From the IMG/VR virus record IMGVR_UViG_3300033997_000406, positions 1 through 64,000 of that record: a DNA stretch of 64,000 nt, one strand, 5' to 3'. The position numbers and the translations under genes were made by a program. The notes below the pieces were generated by a model. The model had not been told where the DNA came from. It worked only from the letters and a program-made list of their open reading frames with translations, and did no database searches. Shown piece after piece: positions 1 to 64,000 of this stretch. Every line of letters starts with the position of its first letter. Positions within the stretch are counted from its first letter, which is position 1. The stretch is from a virus.

Positions 1-31
1 TCGACTCCAGCGTCTGCACGTTTAACATCCT

Positions 32-766
32 TTACTTGCCTGCTGTCACAGTAGAGCTGCAATCGCTGTGTGGTGAACCTGTGTACTGACAGATATGAGC
101 GCCTGTAACTACACCAGCGCCTTCGTTTAACGCTATTTTTTCCGCATCAATAGAAGCTGGCCCTTTGACGATAATGGTTAATTTCTTTGATATTTCCTCA
201 AGGACATTGCCGTTTGTCGTGCGAAAGTGATCCCCCTCAGTGTGAAAAACAAGATGCCCTTTATCATTAATGTGGAAGCTGGTACCGCTGGGCTTATGCG
301 TCAGACAATATTCGCCGGACATGGTGATTTGCTGCAGAATACCGAATACATCAGCGACTTTATCACCGTAGGCAGATTGCGGGCCTGGCGGCTCCTTCTC
401 GCCCCGTTTGTGCTGATATGCACCTGAAAATAAATCATCAGGCAGATGACTTTCACCGCCTGGGGCATAATAAGCGCCACCTGTGATACGTGGGCGCCGA
501 GTATCACCGGAATACGGAAAGTCTACCCACACCAGATCGCCTATCTGAACTGGCATAGCTTCACCCGCTTTGGGCCTGGCGCCTAATGGCAGGCGATACT
601 CAGCCCATGGCAGCTCATCCACAGGGATATGTTCTGCACCCAAAAGCCGGATTTTCGCTTTATGCAGCCCTCTAGGTTCTATGTTGTCGACAACTGTAGC
701 GCGATACTCACCAAAGAGGCGGCCGGATGGATTACTACGGGTCTCGTTATTCAAAAGCGACCTCAC
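32..766 (-). CDS. Baseplate spike/assembly protein V (P1 gp5-like)
   Basis: OB-fold gpV signature YRATVVDNIEPRG...LPWAE...P.IGDLVWVDF..GD.RRP; C-terminal HIC..TG.PH metal-binding tip. Confidence 0.85.
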   Translation of the reverse strand: MRSLLNNETRSNPSGRLFGEYRATVVDNIEPRGLHKAKIRLLGAEHIPVDELPWAEYRLPLGARPKAGEAMPVQIGDLVWVDFPYSGDTRRPRITGGAYYAPGGESHLPDDLFSGAYQHKRGEKEPPGPQSAYGDKVADVFGILQQITMSGEYCLTHKPSGTSFHINDKGHLVFHTEGDHFRTTNGNVLEEISKKLTIIVKGPASIDAEKIALNEGAGVVTGAHICQYTGSPHSDCSSTVTAGK

Positions 767-1736
767 TTAGTTCTATGCGGTTTAAATAACTCATGCCAGC
801 ATGGTGATGCGATATGGTTGACACCAGTAGCTTAGAGGGGAGGGATTCATCTACTTCGCCAAACGCATCATGTTTGACTATATCCAGCTCCAGCAGCATC
901 GATGGGAAAACAGACGCGAGGCCATGGCTAGTCATATCAAGACGTGGCAATAAATAGGCATTTTGATTGTCCAGTCTGCGGCCAGGCAACCCGGACACAA
1001 AGGCTGAAGGAAATCCCGCCTGAGCTGAGCCTTTTATAAGTTCGCCGTAATCGTTAAATGTGTACCACTGGCGCCGAAGGTTGCGCTCATACAGCGCTTT
1101 CAGATCTGGCCTTGTCTGGTTCGCTATGTTTATGTCAATCTTCCCGCGACTGCGGTTAGTGCCAACTTTGTAAGCGGGTGGCTGACCTTTGAGGCTGCTA
1201 AGCGTCTTAAAATACACTTTGCCACGGCAAATAAATAAAGCAGCCCCATAATCGCGAGCCATCGCCCTGAGCATCCGGCTTGGGGTCATTCCTTCGTTTA
1301 AGTGGTAGGTTCCAGCGTCCGTTATATCGGTGACAACTGTTAAGCCTGGCAGAAGCTGCTGCAAAATGAACCCAGGTCTTTTTTCGTTAAAATACCGAGC
1401 CTTTGGAGCTGGGGTTTTCAGTTTTGCACAATCGGCCTGAAACGCATCGATAGTGATCACGTCCCCTTCTTTCTTTGGAGGCCCCACGGTAAAGCGCTCT
1501 TTGAAACTGGAACCGGCGTTGTTGTGAAGGTCTGACATTTCACACACAATCTCAGAGCCACCCGTTAAACCATACTGGTCAGTGATCAGGGTTAAACTAT
1601 CCCTGATCTGCATCGTCAGCATCGGGCCATCCATATTGATAGTTTCTATGTAAGTCGCCTGTATCACCGAATCCAAATCAAGCGCTTGGCCGTTAATCGT
1701 CATGCTCTGAATGAATGCCCGCGATTTTTCAGCCAT
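747..1736 (-). CDS. Baseplate hub / tail protein (P1 gp6-like)
   Basis: 329 aa, overlaps gp5-like gene, position in P1 26-25-7-24-6-5 operon. Confidence 0.7.
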   Translation of the reverse strand: MAEKSRAFIQSMTINGQALDLDSVIQATYIETINMDGPMLTMQIRDSLTLITDQYGLTGGSEIVCEMSDLHNNAGSSFKERFTVGPPKKEGDVITIDAFQADCAKLKTPAPKARYFNEKRPGFILQQLLPGLTVVTDITDAGTYHLNEGMTPSRMLRAMARDYGAALFICRGKVYFKTLSSLKGQPPAYKVGTNRSRGKIDINIANQTRPDLKALYERNLRRQWYTFNDYGELIKGSAQAGFPSAFVSGLPGRRLDNQNAYLLPRLDMTSHGLASVFPSMLLELDIVKHDAFGEVDESLPSKLLVSTISHHHAGMSYLNRIELSEVAFE

Positions 1737-1738
1737 AT

Positions 1739-2458
1739 CTACACCACGCCGGACACTTCAAGGGCAAATTCTGTTTTCACTGTCCGCGCTTCTGCATACC
1801 TGGCTTGCAAGTAATCAAAATCAAGCGCTGCAGTCACAGACAAACTTCGCAATTTACCTTCTTCGTAAGCAACAGATCCGTTTGTTGCTGTAGCCAATGG
1901 GCCGTCAGTGAATTTACCAGCTGTCATTAGCTGCGTGTCAGCAAGAACCGTCCTTACTTCGATAGACTTATCGCCCGTTCTGCGCCGTAGCCACATACAG
2001 TAAAGGGCCGCCAGTGGCTCTATATCCCTGTCACTCCAGCCAACAAAATTCACTGTGTACGTGAATGTCATAACCGAGCAGTCAATCAGTGCCACTAAAT
2101 TATCGTCATCGTCCCAAGTGGAATACATTGCATCTTTATCAACCCCTGCACTGGTCGCTGGATCAGCGAACACCAATCCAGGCTCTCGGGTGACATAGAT
2201 GGCAGGGAGTTGGTTTTTTGTGACACCTTTTTTAGCCAAGGCCATAAGGAACCGGCGCGGGCTCTCAAACTCGCCTATCATGACTCGCTCTTCAACTGGC
2301 CTGGCTGCCCACTCCCTGAGTCGTGGGGTCGCTATTCTGCTGACCACTTCACTGATGCGGTTCACAACCGCCGTATCGATATGGTCAAGCTCCATAGGTT
2401 CTATCGGGCCTGTCGGACTAAATTCTAAATGTTCAATTGTTTGGTCTAATGTGGTCAT
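1739..2458 (-). CDS. Tail/baseplate protein (P1 gp24-like)
   Basis: Size and synteny; LPAIYVTR motif. Confidence 0.6.
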   Translation of the reverse strand: MTTLDQTIEHLEFSPTGPIEPMELDHIDTAVVNRISEVVSRIATPRLREWAARPVEERVMIGEFESPRRFLMALAKKGVTKNQLPAIYVTREPGLVFADPATSAGVDKDAMYSTWDDDDNLVALIDCSVMTFTYTVNFVGWSDRDIEPLAALYCMWLRRRTGDKSIEVRTVLADTQLMTAGKFTDGPLATATNGSVAYEEGKLRSLSVTAALDFDYLQARYAEARTVKTEFALEVSGVV

Positions 2459-3003
2459 GCGTTAAGCCCTGTAAAGTCTTTCAGTGGGATCAGGTAGTAA
2501 GTGGCGCCTGCTTTGGTGCTGCCAAGACTGCTGATGTGATGCACATACCACCACGTCCGGCGAGTTTCGCCTTCGCTTAACTCATCTTCCCATTCAAGGG
2601 CAGCACCCACCGGCACGGCGTCAGCATCAATAAAAACCATTAGGAACTCTTCAACGTCACTAATCAGGTCATCGCCTGACTGTTCAACGTCGAACTGATC
2701 TTGCTTACTTGGCTGCTCCAGGACGCACACCGTTATAGGGTCTTGATAGCTCAGCACCGCCTGATTTGTGTCTGGCCGAGAAAACTTAGCTGTTTCAAGC
2801 CATTCATCAGCACCAGCAGAGCCAGCAGATTCAACTGGCAGGTAAAGCAGCGCCTCAAAGTTTTCGGGGGACGTGCGAATATATTTGAGCTGGTCCTCTC
2901 TGATTGCATTGTTATAGGGCTGATGCCCCTTATGCCGACTTTTACGAATGATCGGCAGTGCATCAGTGGCGGCTGGTTCTGTAATGGCGGCTGGTTCTGT
3001 CAT
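2455..3003 (-). CDS. Tail stability protein (P1 gp7-like)
   Basis: Size and synteny; GAALEW...WWYVH motif; duplicated N-terminal TEPAA. Confidence 0.6.
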   Translation of the reverse strand: MTEPAAITEPAATDALPIIRKSRHKGHQPYNNAIREDQLKYIRTSPENFEALLYLPVESAGSAGADEWLETAKFSRPDTNQAVLSYQDPITVCVLEQPSKQDQFDVEQSGDDLISDVEEFLMVFIDADAVPVGAALEWEDELSEGETRRTWWYVHHISSLGSTKAGATYYLIPLKDFTGLNA

Positions 3004-3005
3004 TT

Positions 3006-4223
3006 TTAATCGCTCGTTATTTCGTTTAATTGCTCAATGCTCAAGCCTATCTTTTGGGCCACCATTGCCTTTACATCCGCTTCCGGCTTTCCTTGGTGCA
3101 TATCCTCAAAAATTCTAATCATGCTCTTTGCCAGATCACGGTTGAGCTGACGACTCCTTAAACTGGCTTCATCAGCTGCTTTTGCTCGCGTTTCAGCGGC
3201 CTCTACTTTTTTCTCTACTTCCTTCAGCTTTTTTCTGGCCTTTAGCGTCTGCTGCCTGGCTCTTGCTAATGCCGGGTCGTTTTTACCAAGCTTTGCTCCA
3301 AGGGCATTCTGACGCCTCTCATACTTTTCGAACTCTGCCATGGCCTGACTCTGATCAAGCGGCTTGCGAGTCGTGTACAGCATCTTTTTAGCGTCATCTT
3401 CGCTGATCACGATTTTGCGGCCGTCACCATAACCAACCTTGCTGGCCTGCTGTGACATTGCCTTTTCAAACTGACGCTGGAAGGCTGCGTGTTGGCACTT
3501 GTTCAGCACATGCAGGACGTGCTTACAGGCCACACCAGAAAAATTAGGGTTACGAACCTTGGGCGGGGCGAATTCTTTGGGTGGCGCCAGGCAGTAATTA
3601 CCAATCGTGGATAGGTAGCGGTACCAGTACTGATGGCGCCCGCAATCGCATTGAATGGATATTCTGCCCTTCAGTGCCGCTTTGACTGCTTTGCCATACC
3701 CCTTATCAGGGTCTACCTGCATCAGTGCATCGTCCCACTCTTCAAATCGCAATTTGACGGCATGATACTCATAGCCGTTTTTCGCTGAGGCCTTGACTCT
3801 GAATGTGGTTACGTTGCTTTGAATTATGGAAATATTGGCGTAGCGAATGCCTGAACCATCAGACACCTGGTTGTTTGCCCGCTTAATATCAATATCAGTA
3901 GAACCGGCAATGATCTGCAGATAGGTAATGCCCGCTGACTTATTGTTATAGCGCTTCTGAAAAGCCTTTTTAGACTTCTCAAGGTTAAGCAAATCTTCCC
4001 TTGTGAACGGGGTTCCATCTTCTTTTTTACCGAGCTTAGCCAAGTCGGCCGGACTTTTCCGGCGTAGCATTGCGGGGGTAAGTGTCCTGTACGCATCCTT
4101 TCGTCGCTGGTTCTGCTCTTTGCGGATCACTTCAAATAGCTTTACGAACTGTTTCTGATTCAGCCCGTCGACTTTATAACGCCCATTGTCCAGCTTCTCT
4201 GGACGGCCCTTATTACTCGCCAT
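3006..4223 (-). CDS. P1 gp25-like protein with SWIM-type zinc finger
   Basis: CDCGRHQYWYRY...ACKHVLHVL motif; 405 aa; synteny. Confidence 0.75.
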   Translation of the reverse strand: MASNKGRPEKLDNGRYKVDGLNQKQFVKLFEVIRKEQNQRRKDAYRTLTPAMLRRKSPADLAKLGKKEDGTPFTREDLLNLEKSKKAFQKRYNNKSAGITYLQIIAGSTDIDIKRANNQVSDGSGIRYANISIIQSNVTTFRVKASAKNGYEYHAVKLRFEEWDDALMQVDPDKGYGKAVKAALKGRISIQCDCGRHQYWYRYLSTIGNYCLAPPKEFAPPKVRNPNFSGVACKHVLHVLNKCQHAAFQRQFEKAMSQQASKVGYGDGRKIVISEDDAKKMLYTTRKPLDQSQAMAEFEKYERRQNALGAKLGKNDPALARARQQTLKARKKLKEVEKKVEAAETRAKAADEASLRSRQLNRDLAKSMIRIFEDMHQGKPEADVKAMVAQKIGLSIEQLNEITSD

Positions 4224-4524
4224 CTTTCACCGCTCGGATCATTTGGCGCACAGTAGCCAGAGGCGGAAACAGCACAGAAAAGCCAACAGGCAAGCCAGCA
4301 AGTAAATCGTCCATATTGCAGACCAGCAGCACCAGCCACTCTAATTCAGGAGTGCCATAAATCCTTTGTGAAGCCAAATCCACCCTGAACTCTTCATCTG
4401 CCTTTACTTCATAGCGGCGGCACTCGCCTGGATTATCCCGGATAAAAGCCAGTATTTGCCTGTACAGCTGCACACGGCGAATATCATCTTCAATACTTAA
4501 ATCTGAAAGCCTGCTGACTGTCAT
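4213..4524 (-). CDS. Baseplate protein (P1 gp26-like)
   Basis: R.DLASQRIYGTPELEWLV LysM/gp53-like motif. Confidence 0.75.
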   Translation of the reverse strand: MTVSRLSDLSIEDDIRRVQLYRQILAFIRDNPGECRRYEVKADEEFRVDLASQRIYGTPELEWLVLLVCNMDDLLAGLPVGFSVLFPPLATVRQMIRAVKDGE

Positions 4525-5087
4525 AGCCTGAACCCTCGTACAGTAGAGCGGCTGCCGGTCGCTTTAATAAGTGCCAAATGGCCAAAGTACTGCTGAAGGT
4601 AAGTTACCTCTTGCGGCTGGTGATGTAGGGCGTGATAGCTCAGCAACAAAATAGCGAGCTGCTCTTCTTTGAATGCTTCCCAGTCGATGATGTAAGTAGT
4701 GCGGCCGTTACCGTCTATCAGTGGCTCTGTGACTGTTTCATTGACATCGATACGAGGGCAGCCATCAGCAAATGTAATAGAGCGCAGCTGTTGCAGGCTT
4801 CGGTAAGCATTTAATGCCAGGACAAGGCGGGGCATACCATTTGAGTCAGTATCGGATAGGCCTGTGCGTAGTGCAGAGAACGGCAATTGGTTGTAGACAT
4901 CATCCACCGCGATGATAAACCCTTTGAGCTTGTACTCAGTGACATAAGCAGCTGCAGCTGCTGCCACTGAGGCAATATCGCCCTTAAAAGCTTTCCACTT
5001 TGCCACCATCAATCGGCCGTTTTTGTAACCGCCGATCATGACGGTAGCGCCATTTTTGACGCGCACGACACAAATCTTTTTGTCCAT
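4521..5087 (-). CDS. mat: Particle maturation protein (P1 Mat-like)
   Basis: DGNGRTTYIIDWEAFKEEQLAILLLSYHA resembles the recalled C-terminal half of P1 Mat. Confidence 0.55.
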   Translation of the reverse strand: MDKKICVVRVKNGATVMIGGYKNGRLMVAKWKAFKGDIASVAAAAAAYVTEYKLKGFIIAVDDVYNQLPFSALRTGLSDTDSNGMPRLVLALNAYRSLQQLRSITFADGCPRIDVNETVTEPLIDGNGRTTYIIDWEAFKEEQLAILLLSYHALHHQPQEVTYLQQYFGHLALIKATGSRSTVRGFRL

Positions 5088-5143
5088 CCTGACCGCTCAA
5101 TCTGTATGAATGGGTCAATTATGAGTTATGCGCTTATTTACTG

Positions 5144-5160
5144 TAAACTGTTAGGATAAT
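5144..5160 (-). promoter_or_regulatory. 17-bp repeated operator (putative C1 operator)
   Basis: ATTATCCTAACAGTTTA on minus strand upstream of mat. Confidence 0.6.
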
Positions 5161-5200
5161 TAAGGCTTGTTCAAATGGTGGCAGCCGCACGATAGGCAGC

Positions 5201-5374
5201 AAAAAACCCGCCTTTAGGGGGCGGGTTCTGCGATATTTTAACGCTGGCGGGGTGTTTGCTAACGCCAGCGCTAGGCTTCACGCCTACTATAGCCTTTTAA
5301 ACCAAAGAAGCATCTACACCCAATACCCCATTGGTCGATCCGCTCAGGTTTAGTTTATGCGGCTCCAATTAGTC
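5201..5374 (-). ncRNA. Candidate structured small RNA (~175 nt)
   Basis: TTGAAA-18-TATTCT promoter (5410..5381), several hairpins, intrinsic terminator 5201-5228, no substantial ORF. Confidence 0.4.
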
Positions 5375-5468
5375 GGGTTCAGAATAGCAGTGCTGGTGCT
5401 GGAATTTCAAGCAGATGAAACACAGAAAGGTAAATTAAGTTGACTCAACCGCTTATTTTTCATCTAAT

Positions 5469-5542
5469 GCCGCCCGCTGAGTGGTTGAGTTCGACGATTT
5501 TGTCACGCGGCAGAAGCCCCTGTATTGGGGCTTTTATTTTTT
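5469..5542 (+). ncRNA. Candidate small RNA (~70 nt)
   Basis: TTGACT-17-TCTAAT promoter (5440-5468), GCCGC/GCGGC stem, terminator AAGCCCC-TGTATT-GGGGCTT-TTATTTTTT. Confidence 0.4.
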
Positions 5543-5545
5543 CTG

Positions 5546-5884
5546 CTACGCCGCCAGGCTTGGTTCGCACCGCAATACCTTTAAACACGCCCTGTTAAAC
5601 GCATGGATAAAGGATGGCACGGTACTTTGAGTATGTTCGCTGCCGCTATTTAACTGCAGTATTACCCCTTTCCTGTGAGCATCTGACGCTTGAGTGATGT
5701 AGCACTTAGCCCGGAGTATGCCATACACAATCTGTTTTGCTTCTTTGCGAGTGACCGGGCTGTAAGGAGCGCTTTCGGTGAACATCGCTTGTATATCCTT
5801 GGCTGTATAAGCCACGCCTATTTTCATCTGAGACACCACCCAGCCCACTCGCCCACTACCGCCCCTTTTTCCTCTATTGGCCAT
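5546..5884 (-). CDS. Hypothetical protein, possible winged-helix DNA-binding protein
   Basis: ORF with GGGGGA RBS. Confidence 0.5.
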   Translation of the reverse strand: MANRGKRGGSGRVGWVVSQMKIGVAYTAKDIQAMFTESAPYSPVTRKEAKQIVYGILRAKCYITQASDAHRKGVILQLNSGSEHTQSTVPSFIHAFNRACLKVLRCEPSLAA

Positions 5885-6008
5885 ACGTCCCCCAGTGCTT
5901 TAACCATTATCAAAGCCGCCAGAAAACCCATTTAAGCGGCAGAAAAATACAGTAAAAGTCTACAGCTAAAAACCACTGTATAAAATAACAACTTTAAATT
6001 ATTAATTG

Positions 6009-6025
6009 TTATCTGTTAGGATAAT
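6009..6025 (-). promoter_or_regulatory. 17-bp repeated operator
   Basis: ATTATCCTAACAGATAA (minus) in divergent intergenic region. Confidence 0.6.
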
Positions 6026-6107
6026 GGCAACTAAGAAGTATCCAAACCTGCTACATAGGCGGGAGCCTCTTAGTCCGCTTTGTATCTAATAACAGTAAGG
6101 GCAGATC

Positions 6108-6392
6108 ATGAAAGTTAAAAACACGGTAACAACAGGTTCGGTTTCCTCTCCAGCAGCAAAGGTTTTAACTCAGTACCTTAAGCGCCAGCGCCAAGAACAA
6201 GGCCTGACCATGCGCGAAATTGGTGAGCGCATGAATGGGCCGCACTCCTTTGTAGGCAAGATTGAGAACAACGAGCGCCGTATAGACATTGTTGAATACG
6301 CGAAGTACTGCCAGCTGTTAGGTATAGATGCAATGGTCGGTTTTCAGCTGGTCATGGAACAAGTCAAAGCAGAACTGGCCCAGCGCAGCTAA
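6108..6392 (+). CDS. XRE-family HTH regulator
   Basis: RQEQGLTMREIGERM...FVGKIENNERRIDIVEY. Confidence 0.9.
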   Translation: MKVKNTVTTGSVSSPAAKVLTQYLKRQRQEQGLTMREIGERMNGPHSFVGKIENNERRIDIVEYAKYCQLLGIDAMVGFQLVMEQVKAELAQRS

Positions 6393-6434
6393 CCCACCTA
6401 CCGCAGCCAGTCGGCTACTGGCTAAGGAAAGAAG

Positions 6435-6599
6435 ATGAAATATTTGGTTACTTTAGAAGATGGCGAAGTGGTTTTACCAGCGCAAGGCGCTGCAGCTTAT
6501 GGTGCATGGTTCGATCAGCTAGCGCACAAATACGTTTTTCTTAGCGAAACCAAGGGTAAGAAATTAACAAAAATAATAGTTAAACATCGCGATTTTTAA
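6435..6599 (+). CDS. Small hypothetical protein (54 aa, not in ORF track)
   Basis: AAGGA RBS; MKYLVTLEDGEVVLPAQG...HRDF*. Confidence 0.55.
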   Translation: MKYLVTLEDGEVVLPAQGAAAYGAWFDQLAHKYVFLSETKGKKLTKIIVKHRDF

Positions 6600-6663
6600 C
6601 TACAAAGACCGTAGCCAGTCGGTTATCGCTGGCTCCTTCCGCATATTTAATCCTGAGGCAGTA

Positions 6664-7155
6664 ATGACGAACCAAACACCTAACGGCGAGTTCTGTGGTG
6701 CGGACCATTCAAGTGGCCCCGACAGCGGCGCTGAAATTACAGCTACTAACGTCACAATAGAGCTGTGCATTGGCCTGCACGGCGTATGTGTTGTGAGTCT
6801 ATTGGGCGATGAATGGGACTGGGTGGATAACGACCTTGCAAGCAACGGCGCTGATGTGTGGCATGACCGCTTACCAGAACACGACAAGCCAATTCAGGGC
6901 GCATACTCCATAGACTGCAAGGTTTCACTTTACGAGCAAGCCGATCGGTTAACTTATGAAGTAATTTCCTCTGGCCCTGTGAACCCAAAGAACTGGGATA
7001 GCTCTTGGAGCGATAGCGAAAAAGAGACACCTACACCAGCTGATTACTATGAGCTGCAAAAGCAGTATGACCAGCTTCAAACTGAGCTTTTTAGCGCACA
7101 AAAAGAATTGGCCGGCTACCAGAAATTGGAGGCGGCTAATGGTGAGAGGGATTGA
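6664..7155 (+). CDS. Hypothetical phage protein
   Basis: GAGG RBS, acidic 163 aa ORF. Confidence 0.6.
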   Translation: MTNQTPNGEFCGADHSSGPDSGAEITATNVTIELCIGLHGVCVVSLLGDEWDWVDNDLASNGADVWHDRLPEHDKPIQGAYSIDCKVSLYEQADRLTYEVISSGPVNPKNWDSSWSDSEKETPTPADYYELQKQYDQLQTELFSAQKELAGYQKLEAANGERD

Positions 7156-8056
7156 TTTATTTGCTGGTGGCGGTGGAACCTCTACCGGGGCTATTAAAGC
7201 TGGTGTAAACATCATTTGGAGCGCAAACCATAATAAGCTTGCTGTAGATTTCCTTAAAAAAAATCATCCTGGCATGGACGTAATATGCCAAGACCTGCAC
7301 CAGGCCGATTGGTCAACTGTGCCAGAGCATGACATATTGTTTGCGTCACCCTGCTGCCAGGGCCACTCCAGAGCCGCTGGCAAGGTAAAGCGAACCATAA
7401 AAGCGGACCAGAGCAGATCAACCGCTTGGGCGGTTGTAAGCGCATTGGAAGCACACAAAACAAAAGTTGCAGTGATTGAGAATGTGCTCGACTTCATGAA
7501 GTGGCAGCTTTTTGATGCGTGGAAATACGCTATGGAGTCCATCGGTTACACGCTTTCTATTAACCTCATAAACGCTGCCGACTTGGGCGTACCTCAGAAC
7601 CGGTTGAGGCTGATTATTGTAGCTACCAGAACAAAGCACCCGCTGGAGCTAAATCTAACTAAAGAGGATCACGTTCCAGCCAGAACCTTCATAGACCTTT
7701 CTTTTGAAGGTCACGATTGGGATCTAGTGGCTGATAGAGTGCAAAAAACCCGTAGCCGCGTTGAAAATGGTCGGAAGCAGTTTGGTGAGATATTCCTAGA
7801 CGCCGCATATGGCACAGAGCGCAGCGGTCGATCGTTAGATAGGCCAATAGGCACCATAACCACAGTAAATAAACACAGCGTTGTTTTTGGTGACTACATA
7901 CGCCCTATTTCAATAGCTGAAGCAGCTGCAGCTCAATCATTCCCGCCTAACTATAAATGGCCATCATCATCAACAGCAACTAAGCACATGATAGGCAATG
8001 CCGTACCACCACTGATGGCTGAGAAGATAACCACAGCTATCCTGAGAACAATTTAA
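7139..8056 (+). CDS. DNA cytosine-5 methyltransferase
   Basis: Motifs DLFAGGGG, SPCCQGHS, ENV, PQNRLR, IGNAVPP; start reassigned to ATG 7139. Confidence 0.95.
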   Translation: MVRGIDLFAGGGGTSTGAIKAGVNIIWSANHNKLAVDFLKKNHPGMDVICQDLHQADWSTVPEHDILFASPCCQGHSRAAGKVKRTIKADQSRSTAWAVVSALEAHKTKVAVIENVLDFMKWQLFDAWKYAMESIGYTLSINLINAADLGVPQNRLRLIIVATRTKHPLELNLTKEDHVPARTFIDLSFEGHDWDLVADRVQKTRSRVENGRKQFGEIFLDAAYGTERSGRSLDRPIGTITTVNKHSVVFGDYIRPISIAEAAAAQSFPPNYKWPSSSTATKHMIGNAVPPLMAEKITTAILRTI

Positions 8057-8069
8057 GGCAGGTAAAACG

Positions 8070-8288
8070 ATGAGTAATGCAGGGCCAGGCAAATACGATG
8101 ACGCTTGCACTGTTGCAAGAGAATCAACAAAAGCAAGCGGCGTATTGCTTGTGGTTTTTGAGGGTGAAAAAGGTAGCGGCTTCTCTGTTCAGGCACCCCC
8201 TGAAATCATAGCGGCTATGCCCAACATTCTGGAAGAAGTGGCAGCGCAAATCAGAACTGCAGCTGCCAGAGCACCCCAACTAGATTAA
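8070..8288 (+). CDS. Hypothetical phage protein
   Basis: GPGKYDDACT motif, RBS. Confidence 0.6.
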   Translation: MSNAGPGKYDDACTVARESTKASGVLLVVFEGEKGSGFSVQAPPEIIAAMPNILEEVAAQIRTAAARAPQLD

Positions 8289-8305
8289 ACAACAGGTGAT
8301 AATCC

Positions 8306-8863
8306 GTGAAATTTGAAGCAACAAAAGACCAGATCACACTGCATGGACTTGGCTTTCTGCAGGTTATTTTACCTCACAATCAGCGCCTTCATGTCTGGCA
8401 CCCTGACCTGCCTCGGCGAAGCTGTTTTGAGCATTCAGCTATTCATGATCACCGCTTTGGCTTTGTTTCCAGAGTGCTGATCGGCTATCAGGTAAATCAA
8501 TTGTACAGAATCAACCCAACCCCTGAACTTTTAACTCATGTAGCTTATTTGCATGAAGGTCCGCGAACAAGATTTGGAAATCGACCGTGGATTGAGGACT
8601 ACCGCTGCCATTTAGAGCCAGTTGGCGAGCCTCGAATCATAAGCCCAGGCGAACAATATGAAATGAATCCCTACATGCTTCACGCGACTAAATGTGAGGG
8701 CATTTGCGTAACCTTAATGACAAAGACCACCGAAGAAACTCAAGGGGCGCATTCATACTGCTCGATAGGTATAGAGCCGGATGTGGATTTTGACCGCAAA
8801 CAGTGGACGCAAGACCGCCTGTGGGAAGTTTTCAAAGACTCCATGATGACAGATAGGGGGTAA
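8306..8863 (+). CDS. Hypothetical protein, cupin-like
   Basis: RLHVWHP...IHDHRFGFVSRVLIG...LHAT His-rich cupin-like pattern. Confidence 0.55.
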   Translation: MKFEATKDQITLHGLGFLQVILPHNQRLHVWHPDLPRRSCFEHSAIHDHRFGFVSRVLIGYQVNQLYRINPTPELLTHVAYLHEGPRTRFGNRPWIEDYRCHLEPVGEPRIISPGEQYEMNPYMLHATKCEGICVTLMTKTTEETQGAHSYCSIGIEPDVDFDRKQWTQDRLWEVFKDSMMTDRG

Positions 8864-8869
8864 AGCGAC

Positions 8870-9295
8870 ATGGCCAAGCTAAAACCTAAAGGATTTATTG
8901 CGATCTGCCAGTGTGAAAACATTGTTGGAGCAATGGATTATGAAAGTACTGAACGCAAAGACGCAGGTAAGCTGCTGGGTGAGTGGATTCATAACGGCTG
9001 CACAATTAAGCCAATGTTCCTAAGCTCATGGTCTGCATCTGTAAAGCCTTGTGAATGCGAATCTGGCAAGGCTAAAGAAAAAGAGCATCAAACAAACAAA
9101 ACAGAACATCAAATACGGGTGGATGGAAAGCCTATCTACTGGCCTTATGGCATAAATAATGACGCCTTAGAAAAATTCGTTACGTTGTGCGAAGTCCATC
9201 CCGATTGCTATGTAGACATTGCCATTGTTCACACCCAAATACTGGTGAGTCAGCATAGTTATGGCCAGCTTAAAAAACACTTTAATACACAATAA
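8870..9295 (+). CDS. Hypothetical phage protein
   Basis: ORF in operon with RBS. Confidence 0.55.
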   Translation: MAKLKPKGFIAICQCENIVGAMDYESTERKDAGKLLGEWIHNGCTIKPMFLSSWSASVKPCECESGKAKEKEHQTNKTEHQIRVDGKPIYWPYGINNDALEKFVTLCEVHPDCYVDIAIVHTQILVSQHSYGQLKKHFNTQ

Positions 9296-9308
9296 GGAAA
9301 AAAATCAG

Positions 9309-9491
9309 ATGGCTACTGCACAGCAGTTAGAAATTGGAACAAAAGTTAGATACTACCCACTTCTGAGCAATAAAGATGTTTTTACTGACCATGAAGTTCA
9401 ATCAGAGTGCTGGGATGTTTGTGGTGAGCAAGTTGTAAAAGTAACTGGTAAGTCTGGCGGTGTAAGCATTAAGCACCTTGATTTAATTTAG
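9309..9491 (+). CDS. Hypothetical phage protein
   Basis: AAGGA RBS before ATG 9309; GTKVRYYP motif. Confidence 0.55.
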   Translation: MATAQQLEIGTKVRYYPLLSNKDVFTDHEVQSECWDVCGEQVVKVTGKSGGVSIKHLDLI

Positions 9492-9504
9492 GCGGGACTA
9501 AGCT

Positions 9505-9777
9505 ATGGAAAACCAGCTAGATATACCGAACGCACATCTTTTAGATTTAGTTGTCGATGAAACAGCACAGTCAGATGTTTTTAAGTCGGTTTTGGCTAAC
9601 GATATAAATATTTGCATTAGTAGAGTAAATACCGAATTGCAAACTAAGCGTGAAGATACTGACGTTGATTTTTACCGCTCTATGCTGCGATTGATTCGCC
9701 GAATTTCAGAATCTGAAGGGTTTGACTTTATTGAGCCGCAAGCTTTAGAAAAAGTAAGTAATTCATTAATTCATTAA
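9505..9777 (+). CDS. Hypothetical protein
   Basis: ORF in operon. Confidence 0.5.
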   Translation: MENQLDIPNAHLLDLVVDETAQSDVFKSVLANDINICISRVNTELQTKREDTDVDFYRSMLRLIRRISESEGFDFIEPQALEKVSNSLIH

Positions 9778-9792
9778 CAAACAGGCACTTAT

Positions 9793-10107
9793 ATGGCAGC
9801 AGGTAAAAATTTATTGTGGTTTCTTATTGAGCTGGCCAATGCTGAGCCGTACCAAATGGAAACTGGAGAATTAGAGATATTAGGCGAAGATGAGCAAGGG
9901 CGAGAATGCACCAGCAACGTCAGCATTAACGGATTGGCGCAGGAAGCAGCAAACAGGATCAGGGCTGCAAATGAAGCCATACACTCAGCTATTGTAAATC
10001 CAGATGCAACAGCGGCCATTGCCAAGTTACGTGAATTTAGTGCAAATCAACTACGCTTAGATATGCCAGACACGCCACTCACAGAACCGACTTTAGACCA
10101 GCAATAA
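9793..10107 (+). CDS. Hypothetical phage protein
   Basis: ORF followed by terminator. Confidence 0.55.
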   Translation: MAAGKNLLWFLIELANAEPYQMETGELEILGEDEQGRECTSNVSINGLAQEAANRIRAANEAIHSAIVNPDATAAIAKLREFSANQLRLDMPDTPLTEPTLDQQ

Positions 10108-10114
10108 AACAAAC

Positions 10115-10135
10115 GCCCCGCACATGGGGCTTTTT
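10115..10135 (+). terminator. Intrinsic terminator
   Basis: GCCCCG-CACA-TGGGGC-TTTTT. Confidence 0.7.
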
Positions 10136-10246
10136 ACTACCTGCTAAACACACCCCAAAATAAGTATACATTTTTGTTTACTACCCATTGCAATGGTAAA
10201 CATTTTTGTTTACTATGTGCTTATTGAATAACGCAACGGAGGTAAG

Positions 10247-10423
10247 GTGAAGCAAAGCGAATTCAGGCGCTGGCTGGTAGCTCAAGGGGTAGAAATGAAA
10301 AATGGTAAGAAACATTTGAAACTCTACTACAACGGCCAACAGTCAACAATGCCAAGGCACCCAAGCCAAGAAATCGGGGAAGGCCTCAGAAAGGCCATAC
10401 TCAAACAGCTTGGATTAGAATAA
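10247..10423 (+). CDS. hicA: HicA toxin (58 aa, not in ORF track)
   Basis: GGAGG RBS; MKQSEFRRWLVAQGVEMKNGKKHLKLYYNGQQSTMPRHPSQEIGEGLRKAILKQLGLE; two ACATTTTTGTTTACT operator-like repeats upstream. Confidence 0.92.
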   Translation: MKQSEFRRWLVAQGVEMKNGKKHLKLYYNGQQSTMPRHPSQEIGEGLRKAILKQLGLE

Positions 10424-10476
10424 AAGTGAGCCCCTGAAATGGGGCTAGCTTTATCGCAAAGCGGAGCAACAGAACT

Positions 10477-10887
10477 ATGAAATATCCAGTAACTATACTT
10501 GAAGATGGGAACGGCTATATGGCCACATTTGCTGATATACCAGAAGCACTAACAGCTGGCGATACTTATCAGGAAGCTCTTGATAATGCAGCCGATGCAC
10601 TGGTAACAGCCTTTGAATTTTATTTTGAAGATGGAAGGAAAATACCCTTACCTGCAGAGACAAAAGCCGGTGAATTTGTCACCGTGCCGGTCAGCTTGTG
10701 GTCTAAAGTTTTACTCTTGAATGCAATGGTAGAAAACAAAGTAACTCAAGCGGCTTTGGCCGAAAAAATGGGGCTGTCAAAACAAAGCTTTCAACGTATT
10801 GTGGATGTGAGACATGCAACTAAAATTGATATGATCGACGCAGCGCTAAACGCGCTTGGAAAACGACTTGAGCTGACAGCAGCTTAA
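10477..10887 (+). CDS. hicB: HicB antitoxin
   Basis: YPVTILEDGNGYMATFADIPEALTAGDT plus C-terminal HTH. Confidence 0.93.
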   Translation: MKYPVTILEDGNGYMATFADIPEALTAGDTYQEALDNAADALVTAFEFYFEDGRKIPLPAETKAGEFVTVPVSLWSKVLLLNAMVENKVTQAALAEKMGLSKQSFQRIVDVRHATKIDMIDAALNALGKRLELTAA

Positions 10888-10922
10888 GTACAATAGCCCC
10901 GGTCGTGCCGGGGCTTCTCATT

Positions 10923-11537
10923 TTAAAACTTTATTGCCTGTACCAACCTCTCAGAATCCGACATAAACGTACTCAGATAGTGATCTGTTGACGACAAAGA
11001 CGCCTGCCCTAAACCATCCCGAACCTGATGAATAGACGCCCCATTATCAACCAAAGCCTTAGCAAACGCTTTTCTCATACTGTGCGTTGATAGTTGATAA
11101 TCCAGGCGCAACTCAGCAGCAACCGTCTTTAGTATCTGATTCACATGCTGACAAGTGTAAGGCTTGCCTGGCCGCACACTGCTTTCAAAAATAAGAGCTT
11201 TACCGTGATTCAAATGCTCTGCATCTTCAATAACCGCCTTACACTGATCCGTCAGGTAAACAGTCAATTTAGCCACCCGCTTAGCCTCTGCCTCACTCTT
11301 GCCAGCCGTTATAGATTTTGCGTAAATCTTAGACTGAATTATGATGACCGAGCTTCTAATTACACCGTTAATATACAGCTCTTTAAAGGTGAGTTTTGAT
11401 ACATCACAAAACCTTAAACCGCTCAAACAACTAAATTCCAACATCAATGCAATGATGGGGTTTTTCTGATCCACCAGCTGCAGTATTTTGCGCATTTCCC
11501 TCAAATCCTTAGGGGGATAAGCTAGTCTGCCCGACAT
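10923..11537 (-). CDS. Small tyrosine recombinase (resolvase-like, catalytic domain only)
   Basis: GLRFCDV, HSMRKAFA, LGQAS...TDHYL catalytic motifs. Confidence 0.9.
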   Translation of the reverse strand: MSGRLAYPPKDLREMRKILQLVDQKNPIIALMLEFSCLSGLRFCDVSKLTFKELYINGVIRSSVIIIQSKIYAKSITAGKSEAEAKRVAKLTVYLTDQCKAVIEDAEHLNHGKALIFESSVRPGKPYTCQHVNQILKTVAAELRLDYQLSTHSMRKAFAKALVDNGASIHQVRDGLGQASLSSTDHYLSTFMSDSERLVQAIKF

Positions 11538-11556
11538 TGTTGCTTTTCCTTATATA

Positions 11557-11886
11557 TCAATCAAATATGGCTTGAATTCTGGCAAGAATATCCACCAGCA
11601 AGTCCGGTTCCACAGCATCAGTCTTAACCGCCCTATTGGCTGCTAAGTTTATTGTAAATGGCTGCCCGCAGTTGACGATCCCTGATGTAATACTGGTAGT
11701 GAGCCCGCCGCGTGCTTCAACGAAAAAGCCATAACTTTGATGATTAATCTCCCTGTTTATGGGGCAAACGATAGCAAGCTTAGTGGATTCATTAAAAGCT
11801 GTTGCCGATACAACCAGCACATACCTGTCACCAACCAGCGACGATTCACCTTGCTGGGGCACCCTATAAATATCACCTTGCTTCAC
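11557..11886 (-). CDS. PemK/MazF-family toxin
   Basis: QGDIY...R.VLVVS...FN..TKLAIVCPI. Confidence 0.88.
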   Translation of the reverse strand: MKQGDIYRVPQQGESSLVGDRYVLVVSATAFNESTKLAIVCPINREINHQSYGFFVEARGGLTTSITSGIVNCGQPFTINLAANRAVKTDAVEPDLLVDILARIQAIFD

Positions 11887-12125
11887 GGCTTAATCTCCAC
11901 TGACTGAGCAACTTCCCAACCTTCAACGCGAGGCAGGCAGCCTGACATTTCAGCAATAAGATCATCCAACTTATAGCGAGGTCTACTTTTCGCCTCAACG
12001 GTCATTTTTGCACCATCCAGCTGCAACTTCACCTTGGAGCCATCACCAAGGGAGTTCTGATCAATAAAAGCCTTTGGGACAGTCATCACTAACGAACCGC
12101 CAGCCTTTCTTAATGTTTGCCACAT
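11883..12125 (-). CDS. AbrB/MazE (PemI)-family antitoxin
   Basis: LRKAGGSLVMTVPK...RPRYKLDDLIAE. Confidence 0.9.
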   Translation of the reverse strand: MWQTLRKAGGSLVMTVPKAFIDQNSLGDGSKVKLQLDGAKMTVEAKSRPRYKLDDLIAEMSGCLPRVEGWEVAQSVEIKP

Positions 12126-12147
12126 GCGAACCTCCTATTAATTTCAA

Positions 12148-12188
12148 ATCCTACTCTAGTATAACATCATGTTTTACTCAAGTAGGAT
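12148..12188. promoter_or_regulatory. 41-bp imperfect palindrome (TA operator or recombination site)
   Basis: ATCCTACTCTAGTATAACAT-C-ATGTTTTACTCAAGTAGGAT upstream of the antitoxin gene. Confidence 0.5.
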
Positions 12189-12480
12189 ATTTTAGGGTAA
12201 ACGAAAATTACAGGTAGCAACCCCCTTTTCAGTGCGATTTTCCTGCTGTTGCCATACGCTACAAACAAAAAAGAGCAAGTGCGTAAGTCATTGTTTTTAT
12301 TCTGTTTATTTTGCCTATTTGCCGATTTAAACAACCCCTACCACTTTCAAGAATGCGTATTCTTGAAAGTGACGGGGCGTTTTGGTGAATTCTGCATGAC
12401 TAAGCCCCTGCAAAACTTAAAGCAGGAGCGTAGCGGCGCGTTTTTAAAAGTGGTTTTTATGGGGTAGGGGGCCGAGCAGT

Positions 12481-13089
12481 TTAGGCAGATATTTTTCTGG
12501 ACAGTCTTTCTTTCAGGTAATGAGCATCTAGCATCATCGACCACACACCAAGCATAATTAAGTTGTGACTCGCTACCTCAAAACTCTCATACTTTCTATA
12601 GAAAAAAGGTGGACCCACAAATAAGTTATGATCAAAGTGATAAAGAGCCACCTCACATAAAGCGATGAAAAAAGGCACTGTAGATAAAATCAGTATGGCT
12701 GACACAGCTATGGATTGAGGAATAAATGCTCTACGAATGTCAGCCCTGGCTAACTGCAGCAAGAAACCCGAACAGTGAAACTTAAACAGCAAGTAACTGA
12801 ACAATACATAGTTAAATACTTCCAGCGTCAACACGTAAGGTGCAGCCTCAAAGTTCCAACCAATGAAATAATAAACTAATCTATGTGATAAAAACTTGAC
12901 CAAGAAAAATACTGCAAGAATCCACAATGAAGGCTGTATCTCACCGCGTTTTAAATTGGCAAGAATCACATAAATAAATATACCAAGAGTAATAATAGTG
13001 CCTACTGACTTTTCAAAGGTGAAATAATAGTAGGCCCACATTGAAAACATAAATGCCAGTATGTGAACTGGCACCATTAGATTCTTCAT
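12481..13089 (-). CDS. Polytopic membrane protein (~6 TM), unknown function
   Basis: Multiple hydrophobic segments, AT-rich; AAGGAAGGA RBS. Confidence 0.75.
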   Translation of the reverse strand: MKNLMVPVHILAFMFSMWAYYYFTFEKSVGTIITLGIFIYVILANLKRGEIQPSLWILAVFFLVKFLSHRLVYYFIGWNFEAAPYVLTLEVFNYVLFSYLLFKFHCSGFLLQLARADIRRAFIPQSIAVSAILILSTVPFFIALCEVALYHFDHNLFVGPPFFYRKYESFEVASHNLIMLGVWSMMLDAHYLKERLSRKISA

Positions 13090-13120
13090 AAAAAATTAAT
13101 CCTTCCTTGGAAGCGTAAAA

Positions 13121-13360
13121 TTAATTCTCGTTTGTTGGCCATGGCGGCAAAGTATTGCCCATGGTTTTAACTTCACCGCCACTTAAGGCCAAAGCCTCAG
13201 GTGATAAAGTAACAGTGTCTGCCTGAGTGGCAATCGCAGTCTCACCGCTTTTATTCTCCGGCTTTACTGCTGTAGCTGTTGGTGCAGCCGTGCCAGGCTT
13301 TACTTCCGCTTGGACGGACTGATAAGCCGCCGCGCCGTTATTTGTCACTTGCATTTTCAT
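13121..13360 (-). CDS. Small low-complexity protein / putative secreted peptide precursor
   Basis: Ala/Thr-rich N-terminus, DTVTLSPEALALSGG motif, C-terminal MGNTLPPWPTNEN; GGAG RBS. Confidence 0.7.
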   Translation of the reverse strand: MKMQVTNNGAAAYQSVQAEVKPGTAAPTATAVKPENKSGETAIATQADTVTLSPEALALSGGEVKTMGNTLPPWPTNEN

Positions 13361-13628
13361 CTCTCCGTCTTTGCCGCCAGGCCTTGCTGGCTGAATATAA
13401 AAACTCTCTCGGTATTAGGAGCTTGATAATAAGATAAAGTGACGGCTTTGTAACGGTTATCCACTTCTTGCAAAACTGCAGTGAAGGATCAGCTTCGTTT
13501 TTCTCAACACGATAAATATGAGACTTAGCGCAACCAATTTTCGCAGCAAGCTGAGTAGCAGATAAACCAGCCTTCTCACGCATATCCCTAAAAATATCTC
13601 CTGGTGTACATCCGCTCTCTTCGGTCAA
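13338..13628 (-). CDS. XRE-family HTH regulator
   Basis: REKAGLSATQLAAKIGCAKSHIYRVEKNEADPS. Confidence 0.88.
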   Translation of the reverse strand: MTEESGCTPGDIFRDMREKAGLSATQLAAKIGCAKSHIYRVEKNEADPSLQFCKKWITVTKPSLYLIIKLLIPREFLYSASKAWRQRRRDENASDK

Positions 13629-13664
13629 AACACTATCTCACTGCTTACAAATTAGGCTAAAGCT

Positions 13665-13716
13665 CTGTTTTATATTCAAATATAAAGAAATATCAAGAAT
13701 TCGTAATATAAAACAG
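13665..13716. promoter_or_regulatory. 12-bp inverted repeat overlapping a minus-strand promoter
   Basis: CTGTTTTATATT-N28-AATATAAAACAG overlapping TTGATA-16-TATAAA (minus). Confidence 0.5.
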
Positions 13717-13816
13717 TGCGTTATTTGAACAACGTCTCTTTTTTGGGACGGCCCAAACTATACAATAGTCCTGGCATTTGAGCAGCAGTAATCTGGTTAT
13801 TTTTTACCGTAACCAC

Positions 13817-13833
13817 TTTATCCTAACAGACAT
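13817..13833 (+). promoter_or_regulatory. 17-bp repeated operator upstream of c1 operon
   Basis: TTTATCCTAACAGACAT. Confidence 0.6.
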
Positions 13834-13931
13834 TACTGCTGGCTGAACAAAATATGGACTTAATGATTTAATTAGCAAGGTATTATTTATTAGCTTATTA
13901 ATCATTATTAATTTGTGTGTTATTATCTTAG

Positions 13932-14243
13932 TTGAGGTTAGTAGTGAATAGTGCATACGCAGGTTTTAAAACGGAATTTCATCAGTTTGTAAGTGATTTA
14001 TTGGTTGTTGACGCATTAAAAGACGCCTCTCTAGGCCTTTCAACAGCTGAAGTCGCTGAGTGCTTATCTACAATAGAAAGTGACACCATTGATAGTAATG
14101 GCTTGCTTTCCAGCGCAGTGAATACGTTGAGGAACCTGTTACCAGACCACTTGAGGGAGTGGCCTTGTGCATCTGAATTCATTGCTACCCTTATAATCCC
14201 TCGCGCTCGTGCGGTTCTGTGCGTGGAGGGTATTGCAGATTAG
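13932..14243 (+). CDS. Hypothetical protein at the coi (C1 inactivator) position
   Basis: Acidic small ORF immediately upstream of c1-like gene; positional only, start uncertain. Confidence 0.4.
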   Translation: MRLVVNSAYAGFKTEFHQFVSDLLVVDALKDASLGLSTAEVAECLSTIESDTIDSNGLLSSAVNTLRNLLPDHLREWPCASEFIATLIIPRARAVLCVEGIAD

Positions 14244-14262
14244 GAGATAATCAGGGGGCAAC

Positions 14263-15069
14263 TTGGCTAAGATCACTCTAAAAGAGCTGACTGAAACACG
14301 TAATTTGTATGATCAGGTGATTAACGACCTGAAAGTCAGATTTAAAGACAATCTCATTTATCAAGAAACGACTTCAACGGGCGCTACGCGGCGGCCGTTG
14401 TTTTATGTTGCCTCTCAAAAGCAGCTGGATGATGTAAAATCCACAATTCACCGGCTGCAACAGCTCGCTAATGAAATCCGCACCCTTGCAGGCAGTGACG
14501 TTCGCCTGAATATGCCTATCCTTGAAGAGGGTGTGCTGCTTTATCGAATCTGGCTAAATACGGCACACGCCAGCTCAAGCTCAAGCACAACTACTCGCGT
14601 TGAAATCATTGAGCGCATCAAAAGACGTATAGAGTCTGTTGAACGCTACGGCGATTCACCAACCCATACAGCCCTTATGGAGCAGCTGCAGAAAGAACTT
14701 AGGTTCTTTGAAAATGAGACTGAAGTTAGTTACCGCTCTCGTTCTATGGGACACCCAGTTACCACTGTTGGTATATCCAAAATCCACGGAATAGATGGTA
14801 AACAACTACTGAACGATGCAGGCATGTACATTGTTGGCACTGACTTTGAAGTACCTCGCGGTGAAACACCCGATAGTAAGAATAAAAAGCAGCGCAAAAA
14901 GCGGGTAAACATCTTTGACGAACTAACGCCTGTCGAGTACAGCGGATCGACAGCATTGCTTTACAGAGAAAGCGAAGTGGAGGCCCGTAAACAAGCAATC
15001 GGCTTTACGGCGGAAAAACAGAAGCAGGTCGTTGCAGAAAACCGCACCAGCAAAAAGAAGCGCGATTAG
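14263..15069 (+). CDS. c1: Primary repressor, P1 C1-like
   Basis: Collinear similarity to recalled P1 C1 (GATRRPLFYV; YRSRSMGHPVT; IFDELTP...LLYRESEVEARK; basic tail); convergent with pacB as in P1. Confidence 0.7.
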   Translation: MAKITLKELTETRNLYDQVINDLKVRFKDNLIYQETTSTGATRRPLFYVASQKQLDDVKSTIHRLQQLANEIRTLAGSDVRLNMPILEEGVLLYRIWLNTAHASSSSSTTTRVEIIERIKRRIESVERYGDSPTHTALMEQLQKELRFFENETEVSYRSRSMGHPVTTVGISKIHGIDGKQLLNDAGMYIVGTDFEVPRGETPDSKNKKQRKKRVNIFDELTPVEYSGSTALLYRESEVEARKQAIGFTAEKQKQVVAENRTSKKKRD

Positions 15070-15683
15070 CCATCTAACGCGCTCTGAAATTGCGGTCGAC
15101 TGTATAAGCGGGCCAGATACAGCCTTAGTGGCTTTAAGGCCCGCGCTTTTGATTCAACCCCTATATCAGGCAGACGCCACATTAAAGCCGCTATAAAGCA
15201 ATCCAATGCACTGACTTCATCTGACAGCATATAACGCTGCTCACCTAATGCTGAGGCTAATTCGGTCATTGCATCCACCAGCTGCCGCCTGGCCTGTGCC
15301 GCCCCTTTGCCTTTGGCCAACACTTCCTCAGCTGCAGGGATAAATATGTGCTGAAACCGGTGCAACATCAGTTTGATTGTAGCCTTAGCACCAGCACCTT
15401 TTGTAACGGGACCAGGCAAATACAAACTAGGCTCCGGATAGCGCTCATCCAGATAATCCGCAATAATCAGCGCATCAAACAGCATGGCGTCATTTCTGAC
15501 ACTCAGCATAGGTAGTTCACGGGTAGGGTTAAAGCTCAGCAGCTCAGCAGGTAATCGGCCGGGCTCCATTGGCACCAGCCTGTAAGTTAGTCCTTTTTCC
15601 CTCAGCATCAGCCGGATAGCATGACTTCGGATACAGCCAGCGTCATAAATGGCGATGGGTGATTTATCATAGATTTTAGCCAC
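15066..15683 (-). CDS. sspA: Stringent starvation protein A homolog (GST fold)
   Basis: RSHAIRLMLREKG, NPTRELPML, IIADYLDERYPEPSL, SDEVSALDCFIAALMWRLP, RLYSRPQFQSAL; AGGAG RBS. Confidence 0.88.
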   Translation of the reverse strand: MAKIYDKSPIAIYDAGCIRSHAIRLMLREKGLTYRLVPMEPGRLPAELLSFNPTRELPMLSVRNDAMLFDALIIADYLDERYPEPSLYLPGPVTKGAGAKATIKLMLHRFQHIFIPAAEEVLAKGKGAAQARRQLVDAMTELASALGEQRYMLSDEVSALDCFIAALMWRLPDIGVESKARALKPLRLYLARLYSRPQFQSALDG

Positions 15684-15697
15684 TTTGTATACTCCTG

Positions 15698-17218
15698 TTA
15701 GCTATCAAGCCAGTCGGCCATTTCATCGGCTGCAGTGTCGTGATCTGCATGATCCGATTCGTAGTTATGCGGTACATAGTCAATCAACTGAGTGAAACAG
15801 TACGTGTCAGAGCGGTCAGGCGAGGGGATTTGCAATTTTGTGCGCATGATTTCTTTTTTCATCATCAACCACAGGCCCGATTCATTCATGGACACAGGCA
15901 GCTTAGAAAACTGGTCTATTGTTTTGTTATCGCTATCCAGGCCCATACGTCCCGTCAGAATTGCTGCCTGAGTGTATATGTGCGCCATTGCCCGAAGGTT
16001 AACGAATCTACGCTTAGCCGCTGGCATTTTTGGCGGGAAACCCCACCGAATACGGATAACGGTAAAATCGGGCGCCAGCTCGGACACATGGCTATGCACT
16101 TGATGGCCAGCACCATCGCCGTCTATCGCTATGGTGATATTTGGGTATTGGCCACTACAGCACTCGGCAACAATGCGGCGGCAGAACACGGCCGGATCAA
16201 TATCAGCTGGCATTTCCAGCAGCCGGTGATTGACGACAACCCGCTCTGGCCCAATTGGTCCTGATACCCGGCTAATGTTTATGACAGACCTGTCACGACC
16301 ACCACCAACGTCTATCGTTGCCACCCACCCCCAATCAGCGCCAAGCTTCTGTGCAACAGCGCGTCTGGCTGCTGCAGTAGCTGCCGCTTGAACATCATCA
16401 CGGCCAAGCAGGTAGGCCGACATATTGCGAGGGAAGCAACCCAGTACTTTGATTTGAAACTCAGGACTATCGAACCCGCCATACTCTTTGAGCTTGTCGA
16501 TAATGAATTGCTTGGTGACGTGCTTAGACAGGGCAGAGGACATCGTAATAGAGTGCCAGGTGCCATCTGCTGACATCTTAATGCTAAGGTCATGGTGCGT
16601 TCGGTAAAAGTAACCACCTACACGGGTAGGCTGTGACAGCAGTAGTACTCGGTTATCTTCTGATGTTTGGGCGCCCATGATGACGCCAAACGCTCTGTCG
16701 TTAACACCTGAGGCCTCATCGACAATGGTAAGCATGTGGTCGGCGTGTTCACCGGCTAATGACTCTTCCTGATTTAAGCGGAAGCCTTTAGGGCTGACAT
16801 ACCAGATACCTTTACTGGTACGTTCAAAGAAACTGCTCTCAGTCAGTACAAAATAGTTGGCTATCCAGGGGAACCGGCGCTGCAGTGCCTTAAAGTGTAT
16901 TTTTAGGTTTTTCCAGACCGCATCCATGACCTGGCGTATTTTGTTGGCGATGATGACAACCCGCCCCCCAGGGTGCAGAATCATAAATATGATAATCATC
17001 GCAGCGGTAAGGAAAGACTTGCCGGTACCATGGCCAGAACTGACTGAGGTTCTGCTACCGACCTTACTCACGTTATCCAGCACTTCGCGCTGCTGGAAAT
17101 CTGTCTCAATACCTAATAGTTCAGCACAAGCCAAGTCCCAATCGGCATCGTATCTTCTTATTAGGTCGAGGTAGCGAGGATCACTGACGATACTCAGGAT
17201 GCGCTTTTTGCCACTCAC
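15698..17218 (-). CDS. pacB: Terminase large subunit
   Basis: SGHGTGKS Walker A, IVDEASG, ID.GGGRD, SPDRSD nuclease motifs. Confidence 0.92.
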   Translation of the reverse strand: MSGKKRILSIVSDPRYLDLIRRYDADWDLACAELLGIETDFQQREVLDNVSKVGSRTSVSSGHGTGKSFLTAAMIIIFMILHPGGRVVIIANKIRQVMDAVWKNLKIHFKALQRRFPWIANYFVLTESSFFERTSKGIWYVSPKGFRLNQEESLAGEHADHMLTIVDEASGVNDRAFGVIMGAQTSEDNRVLLLSQPTRVGGYFYRTHHDLSIKMSADGTWHSITMSSALSKHVTKQFIIDKLKEYGGFDSPEFQIKVLGCFPRNMSAYLLGRDDVQAAATAAARRAVAQKLGADWGWVATIDVGGGRDRSVINISRVSGPIGPERVVVNHRLLEMPADIDPAVFCRRIVAECCSGQYPNITIAIDGDGAGHQVHSHVSELAPDFTVIRIRWGFPPKMPAAKRRFVNLRAMAHIYTQAAILTGRMGLDSDNKTIDQFSKLPVSMNESGLWLMMKKEIMRTKLQIPSPDRSDTYCFTQLIDYVPHNYESDHADHDTAADEMADWLDS

Positions 17219-18348
17219 TCGGATTCACCGCCATCAGTGAATAGCTCGCTGTCGTCGCTGATAGTTTCCTTAACCTCACCAACCTGACCGCTTTCCTCAA
17301 GGATTTGCTTAAGCCAGCCCTCTCGCTCTTTCCTAAAACTCTCATCTTCTTGTTGGCGATTTTTCTTCGCTGTGGCTCTGGCCTCTGCCAGTTCTTCCTC
17401 AGTAACGCCGTTTTCATCCGGTTCTGGCTCAGCTGTCTTAATCTCTTTTTCCGCTTCCATCAGCAGTAGTTTTGGCGGCTCTATACCTTTGGACGCAAAC
17501 AGGTGACAGGTATCAACGGCTGTTAAATTCTCCTGGCTTCGCTGCATCAATATGGCGGCTGTTAACTCAACCACTTCTGATTTAGTCATAGCGCTGATGT
17601 CGCGGCGGTTCTTCTCAATAGATACTGTCTTTTCCTCTACCAGTACCAGCTGACTCATTAGTCGGCTAAATGGCTCAATACCGGAATACTCCACTGACTC
17701 CATTGCTTCAATCAGAGTCATTGGCTCCTGGCGCTCTTCACCATCAGGGCCGATATAAGTCCGGGTTAACTTATTTCCCTTCTCATACATATCAGCAATG
17801 CCATTCATCCGATCACGGCGAATGCGGCTCATGCCTAATATTCTGGTCTTTAAAATCCGGCCCATATCGGATAGGTCTAAATCGTCCGGCTCCATTTCAA
17901 GATCCAGAGACGACATAACAGAGCTATAGCCGCCGTGCTTCATTGCTGCGGTATTGCCTTTCGTAAACGTGCGGGTTCCGTTCGGTCTTGTTTCCACATT
18001 GGGGCGGCTATTGATCGTAATATTCGTTTTTGGTATTTGCGTCGTCTTTTGGCTCCCCACCTTTGCAGTGGTGCGGCGCGCATCTGTGTGCGTGACCTGA
18101 TCAGGTGCCTTGCTTTTTGTTTCCTTTTTGGGTTTATCTAATGCAGCCTTTGTGGTTGGCTTTGTCTTTTTGTCTGCTTTTTTCGGTGGGGTTTCTTGCG
18201 ATTTAGATTGGCTATAAGTTGCCAGCTCACGCCTGAAACTGTTTGGATTCAGGCCGTTGCTCTCGCAATAGTCGCGGCGAGCAGCTGCAGAAGTATCCTG
18301 TAAACTCAGGAATTCAGCACAGTGCTTTTGCCAGTCGATTTTTGCCAA
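17215..18348 (-). CDS. pacA: Terminase small subunit
   Basis: N-terminal HTH, GNTAAMKHGGYS motif, overlaps pacB start. Confidence 0.85.
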   Translation of the reverse strand: MAKIDWQKHCAEFLSLQDTSAAARRDYCESNGLNPNSFRRELATYSQSKSQETPPKKADKKTKPTTKAALDKPKKETKSKAPDQVTHTDARRTTAKVGSQKTTQIPKTNITINSRPNVETRPNGTRTFTKGNTAAMKHGGYSSVMSSLDLEMEPDDLDLSDMGRILKTRILGMSRIRRDRMNGIADMYEKGNKLTRTYIGPDGEERQEPMTLIEAMESVEYSGIEPFSRLMSQLVLVEEKTVSIEKNRRDISAMTKSEVVELTAAILMQRSQENLTAVDTCHLFASKGIEPPKLLLMEAEKEIKTAEPEPDENGVTEEELAEARATAKKNRQQEDESFRKEREGWLKQILEESGQVGEVKETISDDSELFTDGGESE

Positions 18349-18353
18349 AGTTA

Positions 18354-18370
18354 TTTATCCTAACAGTTAA
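18354..18370 (+). promoter_or_regulatory. 17-bp repeated operator overlapping pacA RBS
   Basis: TTTATCCTAACAGTTAA. Confidence 0.65.
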
Positions 18371-18396
18371 CATCAGATATTTTGGCAGATGATAAC

Positions 18397-18556
18397 TGAT
18401 CAGCTCAACCTGATCACTGATCAATTTACTATTGAGCGCTAAACTGATCAGTTAGGCTGTGATCAAACGGCGGGCTATTTATTGATTACGCTAAGGATTG
18501 GTGCGGCTTCTGGCGTGATCAGAGCTACTGATCACGCCGCAAATAGATGTTGATCA
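18397..18556. repeat. Putative pac site: eight TGATCA hexamers (5+3)
   Basis: TGATCA at 18397, 18411, 18418, 18445, 18460, 18516, 18529, 18551; P1 pac uses clustered Dam-methylatable TGATCA/G hexamers. Confidence 0.8.
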
Positions 18557-18565
18557 GATACGCAA

Positions 18566-19171
18566 TTAAGGCTTGAACTCTTGGGGCATGGTCTGCCCTT
18601 TTGGAAGATTCCAGTACTCTAAAAAGGCGCACAAGGCGGCTTGCAGCCCATAGGCGAATACAACGCTATACCCTTCCGCCCTCAGCTCAGCGGCCACCTT
18701 CAACTGCTCAGCTGACGGCTTGCCGGTCATTGTTTTAATCTCCACCCTCAAGCCATGGTAAGCGCCTCGGGCCGCGTCTAATGTCGTATCAGGATAACCA
18801 GCCCTCTGCCCCTCTGACTGCATGATGAAAGCAGTTAGCTTTCCCCGCTTGCCGCTATTGGGTGTTGAGTGTGTCAGTCTGTATATGGCAGGGTGATCAC
18901 TTTCCAAAATCCAAAACAGCTCAACCTGTATAAAATGCTCTTCATTGCCTTTCATCAGCTCCGGATTTTTTTTCAGGCGAGCTAACTCTCTGGCATGTGG
19001 TGAAACTTTCGTACCGCTACGAGCTTTTGCAGTCGCTTTTGGCTTTGATGCTTGCTGAAGGCTGTCGATCGGATTTGATGACCGGCTAGCACTTTTCTGG
19101 CTGACCTTTAAGTGCTTATTGCCGTTGATCAGCTTCTGATAATCTTCCTCGCTGTACCGTAAACCATTCAT
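18566..19171 (-). CDS. VRR-NUC domain nuclease
   Basis: EHFIQ...HSTPNSGKR...G.RAGYPD...GLRVEIK...Q..LRAEGY. Confidence 0.85.
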   Translation of the reverse strand: MNGLRYSEEDYQKLINGNKHLKVSQKSASRSSNPIDSLQQASKPKATAKARSGTKVSPHARELARLKKNPELMKGNEEHFIQVELFWILESDHPAIYRLTHSTPNSGKRGKLTAFIMQSEGQRAGYPDTTLDAARGAYHGLRVEIKTMTGKPSAEQLKVAAELRAEGYSVVFAYGLQAALCAFLEYWNLPKGQTMPQEFKP

Positions 19172-19172
19172 G

Positions 19173-19928
19173 CTATCGGCCTTTATGCTTTCGGTGCTGC
19201 TTAACTCTGCTGGCCAGCTCTCGTTTGTAATCACCGTACCGCTTCATTATCTCTTTGAAATGAGCGGCCAGCTCTGGAAAAGATGGCTCACTCATAAAGT
19301 GCTCGCCTAAATCTTTAATGTCAGCCAGGCTCTGCTCTGAGGCCAAAGCCCCGGATGATTTAACACTGAGCAGCTGCAAACCCTCGTTGACCGCCTCAAT
19401 AATATCCTGCTTCTTATGGGCCATTATCTTTGTGGCCAACTCTTCTTTTTGCGGCTTGGTCAGCGGTATGCGGGCGCCAGACTGAGCCACCACTTGGCCC
19501 TGACTTTCAAAAATCACCTGAGCTTTGCCGGAGACTTCCAGCAGCAAATACGCACAGTAAGGCGTGGTGTTATATGGCTCAGCCAAGAACTCTGTGCTGG
19601 TACTTAGCAGGATGACATCTAACTTTTCGTCTACGGTATAGATTGGCTCACGCTGCAGCAGCTTGTTTACTTCAACAACATAGGCCCACTTCTGGCGGGT
19701 TCTTTGTAAGTCTGCAAATTGCGCTGACATCAGTTTGGCGGTTTTGTCGTTATGATTTTCGTGCGATTGCACTACGCTGGCCATCTTATCCATGGCCTCT
19801 GACATATCTGCAACCAGCTGAGATAAACGCTGATTATCCTCTGAAAGCGATTTACTCTTTTCTGTTAAATCATTGATTACCAGCTGCTGCAATGCAAACG
19901 CGTCAGCACCATTTGTTGTGTCGCTCAC
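19173..19928 (-). CDS. Hypothetical coiled-coil protein
   Basis: 251 aa ORF in operon. Confidence 0.6.
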   Translation of the reverse strand: MSDTTNGADAFALQQLVINDLTEKSKSLSEDNQRLSQLVADMSEAMDKMASVVQSHENHNDKTAKLMSAQFADLQRTRQKWAYVVEVNKLLQREPIYTVDEKLDVILLSTSTEFLAEPYNTTPYCAYLLLEVSGKAQVIFESQGQVVAQSGARIPLTKPQKEELATKIMAHKKQDIIEAVNEGLQLLSVKSSGALASEQSLADIKDLGEHFMSEPSFPELAAHFKEIMKRYGDYKRELASRVKQHRKHKGR

Positions 19929-19937
19929 TTCTTAACC

Positions 19938-20327
19938 TCAATCATGCTTGTTAATCTTAGAGTCCTTATAGAACTCACTGACAGACTCACCCATTCGCTT
20001 ATCCAGATCGGCTTTGCGCTGTGCCTCTGTCATGCTTAGATGTTTTATTTGCTGGCGCTGCTGCCTATATGCCGCTTCAGCTTTGACTATCCGACCACGC
20101 AACAACTTGATAATCCCAACCGAATGGCGCAAATCCACGCCAGAACCAAAGCACTCAATACAGTCCAGCTGGTGCAGTAAACCGGTTGTTTTACCCACCC
20201 CCTTACACGCCGTACACAAGGGTACTGACGATATATCAGGACCATCGACCAGCAACACCTGCTGAACTTCTCTTGGTTCCAGAGCGCCTATGCCCTTGCG
20301 TGGCACTATCTTTGATTTTTGGCTCAA
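19938..20327 (-). CDS. Zinc-finger protein (CxxCxGxG twice)
   Basis: CTACKGVG...CIECFGSG. Confidence 0.65.
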   Translation of the reverse strand: MSQKSKIVPRKGIGALEPREVQQVLLVDGPDISSVPLCTACKGVGKTTGLLHQLDCIECFGSGVDLRHSVGIIKLLRGRIVKAEAAYRQQRQQIKHLSMTEAQRKADLDKRMGESVSEFYKDSKINKHD

Positions 20328-20330
20328 TTA

Positions 20331-20347
20331 TTTATCCTAACAGTTAA
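20331..20347 (+). promoter_or_regulatory. 17-bp repeated operator overlapping RBS
   Basis: TTTATCCTAACAGTTAA. Confidence 0.65.
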
Positions 20348-20393
20348 CTGTCGAATTATTGCAGCATAACCACGACAGCTCAACACAAAGCGC

Positions 20394-20867
20394 TTACTTG
20401 CCCATAGGGAACTCAGCCAAAAAGGCACCATAGAACGAGGGAAAGCCATTGGCGTAAACAACTAATGCTTGATCCTCACCAGAGTTACTGATTTTCATCA
20501 TGGAGTAGTTTTTGTGCTGATCCAGGCTAATCATGTGTGTAGCGTCTGGCTGGCCTGCTTTTTCATCGGCAACGCGACAAAGAAGCTCCAGCTCTTCTAT
20601 CAGGCAATTTGCAGTACTGTGGAGCCTCAAATACAGCTGTGCGATTTGCGCATCACTGAAACGAACCTGACCAGAAAAGCCACCAGCCTCTGAGGGCTCT
20701 TTGTGGCCGCTGAGTATTGCTGACGCTTGCAGCATATCTGCCAGTGAATAACCCCTTACTACTTTCGCTTCTTCAGCGGTCGACGTTCCAACCCCTTCAA
20801 AAGCCATACCCACCTTGACACAGGCGTCATTTATTTCTTTAGCTCGCTGAATATCCACGGTCATCAC
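20394..20867 (-). CDS. Hypothetical phage protein
   Basis: ORF in operon. Confidence 0.55.
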   Translation of the reverse strand: MMTVDIQRAKEINDACVKVGMAFEGVGTSTAEEAKVVRGYSLADMLQASAILSGHKEPSEAGGFSGQVRFSDAQIAQLYLRLHSTANCLIEELELLCRVADEKAGQPDATHMISLDQHKNYSMMKISNSGEDQALVVYANGFPSFYGAFLAEFPMGK

Positions 20868-21042
20868 CCAATAAATTAGCTACAACAGCTTTTTCCACTA
20901 CATCGTTGCGAATACTGGCTGATTCGCGCCAGCGCCCCTTTCCGTCCATATACTGTGCGTACATTCCGGCCGGATTAATCCGGTGCAAAATATCGCCCAC
21001 CAAAGCTGAGCGCTCTTCTAAAACTGATTCGACGTTGGCCAT
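20839..21042 (-). CDS. Hypothetical protein
   Basis: AAGG RBS, ORF. Confidence 0.5.
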   Translation of the reverse strand: MANVESVLEERSALVGDILHRINPAGMYAQYMDGKGRWRESASIRNDVVEKAVVANLLGDDRGYSAS

Positions 21043-21100
21043 AAAATCATTACCTTTTAGAAAATAAAAAGCGCTGGACTATGCCAGCGCCTTTAGGTGC

Positions 21101-21277
21101 TTAGTTCTTCAACTCTAATTTTGCAGTGGCCGCCTGCTCGCGCATGGCCTTCAAACCATCCAGCATGGCAGCGAACTCTGACCAACGCATGGTGCCCTTA
21201 ATAAACACCGGACGCTTAGTTTCTGCTGCTGCTTGTTTGCTTGATGCAAAAATTGACTGTATTATCTCTGCTGACAT
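21101..21277 (-). CDS. Small hypothetical protein (58 aa, not in ORF track)
   Basis: GAGGA RBS; MSAEIIQSIFASSKQ...ELKN*; terminator at ~21066-21094. Confidence 0.55.
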   Translation of the reverse strand: MSAEIIQSIFASSKQAAAETKRPVFIKGTMRWSEFAAMLDGLKAMREQAATAKLELKN

Positions 21278-21359
21278 CGTTATATCCTCATGATCTGCCC
21301 GACCATTTGTGTGTTAATGATGAAGCTCTGTAGCCAGTTACCAGCTGGCTACAGAGCGA

Positions 21360-21626
21360 TTAAACCCCTTCCGAGCCGCCCTTAAGTTTATCCGCGCTGA
21401 TATTTGCCAACGCTTCATTAAGAGCTGCAAAATACTCACTAACTAACAACTCAAGACCTCCTTTTTCATCGACTTCACGTAACCGATTTACATTGTCAAT
21501 CTTATATCTTTCAATAAGTTGACTCTTCACCATTGCTAAGCTCGGCTTCCAATCAGACAGAAAGTGTTTTGCTATCCACGCCTTTATAGCTGCATCAAAT
21601 TCAAGCTGATTAGTGCTTCCGCTCAT
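21360..21626 (-). CDS. Hypothetical protein
   Basis: ORF; operator TTTATCCTAACGGTTAT (21632-21648) overlaps its RBS. Confidence 0.55.
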   Translation of the reverse strand: MSGSTNQLEFDAAIKAWIAKHFLSDWKPSLAMVKSQLIERYKIDNVNRLREVDEKGGLELLVSEYFAALNEALANISADKLKGGSEGV

Positions 21627-21789
21627 AGCTATTTATCCTAACGGTTATCAGTTATTAATTAACCACAATTTGAATTTACACATTGATTTAATAAAAAGCA
21701 ATGGTAATATTCCATAAATAATCTATTTATCTTCGTTTTTTTATGGAATGATAGATTTATCAATGAAACAACTTAAGCGGAGCAACGAA

Positions 21790-22980
21790 ATGTCGGGCAC
21801 TTCACCACAAAAAACTCTAAATCAAATATCCAACATCGCTCAGCGGCTAAGAGCGGTCATTAAACTAAACAAAGACCACGCACTGAGCCCGGACAGCGAA
21901 AGCGGAAAACTGGTAAGGCATTACAATCAGGCTGAGGCTATAAAAGCCACTGGCGCCCACGCTAAGAACATTGGCCCTTTGTGCGCTCAACTTGGCATTG
22001 ATACACAGGACGGCAACCGCTGGCGTATCACATTAAAAGACGTTCAGGCATTGCGGGAGTCGCTGGGCTATTTGCCATTTGTTAGAGAAAAGAATCAGAA
22101 GCTGCAGATAATTGCAGTGAGTAGCCTTAAAGGCGGCGCAACAAAAACAACCATAGCGACCACACTGGCTGTTGGTTTGGCAACTGAGTGCAAAACACGG
22201 TACCGCGTTGGATTTATGGACCTAGACCCGCAATCAACAGCAACCAACCGGATCAAGCCAAATACTGACGAGACAATTATTAGTGCCGGCGACCTGCTGA
22301 GCGGGCAAGTGCAGCTGGATGAAGGCGAAACCTTTGAACAGGCCTGTAAAGCTTCATTCTATCCAACAAACATACCGAACCTTCGGATCCTGCCAGCCAA
22401 AGAAAGCGACAGGGAATATGAAGTACTCGCAGAAGAGCGCAAGGCATCAGGCGGTTATATCGCCTACAAAGACCTACAGAGCATTATCGACGCCGTGGCT
22501 GATGACTTTGACATTATCATCATAGATACGGCCCCACAGTTCAGCACAGCAACGCTGGCAGCGCACTATTGCGCTAACAACCTGATTATTCCTATCCGCC
22601 CCTCTGAGGATGACCGGGACGCATCCAGCAAGTACGTCGACTTCTTAGAGCGCATGTATCACCTACTTGCGGGTATGGGACATGGCGGCTGGGATAACCT
22701 CTCTATTCTGCTCAGTGCCATTCGCAGCACCAGCAACGCACACAAACAAATGGTAAAAGAAATTCGCTCAGCCATTGGTCAGGACTGTTACGCCGTAGAA
22801 ATACCTGAAAGCGAGGCTGTACTGACGTGCGCCAAGCAGTACTGCACGGTGTTTGATATGTCAGCCAGCGAGTATGTGAACCTTGGCAGCCGCAACACCA
22901 TCAAAACCGCACAGACGGAATTCGGCCACTTCGTGGATGAAGTGGAAGCTCAAATTAAACGCTCTTGGGGTATAAAATGA
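21790..22980 (+). CDS. parA: Type Ia plasmid partition ATPase
   Basis: N-terminal wHTH, KGGATKTT, DLDPQ, IIIDTAP. Confidence 0.95.
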   Translation: MSGTSPQKTLNQISNIAQRLRAVIKLNKDHALSPDSESGKLVRHYNQAEAIKATGAHAKNIGPLCAQLGIDTQDGNRWRITLKDVQALRESLGYLPFVREKNQKLQIIAVSSLKGGATKTTIATTLAVGLATECKTRYRVGFMDLDPQSTATNRIKPNTDETIISAGDLLSGQVQLDEGETFEQACKASFYPTNIPNLRILPAKESDREYEVLAEERKASGGYIAYKDLQSIIDAVADDFDIIIIDTAPQFSTATLAAHYCANNLIIPIRPSEDDRDASSKYVDFLERMYHLLAGMGHGGWDNLSILLSAIRSTSNAHKQMVKEIRSAIGQDCYAVEIPESEAVLTCAKQYCTVFDMSASEYVNLGSRNTIKTAQTEFGHFVDEVEAQIKRSWGIK

Positions 22981-23513
22981 GTTCAACCCTATTTGTCTTG
23001 CGTGATAGTCGAGGCGACTGCGGCGGTAACGCTATGTTTTGGCCTACAGGTGGCGGCTATACCACTGACCTGAATAAAGCAGCTCATTACACAAAAGAAC
23101 AGGCTGAGCGCCAACACAAAACCCGCCCCACTGACATACCTCTACCTTTGGAGGCGCTGCAGAAGCTCACACGCATTACTGTAGACCATCAGTATCTACC
23201 GGACGAACACAACAACCACTCGCCTGATGCTGAGTATGTGATCCAGCACTGCAGAATGTGGGACGGCAACGACATCTACTTTCAGAACGATACCAGCGCC
23301 AGCAATGGCGATGACGTAAAAACAACAAACCTTACCAACGCAACCCGATACAGCAAAACCGAAGCCATTAAGCGAGCAGCAACGTTTAACAATGCTCAGA
23401 TATGGCCATTACAGGATTTGGTTGCGATAGGCAGACAATCAGTGTCTGCGAAGCGAATAGACACAGCGGCAATGGCTGCACTGTCTGGCATTACAATTTT
23501 AGAGGCGGAATAA
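22977..23513 (+). CDS. Hypothetical phage protein between parA and parB
   Basis: DSRG..G.NAMFW...GGYTTDLNKAAHY, internally duplicated domain; ATGA overlap. Confidence 0.65.
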   Translation: MSSTLFVLRDSRGDCGGNAMFWPTGGGYTTDLNKAAHYTKEQAERQHKTRPTDIPLPLEALQKLTRITVDHQYLPDEHNNHSPDAEYVIQHCRMWDGNDIYFQNDTSASNGDDVKTTNLTNATRYSKTEAIKRAATFNNAQIWPLQDLVAIGRQSVSAKRIDTAAMAALSGITILEAE

Positions 23514-23515
23514 CA

Positions 23516-24511
23516 ATGGCAACGGCACCTGTACGCAAGAAACTTGAACTACGCGGCATCAGCGCAGACGCTATGGAAACAGCTCGGGCAAATTTCCAAT
23601 CTATGGCGGCAGTGATAGAGATTCCTATCAGAGGCGGCAAAGTCGCTACATTCACTCTGGTTGTGGTACCAAGCGATGATATTGAATCAAAGACCTATGT
23701 AGCCGGTGAAAACGGTCGTAATCAAAAGCTACTGAACAAAGTCTCTGTATCTGACATATCACCCACAATTAAAGCAAGCGGTCAGCAGTTCCCCGCCTTT
23801 GGTCAGTGGGACAACGATTTAATCAAAGTGATTGACGGTTCACGCAGACGTTTTACGTGCAAAGCGTATAGCCAGCCCTATTACATTTACGTCACCAGTG
23901 ACCCGATTGAGCGCGCTGACGTTCGCTATATCAGCCAAGTGGCAAACATCAGTAAAGGCTTATCCCTGTATGAGAAAGGCTCTACCTTTGCGGCTTTACT
24001 TGATTATGGTACCTATGCCGACAATAAGAGCCTGGCAGAAGGTGAAGGCGAGCACGAAAGCACGGTATCTATTGCTATATCGTCCTTTAGAAACCTTCCA
24101 GTGTCTGTTGCTGAACGCATACCAAGCATAAGCGACATAGGCCGCTCTCTAATGAAAGAACTGATTGACCTTAGTTCTGACACCCGGTTAAGCGTAGAGC
24201 AGCGTACAGGCCTTATTGATACGGTCCTAACTGATGAATTTAGTTTAGACCAACTAATTGCCGAATCAGGTTCAGAGGATCCAACCGTTTTAAATAACCT
24301 CTTTATCAAAAAGTACAAGGCTGCACACGCTGAGCTGCTTCCAAAAGCCAAGGAAAAAACACCAGCCCCTATTTTGGCTAGCAAAGGGAACACTCAGGCC
24401 GTTATCGCCAAGTCATCTAAACGAGGCTTTACGGTTCAGATCAACTGCACTGACGCAAAGGTACGGGCTGCTATTGAGGCCGCCATACAGAAAGCGATTG
24501 AGGGTAAGTAA
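23516..24511 (+). CDS. parB: Plasmid partition protein ParB
   Basis: GQQFPAFG...VIDGSRRR motif, HTH. Confidence 0.92.
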   Translation: MATAPVRKKLELRGISADAMETARANFQSMAAVIEIPIRGGKVATFTLVVVPSDDIESKTYVAGENGRNQKLLNKVSVSDISPTIKASGQQFPAFGQWDNDLIKVIDGSRRRFTCKAYSQPYYIYVTSDPIERADVRYISQVANISKGLSLYEKGSTFAALLDYGTYADNKSLAEGEGEHESTVSIAISSFRNLPVSVAERIPSISDIGRSLMKELIDLSSDTRLSVEQRTGLIDTVLTDEFSLDQLIAESGSEDPTVLNNLFIKKYKAAHAELLPKAKEKTPAPILASKGNTQAVIAKSSKRGFTVQINCTDAKVRAAIEAAIQKAIEGK

Positions 24512-24850
24512 ATGTCCGGACCAACTGAAAAGGAAATTAACGTCACTTTAGCCAGGTATGAAGCACCAGCAGATCTTGTATTTGACCCTGACGGCCACCC
24601 AATGACTCACAACGCCCTGATTAATGAGTATAGGGATTTGAACTACTGCAACAACTGGAACCTATTAATGCCGTTGGCCATAAAGCTACACATTGGCTTT
24701 GACCCATTGCCCACAGATGAAACAGCACCAGCGGTAGCCTGGAGTAATGCGGCGGCTATTCAAGTGACTGCAGATACCCACCAACGAGCTATCGCTGAGT
24801 GCGCCTATCTAATCGTCACTGAACGTAACAGTGTGGCACTCACAGGTTAA
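24512..24850 (+). CDS. NinX/ABA-sandwich-like phage protein
   Basis: YCNNWNLLMPLAIKLHI...RAIAEC. Confidence 0.6.
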   Translation: MSGPTEKEINVTLARYEAPADLVFDPDGHPMTHNALINEYRDLNYCNNWNLLMPLAIKLHIGFDPLPTDETAPAVAWSNAAAIQVTADTHQRAIAECAYLIVTERNSVALTG

Positions 24851-24859
24851 GGGCTCCGT

Positions 24860-26059
24860 ATGCAATCCATTGTGCAACAAATTTACGAGCAATCAACTGG
24901 GCCTTTAACAAACCAGCAGCTGTATGACGCACTGGCAGAACGCGGCTATAGCAAAGACGACTATCAGGAAGTTGGTCAGTCAGGTAAGCGCCACAACCTG
25001 TTTTACAGGCGGGTAAGGTGGGTTCAGCAGTCACTTAAAAAGCGATCACTGGTGTTACGCACAGGCAAGAACGCTTGGGAACTGTCCACCCACAGAAAGA
25101 TAGAACTGCGCTCCATAGGAGCTGCACAATCAGTTATAGCTATGAGCACGTCCTTAGGTATCGCTATATGGGGCAAAAGCGAGGTTATTGGTCGCGATGT
25201 CATAGACGAACCAGTGCATTTGATTTTGTCATCGCCACCTTACCCACTCAAAGTAGCAAGGGCTTACGGCAACCCTGTTATAGATGAATACATCGACTTT
25301 CTATCTATGGTGCTTGAGCCGTGGATTGATAAGCTGGCCCCTGGGGGGAGTATTGCGCTTAACGTTAGCAATGACATCTTTGAGGATGGCTCACCAGCCA
25401 GATCAACATACCTTGAAGAAATGACAATAGCCCTTAAAAAACGCTTTGGCCTGCACCTTATGGACCGTATGCCATGGGTAAGCAATAAAGCACCCGGACC
25501 TATTCAGTGGGCCAGCCTTGAAAGAACTCAGCTAAACGTTGGCTATGAGCACATTATATGGTTCACCAACGACCCGTTTAAGTGCTTTTCTAACAATCAG
25601 CGAGTACTGCAAGAGCATTCTGAACAGCACAAACGACTAATGGCCAAAGGCGGAATGCAATACCACTCAACTGCAGCTGATGGCAATTATGTGAAAAAGG
25701 TAGGAGCCTATGGCGCACAGACTAAGGGGCGCATCCCTACAAACGTTCTGCAGTTCTCCAATTACTGTAAATCCGGACGACAAGTAACTGCATTTGCCAA
25801 AAGTTTGGGGATGCCAGCACACGCGGCAAAGTTCCCTGTATCGCTGTGCAACTTTCTGATTGAGTTTTTAACTCAGCCTGGACAGTTGGTTGCTGATATT
25901 TTTTCTGGCACCCTGACCGTAGGGGAGTCAGCAGAAGGGCTAAATAGGCGGTGGGTTTGCGTTGAAATGATGTGGGAATACATTAAACAGTCATTCCCTC
26001 GCTTTGAACGATTCGGGCACGATGTTTATTGGAACCCTTCATTTTTAAAAGCCATTTGA
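24860..26059 (+). CDS. DNA methyltransferase (N4-C/N6-A family)
   Basis: SPPY, HAAKFP, DIFSGTLTVG motifs. Confidence 0.92.
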   Translation: MQSIVQQIYEQSTGPLTNQQLYDALAERGYSKDDYQEVGQSGKRHNLFYRRVRWVQQSLKKRSLVLRTGKNAWELSTHRKIELRSIGAAQSVIAMSTSLGIAIWGKSEVIGRDVIDEPVHLILSSPPYPLKVARAYGNPVIDEYIDFLSMVLEPWIDKLAPGGSIALNVSNDIFEDGSPARSTYLEEMTIALKKRFGLHLMDRMPWVSNKAPGPIQWASLERTQLNVGYEHIIWFTNDPFKCFSNNQRVLQEHSEQHKRLMAKGGMQYHSTAADGNYVKKVGAYGAQTKGRIPTNVLQFSNYCKSGRQVTAFAKSLGMPAHAAKFPVSLCNFLIEFLTQPGQLVADIFSGTLTVGESAEGLNRRWVCVEMMWEYIKQSFPRFERFGHDVYWNPSFLKAI

Positions 26060-26073
26060 AAAAAGGACCAGGT

Positions 26074-26229
26074 ATGAAGTACCAGCTTTGGTTAGTGCAA
26101 CTTAGCTTATTAATCCGTGACAAGTTTCAATACTGTGCAGACTGGGAGCAGTGGGACGAATGGCGCGACTACTTCAATCAAGGCTCTTCACCTGAAGAAG
26201 CTTTAAACGAATCGCACAGGCCTGGCTAA
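26074..26229 (+). CDS. Small hypothetical phage protein
   Basis: WRDYFNQGSSPEEAL motif; RBS. Confidence 0.5.
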   Translation: MKYQLWLVQLSLLIRDKFQYCADWEQWDEWRDYFNQGSSPEEALNESHRPG

Positions 26230-26281
26230 AAGCGAAGTACAGGCCCAGCATTAAACCTTGACAACAAAGGAGCAAGACACA

Positions 26282-26745
26282 TTGAGCGCATTTTTTATTT
26301 GGACAGACTTAGAAACAGGCGGCCTCGCTGGAAAACTGGATAACGGACAACTGGGCTGTAACTACTACCCTATTGCAGAACCTATGGCATTGAGCAGGAA
26401 AGTGCTGAGCAAGCCATCTTGGACCACCTGAAAAGCAACGGCGTCGACGCCTACGACAAAAAAACTAAAACGGGCGGGATTATGGCGGGCAACTCTATAG
26501 TGCTGGACCGTATGTTTATTGCAGCACAAATGCCTAAATTTGAAAGCTACATGCACTATCGCCAACTGGATGCGTCTGCGCTGGCCATTGCTGCCCGTTA
26601 TTGGGCGCCAGAAGTGGCTAAAGAAGCTATAGCGAACAAAGCTTATGGTCATGAAGCGCTGGCGGATATACGGGAAAGCATTGCAGAAGCAAGGGTGTAT
26701 ATGGATATGTTTAAGCTGAAGAGCTTATCACCTAATTTATCCTAA
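26282..26745 (+). pseudogene. Oligoribonuclease (Orn/DEDDh) homolog with frameshifting internal deletion
   Basis: WTDLETGGL in one frame (stop at ~26431); AGNSI..DRMF...MP...YMHYRQLD and HEALADIRESI in another frame. Confidence 0.75.
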
Positions 26746-26752
26746 CAGTTAA
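26736..26752 (+). promoter_or_regulatory. 17-bp repeated operator next to a sigma70-like promoter
   Basis: TTTATCCTAACAGTTAA followed by TTGATT-16-TATAAT (26755-26782). Confidence 0.65.
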
Positions 26753-26787
26753 CATTGATTATTTGGTAGAACCCACTATAATCGATA

Positions 26788-26842
26788 ACGCTTTTTGACA
26801 GGAAGAAACCTTGGTATTGCCCCGCTCCCCGCGGGGCTTTTT
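26788..26842 (+). ncRNA. Candidate small RNA (~55 nt)
   Basis: Promoter directly followed by short sequence and GCCCCGC-TCCCC-GCGGGGC-TTTTT terminator. Confidence 0.4.
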
Positions 26843-26905
26843 TATTGTCCTGGAACACACTCAGCATTACAATGCGGCTCGCATCAAATAGAAGGGCCAG
26901 TATCT

Positions 26906-27109
26906 ATGCTTTCTCTACCATCCATCACCAGCGGCGGCAAAGACAAGCCAGAGATTTTTACCTCAGCTGGCGGTACATCACTTCCACCAATACCAGGCGA
27001 TGAGGCCTACACAGAACCAAGCGAAACAAACTATGAGTACGCCTATCTTTTTATAGTTTTTGTACTTGTTGCGGTGATATGGCGGGCCTACAAAGGCAAT
27101 AAGGACTAA
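26906..27109 (+). CDS. Small protein with C-terminal TM helix
   Basis: TTGTCC-17-TACAAT promoter; YAYLFIVFVLVAVIW. Confidence 0.5.
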   Translation: MLSLPSITSGGKDKPEIFTSAGGTSLPPIPGDEAYTEPSETNYEYAYLFIVFVLVAVIWRAYKGNKD

Positions 27110-27127
27110 CGCTGACTGGCGCCAGCT

Positions 27128-27583
27128 TTAGTTTGGCTCAATCCAGCCCAAGCTTAATCCTTGGCAACGCATTGCAAATATCTCAAACTCAGACTTATCG
27201 TTGTCTGAAAACGAATACCCCTCACCGTAAGCAATGCCGCGAGTCCCTATCAAAATATCAAACGGCTTAAACCTCTGCACCTTGCAGACATCCCTATAAA
27301 TCCGTTCTTCGCCCTTTGCAAAAAAGACGTTCACAAAGGCCGTTGCAACATGACCAGCAGATATAAAGTCAAATAGCTTTGCATAGTCCTGAGACAGCCT
27401 GTAACCCTCCTGATCTGGCACTATGACAATCGGCTTTCCTGATGCGTCAGGTTGAGCCGTTACCTTGTCGCCCTCGCGCAGCCACACTAAAGAGCTACCC
27501 TGCTCAGCTAAAGCTTTAGCAGCATCCAGAGTGAGGCCGCTTATTGTCACGCTGTATAACTGTTCACTTTTCTGATATTCCAT
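27128..27583 (-). CDS. Hypothetical phage protein
   Basis: ORF in operon. Confidence 0.55.
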   Translation of the reverse strand: MEYQKSEQLYSVTISGLTLDAAKALAEQGSSLVWLREGDKVTAQPDASGKPIVIVPDQEGYRLSQDYAKLFDFISAGHVATAFVNVFFAKGEERIYRDVCKVQRFKPFDILIGTRGIAYGEGYSFSDNDKSEFEIFAMRCQGLSLGWIEPN

Positions 27584-27591
27584 ACTTGCCC

Positions 27592-27855
27592 CTACGGTTT
27601 TCTTAATTTGATGTTGTACGAATGCTCAGGCGGCTTTATCCATGCCCGGTAAAAGAAATTAGGCAGTACTTGGGTGGCGTCCGCCAGCAGCTCTATTTCT
27701 TCATTGGTGGGGTAATTGCGGCCTGATTCAATGCCAGCCAGGCGAACAGAGTTAATGCCGGTCATGTCCATAAGTTCGTCTAAAGACAGGCCTCCAGCAA
27801 ATCTGGCGCACTCTAAAGCGCTACCCTCAAACTTGTCTGACTGAATAAACGCCAT
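27592..27855 (-). CDS. XRE-family HTH protein
   Basis: LSLDELMDMTGINSVRLAGIESGRNYP. Confidence 0.75.
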   Translation of the reverse strand: MAFIQSDKFEGSALECARFAGGLSLDELMDMTGINSVRLAGIESGRNYPTNEEIELLADATQVLPNFFYRAWIKPPEHSYNIKLRKP

Positions 27856-27857
27856 GA

Positions 27858-28190
27858 CTACAGCCTTTTTCTGACTTTCAATAGCGCCAAATCCAGCTGA
27901 AGCTCGCTTATCTCAGAATCTAGCTCTACCCTTTGATGAAACAACTTCGGATCACTCTGCTTTTTTGCGTCAGACATCAGCTTCTTTTCCTCTTTGGCCA
28001 GCCGACTTAATTCAGCAGAATCTTCCGGAGACATTTTTCCGGCCTGCATCCTTTCAACAAAAGGTACAGCACTTCGCCTCAACTCAAACACTTTGCTAAG
28101 CGGCGATGACTGCATGAATGCAACCAATTCGTCTCGCTTCTTACGCCTGACTTCTATAGCTTTCTCAAGGAGCTGAACCGTAATACTCAT
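27858..28190 (-). CDS. Hypothetical protein
   Basis: Translationally coupled ORF. Confidence 0.55.
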   Translation of the reverse strand: MSITVQLLEKAIEVRRKKRDELVAFMQSSPLSKVFELRRSAVPFVERMQAGKMSPEDSAELSRLAKEEKKLMSDAKKQSDPKLFHQRVELDSEISELQLDLALLKVRKRL

Positions 28191-28420
28191 TAGTGATCAA
28201 TCCTACCCATGCAGCGCTCCAGCATTAATGGGTTAGCCCTGCCAAACGCTTTAAAATGTTCTGCAGCTACAGTGGCTGACCAGCGCATATCTGCCTGCTC
28301 GGATACCAGCACCAGCGGTTCAACACTAATAACAACCGCAAACTCATAACGACCGCAACCGCTAGCAAGCTGATATTCAGCGCTCACCGGCTCAACTAAA
28401 TCACCTACGCTAATCGACAT
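28190..28420 (-). CDS. Hypothetical phage protein
   Basis: L.SGCGRY..AVV.SVEP.VLVSE.ADM.WS motif. Confidence 0.6.
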   Translation of the reverse strand: MSISVGDLVEPVSAEYQLASGCGRYEFAVVISVEPLVLVSEQADMRWSATVAAEHFKAFGRANPLMLERCMGRIDH

Positions 28421-28422
28421 AG

Positions 28423-28755
28423 TTACCTCTTCGTTTTCTTTGTACCAAGCTGGTACCGTTTAGGGCATACAGTGCAGCAAGCACGTAAAGAGCCTGAGCG
28501 AGCTTGTTTCAATGTGCCACCACAAGTACATCTACTCTTTTCTAATGCTGGCGCCATTCTTCTGTTTATTTCCTCCACTCTTTTTACTGCCATGTCGTGC
28601 GAAACCTTGGCACCATACAAAGCTTTTGAAATTTTACTGTACTCTCGACTAATCCAACGGCCGCCACTTTCAAGGTGCAAACCATCACCCATCATGTCGC
28701 CTAACTTTATGAGCTGCTGGTGCAGGTACTTTTTATCTTCGTTATCAGCTTCCAT
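28423..28755 (-). CDS. Hypothetical zinc-ribbon phage protein
   Basis: HQQLIKLGDMMGDGLH...CTCGG...CTVC; start reassigned. Confidence 0.6.
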   Translation of the reverse strand: MEADNEDKKYLHQQLIKLGDMMGDGLHLESGGRWISREYSKISKALYGAKVSHDMAVKRVEEINRRMAPALEKSRCTCGGTLKQARSGSLRACCTVCPKRYQLGTKKTKR

Positions 28756-29353
28756 AACTAATAGCTTCCAAAGGCGCATAGAAAGGGTTTTTGTTGCCAG
28801 GCGGGCAGACCAAAGCGACTTTAATAGTTTCAATAGAGCGAAAGCACCAACCACAGTCACTATCCCAATCGGTCCAGCCATTTTTAAGGGTTCTGTAACC
28901 AAGGAAAACACAAGACTCTAACTTGCGTTTTTCTGCTTTCCACACCTTCTTTCTCCGGGTGCGGCCTTGAGGCACAAATTCGTTTTCTTCTCGCCTAAAA
29001 TATCTTTGACTAACAGCTACAGTCTGGCCAAGCTTAAGTGTCTCGCTATCTTGCTTTGCCACTTCAGGCGCTGCTGATTGAGCATCAACCAGAGCTACCG
29101 CTTTTTTTATTTTCTGGTTGAAATCTAAGTGGTCCAAATCCGGATCCGTGCAATTGTCTTTTAGCACCTCATAACCCATAACGATTCTGGCTATTGCACC
29201 TGTGCCCATGGCCTCCAATATATTCAGTATGTGCTTTTGTATTCGTTGCTGTTTGCTTTCACTATTGAGATAGGAATACTCAAGCCTTCCGATATTTCTG
29301 TGAAGCATCCACGCAAGCTTTAAATCGCGCTTTGAGGCTACGGCTAATTTCAT
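28745..29353 (-). CDS. Hypothetical phage protein
   Basis: ORF overlapping neighbours. Confidence 0.55.
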   Translation of the reverse strand: MKLAVASKRDLKLAWMLHRNIGRLEYSYLNSESKQQRIQKHILNILEAMGTGAIARIVMGYEVLKDNCTDPDLDHLDFNQKIKKAVALVDAQSAAPEVAKQDSETLKLGQTVAVSQRYFRREENEFVPQGRTRRKKVWKAEKRKLESCVFLGYRTLKNGWTDWDSDCGWCFRSIETIKVALVCPPGNKNPFYAPLEAISYGS

Positions 29354-30126
29354 ATAGCCACCTTTCCAATCACGCCATTGGTAGTAAGCACTTTAAACTC
29401 AATAACCCACACCCAAGGGTTAGAATCCCAATCACCACCGGTTGAACGCCAAAGTGAAGCAAAAGAATCTAATGCTGTATCCAAGTACGACCGGCCGCCA
29501 GCTTCATAGCCTGGCCAGACCTGCACACCAGCCTTTGGAAATGGGCGAGGCAAAGGGAATGAATAAACACCTTCACTTTCAATGTCCTTATCACTAATTG
29601 ATTGCAGTCGCTCTAATCGTTTTCCGGTAATTTCTAAGATAATTCGACACGCCCAGCGCGGCATGTGAATGGATGGACGCCAAGCAAGATCCCCGCCGCT
29701 CCAGCCAGCTCTGTAAATAGCAAAATCAGGCGTTTGTAACTCTGCTGGAACAGCATTTACCTTGCTGCCACAACCAGACCATTCGAAATAACTCACCTTA
29801 CTGCTATCCCAGGCGGAATGATTGGAAGGTGGATCAGGGATAAATGCCTCACGAACCCAAAGACGATCTCCTTTACTGCCAAAGGGGCACGGCGCAAACA
29901 TTTGCATTTCCTCTACGCAAGCTAACTCAGACTCGCCAAAGCAACCAAAGCCATATCGACTATCTCTTTGAGCAATAGCCATCCAGTTGTAACGTGCATC
30001 ATCACTATCATTGTTCTGCCTCTGAGGAACCTGCCATTTTGGCACCACTCGGCGCGTTGCACCCTTTTTCCCAGCTAAAATTGATTCAACCATCGCCGTA
30101 TTAAAAAAGATCGGTAACTCTTTCAT
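29350..30126 (-). CDS. ASCH/PUA-like 'morphogenetic' protein (P1 PmgT-like)
   Basis: PIFFNTAMV..IL.GKK..TRR, CPFG..GDRLWVRE, WRPSIHMPRWA, WDSNPWVWVIEF. Confidence 0.8.
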   Translation of the reverse strand: MKELPIFFNTAMVESILAGKKGATRRVVPKWQVPQRQNNDSDDARYNWMAIAQRDSRYGFGCFGESELACVEEMQMFAPCPFGSKGDRLWVREAFIPDPPSNHSAWDSSKVSYFEWSGCGSKVNAVPAELQTPDFAIYRAGWSGGDLAWRPSIHMPRWACRIILEITGKRLERLQSISDKDIESEGVYSFPLPRPFPKAGVQVWPGYEAGGRSYLDTALDSFASLWRSTGGDWDSNPWVWVIEFKVLTTNGVIGKVAI

Positions 30127-30140
30127 ATTGAGCCTTATAC

Positions 30141-30356
30141 CTAAATAGGAATATCGCTATCTGCATCGACAGCAGGCGGTGCCGCTACCCATTTAAGCAG
30201 TGGGTATCTGCCATCAAGGTAGAAACCAGCGCCAGCAGGTTCTTTTGGTATTTGTGGCATTACAGCAACACACGTTTCGCAGTAACAGCGATAGCCGCCC
30301 GCGTTATCCTCTGTCAGGGCGACATCGCACCCTGGACAGAACACGCCATCAAACAT
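30141..30356 (-). CDS. Small Cys-rich protein
   Basis: CPGC...CETC. Confidence 0.45.
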
Positions 30357-31503
30357 TGACTGTACGACCGCCATTATGTGAAGGAGCTGAAACAACCCCG
30401 TCTTGCTCCATAGCCTCAACTATGCGAGCGGCACGGTTATAACCAATGCGGAACTTTCGCTGAATACTGGACACGCTGCAGCTGTTGCTTTCACGAATAA
30501 AAGTAACGGCTTGGCCATAAAGAGGATCAGAGGCGCCACCATCTAATTCAGATGATGCAGCTGGCTCCTTAGTTTTTTGCTCTTCGGACACTTCCGAACC
30601 GTCATACTGGTTGCCTACAAGCAAGGCATCAATGGATGTACTGATAATGGAGTGCATCAGGATAAGGTCAGCATCTAAGCGGGCCTTAATATCATCCCAA
30701 CCCAGCTCAGTATTTTGACCGACTAGCAGGTCGTGATATTTAAGACCGGTAATAACTCCGCTATCCCGGATAACAAAAGATATTTCACTTGGCTTACACA
30801 GCCCTATCAGGACCACTAACTTGTCCTGCAAATGCGATTGAACTTCGTCAGACATGATCAGGTGATTATCAAAGCGCGCCTTACCGCCTTCCTCATCCGG
30901 GGCTTTAAACTCTACCTTGCTGCCCTGCTCAAAACCTGCAGGTAGGTTTTCGCCTTTAGTCCACAGAGCCAAGTTGCCGTTTAATTTATGGTTATCAAAC
31001 AAGGGCAAAGCAGGCAAAGAGCCAATTGACTTACGCAACAACGCCACAATAGTCTCAGCAACACTATGGCTAGATGTGCCAATAGCGATAATGTGGCGCT
31101 TTTTATCGTAATAACCATGCACTACCCTAGAGCGACTAAACGCTCTTGGCATTAGGGTTTGACGCAATTCAGATTTAAGGGCTTCTTTTTCTTTTTTTGC
31201 TAAATGGCGGCCCTTTTCGCGCTCAAGGTCTTTTATTTTTGGCGCCAGCTCTTCGTTCAGCACGTCTGAGGGCAATATCTTTTCTTCTTTCTTGACCGCA
31301 AAAACAATTAAATCACTGGATTCGTAGGTGTAACCTTCAAACGACTCATGGAGCGGCGTAGTAAAACCCTGCTTCATCGACTCTTGTGAGGTGCAAGCGG
31401 TAAACTTAAACGCCGCTAAAGCCTCACCCAATTGAACCGCACCAAGAGCCAGTGGCTCTGTCACACGATATAAAATCAAACTTTTAAAATGTACAAACGC
31501 CAT
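30349..31503 (-). CDS. rdgC: RdgC (P1 HrdC-like) fused to FtsK gamma domain
   Basis: [21 protein letters not shown] RdgC motifs; C-terminal [29 protein letters not shown]. Confidence 0.9.
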
Positions 31504-31513
31504 AAACCCCACT

Positions 31514-31534
31514 CCAATTAACAATGTCAATCCC
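31514..31534. repeat. 21-bp repeat with palindromic core, copy 1
   Basis: CCAATTAACAATGTCAATCCC identical at 44804-44824; 16-bp core inverted at 34936-34951. Confidence 0.65.
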
Positions 31535-31595
31535 AATTAAATCAACAACTTAATAAAAACAAAAACGCCAGAAATTATCTGGCGTCACATACTAA

Positions 31596-31781
31596 TTAAT
31601 CGTCGTATTCAAATTCTCTTTTACGCCGGATCCGCTCCTGCACTTCTTCAATCCGGTTTCTGGTTTGCAATACATTGCGGCCGCCAGAAGTGGAGCGACT
31701 AGCTTCACGCAAGCTATGTATCTCACTGTCTCTTACAACAGCACCAGCAATGTAAGGCGGGTTAATCGGCGCTCTGCTCAT
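31596..31781 (-). CDS. Small hypothetical protein
   Basis: ORF followed by terminator 31561-31586. Confidence 0.5.
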   Translation of the reverse strand: MSRAPINPPYIAGAVVRDSEIHSLREASRSTSGGRNVLQTRNRIEEVQERIRRKREFEYDD

Positions 31782-32103
31782 ATAAGGGATCTCCTAATTG
31801 TGGGGCGGCCTGAACCATTTTTGTGTAATCGAGTCGGCAATAGACTTCATCTTCCGGCTGAAACTTGTCACCAAGGGCAGCTTTAACCTGAGGCGCAGTA
31901 GCGTCGACTGGTACAACTCTGTGCGTTTCTGGCACCAATGCCAGCTTCGCGCTGAACGTATCCACCAGTGCAGCGGCAGAAATGCGCTGGATCATGCTGA
32001 TGGCCGTAGGGGGCGTTACAGTCCTGTCGGTTGCAACGTTTAAAATCATCGCCATGGCTGCTTTTAGTGAGTCATGTCGTTTTTGTAGGTTTTCGCTTTC
32101 CAT
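31762..32103 (-). CDS. Hypothetical phage protein
   Basis: VPETHRVVPVDAT...Y..MVQAAP motif common in phage early proteins. Confidence 0.55.
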   Translation of the reverse strand: MESENLQKRHDSLKAAMAMILNVATDRTVTPPTAISMIQRISAAALVDTFSAKLALVPETHRVVPVDATAPQVKAALGDKFQPEDEVYCRLDYTKMVQAAPQLGDPLYEQSAD

Positions 32104-32190
32104 TTTCGATCTGCCCTATTTTTTTGGCGCTATTACCAGTAACGCCTACTTATCCGCACCATTGCGGAAACCTGACACCAAATCAGCTCA

Positions 32191-32568
32191 TCAAACGTAA
32201 TGACCTTCCTGCTTTTTTGGGGTAGAACCATTGGTTACACGGCCTCGGGGCAAACAAGAGCCAACGGCTAAAGAAGATAAATAACGATTAAACTTGGTAA
32301 GTGCTTTGGCGGCATCCTCACCTTGCAGCTCGCAGCCAGTGCGGATCAGTTCAATCATTTCATTTGAATAGGCCGCAATGTCGGCGGCACTGATAGTCAG
32401 GTATTCGGGCAGCTTCATTGCATCGGAAAGGCTAATGCGGCAATTAGTGCATTGACTGCAACCAAACTCACAGGCAGGACATGCAACGGTACCACTTGAA
32501 AGCGAGCTTAATAGCCTGGCTAACTTCCAGCGTTTAAAGACTTGATGCTTAACTTTTGACATCTGCAT
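32191..32568 (-). CDS. Cys-rich hypothetical protein
   Basis: CPACEFGCSQC. Confidence 0.5.
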   Translation of the reverse strand: MQMSKVKHQVFKRWKLARLLSSLSSGTVACPACEFGCSQCTNCRISLSDAMKLPEYLTISAADIAAYSNEMIELIRTGCELQGEDAAKALTKFNRYLSSLAVGSCLPRGRVTNGSTPKKQEGHYV

Positions 32569-32779
32569 TTTGCTCCGAGCTACGCAGCAACTCCAGCTGC
32601 TGATCCTGTGACAAATCAGAGAACCACAAGATGGCCGCTCTAACGATGTGGCTCTTGCTTACCCTCCCCATTTTTTCCAACAGTTTTTGGTGGGCAGAAT
32701 CAAGACGCTCTTCGTCTTTTTTGCTAAAGGAAAAAGCTGATGGCTTGTAAGTTGGTTCGTTGCTATTTGATTGCGTCAT
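32549..32779 (-). CDS. Ribbon-helix-helix (CopG-like) protein
   Basis: SAFSFSKKDEERLD...VSKSHIVRAAI. Confidence 0.65.
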   Translation of the reverse strand: MTQSNSNEPTYKPSAFSFSKKDEERLDSAHQKLLEKMGRVSKSHIVRAAILWFSDLSQDQQLELLRSSEQNADVKS

Positions 32780-32797
32780 TTTTCGGCTGCGACCTTA

Positions 32798-32832
32798 TTA
32801 ACTGTTATTAATAATAATATCCTAACAGATAA
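32798..32832. promoter_or_regulatory. Oppositely oriented operator pair
   Basis: TTAACTGTTATTAATAA and AATATCCTAACAGATAA. Confidence 0.55.
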
Positions 32833-32902
32833 CATGCAATAAATTGAACGTATTTTAATATCACTGGAAAAACGAACAGTATTACTTTGGCAAAAAAGGC
32901 TG

Positions 32903-32976
32903 GATCATGCGGGCGGATCGGATCTACACTGGCCGCCTTTAATTTCAATAGATCTATTCCGATCCTTGGATAGATC
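32903..32976. other. GATC cluster, putative replication origin or Dam-sensitive promoter
   Basis: Six GATC in 74 bp upstream of rep. Confidence 0.5.
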
Positions 32977-33037
32977 AACTATGATAATTTGAATACAAAT
33001 AGGGGGTTAGATGAATGAAGTCATAAAACGCGGGCAA

Positions 33038-33174
33038 TAAAAAAGGACTCTTTGGCGGGAGTCCTTTTTTACGAATTTGATGTTCTAAATCGTTTGGCGG
33101 CGTTTTAGAACTGAAAGTTCGAAACTAATTGTTGAACAGCTGAGCTGTTGTTTTCACTAACATCAACCAATCGC
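33038..33174 (-). ncRNA. Putative counter-transcribed antisense RNA of rep leader
   Basis: Minus-strand TTGACC-17-TAATAT promoter (33209..33181); terminator AAAAAAGGACTC-TTTGGCGG-GAGTCCTTTTTT; second TTTGGCGG-loop hairpin. Confidence 0.6.
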
Positions 33175-33244
33175 AAGTTGATATTAGTGAAAAACGCGCA
33201 GCGGGTCAACTCATCCTTAAAAAAATTGTATAGAGAATATACTA

Positions 33245-34081
33245 ATGGACGAGAATTTTACGATCCGGCACAGTGCTGCCCTTATTTCAGCTATTGAGCT
33301 GATGATGTCTACCAAAGTCATAAAGTCAGGTTTAGGAAAAACGATGCAGGCAATAGCTGCATTTTGGAACCCAAGCGGCAATATCTACCCTTCACAATCC
33401 ACGCTGGCCAGCATGACCGGCATACACCGCAGAACCATTATTACCCACATTAAAACTTTGACCGGAATGGCAGTGGTTGAAACCACCACTAGACCGGGGC
33501 GCTATTACAACGGCGAGAAAGTGGCCAGCACACTGATGTATTCATTCAACACGGAAAAGCTGGGCGAACTATTCAGAAAGGCTAAGGCGAAACTCAAAGC
33601 GCAAGCTATTGCCACGGCCAGAAAGGCCAGAAAAGATCACTTCAAAGCACTGCAAAATGATCACACTAACAGAGCTAAAGCTCAGGCCGATAAGATCACT
33701 GTCAGCCAGGCGCTGGCAGACTGGTTTAAATCTCTTTGTCAAAAGGCTTTCAACGCAGAAGTGCGCCACAAAGAAAAGCTGGTGCAGCAACAGGCCTACA
33801 AAAGCGGCATAGAGCGCAATAGGATAGCCAGAGGCGAATTATTTAGCCGCGCTGAGCGCAAGCGAAGGGCTGAGGAAGCTAAGCGAGTGCAACCAGAGCG
33901 CGAGAATGCACAGCAGCTGCATGAACGCATAGTTACCCTTAGCAAGGCTGCCCTTATCAACAAATTTTCGCCTGGCGCATTTACAGACGCCATGTACTAC
34001 GAACTGATGAACATATCGAAGCAAGGGCAGTTACTCGACATCGCTACAAGAATGGCACTGAGCGCGTATAAAGCCGCTTAA
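33245..34081 (+). CDS. HTH replication initiator-like protein
   Basis: YPSQSTLASMTGIHRRTIITHIKTL wHTH; structured leader; GATC clusters. Confidence 0.7.
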   Translation: MDENFTIRHSAALISAIELMMSTKVIKSGLGKTMQAIAAFWNPSGNIYPSQSTLASMTGIHRRTIITHIKTLTGMAVVETTTRPGRYYNGEKVASTLMYSFNTEKLGELFRKAKAKLKAQAIATARKARKDHFKALQNDHTNRAKAQADKITVSQALADWFKSLCQKAFNAEVRHKEKLVQQQAYKSGIERNRIARGELFSRAERKRRAEEAKRVQPERENAQQLHERIVTLSKAALINKFSPGAFTDAMYYELMNISKQGQLLDIATRMALSAYKAA

Positions 34082-34154
34082 AAGGATCACAGCTGGAGCT
34101 ATAAAAAGATCACACTAACAAAGCTAAAGCTTAAGCCTATAGGATCACTGTCAG
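33659..34154 (+). repeat. 47-bp direct repeat (33659-33705 and 34108-34154)
   Basis: 42/47 identical, GATCAC near both ends, third GATCAC upstream of each copy. Confidence 0.75.
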
Positions 34155-34240
34155 TAAACTGACGGTACTTTGCTCTTTAACATGATGGATTAACGCCCAA
34201 TTTAGCGCCCCACTTATCCTACCCATGCTTTCATCAACAT

Positions 34241-34675
34241 ATGGAGGGTAAGCAATTGAGCCAATTAAAAGTGTATGCAGGGCTGGCTGTGGCTGCTGCA
34301 GTACTGGCACTGTCTGTTTTTGGTTATTTCCACTACCAAGGCAAGCTTGAGCAGATAAAAACGTTAAATAACGACATATCAGCAAAAGACACGCTGATAG
34401 GTGAAAAGAACCAGTCGATTTTGCAGCTGGAAACAACAGCCAAAGATAACAGTGAAGCACTGGAAAACCTTAAGAAGCAGAACAAAGACATTGATTCAGC
34501 TCGGGCCGACCTAGCTATCACTAACAAGGCTTTATCAAGTGAATTAACAGCTGCAGAAACTGAGCTACAAGAATGGGCGCTAAAAAATGAAATCAACGAT
34601 GTTTGTATTAATAGCGATATGCCTGATCACATTATCAGGATGCTCGACAAAGCCACCGGCAGAGCCGCAAATTAA
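34241..34675 (+). CDS. Rz-like inner-membrane spanin
   Basis: N-terminal TM, coiled coil, C-terminal C...MPD.IIRML. Confidence 0.75.
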   Translation: MEGKQLSQLKVYAGLAVAAAVLALSVFGYFHYQGKLEQIKTLNNDISAKDTLIGEKNQSILQLETTAKDNSEALENLKKQNKDIDSARADLAITNKALSSELTAAETELQEWALKNEINDVCINSDMPDHIIRMLDKATGRAAN

Positions 34676-34907
34676 GTATGTAACGAAAGTAGAAGTACAA
34701 CGAGTTACTGTAGACCAGTCAATGACCGAGCCTTGCACTCTGGCGCAACGAACCGGTAAAAAGTGGGTGGACGGCACGAACCTAACTTTAAAGCTTGCTA
34801 CAGCACTGGTGCAGTGCAACAACAAGCTTCTGAAGATAGAGAAATGCTACGGCCCCAATGGTAGTACAGACAGCCCCGAATGTACCAATAAAAAAAGCGC
34901 CCAATAG
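34587..34907 (+). CDS. Rz1-like outer-membrane lipoprotein spanin
   Basis: Lipobox LSGC, overlapping frame, MTEPC...ALVQCN. Confidence 0.8.
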   Translation: MKSTMFVLIAICLITLSGCSTKPPAEPQIKYVTKVEVQRVTVDQSMTEPCTLAQRTGKKWVDGTNLTLKLATALVQCNNKLLKIEKCYGPNGSTDSPECTNKKSAQ

Positions 34908-35011
34908 TGGCGCTTTAACTTATTGAATTTACTAAGATTGACATTGTTAATCGGGAGCTGATTCTTAAGCTAAAAAGACTAACATCCGTGTCAGCCAAGG
35001 GAGAAAGTCAG

Positions 35012-35305
35012 TTAGTTTTTTGTGTATTCCATGTACTTCAATGTGTTTTCAGGCCCACCCAAAACATCATTTAATGCCGTAACCCGCTCGGCCTCCAGTT
35101 GAATATCAACCCGCCTGGATTTTGTTTCTTCAGCTTTAACGACTTCACTATAAAGCGGGTGAACCACAAACGCCGTTAACGCCAATACAAAGAACAATGC
35201 CAAATTAATTGCCACCCCTTGCCTGTTACTACTCTTAACAGACCATAGGGCCAGAGCAAAGAAGCACAAAGCCGCTGTAATAATTACGACTGATATATTC
35301 ATCAT
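35012..35305 (-). CDS. Small membrane protein
   Basis: Two TM segments, downstream of pro. Confidence 0.55.
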   Translation of the reverse strand: MMNISVVIITAALCFFALALWSVKSSNRQGVAINLALFFVLALTAFVVHPLYSEVVKAEETKSRRVDIQLEAERVTALNDVLGGPENTLKYMEYTKN

Positions 35306-36237
35306 TACTTCCATGTAAGGCCAGTTGTCATTTGCACCAAATCATCTATTTGAGAATTGGACGAACGCTGCTGAACAGATACCTTGACAGCTTCATGCGG
35401 GAACTGGCTTAAGTCTGTTTTTTGTATAGAGCTAAGCAGCTGCACAATATCCCCTATATCTTCCGGCCCCTGGCGCACGAATGCCGCTTTTTGGTCATCG
35501 GTCAGCATAAACGGCAGCTTATCCAAGGCAGCTGATAACCGTGACTTTCTGGACTCTTCTTGCTCTAAAAGGCTGGATACAATTAAATCAGTTAGAGCCG
35601 CTGCATCACTTTCCGGCTGAGCAGTGAAGCGGTTTAGCATTTTCCCTGCATCTTCTTCACCAAACTCAGACTTAAGGCTTGATAGCAGCTGATCCTGCTG
35701 CTCAGACACTGAAGAAAGCAGCATGTTCTGACGATGAATTGGGATGAAATTAGGCTGTCTAACAAAATCGAAACCTTTGAATGAGGTAGCTAAACTGGCT
35801 TCGCCTCGCTCTGTTCCATCGCGGCCGGACATAGCCCAGCTGAAACCACCAAAACCTTGCTTGTAAAGGTCATAAGCTTTACGGCCCAGCTCTGTGTCCG
35901 CAAACTCTTGCTCATGGGTTACATCACCGTTATCAGCCACTTCAACAGATAAGGTTCTGATAATGGGCTCTACGTTTACTACAACAGCCTTACCGTCTAC
36001 CTGTATAACTTCAAACTCTGTTGGGTCAATCTTGCCTGTTAACTGGCGGATACGATGGCCCCAATAGCCAACGGCTTCACCTAACCGGATCCGCTCCAAT
36101 GTTTCACCGGCAGAAAACACCTTTTTAAGGGCCGCTAACTGGAAGCTCTGCGGTGCCGGGTTAAATTTGCGGCCATCACGCAAAATATTGAATGTCTCTT
36201 TTGCCCGCATTGGGCTTGCGCCTGTACTATTGCTCAT
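35305..36237 (-). CDS. pro: Prohead protease (P1 Pro-like)
   Basis: GYWGH.IR, HEQEF, GGFSWAM, GFDFV.QPNF; follows portal. Confidence 0.8.
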   Translation of the reverse strand: MSNSTGASPMRAKETFNILRDGRKFNPAPQSFQLAALKKVFSAGETLERIRLGEAVGYWGHRIRQLTGKIDPTEFEVIQVDGKAVVVNVEPIIRTLSVEVADNGDVTHEQEFADTELGRKAYDLYKQGFGGFSWAMSGRDGTERGEASLATSFKGFDFVRQPNFIPIHRQNMLLSSVSEQQDQLLSSLKSEFGEEDAGKMLNRFTAQPESDAAALTDLIVSSLLEQEESRKSRLSAALDKLPFMLTDDQKAAFVRQGPEDIGDIVQLLSSIQKTDLSQFPHEAVKVSVQQRSSNSQIDDLVQMTTGLTWK

Positions 36238-37924
36238 TGCTCACTCCTAATAACTTTTTCAAAACCTTTTGCATCAACATTTGTTCAACTTCATCACCAT
36301 GCAATTGCATAAGCTGCTCTGCTGCCTGCTCTAATTTCATGGATGACATAACCATATCGCCGCCTTCACCGCCCTCATCAGCACCAGCCGCTTTAATGTC
36401 AGCAAGAACCTGCTTCATTTGTTCGTCATCTAAATCAAGGGCACCCTCTAACAGGGCTTTGGTAAGCAGTGGTGATCGCTGAGTTGCACCGTTAGCAATC
36501 GCATCAACAAGCGTTGCAATGACAGTGGCATAGTTCGCCCGGCTTTCGCGGGCCTCGTTTTCTGATTCAGCTATAGAGGTGTTTAAGCTGTTGAATTGCA
36601 CAGACCATGGCTTGGCCATGTCGGCCGGCACCACCTTTTTGTATTTGTACCAAAAGTGCAAATCAAGGGCGCGATTTATCATTGTGCTTGCAGCCTGGCG
36701 AATCCATGTAGCTCGCCTTGCCGCTTGAATGCTTTGCTGAAAGAAGCCGCCTTCACCTAAACCGCCCGACAGCAAATCAGCCCAACCCATCATTGTCACA
36801 TCAATACCTAAAGAGGCCGTCAAACGCTTCAGATGAAACATGATGTCCTCTATGTCAGAAATGTTCGGATCAGTTCTGTTCGTGTCGATAGTCATCTGGC
36901 CTTTCCCACCATGGACAGGGATAAGACTGTTATTAATAAGCGGTCGAAGGCTTTTTAAAACGGCTCTGCGCTCCTGATTTTCTTGGTTCGCTTTCAGCTG
37001 ACTTGCTATGTAGTTGGAATATTCTGCTGCCGCTATTGGGTCTAAGCCTTCCATAGGAACCAACATCATGCGATCAATGCGACTGGCGTTTTTACGGCTG
37101 CCACGCATTGAATCAATTGCTTCCACCAGGTCGCGCCATGGACCGAAGCTGTTTTCTAAGAAGCTATGGCCATAGTCCTGTGTCTCTACAATCATTTGAT
37201 CGTAGACATCATCAAACAGCGAATAGATGGCAGAGCCGAAGTGCTCTGGTTCGCGTGTGGGGTCGGCAACGTGATACGGCACTTTCATTGATATTAATGA
37301 CCAGGGCGGAGCTAACTGAACTGTGCCCGTATGCTGCTTATCCCGTAAATACTGGTTTGTGTAGCCCGCAAGCAATCCGCTGCGCGTGTACTCCCGCACA
37401 AACTGAGGCAACGTGTAGAAAGAGCTTTCAAAGTGGGTGATACCCACGCCGTCTTTTGCATAAGGCCTGATGTAGTTCACGCCGTAGGTGCACATGGTTT
37501 TAGCCCAGTTCACGATATTGGCATTAATCAGCTTCATTACACCGGCATTAAGCTCTGCTATCAGTTCGTCATGTTCTGGAGCTGTCGATTTAAGCTCAAT
37601 GATAATTCCGGTTTTTGAGTCGGCCGATAGCGCATGTGTTAAGTGCATATCTATTGCATCGCTAACAATAGAGTCAGTGGCCATCAGTGAAAACGTTGCA
37701 TACCGGGCTGATCTGTCTTTGCTAAGCCCTAAATTGCTGAGGCTGTCCGATTCGTCAATATCATCTGTTTCACCACCCAAGCTGCCATACACACCGCTTA
37801 GCGGGGAGTCTTGCACGAAAACATTATTGTGCTGGCTATCGGTTTCTTTGTAGGCAGGAAATAGCGTGGAATAAAAAGATTTTAAGCCATCAATTATTGG
37901 GTTTTTGCTCTGTTTTTCACTCAT
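36227..37924 (-). CDS. prt: Portal protein (P1 Prt-like)
   Basis: 565 aa; GWADLLSGGLGEGGFF motif; divergent from darB. Confidence 0.85.
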   Translation of the reverse strand: MSEKQSKNPIIDGLKSFYSTLFPAYKETDSQHNNVFVQDSPLSGVYGSLGGETDDIDESDSLSNLGLSKDRSARYATFSLMATDSIVSDAIDMHLTHALSADSKTGIIIELKSTAPEHDELIAELNAGVMKLINANIVNWAKTMCTYGVNYIRPYAKDGVGITHFESSFYTLPQFVREYTRSGLLAGYTNQYLRDKQHTGTVQLAPPWSLISMKVPYHVADPTREPEHFGSAIYSLFDDVYDQMIVETQDYGHSFLENSFGPWRDLVEAIDSMRGSRKNASRIDRMMLVPMEGLDPIAAAEYSNYIASQLKANQENQERRAVLKSLRPLINNSLIPVHGGKGQMTIDTNRTDPNISDIEDIMFHLKRLTASLGIDVTMMGWADLLSGGLGEGGFFQQSIQAARRATWIRQAASTMINRALDLHFWYKYKKVVPADMAKPWSVQFNSLNTSIAESENEARESRANYATVIATLVDAIANGATQRSPLLTKALLEGALDLDDEQMKQVLADIKAAGADEGGEGGDMVMSSMKLEQAAEQLMQLHGDEVEQMLMQKVLKKLLGVSNEQ

Positions 37925-37937
37925 TAATTAACCGCTA

Positions 37938-37954
37938 TTAACTGTTAGTATAAA
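37938..37954 (-). promoter_or_regulatory. 17-bp repeated operator between prt and darB
   Basis: TTTATACTAACAGTTAA (minus). Confidence 0.6.
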
Positions 37955-38008
37955 CTGATTAACGCGATCATAAATTCGACGCGCATTAAACAGAAGAGAG
38001 CAAACCCA

Positions 38009-41000
38009 ATGGATCAGACCAAATTTGCCATACAAGCGGGGCGGGCAACGTCTGTACGGCAACTAATTAGCGTGTTCGACAGCTTTTTACCGCAATCAGC
38101 ACCAGCAGCGGAAGAAGAGACAGAAGGTGGAACGAGGGCGCAAGCGAGGCGAAAATCTAACGCTGCAGCTCTGGCCATACTGGCAAGGAATCCGGATCCA
38201 AGCTTATTAACGGCAGGCGAAAAGCAAGCACTGTGGGCCTACTCCGGCCGAGGCGGCATAGGTGATAGCACCAACGAGTACTACACGCCACCTGTATTGG
38301 CTAAAGGTGTTTGGAGTCACTTTCAGGCATATGGCTTTGAGAATGGCAACGTACTGGAGCCCAGCTGTGCCACAGGCATTTTTAACAACCTAAAGCCGGA
38401 CAATGTAATTATCACCGGCGCAGAAGTGGATCCCACGTCCAGCAGAATTAACCAGTTACTGCACCCGACAGACACTATTCACAACATGCCTTTTGAAGCT
38501 CTGGCCAAAGCCACGCCCGACAGTACTTTTGACGGCGTTATAGGTAATGCACCATTCGGTAGGCGATTGAATACCTTTGCTGCACAGGATGATGTATATC
38601 GCGACTTGAAAACAAATGAGCAGTATTTTATTGCCCGCTCCATCGATAAAGTGAAGCCTGGCCACTTGGTATCACTAATCGTCAACACATCAATAGTCAG
38701 CACAAAAGGCCTAGCCAAGTTCAGGGCCATGATCAGCCGCAAAGCTGAGTTTTTAGGAGCGCACCGCTTCCCATCAGGCACTTTTAGCGCTAACGGCTCT
38801 GATTCGGTTGTGACTGATCTTGTTGTGTTTCGCAAGCACCCGGATGAACTCGCCGAAAAAATGCTGGATATGACAGATGAACAGCTCCAGGAAGCAAATG
38901 TGCTTTGGGACACGTTTATCAGTGGCCGCTGGTTTGACGCGGAAGGCCGCAAATTTATACATGGCGAAGTAATTAGCGGGGCGGGGCAGTGGGGTAGCGA
39001 CCTTGTTGTTATTCCTGGAATGCCTAAAGCAGAGCAAGGGCAGCGCCTATCCCCGCATCAGCGCATAGAAAAAGCAAACGTCATCAACGCTCACAACGAA
39101 ACAATAGCCAAAGCGCTCAGCAAGCGGTTTGAAAGCCGGATTGATTGGGATCTAATAGGCGCGGCTGAGCCTGTCATAGCAAATTATGTCGACGGCGACC
39201 GCAGATTAATAAACGGCCGCTGGTTTGAAATGACCGATGGCCAGTGGCTGCAAGTGGCGCTTACTGATGCCAAGGGCTCGCTGGACGCAACGATGTACGG
39301 TTTTACCTCTGTATCAGCAATTAAAGACGCTATGACTGATTCACGTTCAGCCATAGACATACCGTTTAATCAACTGTCGAACATTTACCAAAACTTGCGC
39401 GACACATTGCCTTTTGATGTTGTCAGCGCTTTCCGCCTGGCTGACCAAGCACCAGCAGAACACAGAGAGCGTTTAGTTAAAGGCGCACTTATTGGCGCCC
39501 GCCTCCGGGCTTTTAATGAACGCCAACTTATTGATCCTGACTACGACAGCGAGCTGATTGAATTACGTGAAATGTGCGCTGCAATGCACCGCAAGTTTGG
39601 CGACAGCAATAAGGTTCGCGGCATTAAAAAGCTAACAGGTGAAAGTGCAGCCTCTTACAACTTCTTTAAGTCAGCTCTGGACAAAGACGGCAACTACAGA
39701 GATTTGCTATCAGGAAACGTGGAACGCCGCGCTATAGCTCAATACAGCAACGACAATCCGAGCCACGTCATAGAGCAGCTGACCGCTACTGTTGTCAGCT
39801 CAATCACTCTGGACGAATTCAGGCAGTCTTACACAGGACCAGATGCAGAGCTGAGTGACGCTGAGTTTCTGGATAAGCTGGCACTTTATGAAAACATAGC
39901 CATTGACCAGTTTGGCAATCTGCAGCTGATGGACCGTGCTATAGCTGGTGACGTTGCAAAAAACAATTCTCGCCTAATGTCCGCTTTGGCCAATGAAACC
40001 CTGAGTGACGTGGTTAAGTTCAATATAGCCCGCCAGCTGGACATGATTAAATCACGGCGCAAGTGGACAGATGCTAGCCGTATAAGCTTTGGCTTGCGTG
40101 ACCAATTTATACCGCGTCAGACAGTGCTGGAGTTCCTGCAGCAAGAGGGCTTTTCTCATCTTAAATACGTTGGTATTGAGCAAAAATCTGTAGAAGAGGC
40201 TGGCGAGGAAAGTTTGGTTGAAGTGGATATGCCAGAAGAGCAAAACGGCATTTTCACCGGCTATTACACTCAGGGCGGCAAACAGAAAACCCGTAAAGAC
40301 GATGACGGCGGCACCTTTGGCGCTCAACTTGAAAAATACCTAAACGGCTTAGGTGTTCGCAGTGCTGATGCCAAGGAGAACAGCAAGTACCGTGACCGGA
40401 TCCGTGGTATGGAAAAGCGTTTTCAAATCTGGCTTCGTCAGCATGATAGCGCTGACGATATTGTTGCAGCCTACAACGATATGTTTAACGGCCATGTGGA
40501 GTTTGAACACTCAGACGCGCCCATTAACTTTGAAGGTGTTTCTGGTGAAGTACTGCATAAGGGTTATCAAAACAGTGCAATCCGCCGTCTATCAGAAGAT
40601 GGCAGGGGTATTCTCGGTTTTGGTACCGGCCTTGGCAAAACATTTGCAGCGTTAGGTGCTGCTAAATATGGTGTTCAGACAGGTCGTAATCGTAAAGTTT
40701 GTATCGTCATGCCAAAAGCAGTAAACGAAAACTGGATAAACGAAACCGTGCTGTTTTATGGTGGCGGCAACTTGTCCAAGGTCTTATTTGTCGGTTATGA
40801 GCTGGAGCAAAAAGACGGCGCATTAAGCACAAGGCCTGTGCTTGATGGCAAAGGTCAGCAAAAGCTGAATCCTTTGACTGGAAACGCTCTGACCACGCCA
40901 GTACTGCGAGAGCTGTCTGCAGCCGAAATCACAAACAACATGCACTTAATCCCGCACTCCGATTTTAACTTGGTGCTGATGACTAAAGAGCAGTATGCCG

Positions 41001-44000
41001 CTATCCCGATGAGACAAGAGACACTGGACGAAAACGCCAGAGATCACTTGTGGGCGCACCAGGATAAAGGCCACGTTGCGATGATGGCCAAAGGCTACAA
41101 AGAGCAAGCCAAAAAAGAGGCGGTGCTTAATAAGTTCAGTGATGACGGCACAGAAAAGACGCATGAATACCCTTACTTTGAGGATATGAACTTTGACTTA
41201 GTGATCGCCGATGAAGGCCATAACTACCGCAACAGTCAGAACCCCGGACAAGTCGGCCGGAACCTTGTCTATGTGTCTGCAGGTCAAGAGGCTCAAATCG
41301 CTGCTGATATGCGTCAAAAGCTGCACTACCTGAAACGCAAGTACAATGGTCGCGGCGCCATTCTCTTAACTGCCACCCCCACACCTAACAGCCCGCTGGA
41401 CATTTACAACATGCTTAGTCATGTAATGACAGTCAGCGAGTGGCAAAAGCTCGGCATTGCGAACCAGGATGACTTTATTAAGCACTTTGGCGAAGTGTCT
41501 GAGGTCATGGTTAGTCGGATCAGTGGTGGCGTTGCATTTGTCGAAGGCCTCACTGGCTTTAAAAATCTTGACGCGCTGCGCTCACTGTTCCACCGCTGGA
41601 TCAACAAGAAATCTGTTGAGGATGTTAAAGAGGACGTGAAAGTCCCAACAGTTGAAGATAAGGTGTCCGCCGTTCCGATGTCCGGCGATCAGAAGGCCGC
41701 TTATGAGCTACTGCGATACCGTGCAAAGCTTATCAGCGATAAAGCTAAAGGCGTCGACAGCACAATAAATGCTTCACCACAGGAGCTGCTGCTAATTGAG
41801 CGCATAGAGTCGATGTATCCGGACGACCAGCTCTTTAGCATTATTCGTGACATGGACCGCGTTTGTTCTGATATGGAGCTTTTTAACGGGCGAATGACGT
41901 TTATTTTCCCGAAAGAAAAAGCACCAGCAGTACGCCAGTTAGTAAAGTCTCTGCCTACTGAAAAAGTACGGATGGTAAACGACAAGAGCGAAAGCGGCGA
42001 AACTATCAAGGTGAAGCAAGTACTGCAGCTTAATGCAGTAGTCAACGAAAACCAGAACGGACATTTTACTGTCCAAATCAATGAATCCTTTGAAAGTGAT
42101 CTGCTGGGGCTCCTGAAGCAGTCCGGCCTGACACAGCAAGATATTACTCACCCATTAAGCCCTAAATACGCAAACCTGATTGAGAACTTAAAAGAGTCGA
42201 TCAAGGATGGCGGCAAACAACTGGTATTTAGTGAAGAAAAATCACAGCACAAGAAGCTGCACCGGATAATTTGCCACCACTTGCAGCTAAGACCAGATCA
42301 AGTAGGTATTTTGAATGGAGACACTGTAACCGGCAAAGACAGCGTAACGAATGATGAGAATGCTAAGGCAACCAAAGCAAAAGCCGCACTTGATGATGAA
42401 GCCATTGAGCAGGAAGGTCTTGAGGGCATTGCAGCCAAATACAACTCTGGTCAGTTCAAAGTGCTGATCCTGAATAAAAAGGGAGAAGTGGGCGTAAACC
42501 TTCACATAGGTACCAGCGACATACACCACTTAACTTTGCCATGGACAAGAGACGCATTAGTTCAGCGAAACGGCCGAGGCGCCCGAGTGGGTGCGCCACA
42601 AGATAAAGTAAACAGTCATGTGTATGTTTGTAAGGATTCGTTTGACGTATTCCGCAAAGACACAATAGACCGCAAAGGAAGTTGGCAGGATGAACTGTTT
42701 TTAGGTGAAGCTATCCGCGTTGATAATGGTGACGCAGAGCCTGACTTTGATATTGGCGCAATTATGTCGACCAACATTGAAGAGTACAAAGCCCAGGTGG
42801 CAGAGCAGAAGCGCAAAGCCGATGAAGCCCTTAAGCAGGAAAAGCGTACAGAAGCCTCAATTTCACTTCACAACCTGATCCGAACATCAAAGCTGATGCG
42901 CCGTGATATTGCGCCTGAGGAAGAAAAGGAGGCAAACCTTGCCGCCTTTGTTGCTGAGCGCCAGGCTACATTAAACAGCAAAACGGCAGCCCTTAACGAA
43001 GCCCGCGATAACTGGCAAGCAGCTAACAATGCCGGGCAAGACCAAACCACAGTCAATTATCTGCGAACCAAATACAAAGCAGCTAATGCCGCATCTGAAA
43101 CGGCCCTTAAGGATTTACGAGCTGCGCAAAGTTCGCTCGGCAAACAGCGGGCTGTTATCGCTTCCATTGAGCGAGCCAAAACACAGGCAAAACTTTTGCG
43201 GGGCAATGTAGAAACGGCGATTGCTGCAGGGCTCTTATCCATCAACCTGGATGACTTAGAGCACGTCAGCAGTATGGCTGTTGCTGAAGGCCGAGTTTAC
43301 AAAATTGGTCAGTACTATGAGTTTTTACTGAATGGTGCCAACAGTACTCCTGCGATTGTAAAAATTGAAGAGTTCACTCCGGATCAAAGCCAGTGCAGCG
43401 CATTAGTGGTCTTAAATGCTGGCGGGAGAACAAATACTGTTCGCACTATTCCGCTTAAGCAATTGGTAAATCAAACCCACTTTACTGAAACGGAAATTCA
43501 GTTACGCCAACAGCTTGCAACCGCTACATTTGACAACATAGCCCAGCTGGTCGGTCGGGACGAATTCTATTCACTGATAGAGCAGGGCGCCATTAACCCA
43601 AGCATGTACACGTACTATATTGAAGATGGCAAATTTAAAGGTGTTTCAGGCATCAACATAGTTCCTAAGGAAAGCCGTAATTCCATCGTTTATCCTGATC
43701 CAACATCAAGCAAGTTACGTGAAATGGTTATCCAGTCAGGTCTTGAATCACTGAAAAGTAGCTATGGTTCAACATCGTTACACCCACTATGGAAAGCTGT
43801 ACTTGGCGAAAATTACCTTGAAATTATAGGAAATGCGGACCCTTCACGCGAAACAGACGAACAGATAGCCGCCTGGCTACAAAATGCGGCTGATAAAACA
43901 CCAGAATCATCATGGCCATATAGGAAAGTACTTGATGCGGCAAAATCGGAAGAGTCCAGCGCCAAGAAATCCTATATCGATAGCATTTTCAGAACATATT

Positions 44001-44785
44001 TGAGGCGTTTAATACCCGGCACTACACAAGGTACGCGATACATATCCGCTATCACGGAATACTGCAGAACGTTAGAGGCTCAGTTTGACGTGGAGTTTGA
44101 AGAGTATCAGCAGAGAGTGGCAGACTTAAATAGCAAACTCACCACTGACGCGCTTAATAGCCCTGAAGGTGCCATACGCGAGCGCTTAGCATCTTTGACG
44201 CCAGGCCTATGGAGATTTGTGACTTTTTACGATAAAGCATCTGTTGATAAAATATTAGATGGTTCAAAGTATGAAAGCCTGAATCAGATAATGGCAGACT
44301 TAGTTAATGTTGGTTACACAGGCCATGGCTCAGTTAACACCACAAATTATGCGATGCCTAACAAAGAGTTGCTGAGACTCACAGCAAGACTTTGGGATGA
44401 AGCTAAATACAGCCGTGAAAAACTGACTAAGTTTATTGATAGCGGAGTACCGCAAGCTGAAGAGGCTACAGCCACAACTGCAGGCGTTTCAGTTGAACAG
44501 ATGGCAGATATACCATTTGCTCAAGCCCTGCTGGATAAGCACGGCATACAAGCTAAACGGAATACCAAGCCTGTAAAAGGTAAGGGCGCTTATGCCTGGA
44601 TAGGGTTGTTTGACCCGAAGGGCTATGGCCACGTTTTACAAAAGAGTCTGGCGGGGAAAGGAAATCCAAACAAAGAGCGCTTAGGGGCCGTATGGTATTC
44701 TAAAGCCGGTGACGAAATGGAAAACTATTGGTTGATACCTGCTGACGTGGACCCGTCCATTGTCGCTGATGTTTTTGACCTGTAA
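38009..44785 (+). CDS. darB: DarB antirestriction protein (N6-MTase plus SNF2-type helicase)
   Basis: EYYTP, LEPSCATG, GNAPF; GTGLGKT, DEGHN, LTATP, QRNGRGARVG; 2258 aa. Confidence 0.92.
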   Translation: MDQTKFAIQAGRATSVRQLISVFDSFLPQSAPAAEEETEGGTRAQARRKSNAAALAILARNPDPSLLTAGEKQALWAYSGRGGIGDSTNEYYTPPVLAKGVWSHFQAYGFENGNVLEPSCATGIFNNLKPDNVIITGAEVDPTSSRINQLLHPTDTIHNMPFEALAKATPDSTFDGVIGNAPFGRRLNTFAAQDDVYRDLKTNEQYFIARSIDKVKPGHLVSLIVNTSIVSTKGLAKFRAMISRKAEFLGAHRFPSGTFSANGSDSVVTDLVVFRKHPDELAEKMLDMTDEQLQEANVLWDTFISGRWFDAEGRKFIHGEVISGAGQWGSDLVVIPGMPKAEQGQRLSPHQRIEKANVINAHNETIAKALSKRFESRIDWDLIGAAEPVIANYVDGDRRLINGRWFEMTDGQWLQVALTDAKGSLDATMYGFTSVSAIKDAMTDSRSAIDIPFNQLSNIYQNLRDTLPFDVVSAFRLADQAPAEHRERLVKGALIGARLRAFNERQLIDPDYDSELIELREMCAAMHRKFGDSNKVRGIKKLTGESAASYNFFKSALDKDGNYRDLLSGNVERRAIAQYSNDNPSHVIEQLTATVVSSITLDEFRQSYTGPDAELSDAEFLDKLALYENIAIDQFGNLQLMDRAIAGDVAKNNSRLMSALANETLSDVVKFNIARQLDMIKSRRKWTDASRISFGLRDQFIPRQTVLEFLQQEGFSHLKYVGIEQKSVEEAGEESLVEVDMPEEQNGIFTGYYTQGGKQKTRKDDDGGTFGAQLEKYLNGLGVRSADAKENSKYRDRIRGMEKRFQIWLRQHDSADDIVAAYNDMFNGHVEFEHSDAPINFEGVSGEVLHKGYQNSAIRRLSEDGRGILGFGTGLGKTFAALGAAKYGVQTGRNRKVCIVMPKAVNENWINETVLFYGGGNLSKVLFVGYELEQKDGALSTRPVLDGKGQQKLNPLTGNALTTPVLRELSAAEITNNMHLIPHSDFNLVLMTKEQYAAIPMRQETLDENARDHLWAHQDKGHVAMMAKGYKEQAKKEAVLNKFSDDGTEKTHEYPYFEDMNFDLVIADEGHNYRNSQNPGQVGRNLVYVSAGQEAQIAADMRQKLHYLKRKYNGRGAILLTATPTPNSPLDIYNMLSHVMTVSEWQKLGIANQDDFIKHFGEVSEVMVSRISGGVAFVEGLTGFKNLDALRSLFHRWINKKSVEDVKEDVKVPTVEDKVSAVPMSGDQKAAYELLRYRAKLISDKAKGVDSTINASPQELLLIERIESMYPDDQLFSIIRDMDRVCSDMELFNGRMTFIFPKEKAPAVRQLVKSLPTEKVRMVNDKSESGETIKVKQVLQLNAVVNENQNGHFTVQINESFESDLLGLLKQSGLTQQDITHPLSPKYANLIENLKESIKDGGKQLVFSEEKSQHKKLHRIICHHLQLRPDQVGILNGDTVTGKDSVTNDENAKATKAKAALDDEAIEQEGLEGIAAKYNSGQFKVLILNKKGEVGVNLHIGTSDIHHLTLPWTRDALVQRNGRGARVGAPQDKVNSHVYVCKDSFDVFRKDTIDRKGSWQDELFLGEAIRVDNGDAEPDFDIGAIMSTNIEEYKAQVAEQKRKADEALKQEKRTEASISLHNLIRTSKLMRRDIAPEEEKEANLAAFVAERQATLNSKTAALNEARDNWQAANNAGQDQTTVNYLRTKYKAANAASETALKDLRAAQSSLGKQRAVIASIERAKTQAKLLRGNVETAIAAGLLSINLDDLEHVSSMAVAEGRVYKIGQYYEFLLNGANSTPAIVKIEEFTPDQSQCSALVVLNAGGRTNTVRTIPLKQLVNQTHFTETEIQLRQQLATATFDNIAQLVGRDEFYSLIEQGAINPSMYTYYIEDGKFKGVSGINIVPKESRNSIVYPDPTSSKLREMVIQSGLESLKSSYGSTSLHPLWKAVLGENYLEIIGNADPSRETDEQIAAWLQNAADKTPESSWPYRKVLDAAKSEESSAKKSYIDSIFRTYLRRLIPGTTQGTRYISAITEYCRTLEAQFDVEFEEYQQRVADLNSKLTTDALNSPEGAIRERLASLTPGLWRFVTFYDKASVDKILDGSKYESLNQIMADLVNVGYTGHGSVNTTNYAMPNKELLRLTARLWDEAKYSREKLTKFIDSGVPQAEEATATTAGVSVEQMADIPFAQALLDKHGIQAKRNTKPVKGKGAYAWIGLFDPKGYGHVLQKSLAGKGNPNKERLGAVWYSKAGDEMENYWLIPADVDPSIVADVFDL

Positions 44786-44847
44786 ATCACTTGGGGTTGA
44801 CGACCAATTAACAATGTCAATCCCTTTATAATCAATAGGATAGTGTT

Positions 44848-45282
44848 ATGGATTTAGATAAGTTACCGGATGATATTTTACGCTCATTTATTGAAGATAA
44901 CCGGGGCGGATTGACGGACGACGATTTTGTAAATCGGTATCTGGATACAGTAATTGACGGGCTGATGCTTAACCCTCTGCTATACCGCACGTATGGCGGG
45001 TATTGGTGGCCTTTAAAGCGCCTGCTGATTGCCAGACCAGACTATAAGCCTGAATGCGGCGATAGCTTTGACACCGATTTAAACCAGCTATTCAGTCACA
45101 GCGAAGATATTTTAACAGTTGCGGCTGCTTATCTGGAGCAGGCTAAGAATCTGGCGGACAAGATGCTGAGCGACAACCATTTTGTTTACGATGTAGCCGG
45201 TGGCGAATCGTTTGAGCTGACACTGGAAGATCCGGGCATGGAAAGGCTGCTTTTTGCTGAGCGGTTCGCGCAAAGTTTATGA
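44848..45282 (+). CDS. ulx: Ulx-like DarB packaging helper
   Basis: YRTYGGYWWPLKRLL; directly after darB; 144 aa. Confidence 0.7.
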   Translation: MDLDKLPDDILRSFIEDNRGGLTDDDFVNRYLDTVIDGLMLNPLLYRTYGGYWWPLKRLLIARPDYKPECGDSFDTDLNQLFSHSEDILTVAAAYLEQAKNLADKMLSDNHFVYDVAGGESFELTLEDPGMERLLFAERFAQSL

Positions 45283-45344
45283 TGCACCTGTCTTATCGAT
45301 TGCCCCCAATTGAAAGGCAGTAAGCCCCCTCAGCTTGCTTAAAC

Positions 45345-45374
45345 AAAAAGCCCGCGCAATGCGGGCTTTTCTTT
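45345..45374. terminator. Bidirectional intrinsic terminator
   Basis: AAAAAGCCCGC-GCAAT-GCGGGCTTTTCTTT. Confidence 0.75.
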
Positions 45375-45386
45375 GGGCGAATAGAA

Positions 45387-46766
45387 CTAAGCACCAGCAG
45401 GGCTTAAATCAAGACCTTGGCAGTTTAGGAAAAATCGTTGCACCGGTACCAGAGCCTGAAGGTAATCAATACTTTGCCCTAAAATCTGATGGCCAACAGT
45501 CGGGCCGCAGTTTCTTATAAGCACAGGCGGAATTTGCTTTACCGCAGCATGTTCGCCCAACGTCAATAGGCGCTCTTTTCCATCCGGACGAACAACAAAA
45601 GGCTCTGAAGAACGTTTTTTGTTGTAGTGGCGGCCGATCACACCAATAGATTCGGTATCTGCCGTTATGAGTTGGCGATTTGCATAGCCATGGCCTGCAG
45701 CTTCATCGCGTACCTGCTTGTCTTTTAAGTACTGGTTATCAGACCACATGGACTCAGGCGCGTTAATATCCAGAATCTCACCAAAGGAGTTTTGCTTTTT
45801 CGGTAAGTAAAAATCGAAAACCCCTTCAAGCCACTTTGCTGGCAATCCGCTTGATAACGCCATAAACCAGTAGCGCGGGCGGGCCTCAAAGCTGCCTGTA
45901 TTTTGGTTGGTTAATATCTTTTCAATAATAACGTACCCAAGCCGGATCAGCTCTTGTTTTAACAGTATGTAGATTGGGCTGTCTTTAGCGTCCTTCACAT
46001 TTTCGCTTGTGATCATGGCTGGGTTTGATGCAACTATGATGTCTCTTATTCCGAAAAGAGCGGTGCCGGATTCGTGTTCTTCTGCACTTAGTTTGTGCTT
46101 CGATTTACCTGCTTGGGATATGCCAGCACAAGGCAAGCTAAATGTTAAAACGTCGACCTGAGACAAGTACTTGGTTTCCAACTCTTCCAGTGTCGACTCA
46201 AAGCAGGCTGTTTCGTCTGTAATGGCATAGCTATTTGCAAATGCGGATTGCAGGTAACGAATATCGGCATCTACAACCCAAGCGAGCTTACCCTTCAGGC
46301 CTGCACCGACTATGCCGTCATGCGCTGCTGTGGTGCTGATAGCTCCACCCGTGCAGCAACTGCCTTCTGTAACTTCACCATTAGCCAAATGCTCAATAAA
46401 TCTAGCTTCTCGCTCTGCCTGTCTCTGGCGCTCATGGTGGATAGAAATAGTGATAGAGCCAGCTGTGAAAATTGCCCTGATTTTTGTCCCTATAGGGTAA
46501 TCTTCCTTGTACGGCGTCATAGTCATATCAATGACCGGGATAATTACGCCGAATTTAGTCTTGCCAACAACCACGTAATCGCCATCAGGGGAAAGAGTCA
46601 GTGTGATCGTATCGCCCACTCGTTCACGTTTATATTTTTCGCCCTTTGCAAAGCCCGCCATTTCAAGTTTTGCGCCATCAATCCAGAGCCTGGAGCCGTT
46701 ACGATGCTTTGTAACTGTTCTGTAACTAAGCTGCTTAAGCTTACCTATCACGCCTAATAAACCCAC
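45387..46766 (-). CDS. Plasmid-type C5 cytosine methyltransferase with N-terminal extension
   Basis: LPCAGISQAG, ENV, EARPR, ILGQS; N-terminal RLWIDG domain; operator variant at 46788-46804. Confidence 0.85.
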   Translation of the reverse strand: MGLLGVIGKLKQLSYRTVTKHRNGSRLWIDGAKLEMAGFAKGEKYKRERVGDTITLTLSPDGDYVVVGKTKFGVIIPVIDMTMTPYKEDYPIGTKIRAIFTAGSITISIHHERQRQAEREARFIEHLANGEVTEGSCCTGGAISTTAAHDGIVGAGLKGKLAWVVDADIRYLQSAFANSYAITDETACFESTLEELETKYLSQVDVLTFSLPCAGISQAGKSKHKLSAEEHESGTALFGIRDIIVASNPAMITSENVKDAKDSPIYILLKQELIRLGYVIIEKILTNQNTGSFEARPRYWFMALSSGLPAKWLEGVFDFYLPKKQNSFGEILDINAPESMWSDNQYLKDKQVRDEAAGHGYANRQLITADTESIGVIGRHYNKKRSSEPFVVRPDGKERLLTLGEHAAVKQIPPVLIRNCGPTVGHQILGQSIDYLQALVPVQRFFLNCQGLDLSPAGA

Positions 46767-46899
46767 TTAAAACACCTCTTTTTAGCAAATATCATAACAG
46801 TTGATATTAATTATTAATTCAGATGTTATCTTTTACTTTAATTGGTGTATATACTGCAAGCCATTAAATTATTAATTAACCAGCACCAGCAAAAGGTAA

Positions 46900-47310
46900 G
46901 TGATGACTGAAAAGACATCGGACGGCCTCACAGCCAGGCAGAGAAATATTAGAAATCAGAACAACAACCGCAAGAATATGCCGCGAGTAGGGCCGTTCTA
47001 CATCAGCGAGGCCCAGCTGTTTTTGTTTAATCAGCAAGCAGCTCTGCACGGCTCGAAAAAGGCGGCATTTGCTGCAGGCCTGCAGCGGCTAAGTGCAACA
47101 AGTGCTGATGTGGTTATTAGTCGTGAACTGCTGCACAACCTACTGAGTGCAGCCAGTGGATTTAGAGGCTATATCGACGCCATACCCGCAGATGTTGAAC
47201 TGTCCGACATGCCTGGCTTAGATAGGGATTTAGCAGATGAAGCGATTTATTTAGTGGGTGCGCTGATTCATTCAAAGACTCTGAGCAGTAACAGAAGGAT
47301 AAATAGATGA
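46900..47310 (+). CDS. Hypothetical protein
   Basis: First ORF of rightward early cluster. Confidence 0.55.
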   Translation: MMTEKTSDGLTARQRNIRNQNNNRKNMPRVGPFYISEAQLFLFNQQAALHGSKKAAFAAGLQRLSATSADVVISRELLHNLLSAASGFRGYIDAIPADVELSDMPGLDRDLADEAIYLVGALIHSKTLSSNRRINR

Positions 47311-47621
47311 ACGATAAAAAACCTGTAACCGGCACCCATGATGCGATAGCCGTTCTATCGCAACTGTCCGGGATTGATAAGACTGAAATTGGGGCTATGG
47401 CCGCTCAGATAAAAGCTAATCATGCCAAGTTAGACAGCTGTAGCTATCACGAATTTGAACCCACAGGGGCGGTACCAGCTTCAATAATGCGCCAAAAATA
47501 TCAGTGTAAGAACTGCGGCGGAACAATAGATAGATCCGCATACATTTGGCACGAACGCGGCAGACGCGCCAATCCAGCAGCGCAGAAATCAAGCTCAGTT
47601 GAAGGCAATCAGAATGGCTAA
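47307..47621 (+). CDS. Hypothetical zinc-binding protein
   Basis: C.YHEF...CKNCGG. Confidence 0.6.
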   Translation: MNDKKPVTGTHDAIAVLSQLSGIDKTEIGAMAAQIKANHAKLDSCSYHEFEPTGAVPASIMRQKYQCKNCGGTIDRSAYIWHERGRRANPAAQKSSSVEGNQNG

Positions 47622-47946
47622 ACAGTATCCTTTAGTTATAGAGAATGTGGGAAGTGACGTTTACGCCGTTATGTCAAAAGGGCACCATGACCCGGACCTG
47701 TTTATGACAGCTGTAAGGCAGGAATATAACTGGCCGCTTGGCAATCCTGAGCATGTGTGGATCAAGTCTACTCCTTGCAATACTGGCGAATATTCGGCGC
47801 ATTACAACATTGTTGAAAAAGGCACTCGCGGAGCCTGGCCAGCGACTTACAGCTGGGAAGCTTACGGCGAAGAGCAATATATGCCAAAAGCTCAGCACCA
47901 GCCAAATAGTGAATTGTCGGATAATAGAATGCAGGGCTTTCAATGA
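47614..47946 (+). CDS. Hypothetical phage protein
   Basis: MSKGHHD...RGAWPAT. Confidence 0.6.
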   Translation: MAKQYPLVIENVGSDVYAVMSKGHHDPDLFMTAVRQEYNWPLGNPEHVWIKSTPCNTGEYSAHYNIVEKGTRGAWPATYSWEAYGEEQYMPKAQHQPNSELSDNRMQGFQ

Positions 47947-48097
47947 TGGATTAAAGTACACACCTTAATTCTAATTGATTCAATGAGGGTGAAAATATGG
48001 TCGAGTTTATTGTTTCTGGTGGTGGCGTTGAGCCGCCTTTAACAACGTTTATTCTGATAACTTCAGTGCTTATCAAAGTGATGCAGGTCAGACAATA

Positions 48098-48283
48098 ATG
48101 ACTGATAACGAAAAAGATGAATTGTCTAAATACTGTAAAAATAACTGTGGACTGGATGCCACAGAAGTTGCTGATTTAGCACAAGTGCCACGCCGGACAT
48201 TTTACGACTGGTGGAGTGGCCGCCGCAGAGCCGTAGAGCTAATAGTTAAAGGCATCAAAGCAGAGCTGGAACAAAACAAATGA
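48098..48283 (+). CDS. Small HTH DNA-binding protein
   Basis: ATEVADLAQVPRRTFYDWW. Confidence 0.65.
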   Translation: MTDNEKDELSKYCKNNCGLDATEVADLAQVPRRTFYDWWSGRRRAVELIVKGIKAELEQNK

Positions 48284-48333
48284 GCGGCATTCGCTCATAA
48301 TGTCTTTACATGTGTGCGATATTCGCTCATAAT
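48280..48333 (+). promoter_or_regulatory. Promoter with two palindromic operators
   Basis: ATGAGCG-N5-CGCTCAT and GTGTGCG-N5-CGCTCAT around TTTACA-17-CATAAT. Confidence 0.6.
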
Positions 48334-48364
48334 TGATTTATATTAACTAAATGAGAAACGCGCC

Positions 48365-48640
48365 ATGCAAAGAGTTCAGGTGATGACTGCTGCAGAACTT
48401 CAGAAAGACGGTTCTTTTATAAAACAAATTCATGCTGTTTATGCTTCGATAGAATCGGCTAGGGCTGAAATGCAAAGGATAGCTGACACTTTCAACTCAG
48501 AAGATGGGCTTTATAAAGATTGGCGCGCCGAGACTCCAATAGGCCAGGTTGATGCTCTGTCATTGGAGCGTTTAGAAGGCAATCATTATCAGTGCCAGAC
48601 CTTCTACAAAATTCGGCCCTACAACGTAATAGCTGAGTAA
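48365..48640 (+). CDS. Hypothetical protein
   Basis: ORF after promoter. Confidence 0.55.
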   Translation: MQRVQVMTAAELQKDGSFIKQIHAVYASIESARAEMQRIADTFNSEDGLYKDWRAETPIGQVDALSLERLEGNHYQCQTFYKIRPYNVIAE

Positions 48641-48642
48641 GG

Positions 48643-49713
48643 ATGGATCGAATGAGCTTTCAATTTACAGCAACAAAGGGTACTCAGGGCGGCAAAATAT
48701 ATTATGTCGCCAACGTTACTTTTGGCGCTCTGTCGCGGGTTCTGGCTATTGACTCAGGTGAAGTGATGGAGCGTTCACAGCGCGAAATTGAAAAACCAAG
48801 AGCCACAAAAATTCAATCGTATCTGAACGAAAACAGGGAAAGCTATGTGCTGCCAGCGCTAACAGGGATTGTTGACGATCCTAATTTGCTTTTTGAGGAG
48901 TTTGGTCATGCCGGTTCTGGTGTGGGGCGACTTAGCTTGTCGCTGGACGCGGAGATAAAATTGTTTGACGGACAGCATAGAGCGACTGGCATCCGGCAAG
49001 TCCTTAAGCAAAACAACTATATGAAGAACGATCAGATTGCTTTGCAATTATTTGTCGGTATGGATTTGCTGCAGCGTCAGCAGGCCTTTTCAGACATAAA
49101 CAGCAATGCTAAGCCAGTCAGCAAGAGTTTGAATATGGCATATAGCCACCGTGATACAAATGTCCAGCCAATAGTCACTGCGATTGGTCATATATACGGA
49201 TGGGCTGGCCGCATTGATTATGAAAACAATACAGTACCAAAAGACAGTGAAAACATATTCTCACTGCGTAACATCGTACAGGCCTGCAGAATCCATGAAG
49301 GTTGCAGCAAGAATCAAATGCTGGCTCGCAATGCTTATTTGACTATGAGTAGGTACTGGAATGACATTGGTACTACTGTAGGCTGGTTCTTTTTTGAAGA
49401 TGGTGCAGTTAAACAAATACCACGTTCAGAAGGTATGGCCGCAGGGAATATATTTTTTACCGTTGCAGGCCTGATGGTGTTGGCTCGGGTAGGACACAAG
49501 GTGGGGCAGTTGCCAGGCTACGACCCTGATCGAATGAAATTGCTTAATACCGTTTTGCGTCAGGTAGGCCAGCATCGTGACTCCCCGTTTTGGAGGGGTA
49601 ACATTGTCAAAGAGAACGGCAATATGGATGCGTCTACAAGAGCACAAATTACGGCCGCAGATGCGATTATGGAACTGTTCTCTAAAGCCCTAAGTCGTTC
49701 TCTGAATACTTAA
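48643..49713 (+). CDS. DGQHR-domain (DndB-family) protein
   Basis: QR.I...R...I..YL, LFDGQHR, QQAFSDIN. Confidence 0.88.
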   Translation: MDRMSFQFTATKGTQGGKIYYVANVTFGALSRVLAIDSGEVMERSQREIEKPRATKIQSYLNENRESYVLPALTGIVDDPNLLFEEFGHAGSGVGRLSLSLDAEIKLFDGQHRATGIRQVLKQNNYMKNDQIALQLFVGMDLLQRQQAFSDINSNAKPVSKSLNMAYSHRDTNVQPIVTAIGHIYGWAGRIDYENNTVPKDSENIFSLRNIVQACRIHEGCSKNQMLARNAYLTMSRYWNDIGTTVGWFFFEDGAVKQIPRSEGMAAGNIFFTVAGLMVLARVGHKVGQLPGYDPDRMKLLNTVLRQVGQHRDSPFWRGNIVKENGNMDASTRAQITAADAIMELFSKALSRSLNT

Positions 49714-49749
49714 TTTATAAGCTGCGCCTGCTAGTCAGGTGCAATCATT

Positions 49750-52304
49750 TTGTTAGGGGAAAGCATGGCAGACGTAATTTATCAAAGGGTGGCAAGTTTC
49801 ACGCCTGTAGTTCAGCCAAATCACCGCGCTGCCATATGTCAGCTTCATGCGCTGGGCTACAAGCCTTTTCATTTGGCGGCGGTATTCCCTTACAAGATAA
49901 ATACTATAAAAACAATTGTTAGCCGATTAAAGCCGTTTAAGCCTGTCGTCCTAAAGGATATACCTGAGGCGGTTCTACTAATGACGGGAGCTGTTAAGTT
50001 TAAAAAAGGCCTACTCAGTCCATACGAATATAATGTACTTCTCACTGAAGGGCTTAGCGCTTATTTGGAAAAAACAGGTCGCTCTGAAGAATCAATTGCT
50101 CGCGACCATTTTTATCCATCGGGTAAGTTTTTAAATAGATCTAGGTTTACAGCTGAGGAGCTTCGCGCAGCAGTTTTACCTGCTGCATCCAGATAGTTTA
50201 GGCGTATCGGAAGCTAAAAGGCGTCCGTCAAATTGACGATTTAAGATAATTCAAAGTACAGGAAACCCCGAACATGGCAGAGTTAAACGGAAAATCACCA
50301 GCAGCAACCAACAACTTTGGAATTGAGCAGGTCAGAATTATTGCTAGTGAGTTATTTGATGGCGACAGCACAAGGTTTAGTGAGCTTGTTCAGGGGGCGG
50401 ATGCAAAGTTTCGCCGCCTTGAGGCTTTAGAAAATCTTTGTACTGATTTGGTAAAGCGTAGTCCTGGCGGCTGTTATTTTCTGCCCTGGGCTGAGCGTTT
50501 TGCCAGTCTGGGTATCAAGTCAAAAAACTAATTTAACTAGGTAGGATAACCCATGGGCTTAGTAATCGAATTACCTAAACCTAAACACGGCGAACAACGG
50601 AACTGGCGCATGGAAAAAGCTGCCAGCAATCACAGCGAGTTTGTGGCTGGTGATGGCTCTACGATTGAAATCGAATCGCACAGTTCAGAGCATTCTGCAT
50701 CAGAACGGTTCTGTGCTACGTGCGATAAGTGGGTTACTGCGGTCGGTGTTTTGGGTGGTGTTTGGTGCCCTGCTTGCCTGACCAATTGGCATAAAAACTG
50801 ATAGAGGATTTACCGTTATGGCAGAGCAATGGCTAAAAATTGAGATTGCACCTCTGGATCAGCAAATAGTTATTGCCACTAAAGACGGCAGAGTTTGCCA
50901 AGGTCACATATTCAAAGTCAATGAAGCGGGAAAGACTGACTCCGATGAAATCGGGGATTTACGAGCCATGTTGGCTGTTGCTGATTCTTGGGGGGGTGCT
51001 CGTGCAATACCTATTGGCTGGCAACCATTGCCGAAGCATCCATTGAAGGAAAAAACTATGCAAAAGCTTACTCAGTGCAGTGCATGTGGCAGCAAAAGTC
51101 TTAAATGGCATTGCGGCCAGAAGAACCTGAGCGGCGTTCAGGACGGTCTGTTTCGTATGCACGAAGTCGGCACCGAGTTTTATCTTGGCTGTGAGGCTTG
51201 TAGTGAAACGCTTCAGGTGGTCAGTGGTGATCAGGTGGCCGAACACCTGAATAATTCAATGTAGGACTTAGCAGAAAATGGACGAACAATTACAGCAAGA
51301 CCCGCAATACCAAGGCGCTCAATGCTTCTTTGCCAAGGGACAGATGACTGATAACCCATACGCTAGCGGTACAGCTGAATTTCAGCGCTGGGAACGTGGT
51401 TACTATTCAGCCGCAGCAGAGGACTTTGACGAACATCGTTGTGGAGCTGACGCCAGCTGGGTTGACGCTGAAAAGTTCTGCAATGTTTGCGGCAAGAAAG
51501 TAGACGAATTGGAATGAAGGAAAAAGCATGATTAAAGGATATTTAAAATACACTGCGCTTTTCATCGCTCTAATTGTTCTTATTGGGCTGCTGTGCGGGG
51601 CGGTAACGACTCCAGAGCGAAACTGCGAAAAGACGCAATCACACCACGGAATTCCAGCTGCGTGCAATGTTTACTCAGCTCCAATTGGTTAAAAGGGAAA
51701 TAACAGATGGCGACTCCGGCTTACATAAAGGCCCGCGTAGAAGATGGCCTGATCAAGTGTGTCAGGCTAAACAAGTTCCCCGATGGTTATAGCTGTGCAT
51801 TTGAATTCAACGAAAAAGGCAAAAAAGCACTGTACCCGTCTACCGGAAAACAGCCTTTGCGCATCTGGAAAACATACAAAGAGGTGCTTGATTACGTTAA
51901 AGAACAAATTGGCTGGACAGGCCATATTTACAACGAGCATTTAGAAAAAATTCAGTGAAGGGAAAAAACAGATGACACCGGAAGATCGCTTTCAGAAAGC
52001 AATTTCACTTTTCATTGAGCAAAATGAACGAGTCGCAAATGAGATTAATCAATTATCCCCTCAGGTTGCAGAGCAGCTGGGTATCTCATTCGATGAATAC
52101 AAAAAGGCACATGCAGGCAGGCTATTTGGAGAGTACGCGGCGTCAGTAGGCTTAGATGTTTTTATGCTGGCTTTTGAGTTGACAGCGACTTCTCAAACGG
52201 AATTGCACGAACTCAAATCCAAGCATTATCGGTCTTTAGCTGAAATGCTCGGTATGAGCTGGGAAGAGTATATTGTTCACAATCCGCATTTAGCTGGTTA
52301 TTGA
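49750..52304 (+). other. Cluster of small hypothetical early genes
   Basis: Tightly packed ORFs with RBSs: 49750-50196, 50274-50531, 50553-50801, 50818-51264, 51528-51692, 51707-51958, 51972-52304. Confidence 0.55.
51278..51517 (+). CDS. Rmf/CrpP-fold-like small protein
   Basis: YQGAQCFFAKG...NPY...FQRWERGY. Confidence 0.5.
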   Translation: MDEQLQQDPQYQGAQCFFAKGQMTDNPYASGTAEFQRWERGYYSAAAEDFDEHRCGADASWVDAEKFCNVCGKKVDELE

Positions 52305-52322
52305 TAACAACAGGAAAGCTAA

Positions 52323-52724
52323 GTGGCAACCAGGCACATACCAGTTTGCAAAGGGGAAGTATTTGAGCGACTAACTGTAATAAGTCTATCTCGCGGGGCT
52401 GAAAACGGCACTCACGTCATGTACCAATGTTTATGTGAATGCGGGGTAAAAGTTGAAGTAGCGGCAAGTCATCTTAGGCGAAAAATCAGGACATCTTGCG
52501 GCTGCCTCAGGGATGAACGAGCCAAAGAGCTTGGGCTGAAAAGCCGGAAAAAATTAGTAGGCGGTGAGCGGTTCGGTTCGTATGTCGTCCTAGTTGATTT
52601 AGGCACTAATGAACACCGAAAGGCCATTTACAAAGTTAGGTGCGCTTGCGGCCATGAAACAACAATGACGGGAGCCAGGCTGCGAAGCGGCTTGAAGCTC
52701 CATTGTTACCATTTAAACAAATAG
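52323..52724 (+). CDS. Protein with tandem GE.F..L.V/CxC repeats typical of homing-endonuclease N-termini; no nuclease domain
   Basis: GEVFERLTV...CLCECG...SCGC; GERFGSYVV...CACG. Confidence 0.6.
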   Translation: MATRHIPVCKGEVFERLTVISLSRGAENGTHVMYQCLCECGVKVEVAASHLRRKIRTSCGCLRDERAKELGLKSRKKLVGGERFGSYVVLVDLGTNEHRKAIYKVRCACGHETTMTGARLRSGLKLHCYHLNK

Positions 52725-52733
52725 GACAAAACG

Positions 52734-55065
52734 ATGAAAATATTACTCAGAATAGTTGAAGGCGCTACTGTGGTTTTGGTATCGGATGATAACTTGGCTT
52801 CAGTTGAAATGCTGCCAACTCGGTACGATTTATTTCAGTACAGGGGCGGTGTAGCTTGGGGGTATAAGGGTTCTGGTGTTCAAAATCTTGGTTATGCGAT
52901 AGCCGCCAGGCTGACTGAGGAAATGCCTGAAAAAATGCCAGACCAAGGGATTCATGCTGCAGCGATGTCGCTGGTCAAGAATCTGCTGTCGAATCTGGAT
53001 GGTCATAAGGAACACACTATCGATCAGGCCACTCTACTTAATGCTATGGCATCAGATTAGGTATCAGAATTCGTGGATAACCAGCTGCAACACCAACGAA
53101 AGCATTGTCTATTTTGCGGTAACACGCATTCAGGCGAGTGCAGCCCTGACTCATTTGCTTATTTTCAATGCTCTGATTGCAAAGGTGGCCAAATGATGCC
53201 GTTTGATGCTTGCTTTGGCTTTGATGGCATTCACTGTTGCAGCAATGAAAAGTCAGCAGCGGATACGTGGGTATCCATTACCCACGAACAATATAAACAA
53301 CTCCAAGTCCAGCTATAGGGATGCTCATGGGATCAACCGAATCACTGATAGAAACCGCACGGAAATGGCGCGAATGTAATCAGGAATACCAGGGCGGTGT
53401 AGTGCTCATATGGCAAGGCGAAGCCTACGGCTGGAAAAACTGCTTGCGAGATCCTGCACACGAACAGCCCGGCGCATTTGCGGTTGACCTTGATGGCCAT
53501 ATTTTTATCGCAGAGGGCGGGACTGGATACGATGGCGCTAAATGCTGGGTAGCGTTTTCACCTAAAAGCAGTGAATTTTTAACCAAGGAAAATAATATGG
53601 ACCCAATTGATAAATACGAAGCGAGAGAGAGGGAAAAAGGAGCGGCGATTCTTCAATCAAGTTCGCGTGGTAAGTCTGCTTTTGCTTTAGCAAGCATGGC
53701 CCTTGAGCATTGTGGCTCAGGTGCTGAAACTGCAGCCAGACTGTTACTGTCAATGGAGTATGGCCATCCGTTCAACGTGCAGAACCTATACCGCTTTGAC
53801 ACTGAAAACCGTGCACATGCAGAGGTTGCCATAGCAGGTTGTGTCGCACACGAATTGTGGCCTTCAGGGTGGATGGATGCCGAAGGCTTTGATGGTGCCG
53901 GTATAATGCAGCAGCTGCGTGATAAATGGAAAAATGAAGAATAGGGTAAGAGTAGTGGATATTGAAAAGCGAGATTATCAGCTTGCGATACTGATAGCTG
54001 CAATAGAGAAAGTTGGTGCAATTAATCCAGAGCAACTACCATCTACGCGGGCTGAAACGCACGCTTTTTATTCCAACACTATTGCTGCTTTGCATGGAGC
54101 AAAGCTGATCAGTGAGGAAGAGTGGAGGCTTTTAGCTTCACCACCATACCCAGTCGATGATCAGAGACTGATTAGAGCAATTAATCAGTTTAAAGCTGAA
54201 GCACAGGCTTGATGCAGGGTAATTACTTTGTACGCAAATGCAGATACAGATAAGAGATCAGTGGTCGCAGTAGAGAGCAAGAGCCGTAAACTTTGTTCGT
54301 GTGGGTGCTCTGCAAGGGCAACTCATAAAGGTTTTGCTGGCGATATGTGCATGATGATCGGTTGTGAATTAACTGTAAGGCGCTGGGTTAAGCAGGGCTC
54401 AAAAGCCTTACAGAGCTTCAAAAATAAATAGGGATGGCTCTATGACAGTTACGGTAATTCAGTTAGACAGCAGCAATTTGGTGCCACCTCCACCAGGCCA
54501 TTGCCCTGAGTGCGCGATTAAACACGATGCTGACCAACCTCACAACAGAGACAGTATTTTTTACCAAATGAAATTTAAGATGGACAAGGGCAGGGATCCG
54601 ACCTGGCATGATGCGGTTGAGCATTGTTCAGAAGAAGTGAAATCACATTGGATTGCAACGCTCAAATCCATGAATGTGATTTAGGGGGATCCATGGATGC
54701 AGGGGATGATCAAATCCATTGTGAGCCTTGCGATTTAGACTGGGATAAAGACGACTGCCCGATCGGCACATACGGCCATCTGTGTCCTGTCTGCCGTCAA
54801 TACATGAAGAATAGCAGTAGAGGCACCGATGAATGATTTTATAGCCCGCCTTCAAAAGAACTGGGGCGCTACCAAGGAATTAGAAAGCCGCCTGATAAAA
54901 GAGCACGGCAATACTATATTTAAAGCCGATAGCACGGACGACCAGTTTGCACATATGACGTGCGGCAATTATGTGGTCAGTATTGAGCTTTCAAGCTTGG
55001 CGGACTGCGAGGGGCAGGCTATTAGTAAAATGCGTCTGGATATAATGAAAATAACCGAAAAATAA
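52734..55065 (+). other. Cluster of small hypothetical early genes
   Basis: ORFs 52734-53060, 53073-53318, 53919-54212, 54228-54431, 54442-54684, 54693-54836, 54829-55065; ends at hairpin ~55064-55086. Confidence 0.5.
53321..53944 (+). CDS. ArdR-like N-terminal domain in frame with a second domain
   Basis: GGVVLIWQGEAYGWKNCLRDP.HE.PGA.AVD...GG..YDGAK.WVA recalled from plasmid ArdR-annotated proteins; internal RBS+ATG at 53597. Confidence 0.55.
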   Translation: MLMGSTESLIETARKWRECNQEYQGGVVLIWQGEAYGWKNCLRDPAHEQPGAFAVDLDGHIFIAEGGTGYDGAKCWVAFSPKSSEFLTKENNMDPIDKYEAREREKGAAILQSSSRGKSAFALASMALEHCGSGAETAARLLLSMEYGHPFNVQNLYRFDTENRAHAEVAIAGCVAHELWPSGWMDAEGFDGAGIMQQLRDKWKNEE

Positions 55066-55118
55066 AGGCGGAACATTCCGCCTTAAATTTATGATTTTAG
55101 TGCGATTTACATTGTAAA

Positions 55119-55993
55119 TCAGCTGGCCATTTGTTCCCTGATGTACTGCCCGTTAGCCACGTTTATCTGTAACCAATGATCCATCACCGGCACAAGCTCA
55201 GGCACGGTATAGCCCTGCTGATCCAGCACCAGCATTGACTGCTTTAGCTTCAACGCATCCATATCCTGATAATCGGCAGCAATAAGCTGGGCCCGTTCAG
55301 TGGTTTCAGCCTCTAAGATAGGCAAATCACCGCTGGAGTACTTCACTGGCTCATTTTTCTGGCCACCGTATACCCATGCTTTAAACGTATCCATATCATA
55401 CGCACGTATAGCACCAAGCCCACGCCAACCTTTATCATAATTAGCCAGGTAAGCTTTTTTAGCGCCAGATATACTGTCAAAGCCGAGCATTACCTTGTGT
55501 TCGTCAAACTGCAGCGTGTCCGGGTTAATCTGATCAATAACAAAAACAGTCTCTGGCTCCAGTACTTCACCTAAAAAGACATCTATCGGATCATCATCAG
55601 CCCCTTTAGTGCCTCTAATGTCACCGTAATGATTAAGCATAGTCGTTGACCATGTTGAGCCATCTTCGGCGGTACCAGAGCGCACAGAGCCTTTGGGGTT
55701 TTCTATCGTAATGTCGATACCCGCAAACGTCACCCGGCCTTTTTTGTAATTGCCTGCTATTTTCTGAGCCTCAGTGGGCTCCGGTAAGTCATTATCGCCT
55801 GTAGCGGCCTCATTGGCTGCTGCATCTATTGCGGCGGCCTCTGGTGATACTTCCTGACCTTTTAGCTGCTTGATAATGGCAGACCATTGCCGCTGTAGTG
55901 CAAGGCGCTGGCGAACATCGCCAGCCCCCTGAATATCTTTCTTTAAAGCTGAGGCCTGGCGCTGCAGGGCAAGCTTGCTTTTGGCATCAAGCA

Positions 55994-55994
<1 letters not shown>
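55119..55994 (-). CDS. Dar-operon protein with polyvalent-protein inorganic pyrophosphatase-like domain
   Basis: GNYKKG...IENPKGS.RSG...YG.IRGTKGADDD.IDVF...FDEHKVMLGF. Confidence 0.8.
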
Positions 55995-58828
<2,834 letters not shown>

Positions 58829-58831
58829 TTC

Positions 58832-59443
58832 TTATGCTCCCAATAGCTTAAGCTCATCTTTCAGCTGCCGCGTCCGGGCTGCTGACAGGCTGTATTCTGT
58901 TTTTCGCTGTTTCAGCTGGTTTTCAGCGTCAGCGGCGGCCTGTTTTTGGCGCTCAATTTCGGCGAGCGCCAGCTGCTCTTGAGCAATCGATTCAGCCAGG
59001 CCCGTTTTGGCCTCAGCAATTTTTTTCGACAGTGGGACAGAGGCAGGGCGTAGTGCGGTTTCCACCCGGACCGACTTCAGCTTCTTGAATAGGGATTTAT
59101 CAAAGGCGGGCTGACCACGCTTTAAATAATCCGCTATTTCTTCAGCGACCTTTTGCAGCGTGTCAGGGGATTTTAGCGGCACAGCTTTGCCGTTGATTTC
59201 TAAGATAACGATGTCACCGGCTGCACCGATACGGATCATTGCCCGTTGGCCATTGTTAAAGTAAAAATCAGCTTTCTTTGATGAGGTCAGGCCTTTGACG
59301 ATGGCGCGGTTTGACGCGGTGACAGACGCTACTGGAGCGCCAGCTTTAGCCAGCATGGCCATAAACTTCTGCAGGCCAGCCTCACTGAAGTTATCGACAT
59401 CGAAAGTGGCATAGTTTTTATTATTCTGAGAATTCAAGCTCAT
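58832..59443 (-). CDS. hdf: Hdf-like protein
   Basis: 203 aa; F.NGQ...GDI...INGK..P; position between lydB and darA. Confidence 0.75.
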   Translation of the reverse strand: MSLNSQNNKNYATFDVDNFSEAGLQKFMAMLAKAGAPVASVTASNRAIVKGLTSSKKADFYFNNGQRAMIRIGAAGDIVILEINGKAVPLKSPDTLQKVAEEIADYLKRGQPAFDKSLFKKLKSVRVETALRPASVPLSKKIAEAKTGLAESIAQEQLALAEIERQKQAAADAENQLKQRKTEYSLSAARTRQLKDELKLLGA

Positions 59444-59445
59444 AA

Positions 59446-59874
59446 CTATTCCTTGTTTACATGCACAGTCCGCTGCTGGTGGGACGTGATAGGGCAGATT
59501 TTGTAAAACGGATTAATCCGGCAACCAATGCTTTCTATCTTCACGTCGACAATCCAGTCACCTGGCGTTAGCAGTTCAGACTTAACAAGTAAGAACTCGC
59601 TGTTTAAGCCGCGGCGCGAAAACTCAAGCGTCCGAGTTTTGCCGGTGATCACAGTCGTCGGGTGATTTGCATCGCGCAGCGTGTAGCTCACCTGGCTAAA
59701 CATCAGAGGGGGGTAAGCATTAAAGCTAATACCTACCCTGTAAAATCCATCTTTAAAGCCGCCACCGGATACAGATAGCAGCTGACAACGGCCGCGCCGC
59801 ATAATGAAACGGTCCATTAATGCCAGCAATATCGCAATAGCTGACCAGATCACGTACACAGATACATCACTCAT
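59446..59874 (-). CDS. lydB: Antiholin LydB-like
   Basis: N-terminal TM, RINPFYKICP motif, synteny. Confidence 0.7.
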   Translation of the reverse strand: MSDVSVYVIWSAIAILLALMDRFIMRRGRCQLLSVSGGGFKDGFYRVGISFNAYPPLMFSQVSYTLRDANHPTTVITGKTRTLEFSRRGLNSEFLLVKSELLTPGDWIVDVKIESIGCRINPFYKICPITSHQQRTVHVNKE

Positions 59875-60190
59875 TGTCTTTACCTACACTGTTAATTTTT
59901 AATCTTGAGGCAACCACTTTTGATACCAGGCCTTTTAGCCAGATCAGTGAGTCGCCCCCGTTATTGCTGAACACCAATATCAACACACACGTCAATGCTG
60001 GCGGCCATCCTTGCCAGACACCGCAGTACATCACGACAAAGCCTACAACCAAGGCAAGCACGATTTCCGTAATAGCATTGGTCCAGCTCCGCGCAAATCG
60101 CGATTCCCTGCAGCCGTGCAGGTACGAGCCAAGACCGCCTAACAAGGACAGCAAACTCGCGTTTAAAATGAGTTCTATTGTTAAAGTCAC
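59867..60190 (-). CDS. lydA: Holin LydA-like
   Basis: Three TM segments, LLGGLGSYL...SNNG; synteny. Confidence 0.75.
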   Translation of the reverse strand: MTLTIELILNASLLSLLGGLGSYLHGCRESRFARSWTNAITEIVLALVVGFVVMYCGVWQGWPPALTCVLILVFSNNGGDSLIWLKGLVSKVVASRLKINSVGKDNE

Positions 60191-60251
60191 TTCGCACCTG
60201 TTTGTTTTAGTCCTAGCTGGCAATGGTAATTACAGCGCTAAATAAACACTA

Positions 60252-60268
60252 CAAACTGTTAGTATAAA
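60252..60268 (-). promoter_or_regulatory. 17-bp repeated operator upstream of lydA-darA operon
   Basis: TTTATACTAACAGTTTG (minus). Confidence 0.55.
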
Positions 60269-60310
60269 AAAGGCCGCACTATGGCGGCCCTTTTAAACTT
60301 CTTCCTGCTT

Positions 60311-60670
60311 TTACCGCCTGTCTATCGCATCCCACTCAATACAGTTGGCGCAGTGATTTTCTTCGCGTGTGGTTATATAAAATAAAGTGTTAATGACCTT
60401 TTCAGCGAATTTGTATCCGGTACTGCCTTGCATGGCCAGATAGCCCACTCGGCCACTTATGGTTTGGTCTGGATTACCAACAAACAAGGCATTTACATGC
60501 TGATCTGAGGATACCCACAAATCAAGGCAGTAAGCGCGAGCTGGTCGGAAAAACTGACTAACAACCGTTACAACAATTCGCCACCAGCCAAGCGGTGACA
60601 TCAAGGTTTCAGCAAGCCAAATCAGTGCAACCGCGACAAGAGCCAGAGCGGCATAAATTCGACTCATCAT
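60311..60670 (-). CDS. Conserved phage membrane protein
   Basis: DQHVNALF.GNPDQTISGRVG...NHC motif; terminator ~60266-60294. Confidence 0.6.
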   Translation of the reverse strand: MMSRIYAALALVAVALIWLAETLMSPLGWWRIVVTVVSQFFRPARAYCLDLWVSSDQHVNALFVGNPDQTISGRVGYLAMQGSTGYKFAEKVINTLFYITTREENHCANCIEWDAIDRR

Positions 60671-61225
60671 TTACGCCACCGCTGTATCTATATACACATC
60701 AAACTCAATCGTTTCAAAACTCAGGCGATATGGGGCGTTAATGCGCTCTAAACCACGATTCAAACGACTGGCTTCTAAAACATAGTTGCCTGTCCCTTCG
60801 ATTCTGCCTTTAATGCTGATATTGCCGTCAGTTATAGTTGCAATAAGTCGCACGTCATCTACGCGCTGCATCCCATCCACAACGCGCTCCATCATCACCA
60901 TGACTTCACCGTCTGGTAATGGGATATTTCCTTTTATCTCAAAGTTTGCTTTGTTTGAAACCCACCAGATGTCGCCCACTTTCCGGGCTGGCACAACATC
61001 GACATTACCCACATTAAAAACAGGATACCCGGAAGGCTGTTCACCGCCATCGCCATCTGAGGGGAGCACATCTACAAACTTCTCACCATCCCATTTTTTG
61101 CCAATCAAGCTGACATCGTATGAATCTATTGAAATTAATTGTGGATCATCGACAGGTTTTGAAAAGTCAGAAACCACGAAAACAACCCCTTCATCAGTGA
61201 CCTGTGCATAATAATAATTAAGCAT
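60671..61225 (-). CDS. Tail-fibre-associated protein
   Basis: IGKKWDGEKF motif; follows fibre genes. Confidence 0.5.
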   Translation of the reverse strand: MLNYYYAQVTDEGVVFVVSDFSKPVDDPQLISIDSYDVSLIGKKWDGEKFVDVLPSDGDGGEQPSGYPVFNVGNVDVVPARKVGDIWWVSNKANFEIKGNIPLPDGEVMVMMERVVDGMQRVDDVRLIATITDGNISIKGRIEGTGNYVLEASRLNRGLERINAPYRLSFETIEFDVYIDTAVA

Positions 61226-61538
61226 ATTCTACAACCTCCCAGTTTGAAGTTGCATACTCACCACTCCGAACCCGTAATTTTGTTTCGCTAATCAAAGTGG
61301 CAGTGGCTCCATGAGGATATGTTGAGCTGCCACCCCCTCCATACCGTGCCGTAAGCAGGGTGCCTAGATGCTTAACGACTGTTTTGGCCATGTTCACTGC
61401 TGGTATTGTTAATTGCTGATCGTTATCTGATGTAGAAGATACCGTCACGCGATGAATGTTTTTGATAGTGCTCACTTGCTGCCCAGCAAGTGCCACGGGG
61501 TCTTTCTTTGCTGACTCAGGGACTGAAAATATCGTCAT
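61218..61538 (-). CDS. Tail-fibre-associated small protein
   Basis: IKNIHR...WEVVEYA. Confidence 0.5.
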   Translation of the reverse strand: MTIFSVPESAKKDPVALAGQQVSTIKNIHRVTVSSTSDNDQQLTIPAVNMAKTVVKHLGTLLTARYGGGGSSTYPHGATATLISETKLRVRSGEYATSNWEVVEYA

Positions 61539-62911
61539 TATTTAATCCTCACTGTTTTTGTAACGTCTTGAGCGGTGCTTCTATAAGGGACGCCCGCGAC
61601 AGGTATGTCGAATCCACGCACTGAAGGGTTGAGCACGGTTGGCAGCGTTGGCAAAATAGCGATGGCACTACTGGCTTTTACCACTGAATTTATAGCTGCT
61701 GGCGCTGTATAGAGCTTTTCAAACTTAGTGAAATCAAATGTTTTATAAATAGTCACATTGTTTGAAGCGAAAGCTATGAGCGAGCCATCTGATGCAACGA
61801 AATAGCGACCCGGCCGGAAACTTAAACCATGGATATTGATAGAGCCACGATCCACCCAGCTGTCTCCACCCTCTGACAAGTGGATAAAATTATTACCTTC
61901 CGCTATAAACAACTGACTTCCGGCACGGCCAATAGATGTTAGAGAGGCAGAGCGACTGCTGGTGTAGATTTTAGCCCATGATTGACCATTATCTTTACTC
62001 ACATAAAGGCGACCGTTAGTTGTGACAGCATAAAACGCATCTGTAACATCGTCATAAAAGACATCATTAAACGCGCCAGAGAAAGCTTCTGGATAACTAA
62101 TGGCAGCACTAAATGTTATTCCATTATCCGTGCTGCGATAAATTGCCGGGGTGTTTGTTGTGGCTAAACCAACGGCAATAACAACATCGCCTTTATTGGC
62201 CATCGCCATAACAAGCCTACTAGCAGAGGATGGCAGCACAATTGCAAATGAGCCTGAAGTCGCTGTTGCCGATCTGACAAGCCTACCTGATGAGTCTGAC
62301 ACATAAAATGCGCCATTTATGTACTCAGAGAAATAAGGGTGATTTCCTAAATTTGGGGCTATTGAAACGAAATTAGCGCCCACATCATCAGAAACAAAGG
62401 CCAGAGCTGATGAACCTGAGTAACCAACTACCAGAATTCTATTTGCACTTGCTGTAGCTGAAACCGCAGTAAAGTTATTCAGATCAGTATCGTGCGGATT
62501 TTCAATCCAAAAGCTGTGAAGCATTTGCTGCCAATATTCGACATCAAACTCAGCTGGATCATCTTCGATTTCACCAAATGCCATAAAGGAGCCACTGCTA
62601 TTTTTGATTTTTTTAGGAATTCCCACAGGGAACTCAACAACGCTACCGACAGGCACGGACGACGAGCCTGCCGGACCTGACGAGCCAGCGCCATTATCGG
62701 CCTTTCTTGCCAAAATTAAGTCTATGTCTGGCGTGTTATCGTTAAAACCAGCAACAACAGTTGATAGCAGAGTATCTAAATTGGTTTCGTCACACCCTAA
62801 GCCTGCAGCCTGAGCGCGCAAGGCCGCCAGACTTGCCAATGTGGTTGCAGGGGTAGCGGCGTTAATCCGAGCCTGCACCAACGCTTTATATTCATCAGTA
62901 ATTATTGTCAT
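61538..62911 (-). CDS. Tail fibre / receptor-binding protein with Asp-box (BNR) repeats
   Basis: SDDVGANF, STDNGITF, SKDNGQSW, SEGGDSW. Confidence 0.7.
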   Translation of the reverse strand: MTIITDEYKALVQARINAATPATTLASLAALRAQAAGLGCDETNLDTLLSTVVAGFNDNTPDIDLILARKADNGAGSSGPAGSSSVPVGSVVEFPVGIPKKIKNSSGSFMAFGEIEDDPAEFDVEYWQQMLHSFWIENPHDTDLNNFTAVSATASANRILVVGYSGSSALAFVSDDVGANFVSIAPNLGNHPYFSEYINGAFYVSDSSGRLVRSATATSGSFAIVLPSSASRLVMAMANKGDVVIAVGLATTNTPAIYRSTDNGITFSAAISYPEAFSGAFNDVFYDDVTDAFYAVTTNGRLYVSKDNGQSWAKIYTSSRSASLTSIGRAGSQLFIAEGNNFIHLSEGGDSWVDRGSINIHGLSFRPGRYFVASDGSLIAFASNNVTIYKTFDFTKFEKLYTAPAAINSVVKASSAIAILPTLPTVLNPSVRGFDIPVAGVPYRSTAQDVTKTVRIK

Positions 62912-62912
62912 T

Positions 62913-63533
62913 TTAAATCGACCCCAACAATGCTAATAGTTCCAGCTCTTTTTTATCAGTCTGAGTTAGGTATTCACCCTTGAGTTGATACCTGTCGTCA
63001 GCCTGCTCAAACGTAGGCTTGTTATCCAAGCCCGCTACCGTTCTGCTTTCCAAATCCAAATGCTCAGCATTCAACGGGGTGCCATTGGGCAGCAGTATTT
63101 TCGTGATCACAACATGGTGACTCAGCAGCTCAGCGATAGGAACGACCTTGACTTGCGCTGCTGCAACCAAGGAATTTTTATCGACCTGATTGGTTAAAAG
63201 TCCGTGCTGAGATATAGCTTCAATAACCACAGCGCACTCAATGCCGGGAGTAATGAAAACTTCAATAGGGTGCTGACCTTGAACAGTAATCAACTGGCCG
63301 TCACGCTCTATAGCTGCAGTGCCTTTACCAGCGCTGCCTATGGTGATTTTATTCACGCCAGAGACAACCACATCAAAGCCCCTGTAAATACCAGCAGCTA
63401 CAATGCCCACAAATTTACGGTTAAATGATTCAGACCCCATTTCCTCCGCAAACTGCGTGTCCGCAAGCAACGGGAAAGCGGCAAGCTCAGCCCGGCTGGT
63501 AGGGGATATATTATTAAAATCAACAGCACTCAT
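62913..63533 (-). CDS. Tail fibre attachment protein (P1 gpR-like)
   Basis: L.AD.QF.E...S..FNRKF.GIV..GIY.GF; synteny. Confidence 0.65.
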   Translation of the reverse strand: MSAVDFNNISPTSRAELAAFPLLADTQFAEEMGSESFNRKFVGIVAAGIYRGFDVVVSGVNKITIGSAGKGTAAIERDGQLITVQGQHPIEVFITPGIECAVVIEAISQHGLLTNQVDKNSLVAAAQVKVVPIAELLSHHVVITKILLPNGTPLNAEHLDLESRTVAGLDNKPTFEQADDRYQLKGEYLTQTDKKELELLALLGSI

Positions 63534-63958
63534 ATGGTCGGCCTCGCCGTGTCAATTACAAATTCAACAGTTAACCCCCGGTCTGAACTCATCCAGACGG
63601 GCATACCCACAGCGATAGCTACAACACCGCTTTCATCATCAAGCACATAAAGCGTTGTAAACTCAGATCTAACACCAAGAGGCAGATACCCTTTTGGTAT
63701 GGTTGCCCTGACATTGATAGTTTTTGCTACTGGATCATATCTGTATGTCGCGCCAGTTCTTGCAAACTCACCTGTAATGGAGTCGACAGCAGAGGGAAGT
63801 GAGGGGATAACAGACGGCTTTCCGTCGACTATTTCTAAGTAGCCAGAACCCCAAGCCACCTTATCAAGCTTGAAAAACGGGATTGAACTACATAACGACA
63901 TAGCTCGCCGGGCATAGTATCGGTCAAGAAGCTTACCCCCATCTAAAATAACAGCCAC
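63530..63958 (-). CDS. Baseplate/tail protein (P1 gp16-like)
   Basis: LLDRYYARRA motif; synteny. Confidence 0.55.
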   Translation of the reverse strand: MAVILDGGKLLDRYYARRAMSLCSSIPFFKLDKVAWGSGYLEIVDGKPSVIPSLPSAVDSITGEFARTGATYRYDPVAKTINVRATIPKGYLPLGVRSEFTTLYVLDDESGVVAIAVGMPVWMSSDRGLTVEFVIDTARPTI

Positions 63959-64000
63959 AATATGACCTCCTAAAGTTCTATGGTTCTTGCAATAAAGACA

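What the first reader, a model, noticed from the sequence alone, without database searches (positions are those of the whole stretch)
12481..13716. XRE regulator, peptide precursor and membrane protein cassette divergent from the c1 region: candidate peptide communication system
Seen: three tightly linked minus-strand genes encode an XRE HTH, a 79-aa low-complexity protein and a ~6-TM membrane protein. Their promoter overlaps a 12-bp inverted repeat and faces away from the coi-position/c1 operon. The small protein carries DTVTLSPEALAL, resembling the D-x-V-x-LS-x-x-A-x-x-L segment of FlgM-like flagellar-exported proteins. The same stretch, LSPEALALSGG, is one residue short of a double-glycine leader and is followed by the Pro/Trp tail EVKTMGNTLPPWPTNEN. 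Inference: an exported peptide, a membrane sensor or immunity protein and a regulator could feed into the lysis-lysogeny switch (arbitrium-like logic in a Gram-negative phage). Alternatively it is a superinfection-exclusion or motility-modulating moron. I know no P1 equivalent.
Basis: partly seen in the sequence, partly recalled or inferred. Interest (0 to 1): 0.78.

Follow-up and report, generated by a model that had tools for sequence, protein, structure and literature searches.

The report
Phage regulator, floppy protein, membrane partner
A distant relative of phage P1 carries, beside its repressor region, a real and conserved three-gene operon (small DNA-binding regulator, floppy 77-residue protein, six-helix membrane protein) of undescribed families whose function is still unknown.

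Summary
Three co-oriented minus-strand genes form an operon: XRE regulator 13338-13628, disordered protein 13121-13354 (77 aa from the better start), 6-TM protein 12481-13089. Its sigma-70-like promoter is bracketed by a perfect 12-bp inverted repeat. The host genome is an 84-kb P1-like phage (PacB 48% to P1-type PacB).

The trio recurs in the same order in a sister phage (PacB 71%) and in a Tara scaffold that shares nothing else with this phage. It is absent from 31 of 32 other pacB-anchored P1-like loci.

The small protein resembles only the N-terminal half of FlgM: 7 of 9 family members hit TIGR03824 below its cut-off, over model positions 1 to about 55 of 98. It lacks the sigma-28-binding half and ends in a conserved PPxWP motif.

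The double-glycine reading fails. That GG is not conserved, and the phage has no C39 peptidase or ABC ATPase. The regulator has no peptide-receptor domain, so arbitrium-like logic is unsupported.

The membrane protein belongs to a small family (31 representatives) with no Pfam, PDB or viral fold match.

My best guess (0.36) is a self-contained, autoregulated cassette in which the disordered protein is the cytoplasmic partner of a membrane effector (exclusion, abortive infection or addiction). Signalling readings are not excluded.

This scan noted the same kind of cassette before on other P1-like DNA.

The parts
13658..13723 (.). Inverted repeat bracketing the operon promoter (arms 13658-13676 and 13705-13723; perfect 12-bp core 13665-13676 / 13705-13716). 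Candidate operator of the XRE protein.
   Evidence: One search gives 19-nt arms, 89% complementary, 28 nt apart. Searches show the 12-mer only at these two places in the window and in the whole 84,431-bp genome at 0-1 mismatch. Binding by the XRE protein is inferred, not shown.
13669..13696 (-). Sigma-70-like promoter read by hand: TTGATA (13696-13691), 16-nt spacer, TATAAA (13674-13669). The -10 overlaps one repeat arm.
   Evidence: Coordinates come from the script. The consensus scan did not list it, because that scan requires T at position 6 of the -10. No transcript data.
13338..13628 (-). XRE-family HTH regulator, 96 aa, TTG start, with a conserved C-terminal extension (KKW..TKP, then a hydrophobic helix, then PREF).
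   Evidence: Pfam HTH_3 E 4.2e-10 over residues 14-57. Homologues lead the cassette in L003 (122 aa, 44% over 52 aa) and L007 (88 aa, 44% over 86 aa).
13121..13354 (-). Disordered small protein, 77 aa (79 aa if read from 13360). It has a variable Ala/Thr/Pro-rich N-terminal half, a conserved DTVxLSxEAxAL segment and a C-terminal TLPPWP motif.
   Evidence: No Pfam or PHROG match. The family gives sub-threshold FlgM (TIGR03824) hits in 7 of 9 members, though the window's own copy gives none. The Atlas model of the L003 homologue has pLDDT 0.36.
12481..13089 (-). Six-helix inner-membrane protein, 202 aa, of an undescribed family. Conserved features: N..R.EI.P in a cytoplasmic loop, IPQ, E146, PFFY and WSMMLDAH.
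   Evidence: AlphaFold2 pLDDT 93.2, pTM 0.88. The family has 31 representatives at E <= 0.001 among 1.84 billion. None of the 31 aligned members hits a Pfam family beyond two stray DUF hits. There is no PDB sequence hit and no Foldseek hit at E <= 0.001 in PDB or BFVD. A strong AAGGAAGGA Shine-Dalgarno precedes the ATG.

Best explanation
This is a self-contained accessory operon of a P1-like phage-plasmid, and it regulates itself. The small XRE protein most likely represses its own promoter through the flanking inverted repeat, giving steady low expression in the lysogen. The 77-residue disordered protein stays in the cytoplasm. Through its conserved C-terminal third (DTVxLSxEAxAL helix plus PPxWP motif) it most likely binds the conserved cytoplasmic face of the six-helix membrane protein and holds its activity in check or tunes it. 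The membrane protein is the working part. It most likely acts at the inner membrane to protect the lysogen or the plasmid-prophage, by superinfection exclusion, abortive infection or post-segregational killing, with regulator-antidote-effector logic.

Shown: the genes, their order, their joint conservation, the repeat, the topology, and the lack of any known family.

Inferred: autoregulation, the small-protein/membrane-protein contact, and the biological role.
For: (1) Operon anatomy. There is one promoter-like site with a genome-unique inverted repeat, a 17-nt overlap between XRE and small gene, and strong ribosome sites. In L003 the small and membrane genes overlap by 4 nt; in L007 they abut.

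(2) The trio moves as a unit. It is the only thing shared between the window phage and the 12.5-kb Tara locus L003 (blastp of all ORFs). It is kept in sister phage L007 while the neighbouring cargo is swapped: MazEF and HicAB here, a 145-aa ORF and Phd-YoeB there. Trio GC is 40% against 47% for the genome.

(3) It sits among addiction modules, as shown by the same calls.

(4) The small protein has no hydrophobic N-terminus, no TM segment and a disordered prediction. Between the window and its 92%-identical membrane relatives the small protein is only 64-65% identical, with all but two changes in the first 44 residues. The constrained part is therefore the C-terminal third.

(5) Several of the most conserved membrane-protein residues lie on the predicted cytoplasmic face.

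(6) No exporter, peptidase, receptor domain or sigma factor accompanies the trio in the 84-kb genome.

(7) Contig-length coincidences suggest that small and membrane genes share contigs in three further assemblies: 9888, 4457 and 3488 bp.
Against: No homology to any known toxin, antitoxin, defence or exclusion protein: PADLOC, PHROGs, Pfam and NCBIfam are all empty for the small and membrane proteins. A 200-aa six-helix effector is unusual for a toxin-antitoxin-like module. The FlgM-N-terminal likeness is left unexplained by a purely cytoplasmic role and fits an exported protein better. The duplicated DDVPPGWPPT unit in L007 looks more like repeated peptide cores. The block has diverged together with the c1-position genes, which could mean a role in the immunity switch. 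No expression, toxicity or binding data exist.
Confidence: 0.36

Rival explanations
1. Exported-protein signalling. The small protein leaves the cell through the flagellar type III export gate, using its FlgM-like disordered N-terminus. The six-helix protein senses it, or confers immunity to it, and passes the signal on by holding the XRE repressor at the membrane. This is the logic of SdpC/SdpI/SdpR in Bacillus subtilis (recalled).
For: 7 of 9 family members match the N-terminal half of FlgM model TIGR03824, best E 4.9e-4. Passages of PMC3372961 state that flagellar substrates are chosen mainly by a disordered N-terminal signal and that FlgM is such a substrate. The Atlas lists a 'flagellar-dependent secreted protein' family as a sub-threshold lead (0.84). 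The XRE protein has a conserved hydrophobic C-terminal extension that could serve as a docking site. The membrane protein has no output domain, as SdpI does not (recalled).
Against: All FlgM scores lie below the cut-off (best 20.8 against 40.75 bits), and the window's own copy gives none. hhalign against E. coli FlgM gives E 0.12 over 13 columns. A 77-residue protein released outside the outer membrane has no evident way back to an inner-membrane protein with very short periplasmic loops. There is no Pfam SdpI match. Export has not been shown, and the host and its flagella are unknown.
Confidence: 0.15
2. Peptide precursor plus membrane-embedded processing enzyme (AgrD/AgrB-like logic, recalled). 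The six-helix protein cuts or modifies the PPxWP core of the small protein and releases a pheromone or bacteriocin-like peptide.
For: The small protein has an amphipathic helix, a short conserved Pro/Trp core and a charged tail. The core unit is duplicated in L007 (two DDVPPGWPPT units), as in multi-core precursors. The membrane partner is about 200 aa with six helices and conserved polar residues inside the bilayer region (E146, Q125).
Against: No Pfam AgrB match or any peptidase or transferase family. No invariant Cys or His across the 31-row alignment; only Q125 is invariant, with P53, E146 and W183 nearly so. Trp is replaced by Leu in one relative (P0009), and the motif is degenerate in the Pseudoalteromonas homologues. 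No exporter or receptor genes are present.
Confidence: 0.12
3. A lineage-specific part of the lysis-lysogeny switch. The XRE protein and its two partners modulate the c1-position repressor operon next door, for example as a second immunity layer.
For: The position is directly divergent from the coi- and c1-position genes, and this position is kept in the sister phage. The whole block from the sspA-like gene through the c1- and coi-position genes to the trio is 31-44% identical between the two phages, while flanking pacB and the recombinase are 71% and 67%.
Against: The XRE operator 12-mer occurs only at its own promoter in the 84-kb genome. The dispersed 12-mer TTATCCTAACAG, a candidate C1-type operator with 11 sites against 0.07 expected, lies about 120 bp upstream of the operon's -35 and points at the opposite gene. 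The same trio sits in an unrelated context in L003 with no c1-like gene within 6 kb. 31 of 32 other P1-like loci lack it.
Confidence: 0.12
4. FlgM mimic. The small protein binds host sigma-28 and shuts down flagellin and motility genes, for instance to remove a flagellar receptor.
For: The sub-threshold FlgM hits and the shared V-T-L-S motif aligned by hhalign to E. coli FlgM residues 38-50.
Against: Matches stop at model position about 54-63 of 98, so the C-terminal part of FlgM is missing; that part holds most of the sigma-28-binding region (recalled). E. coli FlgM as a control matches positions 1-97 at 72.4 bits. Pfam FlgM gives nothing even at E 10. This reading gives the conserved membrane partner no role.
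Confidence: 0.05

Closest known systems
FlgM, anti-sigma-28 factor (NCBIfam TIGR03824; Pfam PF04316)
   Same: A disordered small protein. The N-terminal half has the same layout, including the (D/S)xVxLSxxxxxL segment. 7 of 9 family members hit the model's positions 1 to about 55, and hhalign aligns the motif to E. coli FlgM residues 38-50.
   Different: Scores of 13.8-20.8 bits lie below the 40.75-bit cut-off, and the window copy gives no hit. The C-terminal 35-45 model positions are absent and replaced by a PPxWP tail. The gene is paired with an XRE regulator and a six-helix membrane protein on a phage, not with flgA/flgN (one search shows the E. coli context).
Three-gene regulator / antidote / effector cassettes of plasmids and prophages (omega-epsilon-zeta, PaaR-PaaA-ParE; SpoIISA-SpoIISB membrane toxin with disordered antidote). 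All recalled, not tested.
   Same: Regulator first, a small disordered middle protein, a larger third protein; tight gene coupling; travels as a unit; sits among MazEF, HicAB and Phd-YoeB modules.
   Different: No sequence relation to any of them. The third protein is a polytopic membrane protein without a soluble domain. Toxicity and neutralisation are untested.
SdpR-SdpI-SdpC of Bacillus subtilis (recalled)
   Same: An autorepressor, a roughly 200-aa polytopic membrane protein without an output domain, and a small protein in one locus. This offers a way for such a membrane protein to signal, by sequestering the repressor.
   Different: SdpC carries a Sec signal and the window's small protein does not. 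The regulator here is XRE, not ArsR type. No Pfam SdpI match. The setting is a Gram-negative phage.
AgrB-AgrD (recalled) and double-glycine-leader peptide loci
   Same: A small precursor-like protein next to a six-helix protein of about 200 aa; an amphipathic helix followed by a short core and a charged tail.
   Different: No AgrB family hit and no invariant Cys or His. The GG is not conserved in place. No C39 peptidase or ABC ATPase in the phage.
immC-lox/cre junction of P1 and D6
   Same: Same map position. Downstream of pacB lies a convergent repressor gene, then a tyrosine recombinase (D6 annotation; L010).
   Different: D6 and L010 go from the repressor gene straight to the lox/rox site or recombinase. 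Here about 3.4 kb are intercalated: the coi-position gene, the trio and MazEF. An sspA-like gene also follows pacB.
Arbitrium (AimR-AimP-AimX) and other RRNPP systems (recalled)
   Same: A phage-borne regulator with an XRE-type HTH next to a small ORF.
   Different: There is no TPR peptide-binding domain, as the regulator is only 96 aa. The small protein has no Sec signal peptide, and a membrane protein is present instead of AimX.

Membership tests
XRE / Cro-C1 HTH (Pfam PF01381 HTH_3) | Match to the HTH_3 model above the gathering score | tested here: met
   39.9 bits against a cut-off of 23, E 4.2e-10, residues 14-57. The L003 and L007 homologues score 41.1 and 53.2 bits.
FlgM (TIGR03824 / PF04316) | Whole-protein score above the curated cut-off | tested here: not met
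   7 of 9 family members score 13.8-20.8 bits against a cut-off of 40.75. The window copy and P0010 give no hit at E <= 1. Pfam FlgM gives nothing at E <= 10 for the three members scanned at that limit (at E <= 1 for the window copy). E. coli FlgM as a control scores 72.4 bits.
FlgM (TIGR03824 / PF04316) | C-terminal part of the model, holding most of the sigma-28-binding region (role recalled) | tested here: not met
   Matches end at model positions 53-63 of 98. The proteins end 19-25 residues later in a PPxWP or basic tail.
FlgM (TIGR03824 / PF04316) | Disordered N-terminal half with the VxLS segment | tested here: met
   Matches start at model position 1 or 11. hhalign pairs ADTVTLSPEALAL with E. 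coli FlgM residues 38-50 (E 0.12, not significant on its own). The Atlas pLDDT is 0.36.
FlgM (TIGR03824 / PF04316) | Export by the flagellar type III system and binding of sigma-28 | not testable with these tools
   Needs secretion and binding assays; the host is unknown.
Double-glycine-leader peptides | GG cleavage site at a fixed place after the leader helix | tested here: not met
   In the 8-row alignment the residues after L-S/L-L are GG, GG, SI, SN, AN, SS, SG, GG, and a second G-G/G-N pair lies further on at a different distance.
Double-glycine-leader peptides | Cognate C39-peptidase ABC exporter | tested here: not met
   No PF03412 match at E <= 1 and no PF00005 match at E <= 0.01 in the 84,431-bp phage genome; the controls rang. 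A host-encoded exporter cannot be excluded.
Arbitrium / RRNPP signalling | Receptor-regulator with HTH plus TPR peptide-binding domain | tested here: not met
   The regulator is 96 aa and only HTH families match, over residues about 10-60. Relatives are 88 and 122 aa.
Arbitrium / RRNPP signalling | Propeptide with an N-terminal secretion signal | tested here: not met
   The N-terminus is polar (MQVTNNGAAAYQ...) with no hydrophobic stretch, by inspection. No signal-peptide predictor was available.
AgrB-type peptide-processing membrane proteins | Family model match and catalytic His/Cys (residues recalled) | tested here: not met
   No Pfam family for any of the 31 members beyond two stray DUF hits. 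No invariant His or Cys in the 31-row alignment.
Known anti-phage defence / toxin-antitoxin families | Match of the small or membrane protein to a PADLOC, Pfam, PHROG or NCBIfam model | tested here: not met
   0 families for both proteins in PADLOC, Pfam and PHROGs, and for the membrane protein in NCBIfam. In NCBIfam the small protein has only the FlgM hits.
Regulator-antidote-effector cassettes (functional class) | Effector toxic alone, neutralised by the middle protein | not testable with these tools
   Needs expression experiments.
Any solved membrane-protein fold | Structural match standing clear of background | tested here: inconclusive
   Foldseek against PDB gives a best E of 0.5. VIA-align wide gives a best Z of 10.4, to a designed helical bundle, within the range the tool calls common for helical proteins. 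BFVD gives a best E of 0.15, to unnamed viral proteins.

The most novel reading that the evidence does not exclude
The small protein is a FlgM-derived substrate of the host's flagellar export gate that the phage has rewired. While it stays in the cell, its PPxWP tail engages the six-helix partner (and through it the XRE repressor). Once the host's flagellar apparatus is complete it is pumped out, so the plasmid-prophage reads the host's flagellar and motility state, or via the released protein the density of lysogens. That would be a FlgM-style export checkpoint carried by a virus.
Probability: 0.07. Interest if true: 0.85.

Novelty: new variant of a known kind. Interest (0 to 1): 0.5.

Why it matters
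P1-type phage-plasmids are model temperate elements, yet this aquatic and subsurface branch carries, right beside its repressor operon, a conserved operon made of two protein families that nobody has described. If the membrane protein proves to be an exclusion, abortive-infection or addiction effector held by a disordered partner, it adds a new protein pair to the defence and addiction repertoire. If the FlgM-like half really directs export, it would be the first phage system tied to the flagellar export gate. Either way the pair is small, self-contained and easy to test in E. coli or a marine host.

Tried and rejected
Searches that found no relatives:
- Megablast of 12300-14300 against phages and plasmids: no match.
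- tblastn of the membrane protein against phages and plasmids, and of relatives P0013 and P0024 against plasmids: no match.
- IMG/VR scans with A1, A2, P0013, A8 and the c1-position protein: no relatives.
- GTDB genome scans with A1 and A2: none.

Function and structure searches that gave nothing usable:
- Protein Atlas gave only unnamed clusters and sub-threshold leads.
- Profile searches of PDB sequences with the small-protein and membrane-protein alignments gave no relevant hit.
- The A7 profile found nothing in E. coli K-12 at E <= 1.
- Complex prediction of membrane protein plus small protein returned 'no answer' (score 0.27, mark 0.32). This is no evidence either way.

Sequencing runs: no RNA holder is listed. 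Four subsurface-metagenome runs hold the stretch and may be its source. Laying three low-share runs showed only short contigs of 151-310 nt, with about 1-25 differences over the part of each that fits. They cover pieces of the trio, the recombinase gene and the c1-position gene. The runs are two wastewater runs labelled RNA-Seq ('RNA?' is a guess) and one soil run. This shows that relatives occur there but says nothing about transcription.

Tail covariation: with only three independent lineages (five pairs), covariation of the tail with the membrane protein cannot be assessed. The PPxWP core is simply kept.

Readings considered and dropped: double-glycine leader, RRNPP receptor, AgrB homology, SdpI homology, and a sigma/anti-sigma pair inside the phage. 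There is no sigma-70 region 2 match, and only a 15-bit region 4-like match at 6186-6263.

Literature: searches (listings and abstract starts only) showed no paper describing such a cassette. Supplementary files were not consulted.
Full report
WHAT IS THERE. The window is the first 64 kb of an IMG/VR virus record of 84,431 bp with direct terminal repeats, rated 100% complete. It is a distant P1 relative. The 506-aa ORF at 15698-17218 (-) is 46-49% identical over 96-98% of its length to PacB of RCS47, D6 and P1.

On the minus strand between 12481 and 13628 lie three co-oriented ORFs:
- a 96-aa XRE protein (Pfam HTH_3, E 4.2e-10);
- a small Ala/Thr/Pro-rich protein;
- a 202-aa hydrophobic protein.

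The small ORF is 79 aa from the first ATG. The second ATG (13354) lies 6 nt behind GGAGAG and gives the 77-aa form held in the protein collection. XRE and small gene overlap by 17 nt. The membrane gene follows after 31 nt, behind AAGGAAGGA.

Upstream of the XRE start I read a promoter by hand: TTGATA, 16 nt, TATAAA (13696-13669). The consensus scan did not list it. A perfect 12-bp inverted repeat, inside 19-nt arms that are 89% complementary, brackets it, and one arm covers the -10. The 12-mer has no other copy at 0-1 mismatch in the whole genome.

THE MEMBRANE PROTEIN. Word-indexed search found 4 relatives among 97 candidates. An exhaustive profile search of 1.84 billion representatives found 31 at E <= 0.001, of which 24 were at <= 1e-10. 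I aligned 28 of these, leaving out three fragments of 106-174 aa, together with the window copy, the L003 copy and P0006, giving 31 rows. Only Q125 is invariant. P53, E146 and W183 are nearly invariant, and the blocks RREIxP, IPQV, PFFY and WSMxLD recur. No member has a Pfam family beyond two stray DUF hits. PHROGs, PADLOC and NCBIfam are empty.

AlphaFold2 on this alignment gives pLDDT 93.2 and pTM 0.88 with six long helices. K/R counts in the loops fit N-in/C-in. Foldseek finds nothing at E <= 0.001 in PDB or BFVD. VIA-align gives only generic helical bundles, with best Z 10.4. It is a real protein of an undescribed family.

Cluster records name Rheinheimera sp. SA_1 and gammaproteobacterial MAGs. 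They also show many contigs of 82-93 kb, the size of this phage. That is suggestive only.

THE SMALL PROTEIN. Relatives of 68-94 aa come from this phage's near kin, Rheinheimera MAGs, Pseudoalteromonas chromosomes and the sister phage. The Pseudoalteromonas set is marginal, at E 1.6. The family shares three features: an N-terminus with M-x-(V/I) and an A-Y pair, a segment DTVx(L/I)SxEAxAL, and near the C-terminus G-G-x-x-(L/V)-P-P-W-P followed by charged residues. The Trp is Leu in one relative. The motif is degenerate in Pseudoalteromonas and occurs twice (DDVPPGWPPT) in the sister phage.

Between the window and two near relatives the membrane protein is 92% identical but the small protein only 64-65%, with all but two changes in the first 44 residues. 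The Atlas model of the L003 homologue is disordered, with pLDDT 0.36.

IS IT FlgM-LIKE? Pfam FlgM gives nothing. NCBIfam TIGR03824 is a different matter: 7 of 9 members match it at E 4.9e-4 to 0.078 (it is the only family listed for five of the seven; P0008 and P0009 also give weaker stray hits), at 13.8-20.8 bits against a cut-off of 40.75. The matches always cover model positions 1 or 11 to about 53-63 of 98. The window's own copy and P0010 do not match. E. coli FlgM, fetched as a control, scores 72.4 bits over positions 1-97. hhalign of the family against it aligns only the VTLS motif (13 columns, E 0.12).

So the family looks like the N-terminal half of FlgM and lacks the C-terminal part, which by recall holds most of the sigma-28-binding region. 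It is not a FlgM. Common descent of the N-terminal half is possible but unproven. The phage encodes no sigma factor.

IS IT A DOUBLE-GLYCINE OR ARBITRIUM-TYPE PEPTIDE? The GG after LS is not conserved in place. No C39 peptidase or ABC ATPase is present in the phage. The regulator is too short for a peptide-binding domain. The small protein has no hydrophobic N-terminus. These readings fail their defining tests.

CO-OCCURRENCE AND CONTEXT. A metagenome scan found Tara scaffold L003 (93.8 kb), where the XRE (122 aa), small (80 aa) and membrane (201 aa) genes stand in the same order, with the last two overlapping by 4 nt. No other ORF of that 12.5-kb locus matches the phage. Its neighbours are an NAD-dependent ligase and ORFs without family.

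After an earlier scan note pointed to similar cassettes on other P1-like DNA, I anchored on PacB. IMG/VR contig UViG_3300036770_005287 (85 kb, PacB 71%) has the same map: pacB, sspA-like gene, convergent c1-position and coi-position genes, then divergent XRE (88 aa), small (94 aa) and membrane (227 aa) genes.

Protein identities between the two phages are as follows:
- PacB 71%;
- recombinase 67%;
- sspA-like 39%;
- c1-position 39%;
- coi-position 31%;
- XRE 44%;
- small 32%;
- membrane 34%.

The cargo around the trio differs. Here it is MazEF and HicAB; there it is a 145-aa ORF and Phd-YoeB.

Of 32 pacB-anchored IMG/VR loci, only one has hits to profiles of the three trio proteins, and it is that same contig. 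All but one of the 32 have at least 5.6 kb downstream of pacB. In L010 (PacB 52%) and in D6 the repressor gene is followed directly by the recombinase or the lox-type site.

The trio is thus a lineage-specific insertion at the immC-recombinase junction that also exists elsewhere on its own.

RELATION TO THE SWITCH. The 268-aa ORF in the c1 position has no family and no tblastn hit in phages. It aligns weakly with the annotated D6 repressor, at 20% over 133 aa and pairwise E 6e-4.

A dispersed asymmetric 12-mer, TTATCCTAACAG and variants, occurs 11 times in the window against 0.07 expected. One copy, at 13818-13829, points at the coi-position gene. This recalls P1's dispersed asymmetric C1 operators, described in passages of PMC8546580. 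It lies about 120 bp upstream of the trio's -35.

The trio's own repeat is unique in the genome. In the sister phage the equivalent region holds different inverted repeats.

I infer local autoregulation by the XRE protein rather than a feed into the c1 circuit. The joint divergence of the whole block nevertheless keeps a link to immunity open.

MECHANISM. The best-supported reading (0.36) is an autonomous, self-regulated cassette in which the constrained C-terminal third of the disordered protein binds the conserved cytoplasmic face of the membrane protein, the effector. The benefit would be exclusion, abortive infection or addiction, in keeping with its neighbours and its mobility.

The rivals are:
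- exported-protein signalling with SdpC/SdpI/SdpR-like logic (0.15);
- precursor plus membrane processing enzyme (0.12);
- part of the switch (0.12);
- sigma-28 mimic (0.05).

The remainder is unassigned. None of the functional steps is shown.

NOVELTY. Both non-regulator families are undescribed in every library searched. Four literature searches (listings only) showed no matching description. The scan has noted the same kind of cassette before on other P1-like DNA (e1-6065619, e1-6065633). The sister phage found here fits the wording of the second note, a 94-residue protein ending in two Pro/Trp motifs. The architecture (regulator, small partner, membrane protein) is a known kind, while the components and the FlgM-like half are new.

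Noticed in passing
window 15066-15683 (-): A 205-aa SspA-like GST-fold protein directly follows pacB (NCBIfam SspA model E 1.1e-40, 139 bits, below its 314-bit cut-off). The sister phage has one at the same place, 39% identical, with GST_N hits.
   Followed up: partly
window 5148, 6013, 13818, 18355, 20332, 21633, 26737, 32817, 37942, 46789, 60256: The asymmetric 12-mer WTATMMTAACRG occurs 11 times against 0.07 expected, mostly before genes. It is a candidate operator of the c1-position repressor, by analogy with P1's dispersed asymmetric C1 operators (PMC8546580, passages).
   Followed up: partly
window 10247-12125: Two toxin-antitoxin pairs flank a short (204-aa) tyrosine-recombinase-family gene at 10923-11537: HicA/HicB (10247-10887, +) and MazE/MazF (11557-12125, -). 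The sister phage has Phd/YoeB instead. The recombinase is much shorter than the 342-aa Cre-like one of L010.
   Followed up: partly
window 12345-12370: A near-perfect 26-bp palindrome (11-nt arms, 4-nt loop) lies about 110 bp downstream of the membrane gene's stop. It was seen as a self-match and in the sequence. It may be a terminator or a binding site.
   Followed up: no
window 13783-13792 / 13832-13841: A second perfect 10-bp inverted repeat (CAGCAGTAAT / ATTACTGCTG, 39 nt apart) flanks the 13818 motif in the divergent intergenic region.
   Followed up: no
window 14263-15069 (+) and 13932-14243 (+): The ORFs in the c1 and coi positions have no family in Pfam, PHROGs or NCBIfam and no tblastn hit in 50,697 phage records. 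The 268-aa one aligns only weakly with the D6 repressor. The immunity genes of this P1 branch are essentially uncharted.
   Followed up: partly
L003 2577-4439 (+): The Tara scaffold that carries the second copy of the trio encodes a 620-aa NAD-dependent DNA ligase of phage type (phrog_3869, E 2.6e-102) among ORFs without family. The scaffold may itself be a large mobile element.
   Followed up: no

Follow-up and report, generated by a model that had tools for sequence, protein, structure and literature searches.

The textbook example of a phage that relies on the polymerase-bound co-activator SspA is P1, which takes it from its host, and the locus studied here raises the question of what a relative of P1 does with an SspA-like gene of its own, placed directly behind its terminase genes. 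SspA proteins have a non-enzymatic GST fold, without GST activity, and dock on the sigma70 holoenzyme (at sigma70 region 4 and the beta' zinc-binding domain, ZBD), often together with a DNA-binding partner. To our knowledge, the growth of P1 is supported only by close SspA orthologues, and a literature search on this requirement found nothing. P1 late transcription is reported to require both host SspA and the phage protein Lpa (PMC1891329, PMC11228462), and the accounts cited here describe SspA-type factors acting at promoters with a poor -35 element (PMC11228462, PMC9304144).

An SspA-like gene between pacB and a c1-like gene

The window analysed is a stretch of 64,000 nt (positions 1-64,000 of the IMG/VR record IMGVR_UViG_3300033997_000406) from a phage designated G000. 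The replicon is complete, 84.4 kb in size, and its source is a subsurface metagenome. Its PacA/PacB terminase and the virion, dar and partition (par) modules collinear with those of P1 place it, as a distant member, among the P1-like phage-plasmids, with P1 homologues for 32 of its 128 ORFs (E<=1e-4) and the P1 order kept. The best plasmid matches of its PacB are Aeromonas phage-plasmids (52-53% identity), from which a gammaproteobacterial host is only a guess. No tRNA genes were found in the 64-kb window, and a sigma factor (Pfam Sigma70_r2) was found neither in G000 nor in a second complete phage, G001, so that the phage must use the host holoenzyme. The stretch is present in four subsurface-metagenome sequencing runs, all of one study and two of them possibly its source, with no RNA dataset among the runs listed as containing it. 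Relatives around 85-89% identical in nucleotides are contained in two wastewater runs labelled RNA-Seq and marked as probably DNA, and the contig of one of these runs that covers the pacA-pacB-sspA-like junction is not evidence of a transcript.

The genes at the locus are the following:

14263-15069, plus strand: c1-like convergent gene, 268 aa, located as c1 is in P1; it ends in a 4-nt overlap with the stop of the sspA-like gene
15066-15683, minus strand: sspA-like gene, 205 aa, GTG start; SspA-family GST fold, with PEP replacing PHP (E84 corresponds to E. coli H85)
15684-15697, minus strand: spacer between pacB and the sspA-like gene, 14 nt; Shine-Dalgarno AGGAG at 15696-15692, 8 nt before the GTG at 15683
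15698-17218, minus strand: pacB, large terminase, 506 aa; identity 46-47% to P1 PacB over 500 aa and 71% to that of G001
17215-18348, minus strand: pacA-like small terminase, 377 aa, TTG start; matches to phrog_1711 and phrog_370; 48% identical to the G001 gene

The stop codon of pacB is TAA (15700-15698, minus strand). The sequence and the profile matches confirm the original prediction of a full-length SspA-family gene, served by an AGGAG site, 14 nt behind pacB and in the same orientation. The absence of sspB beside the gene was also confirmed, with no match to Pfam SspB in either of the two phages, as was the absence of sspA from P1 (none in two records). The order pacB, sspA-like, c1-like is thus unlike the chromosomal layout of E. 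coli, in which sspA-sspB lie downstream of rpsI. The claim that the gene abuts c1 held in part: a convergent ORF does overlap its stop, but the identity of this ORF with C1 is remote, with a BLASTP E of 0.013 against P1 C1 and no match of the phrog_1678 profile to the 268-aa protein. Linking the ORF to P1 C1 through an Aeromonas phage-plasmid protein gave E values of 6e-5 and 1e-8, and hhalign against C1 gave a probability of 79% (E 1.6e-5).

The G001 locus has the order pacA-pacB-sspA-like, the latter encoding a protein of 195 aa, 39-41% identical to that of G000, with a convergent c1-like gene next to it. The same pacB/c1-like junction carries the sspA-like gene in both complete phages.

The protein belongs to the SspA family

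By sequence and by fold, the 205-aa protein belongs to the SspA family. Its Pfam domains are GST_N_3 (1.1e-12) and GST_C_2 (8e-5), and the NCBIfam SspA profile NF007016 matched it with an E of 1.1e-40 and 139.3 bits over profile positions 16-200 of 209 (139.6 bits in a six-frame search), the second-best NCBIfam family being FzlA with 35 bits. The curated equivalog cut-off of NF007016 is 314 bits, and at 139 bits against this value the protein is, as judged by the profile, not an SspA orthologue. The ten best PDB sequence matches were SspA-family chains (E 2e-32 to 3e-25), with the best non-SspA GST at 3e-9. Identity to E. coli SspA is about 34%, and the range for the E. coli and Yersinia pestis proteins is 32-34% over nearly the whole length.

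An AF2 model of the protein (pLDDT 91.6) was compared with known structures by Foldseek. The chains listed down to rank 28 were SspA-family entries, with the exception of the Y. pestis GST homolog 4g9h at rank 26. Through rank 23 the TM values were 0.79-0.83, and the MglA-SspA chains of Francisella had 0.75-0.77. The two-domain GST fold is shared with E. coli and Y. pestis SspA (1YY7, 7C97, 7DY6, 6WMU; TM 0.81), and the matches include the E. coli RNAP-SspA complexes 6WMU and 7C97. The label of an ESM Atlas match was 'SspA family, Pseudomonadota'. In a quick tree of 86 rows, with an unresolved backbone, the protein falls inside the SspA radiation, split from two GST outgroups by a 100* branch. 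PDB E-values, tree and Foldseek agree in that the protein does not cluster with ordinary GSTs, the outcome that would have counted against the family assignment first proposed.

The RNA polymerase contact surface is largely kept, with an acidic residue at its centre

For E. coli SspA, Wang et al. 2020 give R65, R82, F83, P84, H85, P86 and Y92 as RNAP contacts, and report that the PHP motif, in the alpha3-alpha4 loop, touches sigma70 region 4 and the beta' ZBD (PMC7515715). In the same account SspA is a dimer whose two protomers bind sigma70 region 4 and the beta' ZBD through the same PHP surface, and H85A alone weakened RNAP binding (PMC7515715).

Five of the six conserved contact residues are retained in the G000 protein, namely the equivalents of R65, R82, F/Y83, P84 and P86. 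The change of PHP to PEP that had been predicted was confirmed by the alignment, in which P83-E84-P85 stands in place of PHP and the flanking R, F/Y, P and P are retained. Further differences from E. coli and Y. pestis SspA are the absence of the C-terminal tail with the conserved Glu204 and the phage-borne location behind pacB with no sspB. The G000 protein and P0002 share a 5-residue insert after the PEP motif.

The G000 protein is one of a clade of seven, in which R63 is kept in five members, P83 in six, and R81, Y82 and P85 in all, with Gln as the R65 equivalent in the G001 subclade; no other stretch is as conserved across the clade as the block 'DYLxERYPEP'. At the position of His85 the clade has Glu in six members and Asp in one, in such a manner that 7/7 are acidic, versus 0/63 among canonical SspAs (H 51, Y 5, F 3, Q 2, other 2). 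On this alignment, the acidic residue is a fixed derived change and not decay. Because H85A alone impaired the binding of E. coli SspA to RNAP, an acidic residue at 85 could abolish, rather than retune, the binding to sigma70 region 4.

In the G000 protein, P0002 and P0003 the residue heading helix 1 is Cys, and in four of the seven clade members it is Ser or Gly; Cys is found at the same position in 21 of the 63 canonical SspAs. The G-site and catalytic residues, when compared, did not set the clade apart from canonical SspAs and were dropped as an argument.

A long-branched clade with no comparable case found among catalogued phages

The clade is long-branched within the SspA radiation, with a stem of 1.11 changes per column. 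Four of its seven members have their genes on contigs of 57-85 kb, and the gene for the P0044 protein is on a contig of 84,339 bp. Among 1.84 billion representatives, the closest cellular-type SspAs are 36-41% identical to the protein. The original prediction that the phage had captured the gene, taken to mean a recent copy of a host gene, was not borne out, given this distance and the long stem shared with six other proteins having the acidic residue, and on sequence grounds a recent capture from the host is not supported. Between G000 and G001 the sspA-like proteins are 39.5% identical; the median is 46%, and of the 58 proteins shared, 15 have a lower identity. The gene diverges faster than most phage genes, which we counted against a role as RNAP helper.

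The sspA-like gene was found in none of the 79 other PacB-related IMG/VR loci. The 11 loci matched in a search of genome contigs (26-41% identity) were all unrelated GSTs of Nitrobacter and Microvirga, and a search of metagenome contigs gave no match above 37% identity (27 loci). Among 50,697 phage records there were four matches, all of 31-35% identity, comprising two annotated as bacterial sspA, one under a Salmonella strain name and one unannotated record of 2.7 kb, and on this annotation and naming they were taken to be bacterial DNA. BFVD had no match at E<=0.001, and a literature search found no phage-encoded SspA. Among catalogued phages, therefore, we found no such case of a phage-borne SspA.

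On other mobile replicons, an SspA-family gene is carried by Pseudomonas megaplasmids of about 400 kb (e.g., NZ_CP138358, 'glutathione binding-like protein'), and 117 of the 144 plasmid records with a match are from Pseudomonas. However, the megaplasmid protein retains the PHP motif, its identity being 41% with E. coli SspA and 30% with the G000 protein, and its gene lies in another part of the tree, not in a phage and not beside terminase genes.

Lpa and the P1 late-promoter box were not found

In P1, lpa belongs to the same transcription unit as pacAB. That no lpa could be recognised had been noted for the region upstream of pacA, and this now extends to the whole G000 genome, where BLAST gave nothing better than E=1 and the Lpa profile phrog_1704 had no match. 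The profile matched P1 only, in one of four records, with no match in G001 or in the Aeromonas phage-plasmid. The -22 box of P1 late promoters occurred at chance level with each of two patterns (0 versus 1.2 expected, and 4 versus 3.5 expected). Among 80 PacB-related phage loci, 17 have no BLAST-detectable Lpa within 3.5 kb on each side of pacB; an sspA-like gene is present in only one of these 17, and the 16 others have neither in the 3.5-kb flanks.

G000 is a P1 relative (PacB 46-47% identical) in which the pacAB unit would include an SspA-like gene as that of P1 includes lpa, and whereas P1 has Lpa and no SspA, G000 has the SspA-like gene and no detectable Lpa or -22 box. Because there is no Lpa, no -22 box, and 16 loci without either Lpa or an sspA-like gene, the Lpa/SspA logic of P1 may not be transferable to G000.

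Two DNA elements lie at or upstream of the start of pacA:

18356-18366, plus strand: copy of the dispersed motif TATCCTAACAG, core of a conserved element of about 28 bp; touches the pacA start
18397-18556, no strand given: TGATCA cluster, candidate pac site, eight hexamers in the spacer that precedes pacA (5 + 3, separated by about 50 bp)

A similar TGATCA cluster is found upstream of pacA in G001. The TATCCTAACAG motif has 11 copies in the window versus 0.18 expected, and a syntenic copy is present in G001. The conserved element precedes most operons and has no conserved -35. The copy at pacA is on the strand opposite to the gene, and its complement provides the AGGA of pacA; the motif faces the 'wrong' way here and in front of two further genes. 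Judged by its orientation, the motif would fit a repressor operator better than an SspA-dependent promoter. The conserved TATCCTAAC element is a candidate promoter or operator. A candidate AP2-type partner gene was rejected, being a single 13.6-bit match, below the cut-off, in a 29-codon frame.

Possible roles of the phage SspA

That a P1 relative has a diverged SspA of its own suggests that the phage brings its own transcription helper. We tentatively favour, as a reading that may be right, a phage-made accessory factor of RNA polymerase with changed partner specificity. It builds on a protein of the SspA family, encoded at a position conserved in two complete phages, with most of the contact residues retained and with no Lpa, SspB or sigma factor detected. 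The -35-less element ahead of most operons would suit such a factor, given the reported action of SspA-type proteins where the -35 is poor (PMC11228462, PMC9304144). The sspA-like gene would be co-transcribed with pacA-pacB, and its product would bind the host RNA polymerase, replacing or joining host SspA, by which phage transcription would become independent of the SspA variant of the host. The clade-wide change of His85 to Glu or Asp would shift which partners the protein recognises, be it on the polymerase side or toward a phage DNA-binding partner standing in for Lpa, and the effect would be exerted on phage promoters.

A more specific version is speculative and on balance unlikely: the lineage would have replaced phage Lpa and borrowed SspA by its own SspA paralogue, alone or as a heterodimer, making a phage-specific 'subunit' of the sigma70 holoenzyme in which His-to-Glu is the specificity determinant and which steers the polymerase to the phage's -35-less element heading most operons. 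The Francisella system of MglA-SspA and PigR offers a likeness, in that its SspA-family chains match the model of the G000 protein, but it is chromosomal and only 22-23% identical to that protein, with no counterpart of ppGpp or PigR identified for the phage. MglA is described as a diverged paralogue beside the housekeeping SspA, acting as a quasi-subunit of the sigma70 holoenzyme at poor -35 promoters (PMC1891329, PMC9304144).

The same family behaviour could serve interference with host SspA, an explanation that we consider rather unlikely, in which the phage protein would dimerise or compete with host SspA and disable or retarget it. A dimer face with His changed to Glu would no longer grip sigma70 region 4 or beta', and the stress programme that the host runs through SspA would be silenced or rerouted while the phage grows or is carried as a plasmid. 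Such a role would agree with the use of the PHP surface by both protomers of the reported SspA dimer (PMC7515715), with the reported existence of SspA-family heterodimers such as MglA-SspA (PMC1891329, PMC9304144), with the acidic residue that in all seven clade members replaces a His embedded in the sigma70 groove, and with the fold remaining otherwise intact in AF2 and Foldseek. The conservation of R81, Y82, P83 and P85 is, however, unexpected for a surface merely switched off. In a constructive form of the same idea, the heterodimer would be productive, as that of Francisella MglA with SspA.

It is improbable that the protein is a GST-fold protein unlinked to RNA polymerase, whether an enzyme of redox metabolism or detoxification or a module that binds another target, carried as an accessory 'moron' at the pacB/c1 junction. 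The failed SspA equivalog cut-off and the helix 1 Cys of the G000 protein, P0002 and P0003 would allow it, as would the crystallisation of some SspA homologues with glutathione (from the titles of 4QQ7 and 4HOJ) and the recruitment of other GST-fold proteins to unrelated partners, such as FzlA. Yet the Cys is Ser or Gly in the majority of the clade and is also found among canonical SspAs, the nearest relatives by sequence and fold are all SspAs and not enzymes, and the block that the clade conserves best is the P-x-P surface specific to SspA. Very improbable is a role as immunity partner, modulating the C1-like repressor of the convergent neighbour in the manner of P1 Lxc or Coi, since the adjacency of the two genes in both phages (4-nt overlap in G000, 10-nt gap in G001), their equal divergence (39-40% identity between G000 and G001) and the absence of a BLAST-detectable lxc homologue are offset by the convergent arrangement, which precludes co-transcription, and by pacB lying directly against c1 in P1 and the Aeromonas phage-plasmid, so that the adjacency may only mark an insertion point; we know of no SspA-family protein that binds a repressor.

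Returning to the accessory factor of RNA polymerase, a P1 relative that encodes a diverged SspA means that a phage can carry, and not only borrow, this co-activator. Its clade is a natural experiment on the interface between SspA and the polymerase, mostly conserved and with the central His turned acidic, and the SspA-like protein is a concrete candidate for the missing late regulator of many Lpa-less P1-like phage-plasmids.

An SspA-Family Protein Encoded Beside pacB

The region around the pac genes and the other features discussed here are listed below.

Features in the window (coordinates, strand, description)
10247-12125: two apparent toxin-antitoxin pairs, as read from their translations, of 58 + 136 aa (plus) and 80 + 109 aa (minus), flanking a 204-aa integrase-like gene
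14263-15069, convergent with the sspA-like gene: C1-like gene, 268 aa
15066-15683, minus: sspA-like gene, 205 residues, GTG start
18356-18366: copy of a dispersed element at the pacA start, in the orientation opposite to pacA
18397-18556: TGATCA cluster
18566-19234, minus: 222-aa gene upstream of the pac region
19938-20327, minus: 129-aa protein, phrog_5085 (function unknown), with a pair of CxxCxGxG-like cysteine motifs

The product of the sspA-like gene carries the GST N-terminal and GST C-terminal domains of Pfam, and its top NCBIfam model was SspA (1.1e-40, 139 bits across almost the full profile, far below the equivalog cut-off of 314 bits), with FzlA as the runner-up at 35 bits. A sequence search of the PDB gave SspA-family proteins as the top ten chains (E 2e-32 to 3e-25), ahead of ordinary GSTs, which began at 3e-9, and BLASTP showed 34% identity to E. 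coli SspA. An AlphaFold2 model built from a 70-row alignment (mean pLDDT 91.6) was compared by Foldseek, and the chains listed to rank 28 were all of the SspA family but one, a Y. pestis GST homolog at rank 26, with TM values of 0.79-0.83 through rank 23 and of 0.75-0.77 for Francisella chains; the RNA-polymerase-bound E. coli SspA (6WMU, 7C97) was among the matches. Grouping with ordinary GSTs, which would have counted against the original prediction, was not seen, SspAs being the top matches in both the PDB sequence and Foldseek searches. The protein is a member of the SspA family, not an SspA orthologue.

The pacB stop (TAA, 15700-15698) is followed within 14 nt by AGGAG (15696-15692), placed 8 nt ahead of the GTG, and conservation of the N-terminus among relatives supports that this start is right. 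No terminator-like site was found between both genes, which are probably co-transcribed. At the other end, the sspA-like stop shows a 4-nt overlap with that of the convergent gene, so that the abutment on c1 in the original prediction stands as to position, but the C1 identity of the neighbour is remote: its protein had no PHROG or Pfam match, was not reached by phrog_1678 (P1 C1), and aligned collinearly with P1 C1 at E 0.013 and with an Aeromonas C1-like protein at E 6e-5. The latter matches P1 C1 (E 1e-8) and phrog_1678 (2.6e-19), and profile-profile comparison of the 268-aa protein with C1 gave 79% probability. From these alignments and synteny, it is likely a remote C1 homologue.

A Restricted Insertion in a Distant P1-Like Replicon

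The whole IMG/VR virus record (G000), whose first 64 kb make up the window, is 84,431 bp long, with 127-bp terminal repeats, a G+C content of 47% and a rating of complete, and the window's stretch was present in four subsurface-metagenome runs, all from one study. By tblastn (E<=1e-4), 32 of its 128 naive ORFs matched P1, in P1 order, including mat, prt, pro, darB, ulx, darA, hdf, lydB, S, R, 16, bplA, pmgA, sit, pmgB, tub, pmgC and others; the names come from the P1 gene table, and matches to P1 48-86 kb were left unnamed. An Aeromonas salmonicida phage-plasmid matched 31 of the ORFs, and a second complete IMG/VR phage, G001 (85,032 bp), matched 68, with a PacB 71% identical. Relatives about 85-89% identical over 14263-18348 (c1-like, sspA-like, pacB and pacA) were also found in 2025 wastewater metagenome contigs, and the lineage is therefore not restricted to subsurface samples. 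The integrase-like gene and the 129-aa gene are conserved in G001 (67% and 42%), the latter with a copy of the dispersed element directly at its start.

G001 has the same local order, namely pacA, pacB, a 195-aa sspA-like gene (39-41% identical to the window's) and, convergent with it, a 273-aa gene that shares 40% identity with the 268-aa one. By contrast, P1 and the Aeromonas plasmid have no gene separating pacB from the convergent c1 or c1-like gene that it abuts. Of the PacB-related IMG/VR loci, the 80 best were compared over 3.5 kb on either side of pacB where the contig was long enough, and only G001 itself carried an sspA-like gene. The gene is thus an insertion at the pacB/c1 junction that is restricted to one small lineage. 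Its identity between both phages is 39.5%, against a median of 46%, and 15 of the 58 shared proteins are lower; since insertion, its divergence has run somewhat ahead of that of the lineage's median gene.

Relatives and the Polymerase-Contact Surface

A word-indexed search of 5.8 billion clusters gave 496 candidates, four of them at E<=0.001: the query itself and proteins with 88%, 60% and 41% identity. An exhaustive HMMER search of 1.84 billion representatives yielded 1,098 proteins at E<=0.001, 211 at <=1e-10 and just 2 at <=1e-30. In a comparison set of 159 sequences (153 relatives from these searches, numbered P, and 6 added), the position of the E. coli PHP motif read PHP in 103, PYP in 16, PFP in 6 and PEP in 7, the rest having other states or no regex match. 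The PEP rows were the query, its identical database copy P0001, P0002, P0003, P0005 (called "RNA polymerase-associated protein" in one source), P0006 and the G001 protein.

Removal of 14 sequences (P0001 and 13 with lengths outside 170-260 aa) left 139 P rows. A quick IQ-TREE analysis was run on 86 rows, made up of the first 80 of these and the 6 reference rows. The query grouped with P0002, P0003, P0005, P0006, G001 and P0044, whose motif reads Y-D-P, in a seven-member clade (SH-aLRT 91, unstarred) whose stem measures 1.11 changes per column. This clade sits within an otherwise unresolved SspA radiation, divided by a fully supported branch from two GST outgroups. Contigs of 57-85 kb carry four of its members (G000, 84,431 bp; P0006, 84,929 bp; P0044, 84,339 bp; P0002, 57,468 bp).

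In the SspA dimer as reported by Wang et al. 2020 (PMC7515715), R65, R82, F83, P84, H85 and P86 of one protomer form the contacts with sigma70 region 4, where His85 fits into a shallow groove and is buried there. In the second protomer, R65, R82, P84, H85 and Y92 touch the beta' zinc-binding domain. Single alanine changes, including H85A, weaken binding. The residues were mapped on the 70-row alignment plus E. coli SspA.

Contact residues of E. coli SspA and their counterparts (query; clade members; remarks)
R65: R63; 5/7; Gln in the G001 pair
R82: R81; 7/7
F83: Y82; 7/7; Tyr also in 23/63 canonical sequences
P84: P83; 6/7
H85: E84; Glu 6/7, Asp 1/7; acidic in 0/63 canonical sequences (H 51, Y 5, F 3, Q 2, other 2)
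P86: P85; 7/7
Y92: varies even within canonical sequences

DYLxERYPEP is the best-conserved block of the clade. Right after it, the query and P0002 have a 5-residue insert, where pLDDT drops, and the C-terminal tail of canonical SspA is missing from the clade. We read the pattern as a surface maintained with a changed centre, suggestive of altered specificity more than of loss.

Absence of Lpa and Control of the pac Unit

The Lpa family, phrog_1704 as identified with P1's own Lpa, was found in P1, but G000, G001 and the Aeromonas plasmid gave no match, with concordant BLAST results, so that no lpa is detectable in the phage; the absence of sspB held as well, since neither SspB nor sigma-factor region 2 was found in G000 or G001. 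A search for an AP2-type partner gene was negative, and no SspA-family gene was found in P1 or the Aeromonas plasmid. The -22 box derived from eight annotated P1 late promoters was no more frequent in the window than expected by chance (0 matches where 1.2 were expected, and 4 where 3.5 were expected). The position of lpa in P1 is occupied here by the 222-aa gene, which matches phrog_2363, phrog_824 and a Holliday-junction-resolvase PHROG and looks like a VRR-NUC-type nuclease.

Among the 80 PacB-related loci, tblastn gave an Lpa-like match in 63 and a C1-like match in 70. The 17 loci without BLAST-detectable Lpa within 3.5 kb on either side of pacB include the Aeromonas type, the closest after G001, so late control that does without Lpa may be common in the distant P1-like phage-plasmids.

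The pattern TATMMTAACRG occurs 11 times in the window (5148-60266) against 0.18 expected, and a slightly wider pattern 14 times in the whole genome, one copy being intragenic. TATCCTAAC is the core of a dispersed conserved element of about 28 bp without a conserved -35 region. In both phages the element heads most operons, some copies reading with the gene and others against it. In G001, 12 copies of TAT(C/A)(C/A)TAACGT were found at syntenic sites (mat-like gene, c1-like region, pacA, rep leader, portal/darB, lyd-dar and baseplate genes). At pacA and two other minus-strand genes the element opposes the gene, and its complement provides the Shine-Dalgarno AGGA. With copies facing both ways, an operator, perhaps one bound by the C1-like protein, is favoured over a uniform promoter; given the copies ahead of late-type operons, it may instead be an activator site. 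In both cases, the pacA-pacB-sspA-like gene run starts with the general control element of the phage, as the lpa-pacA-pacB unit of P1 starts with a C1 operator.

Immediately upstream of pacA, 160 bp of the spacer contain eight TGATCA hexamers, five in one group and three in another about 50 bp away (34 in the window against 16 expected). A similar cluster precedes pacA in G001. The arrangement resembles the pac site of P1, which is rich in Dam sites and there lies within pacA.

Other Carriers and Possible Function

The query matched four of 50,697 phage records by tblastn (31-35% identity): two annotated with bacterial sspA, one entered under the name of a Salmonella strain, and one unannotated of 2.7 kb. 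On these grounds we take them as bacterial DNA. In the plasmid collection 144 records matched, all below 60% identity and 117 from Pseudomonas; among the matches listed, no P1-like phage-plasmid appeared, and the Pseudomonas plasmids were megaplasmids of about 400 kb with a PHP-type SspA-like gene. One of these genes, in Pseudomonas putida plasmid NZ_CP138358 (373193-373789), has PHP intact and is 41% identical to E. coli SspA, and is annotated just as "glutathione binding-like protein". BFVD gave no match at E<=0.001. A full-text literature search found no report of a phage-encoded SspA, the nearest case being the SspB of Pseudomonas phage pf16. The SspA family itself is known; the carrier is new, and a key residue is changed.

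According to PMC1891329, PMC11228462 and PMC9304144, proteins of the SspA family hold sigma70 on the core polymerase and work where a promoter has a poor -35 element, often paired with a DNA-binding partner, such as Lpa (P1) or PigR (Francisella). We tentatively favour that the phage makes its own SspA-type polymerase factor, so that its transcription would not depend on a compatible host SspA. The acidic residue in place of the buried His could also belong to a protein that interferes or heterodimerises with host SspA, which we consider unlikely. A GST-fold protein without connection to the polymerase is rather less probable beside the SspA structural matches and the retained contacts. That it modulates the adjoining C1-like repressor, a reading based on their adjacency in both phages, seems very improbable. 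With a phage-borne polymerase factor, the Glu switch (H85 to E84) would set its specificity.
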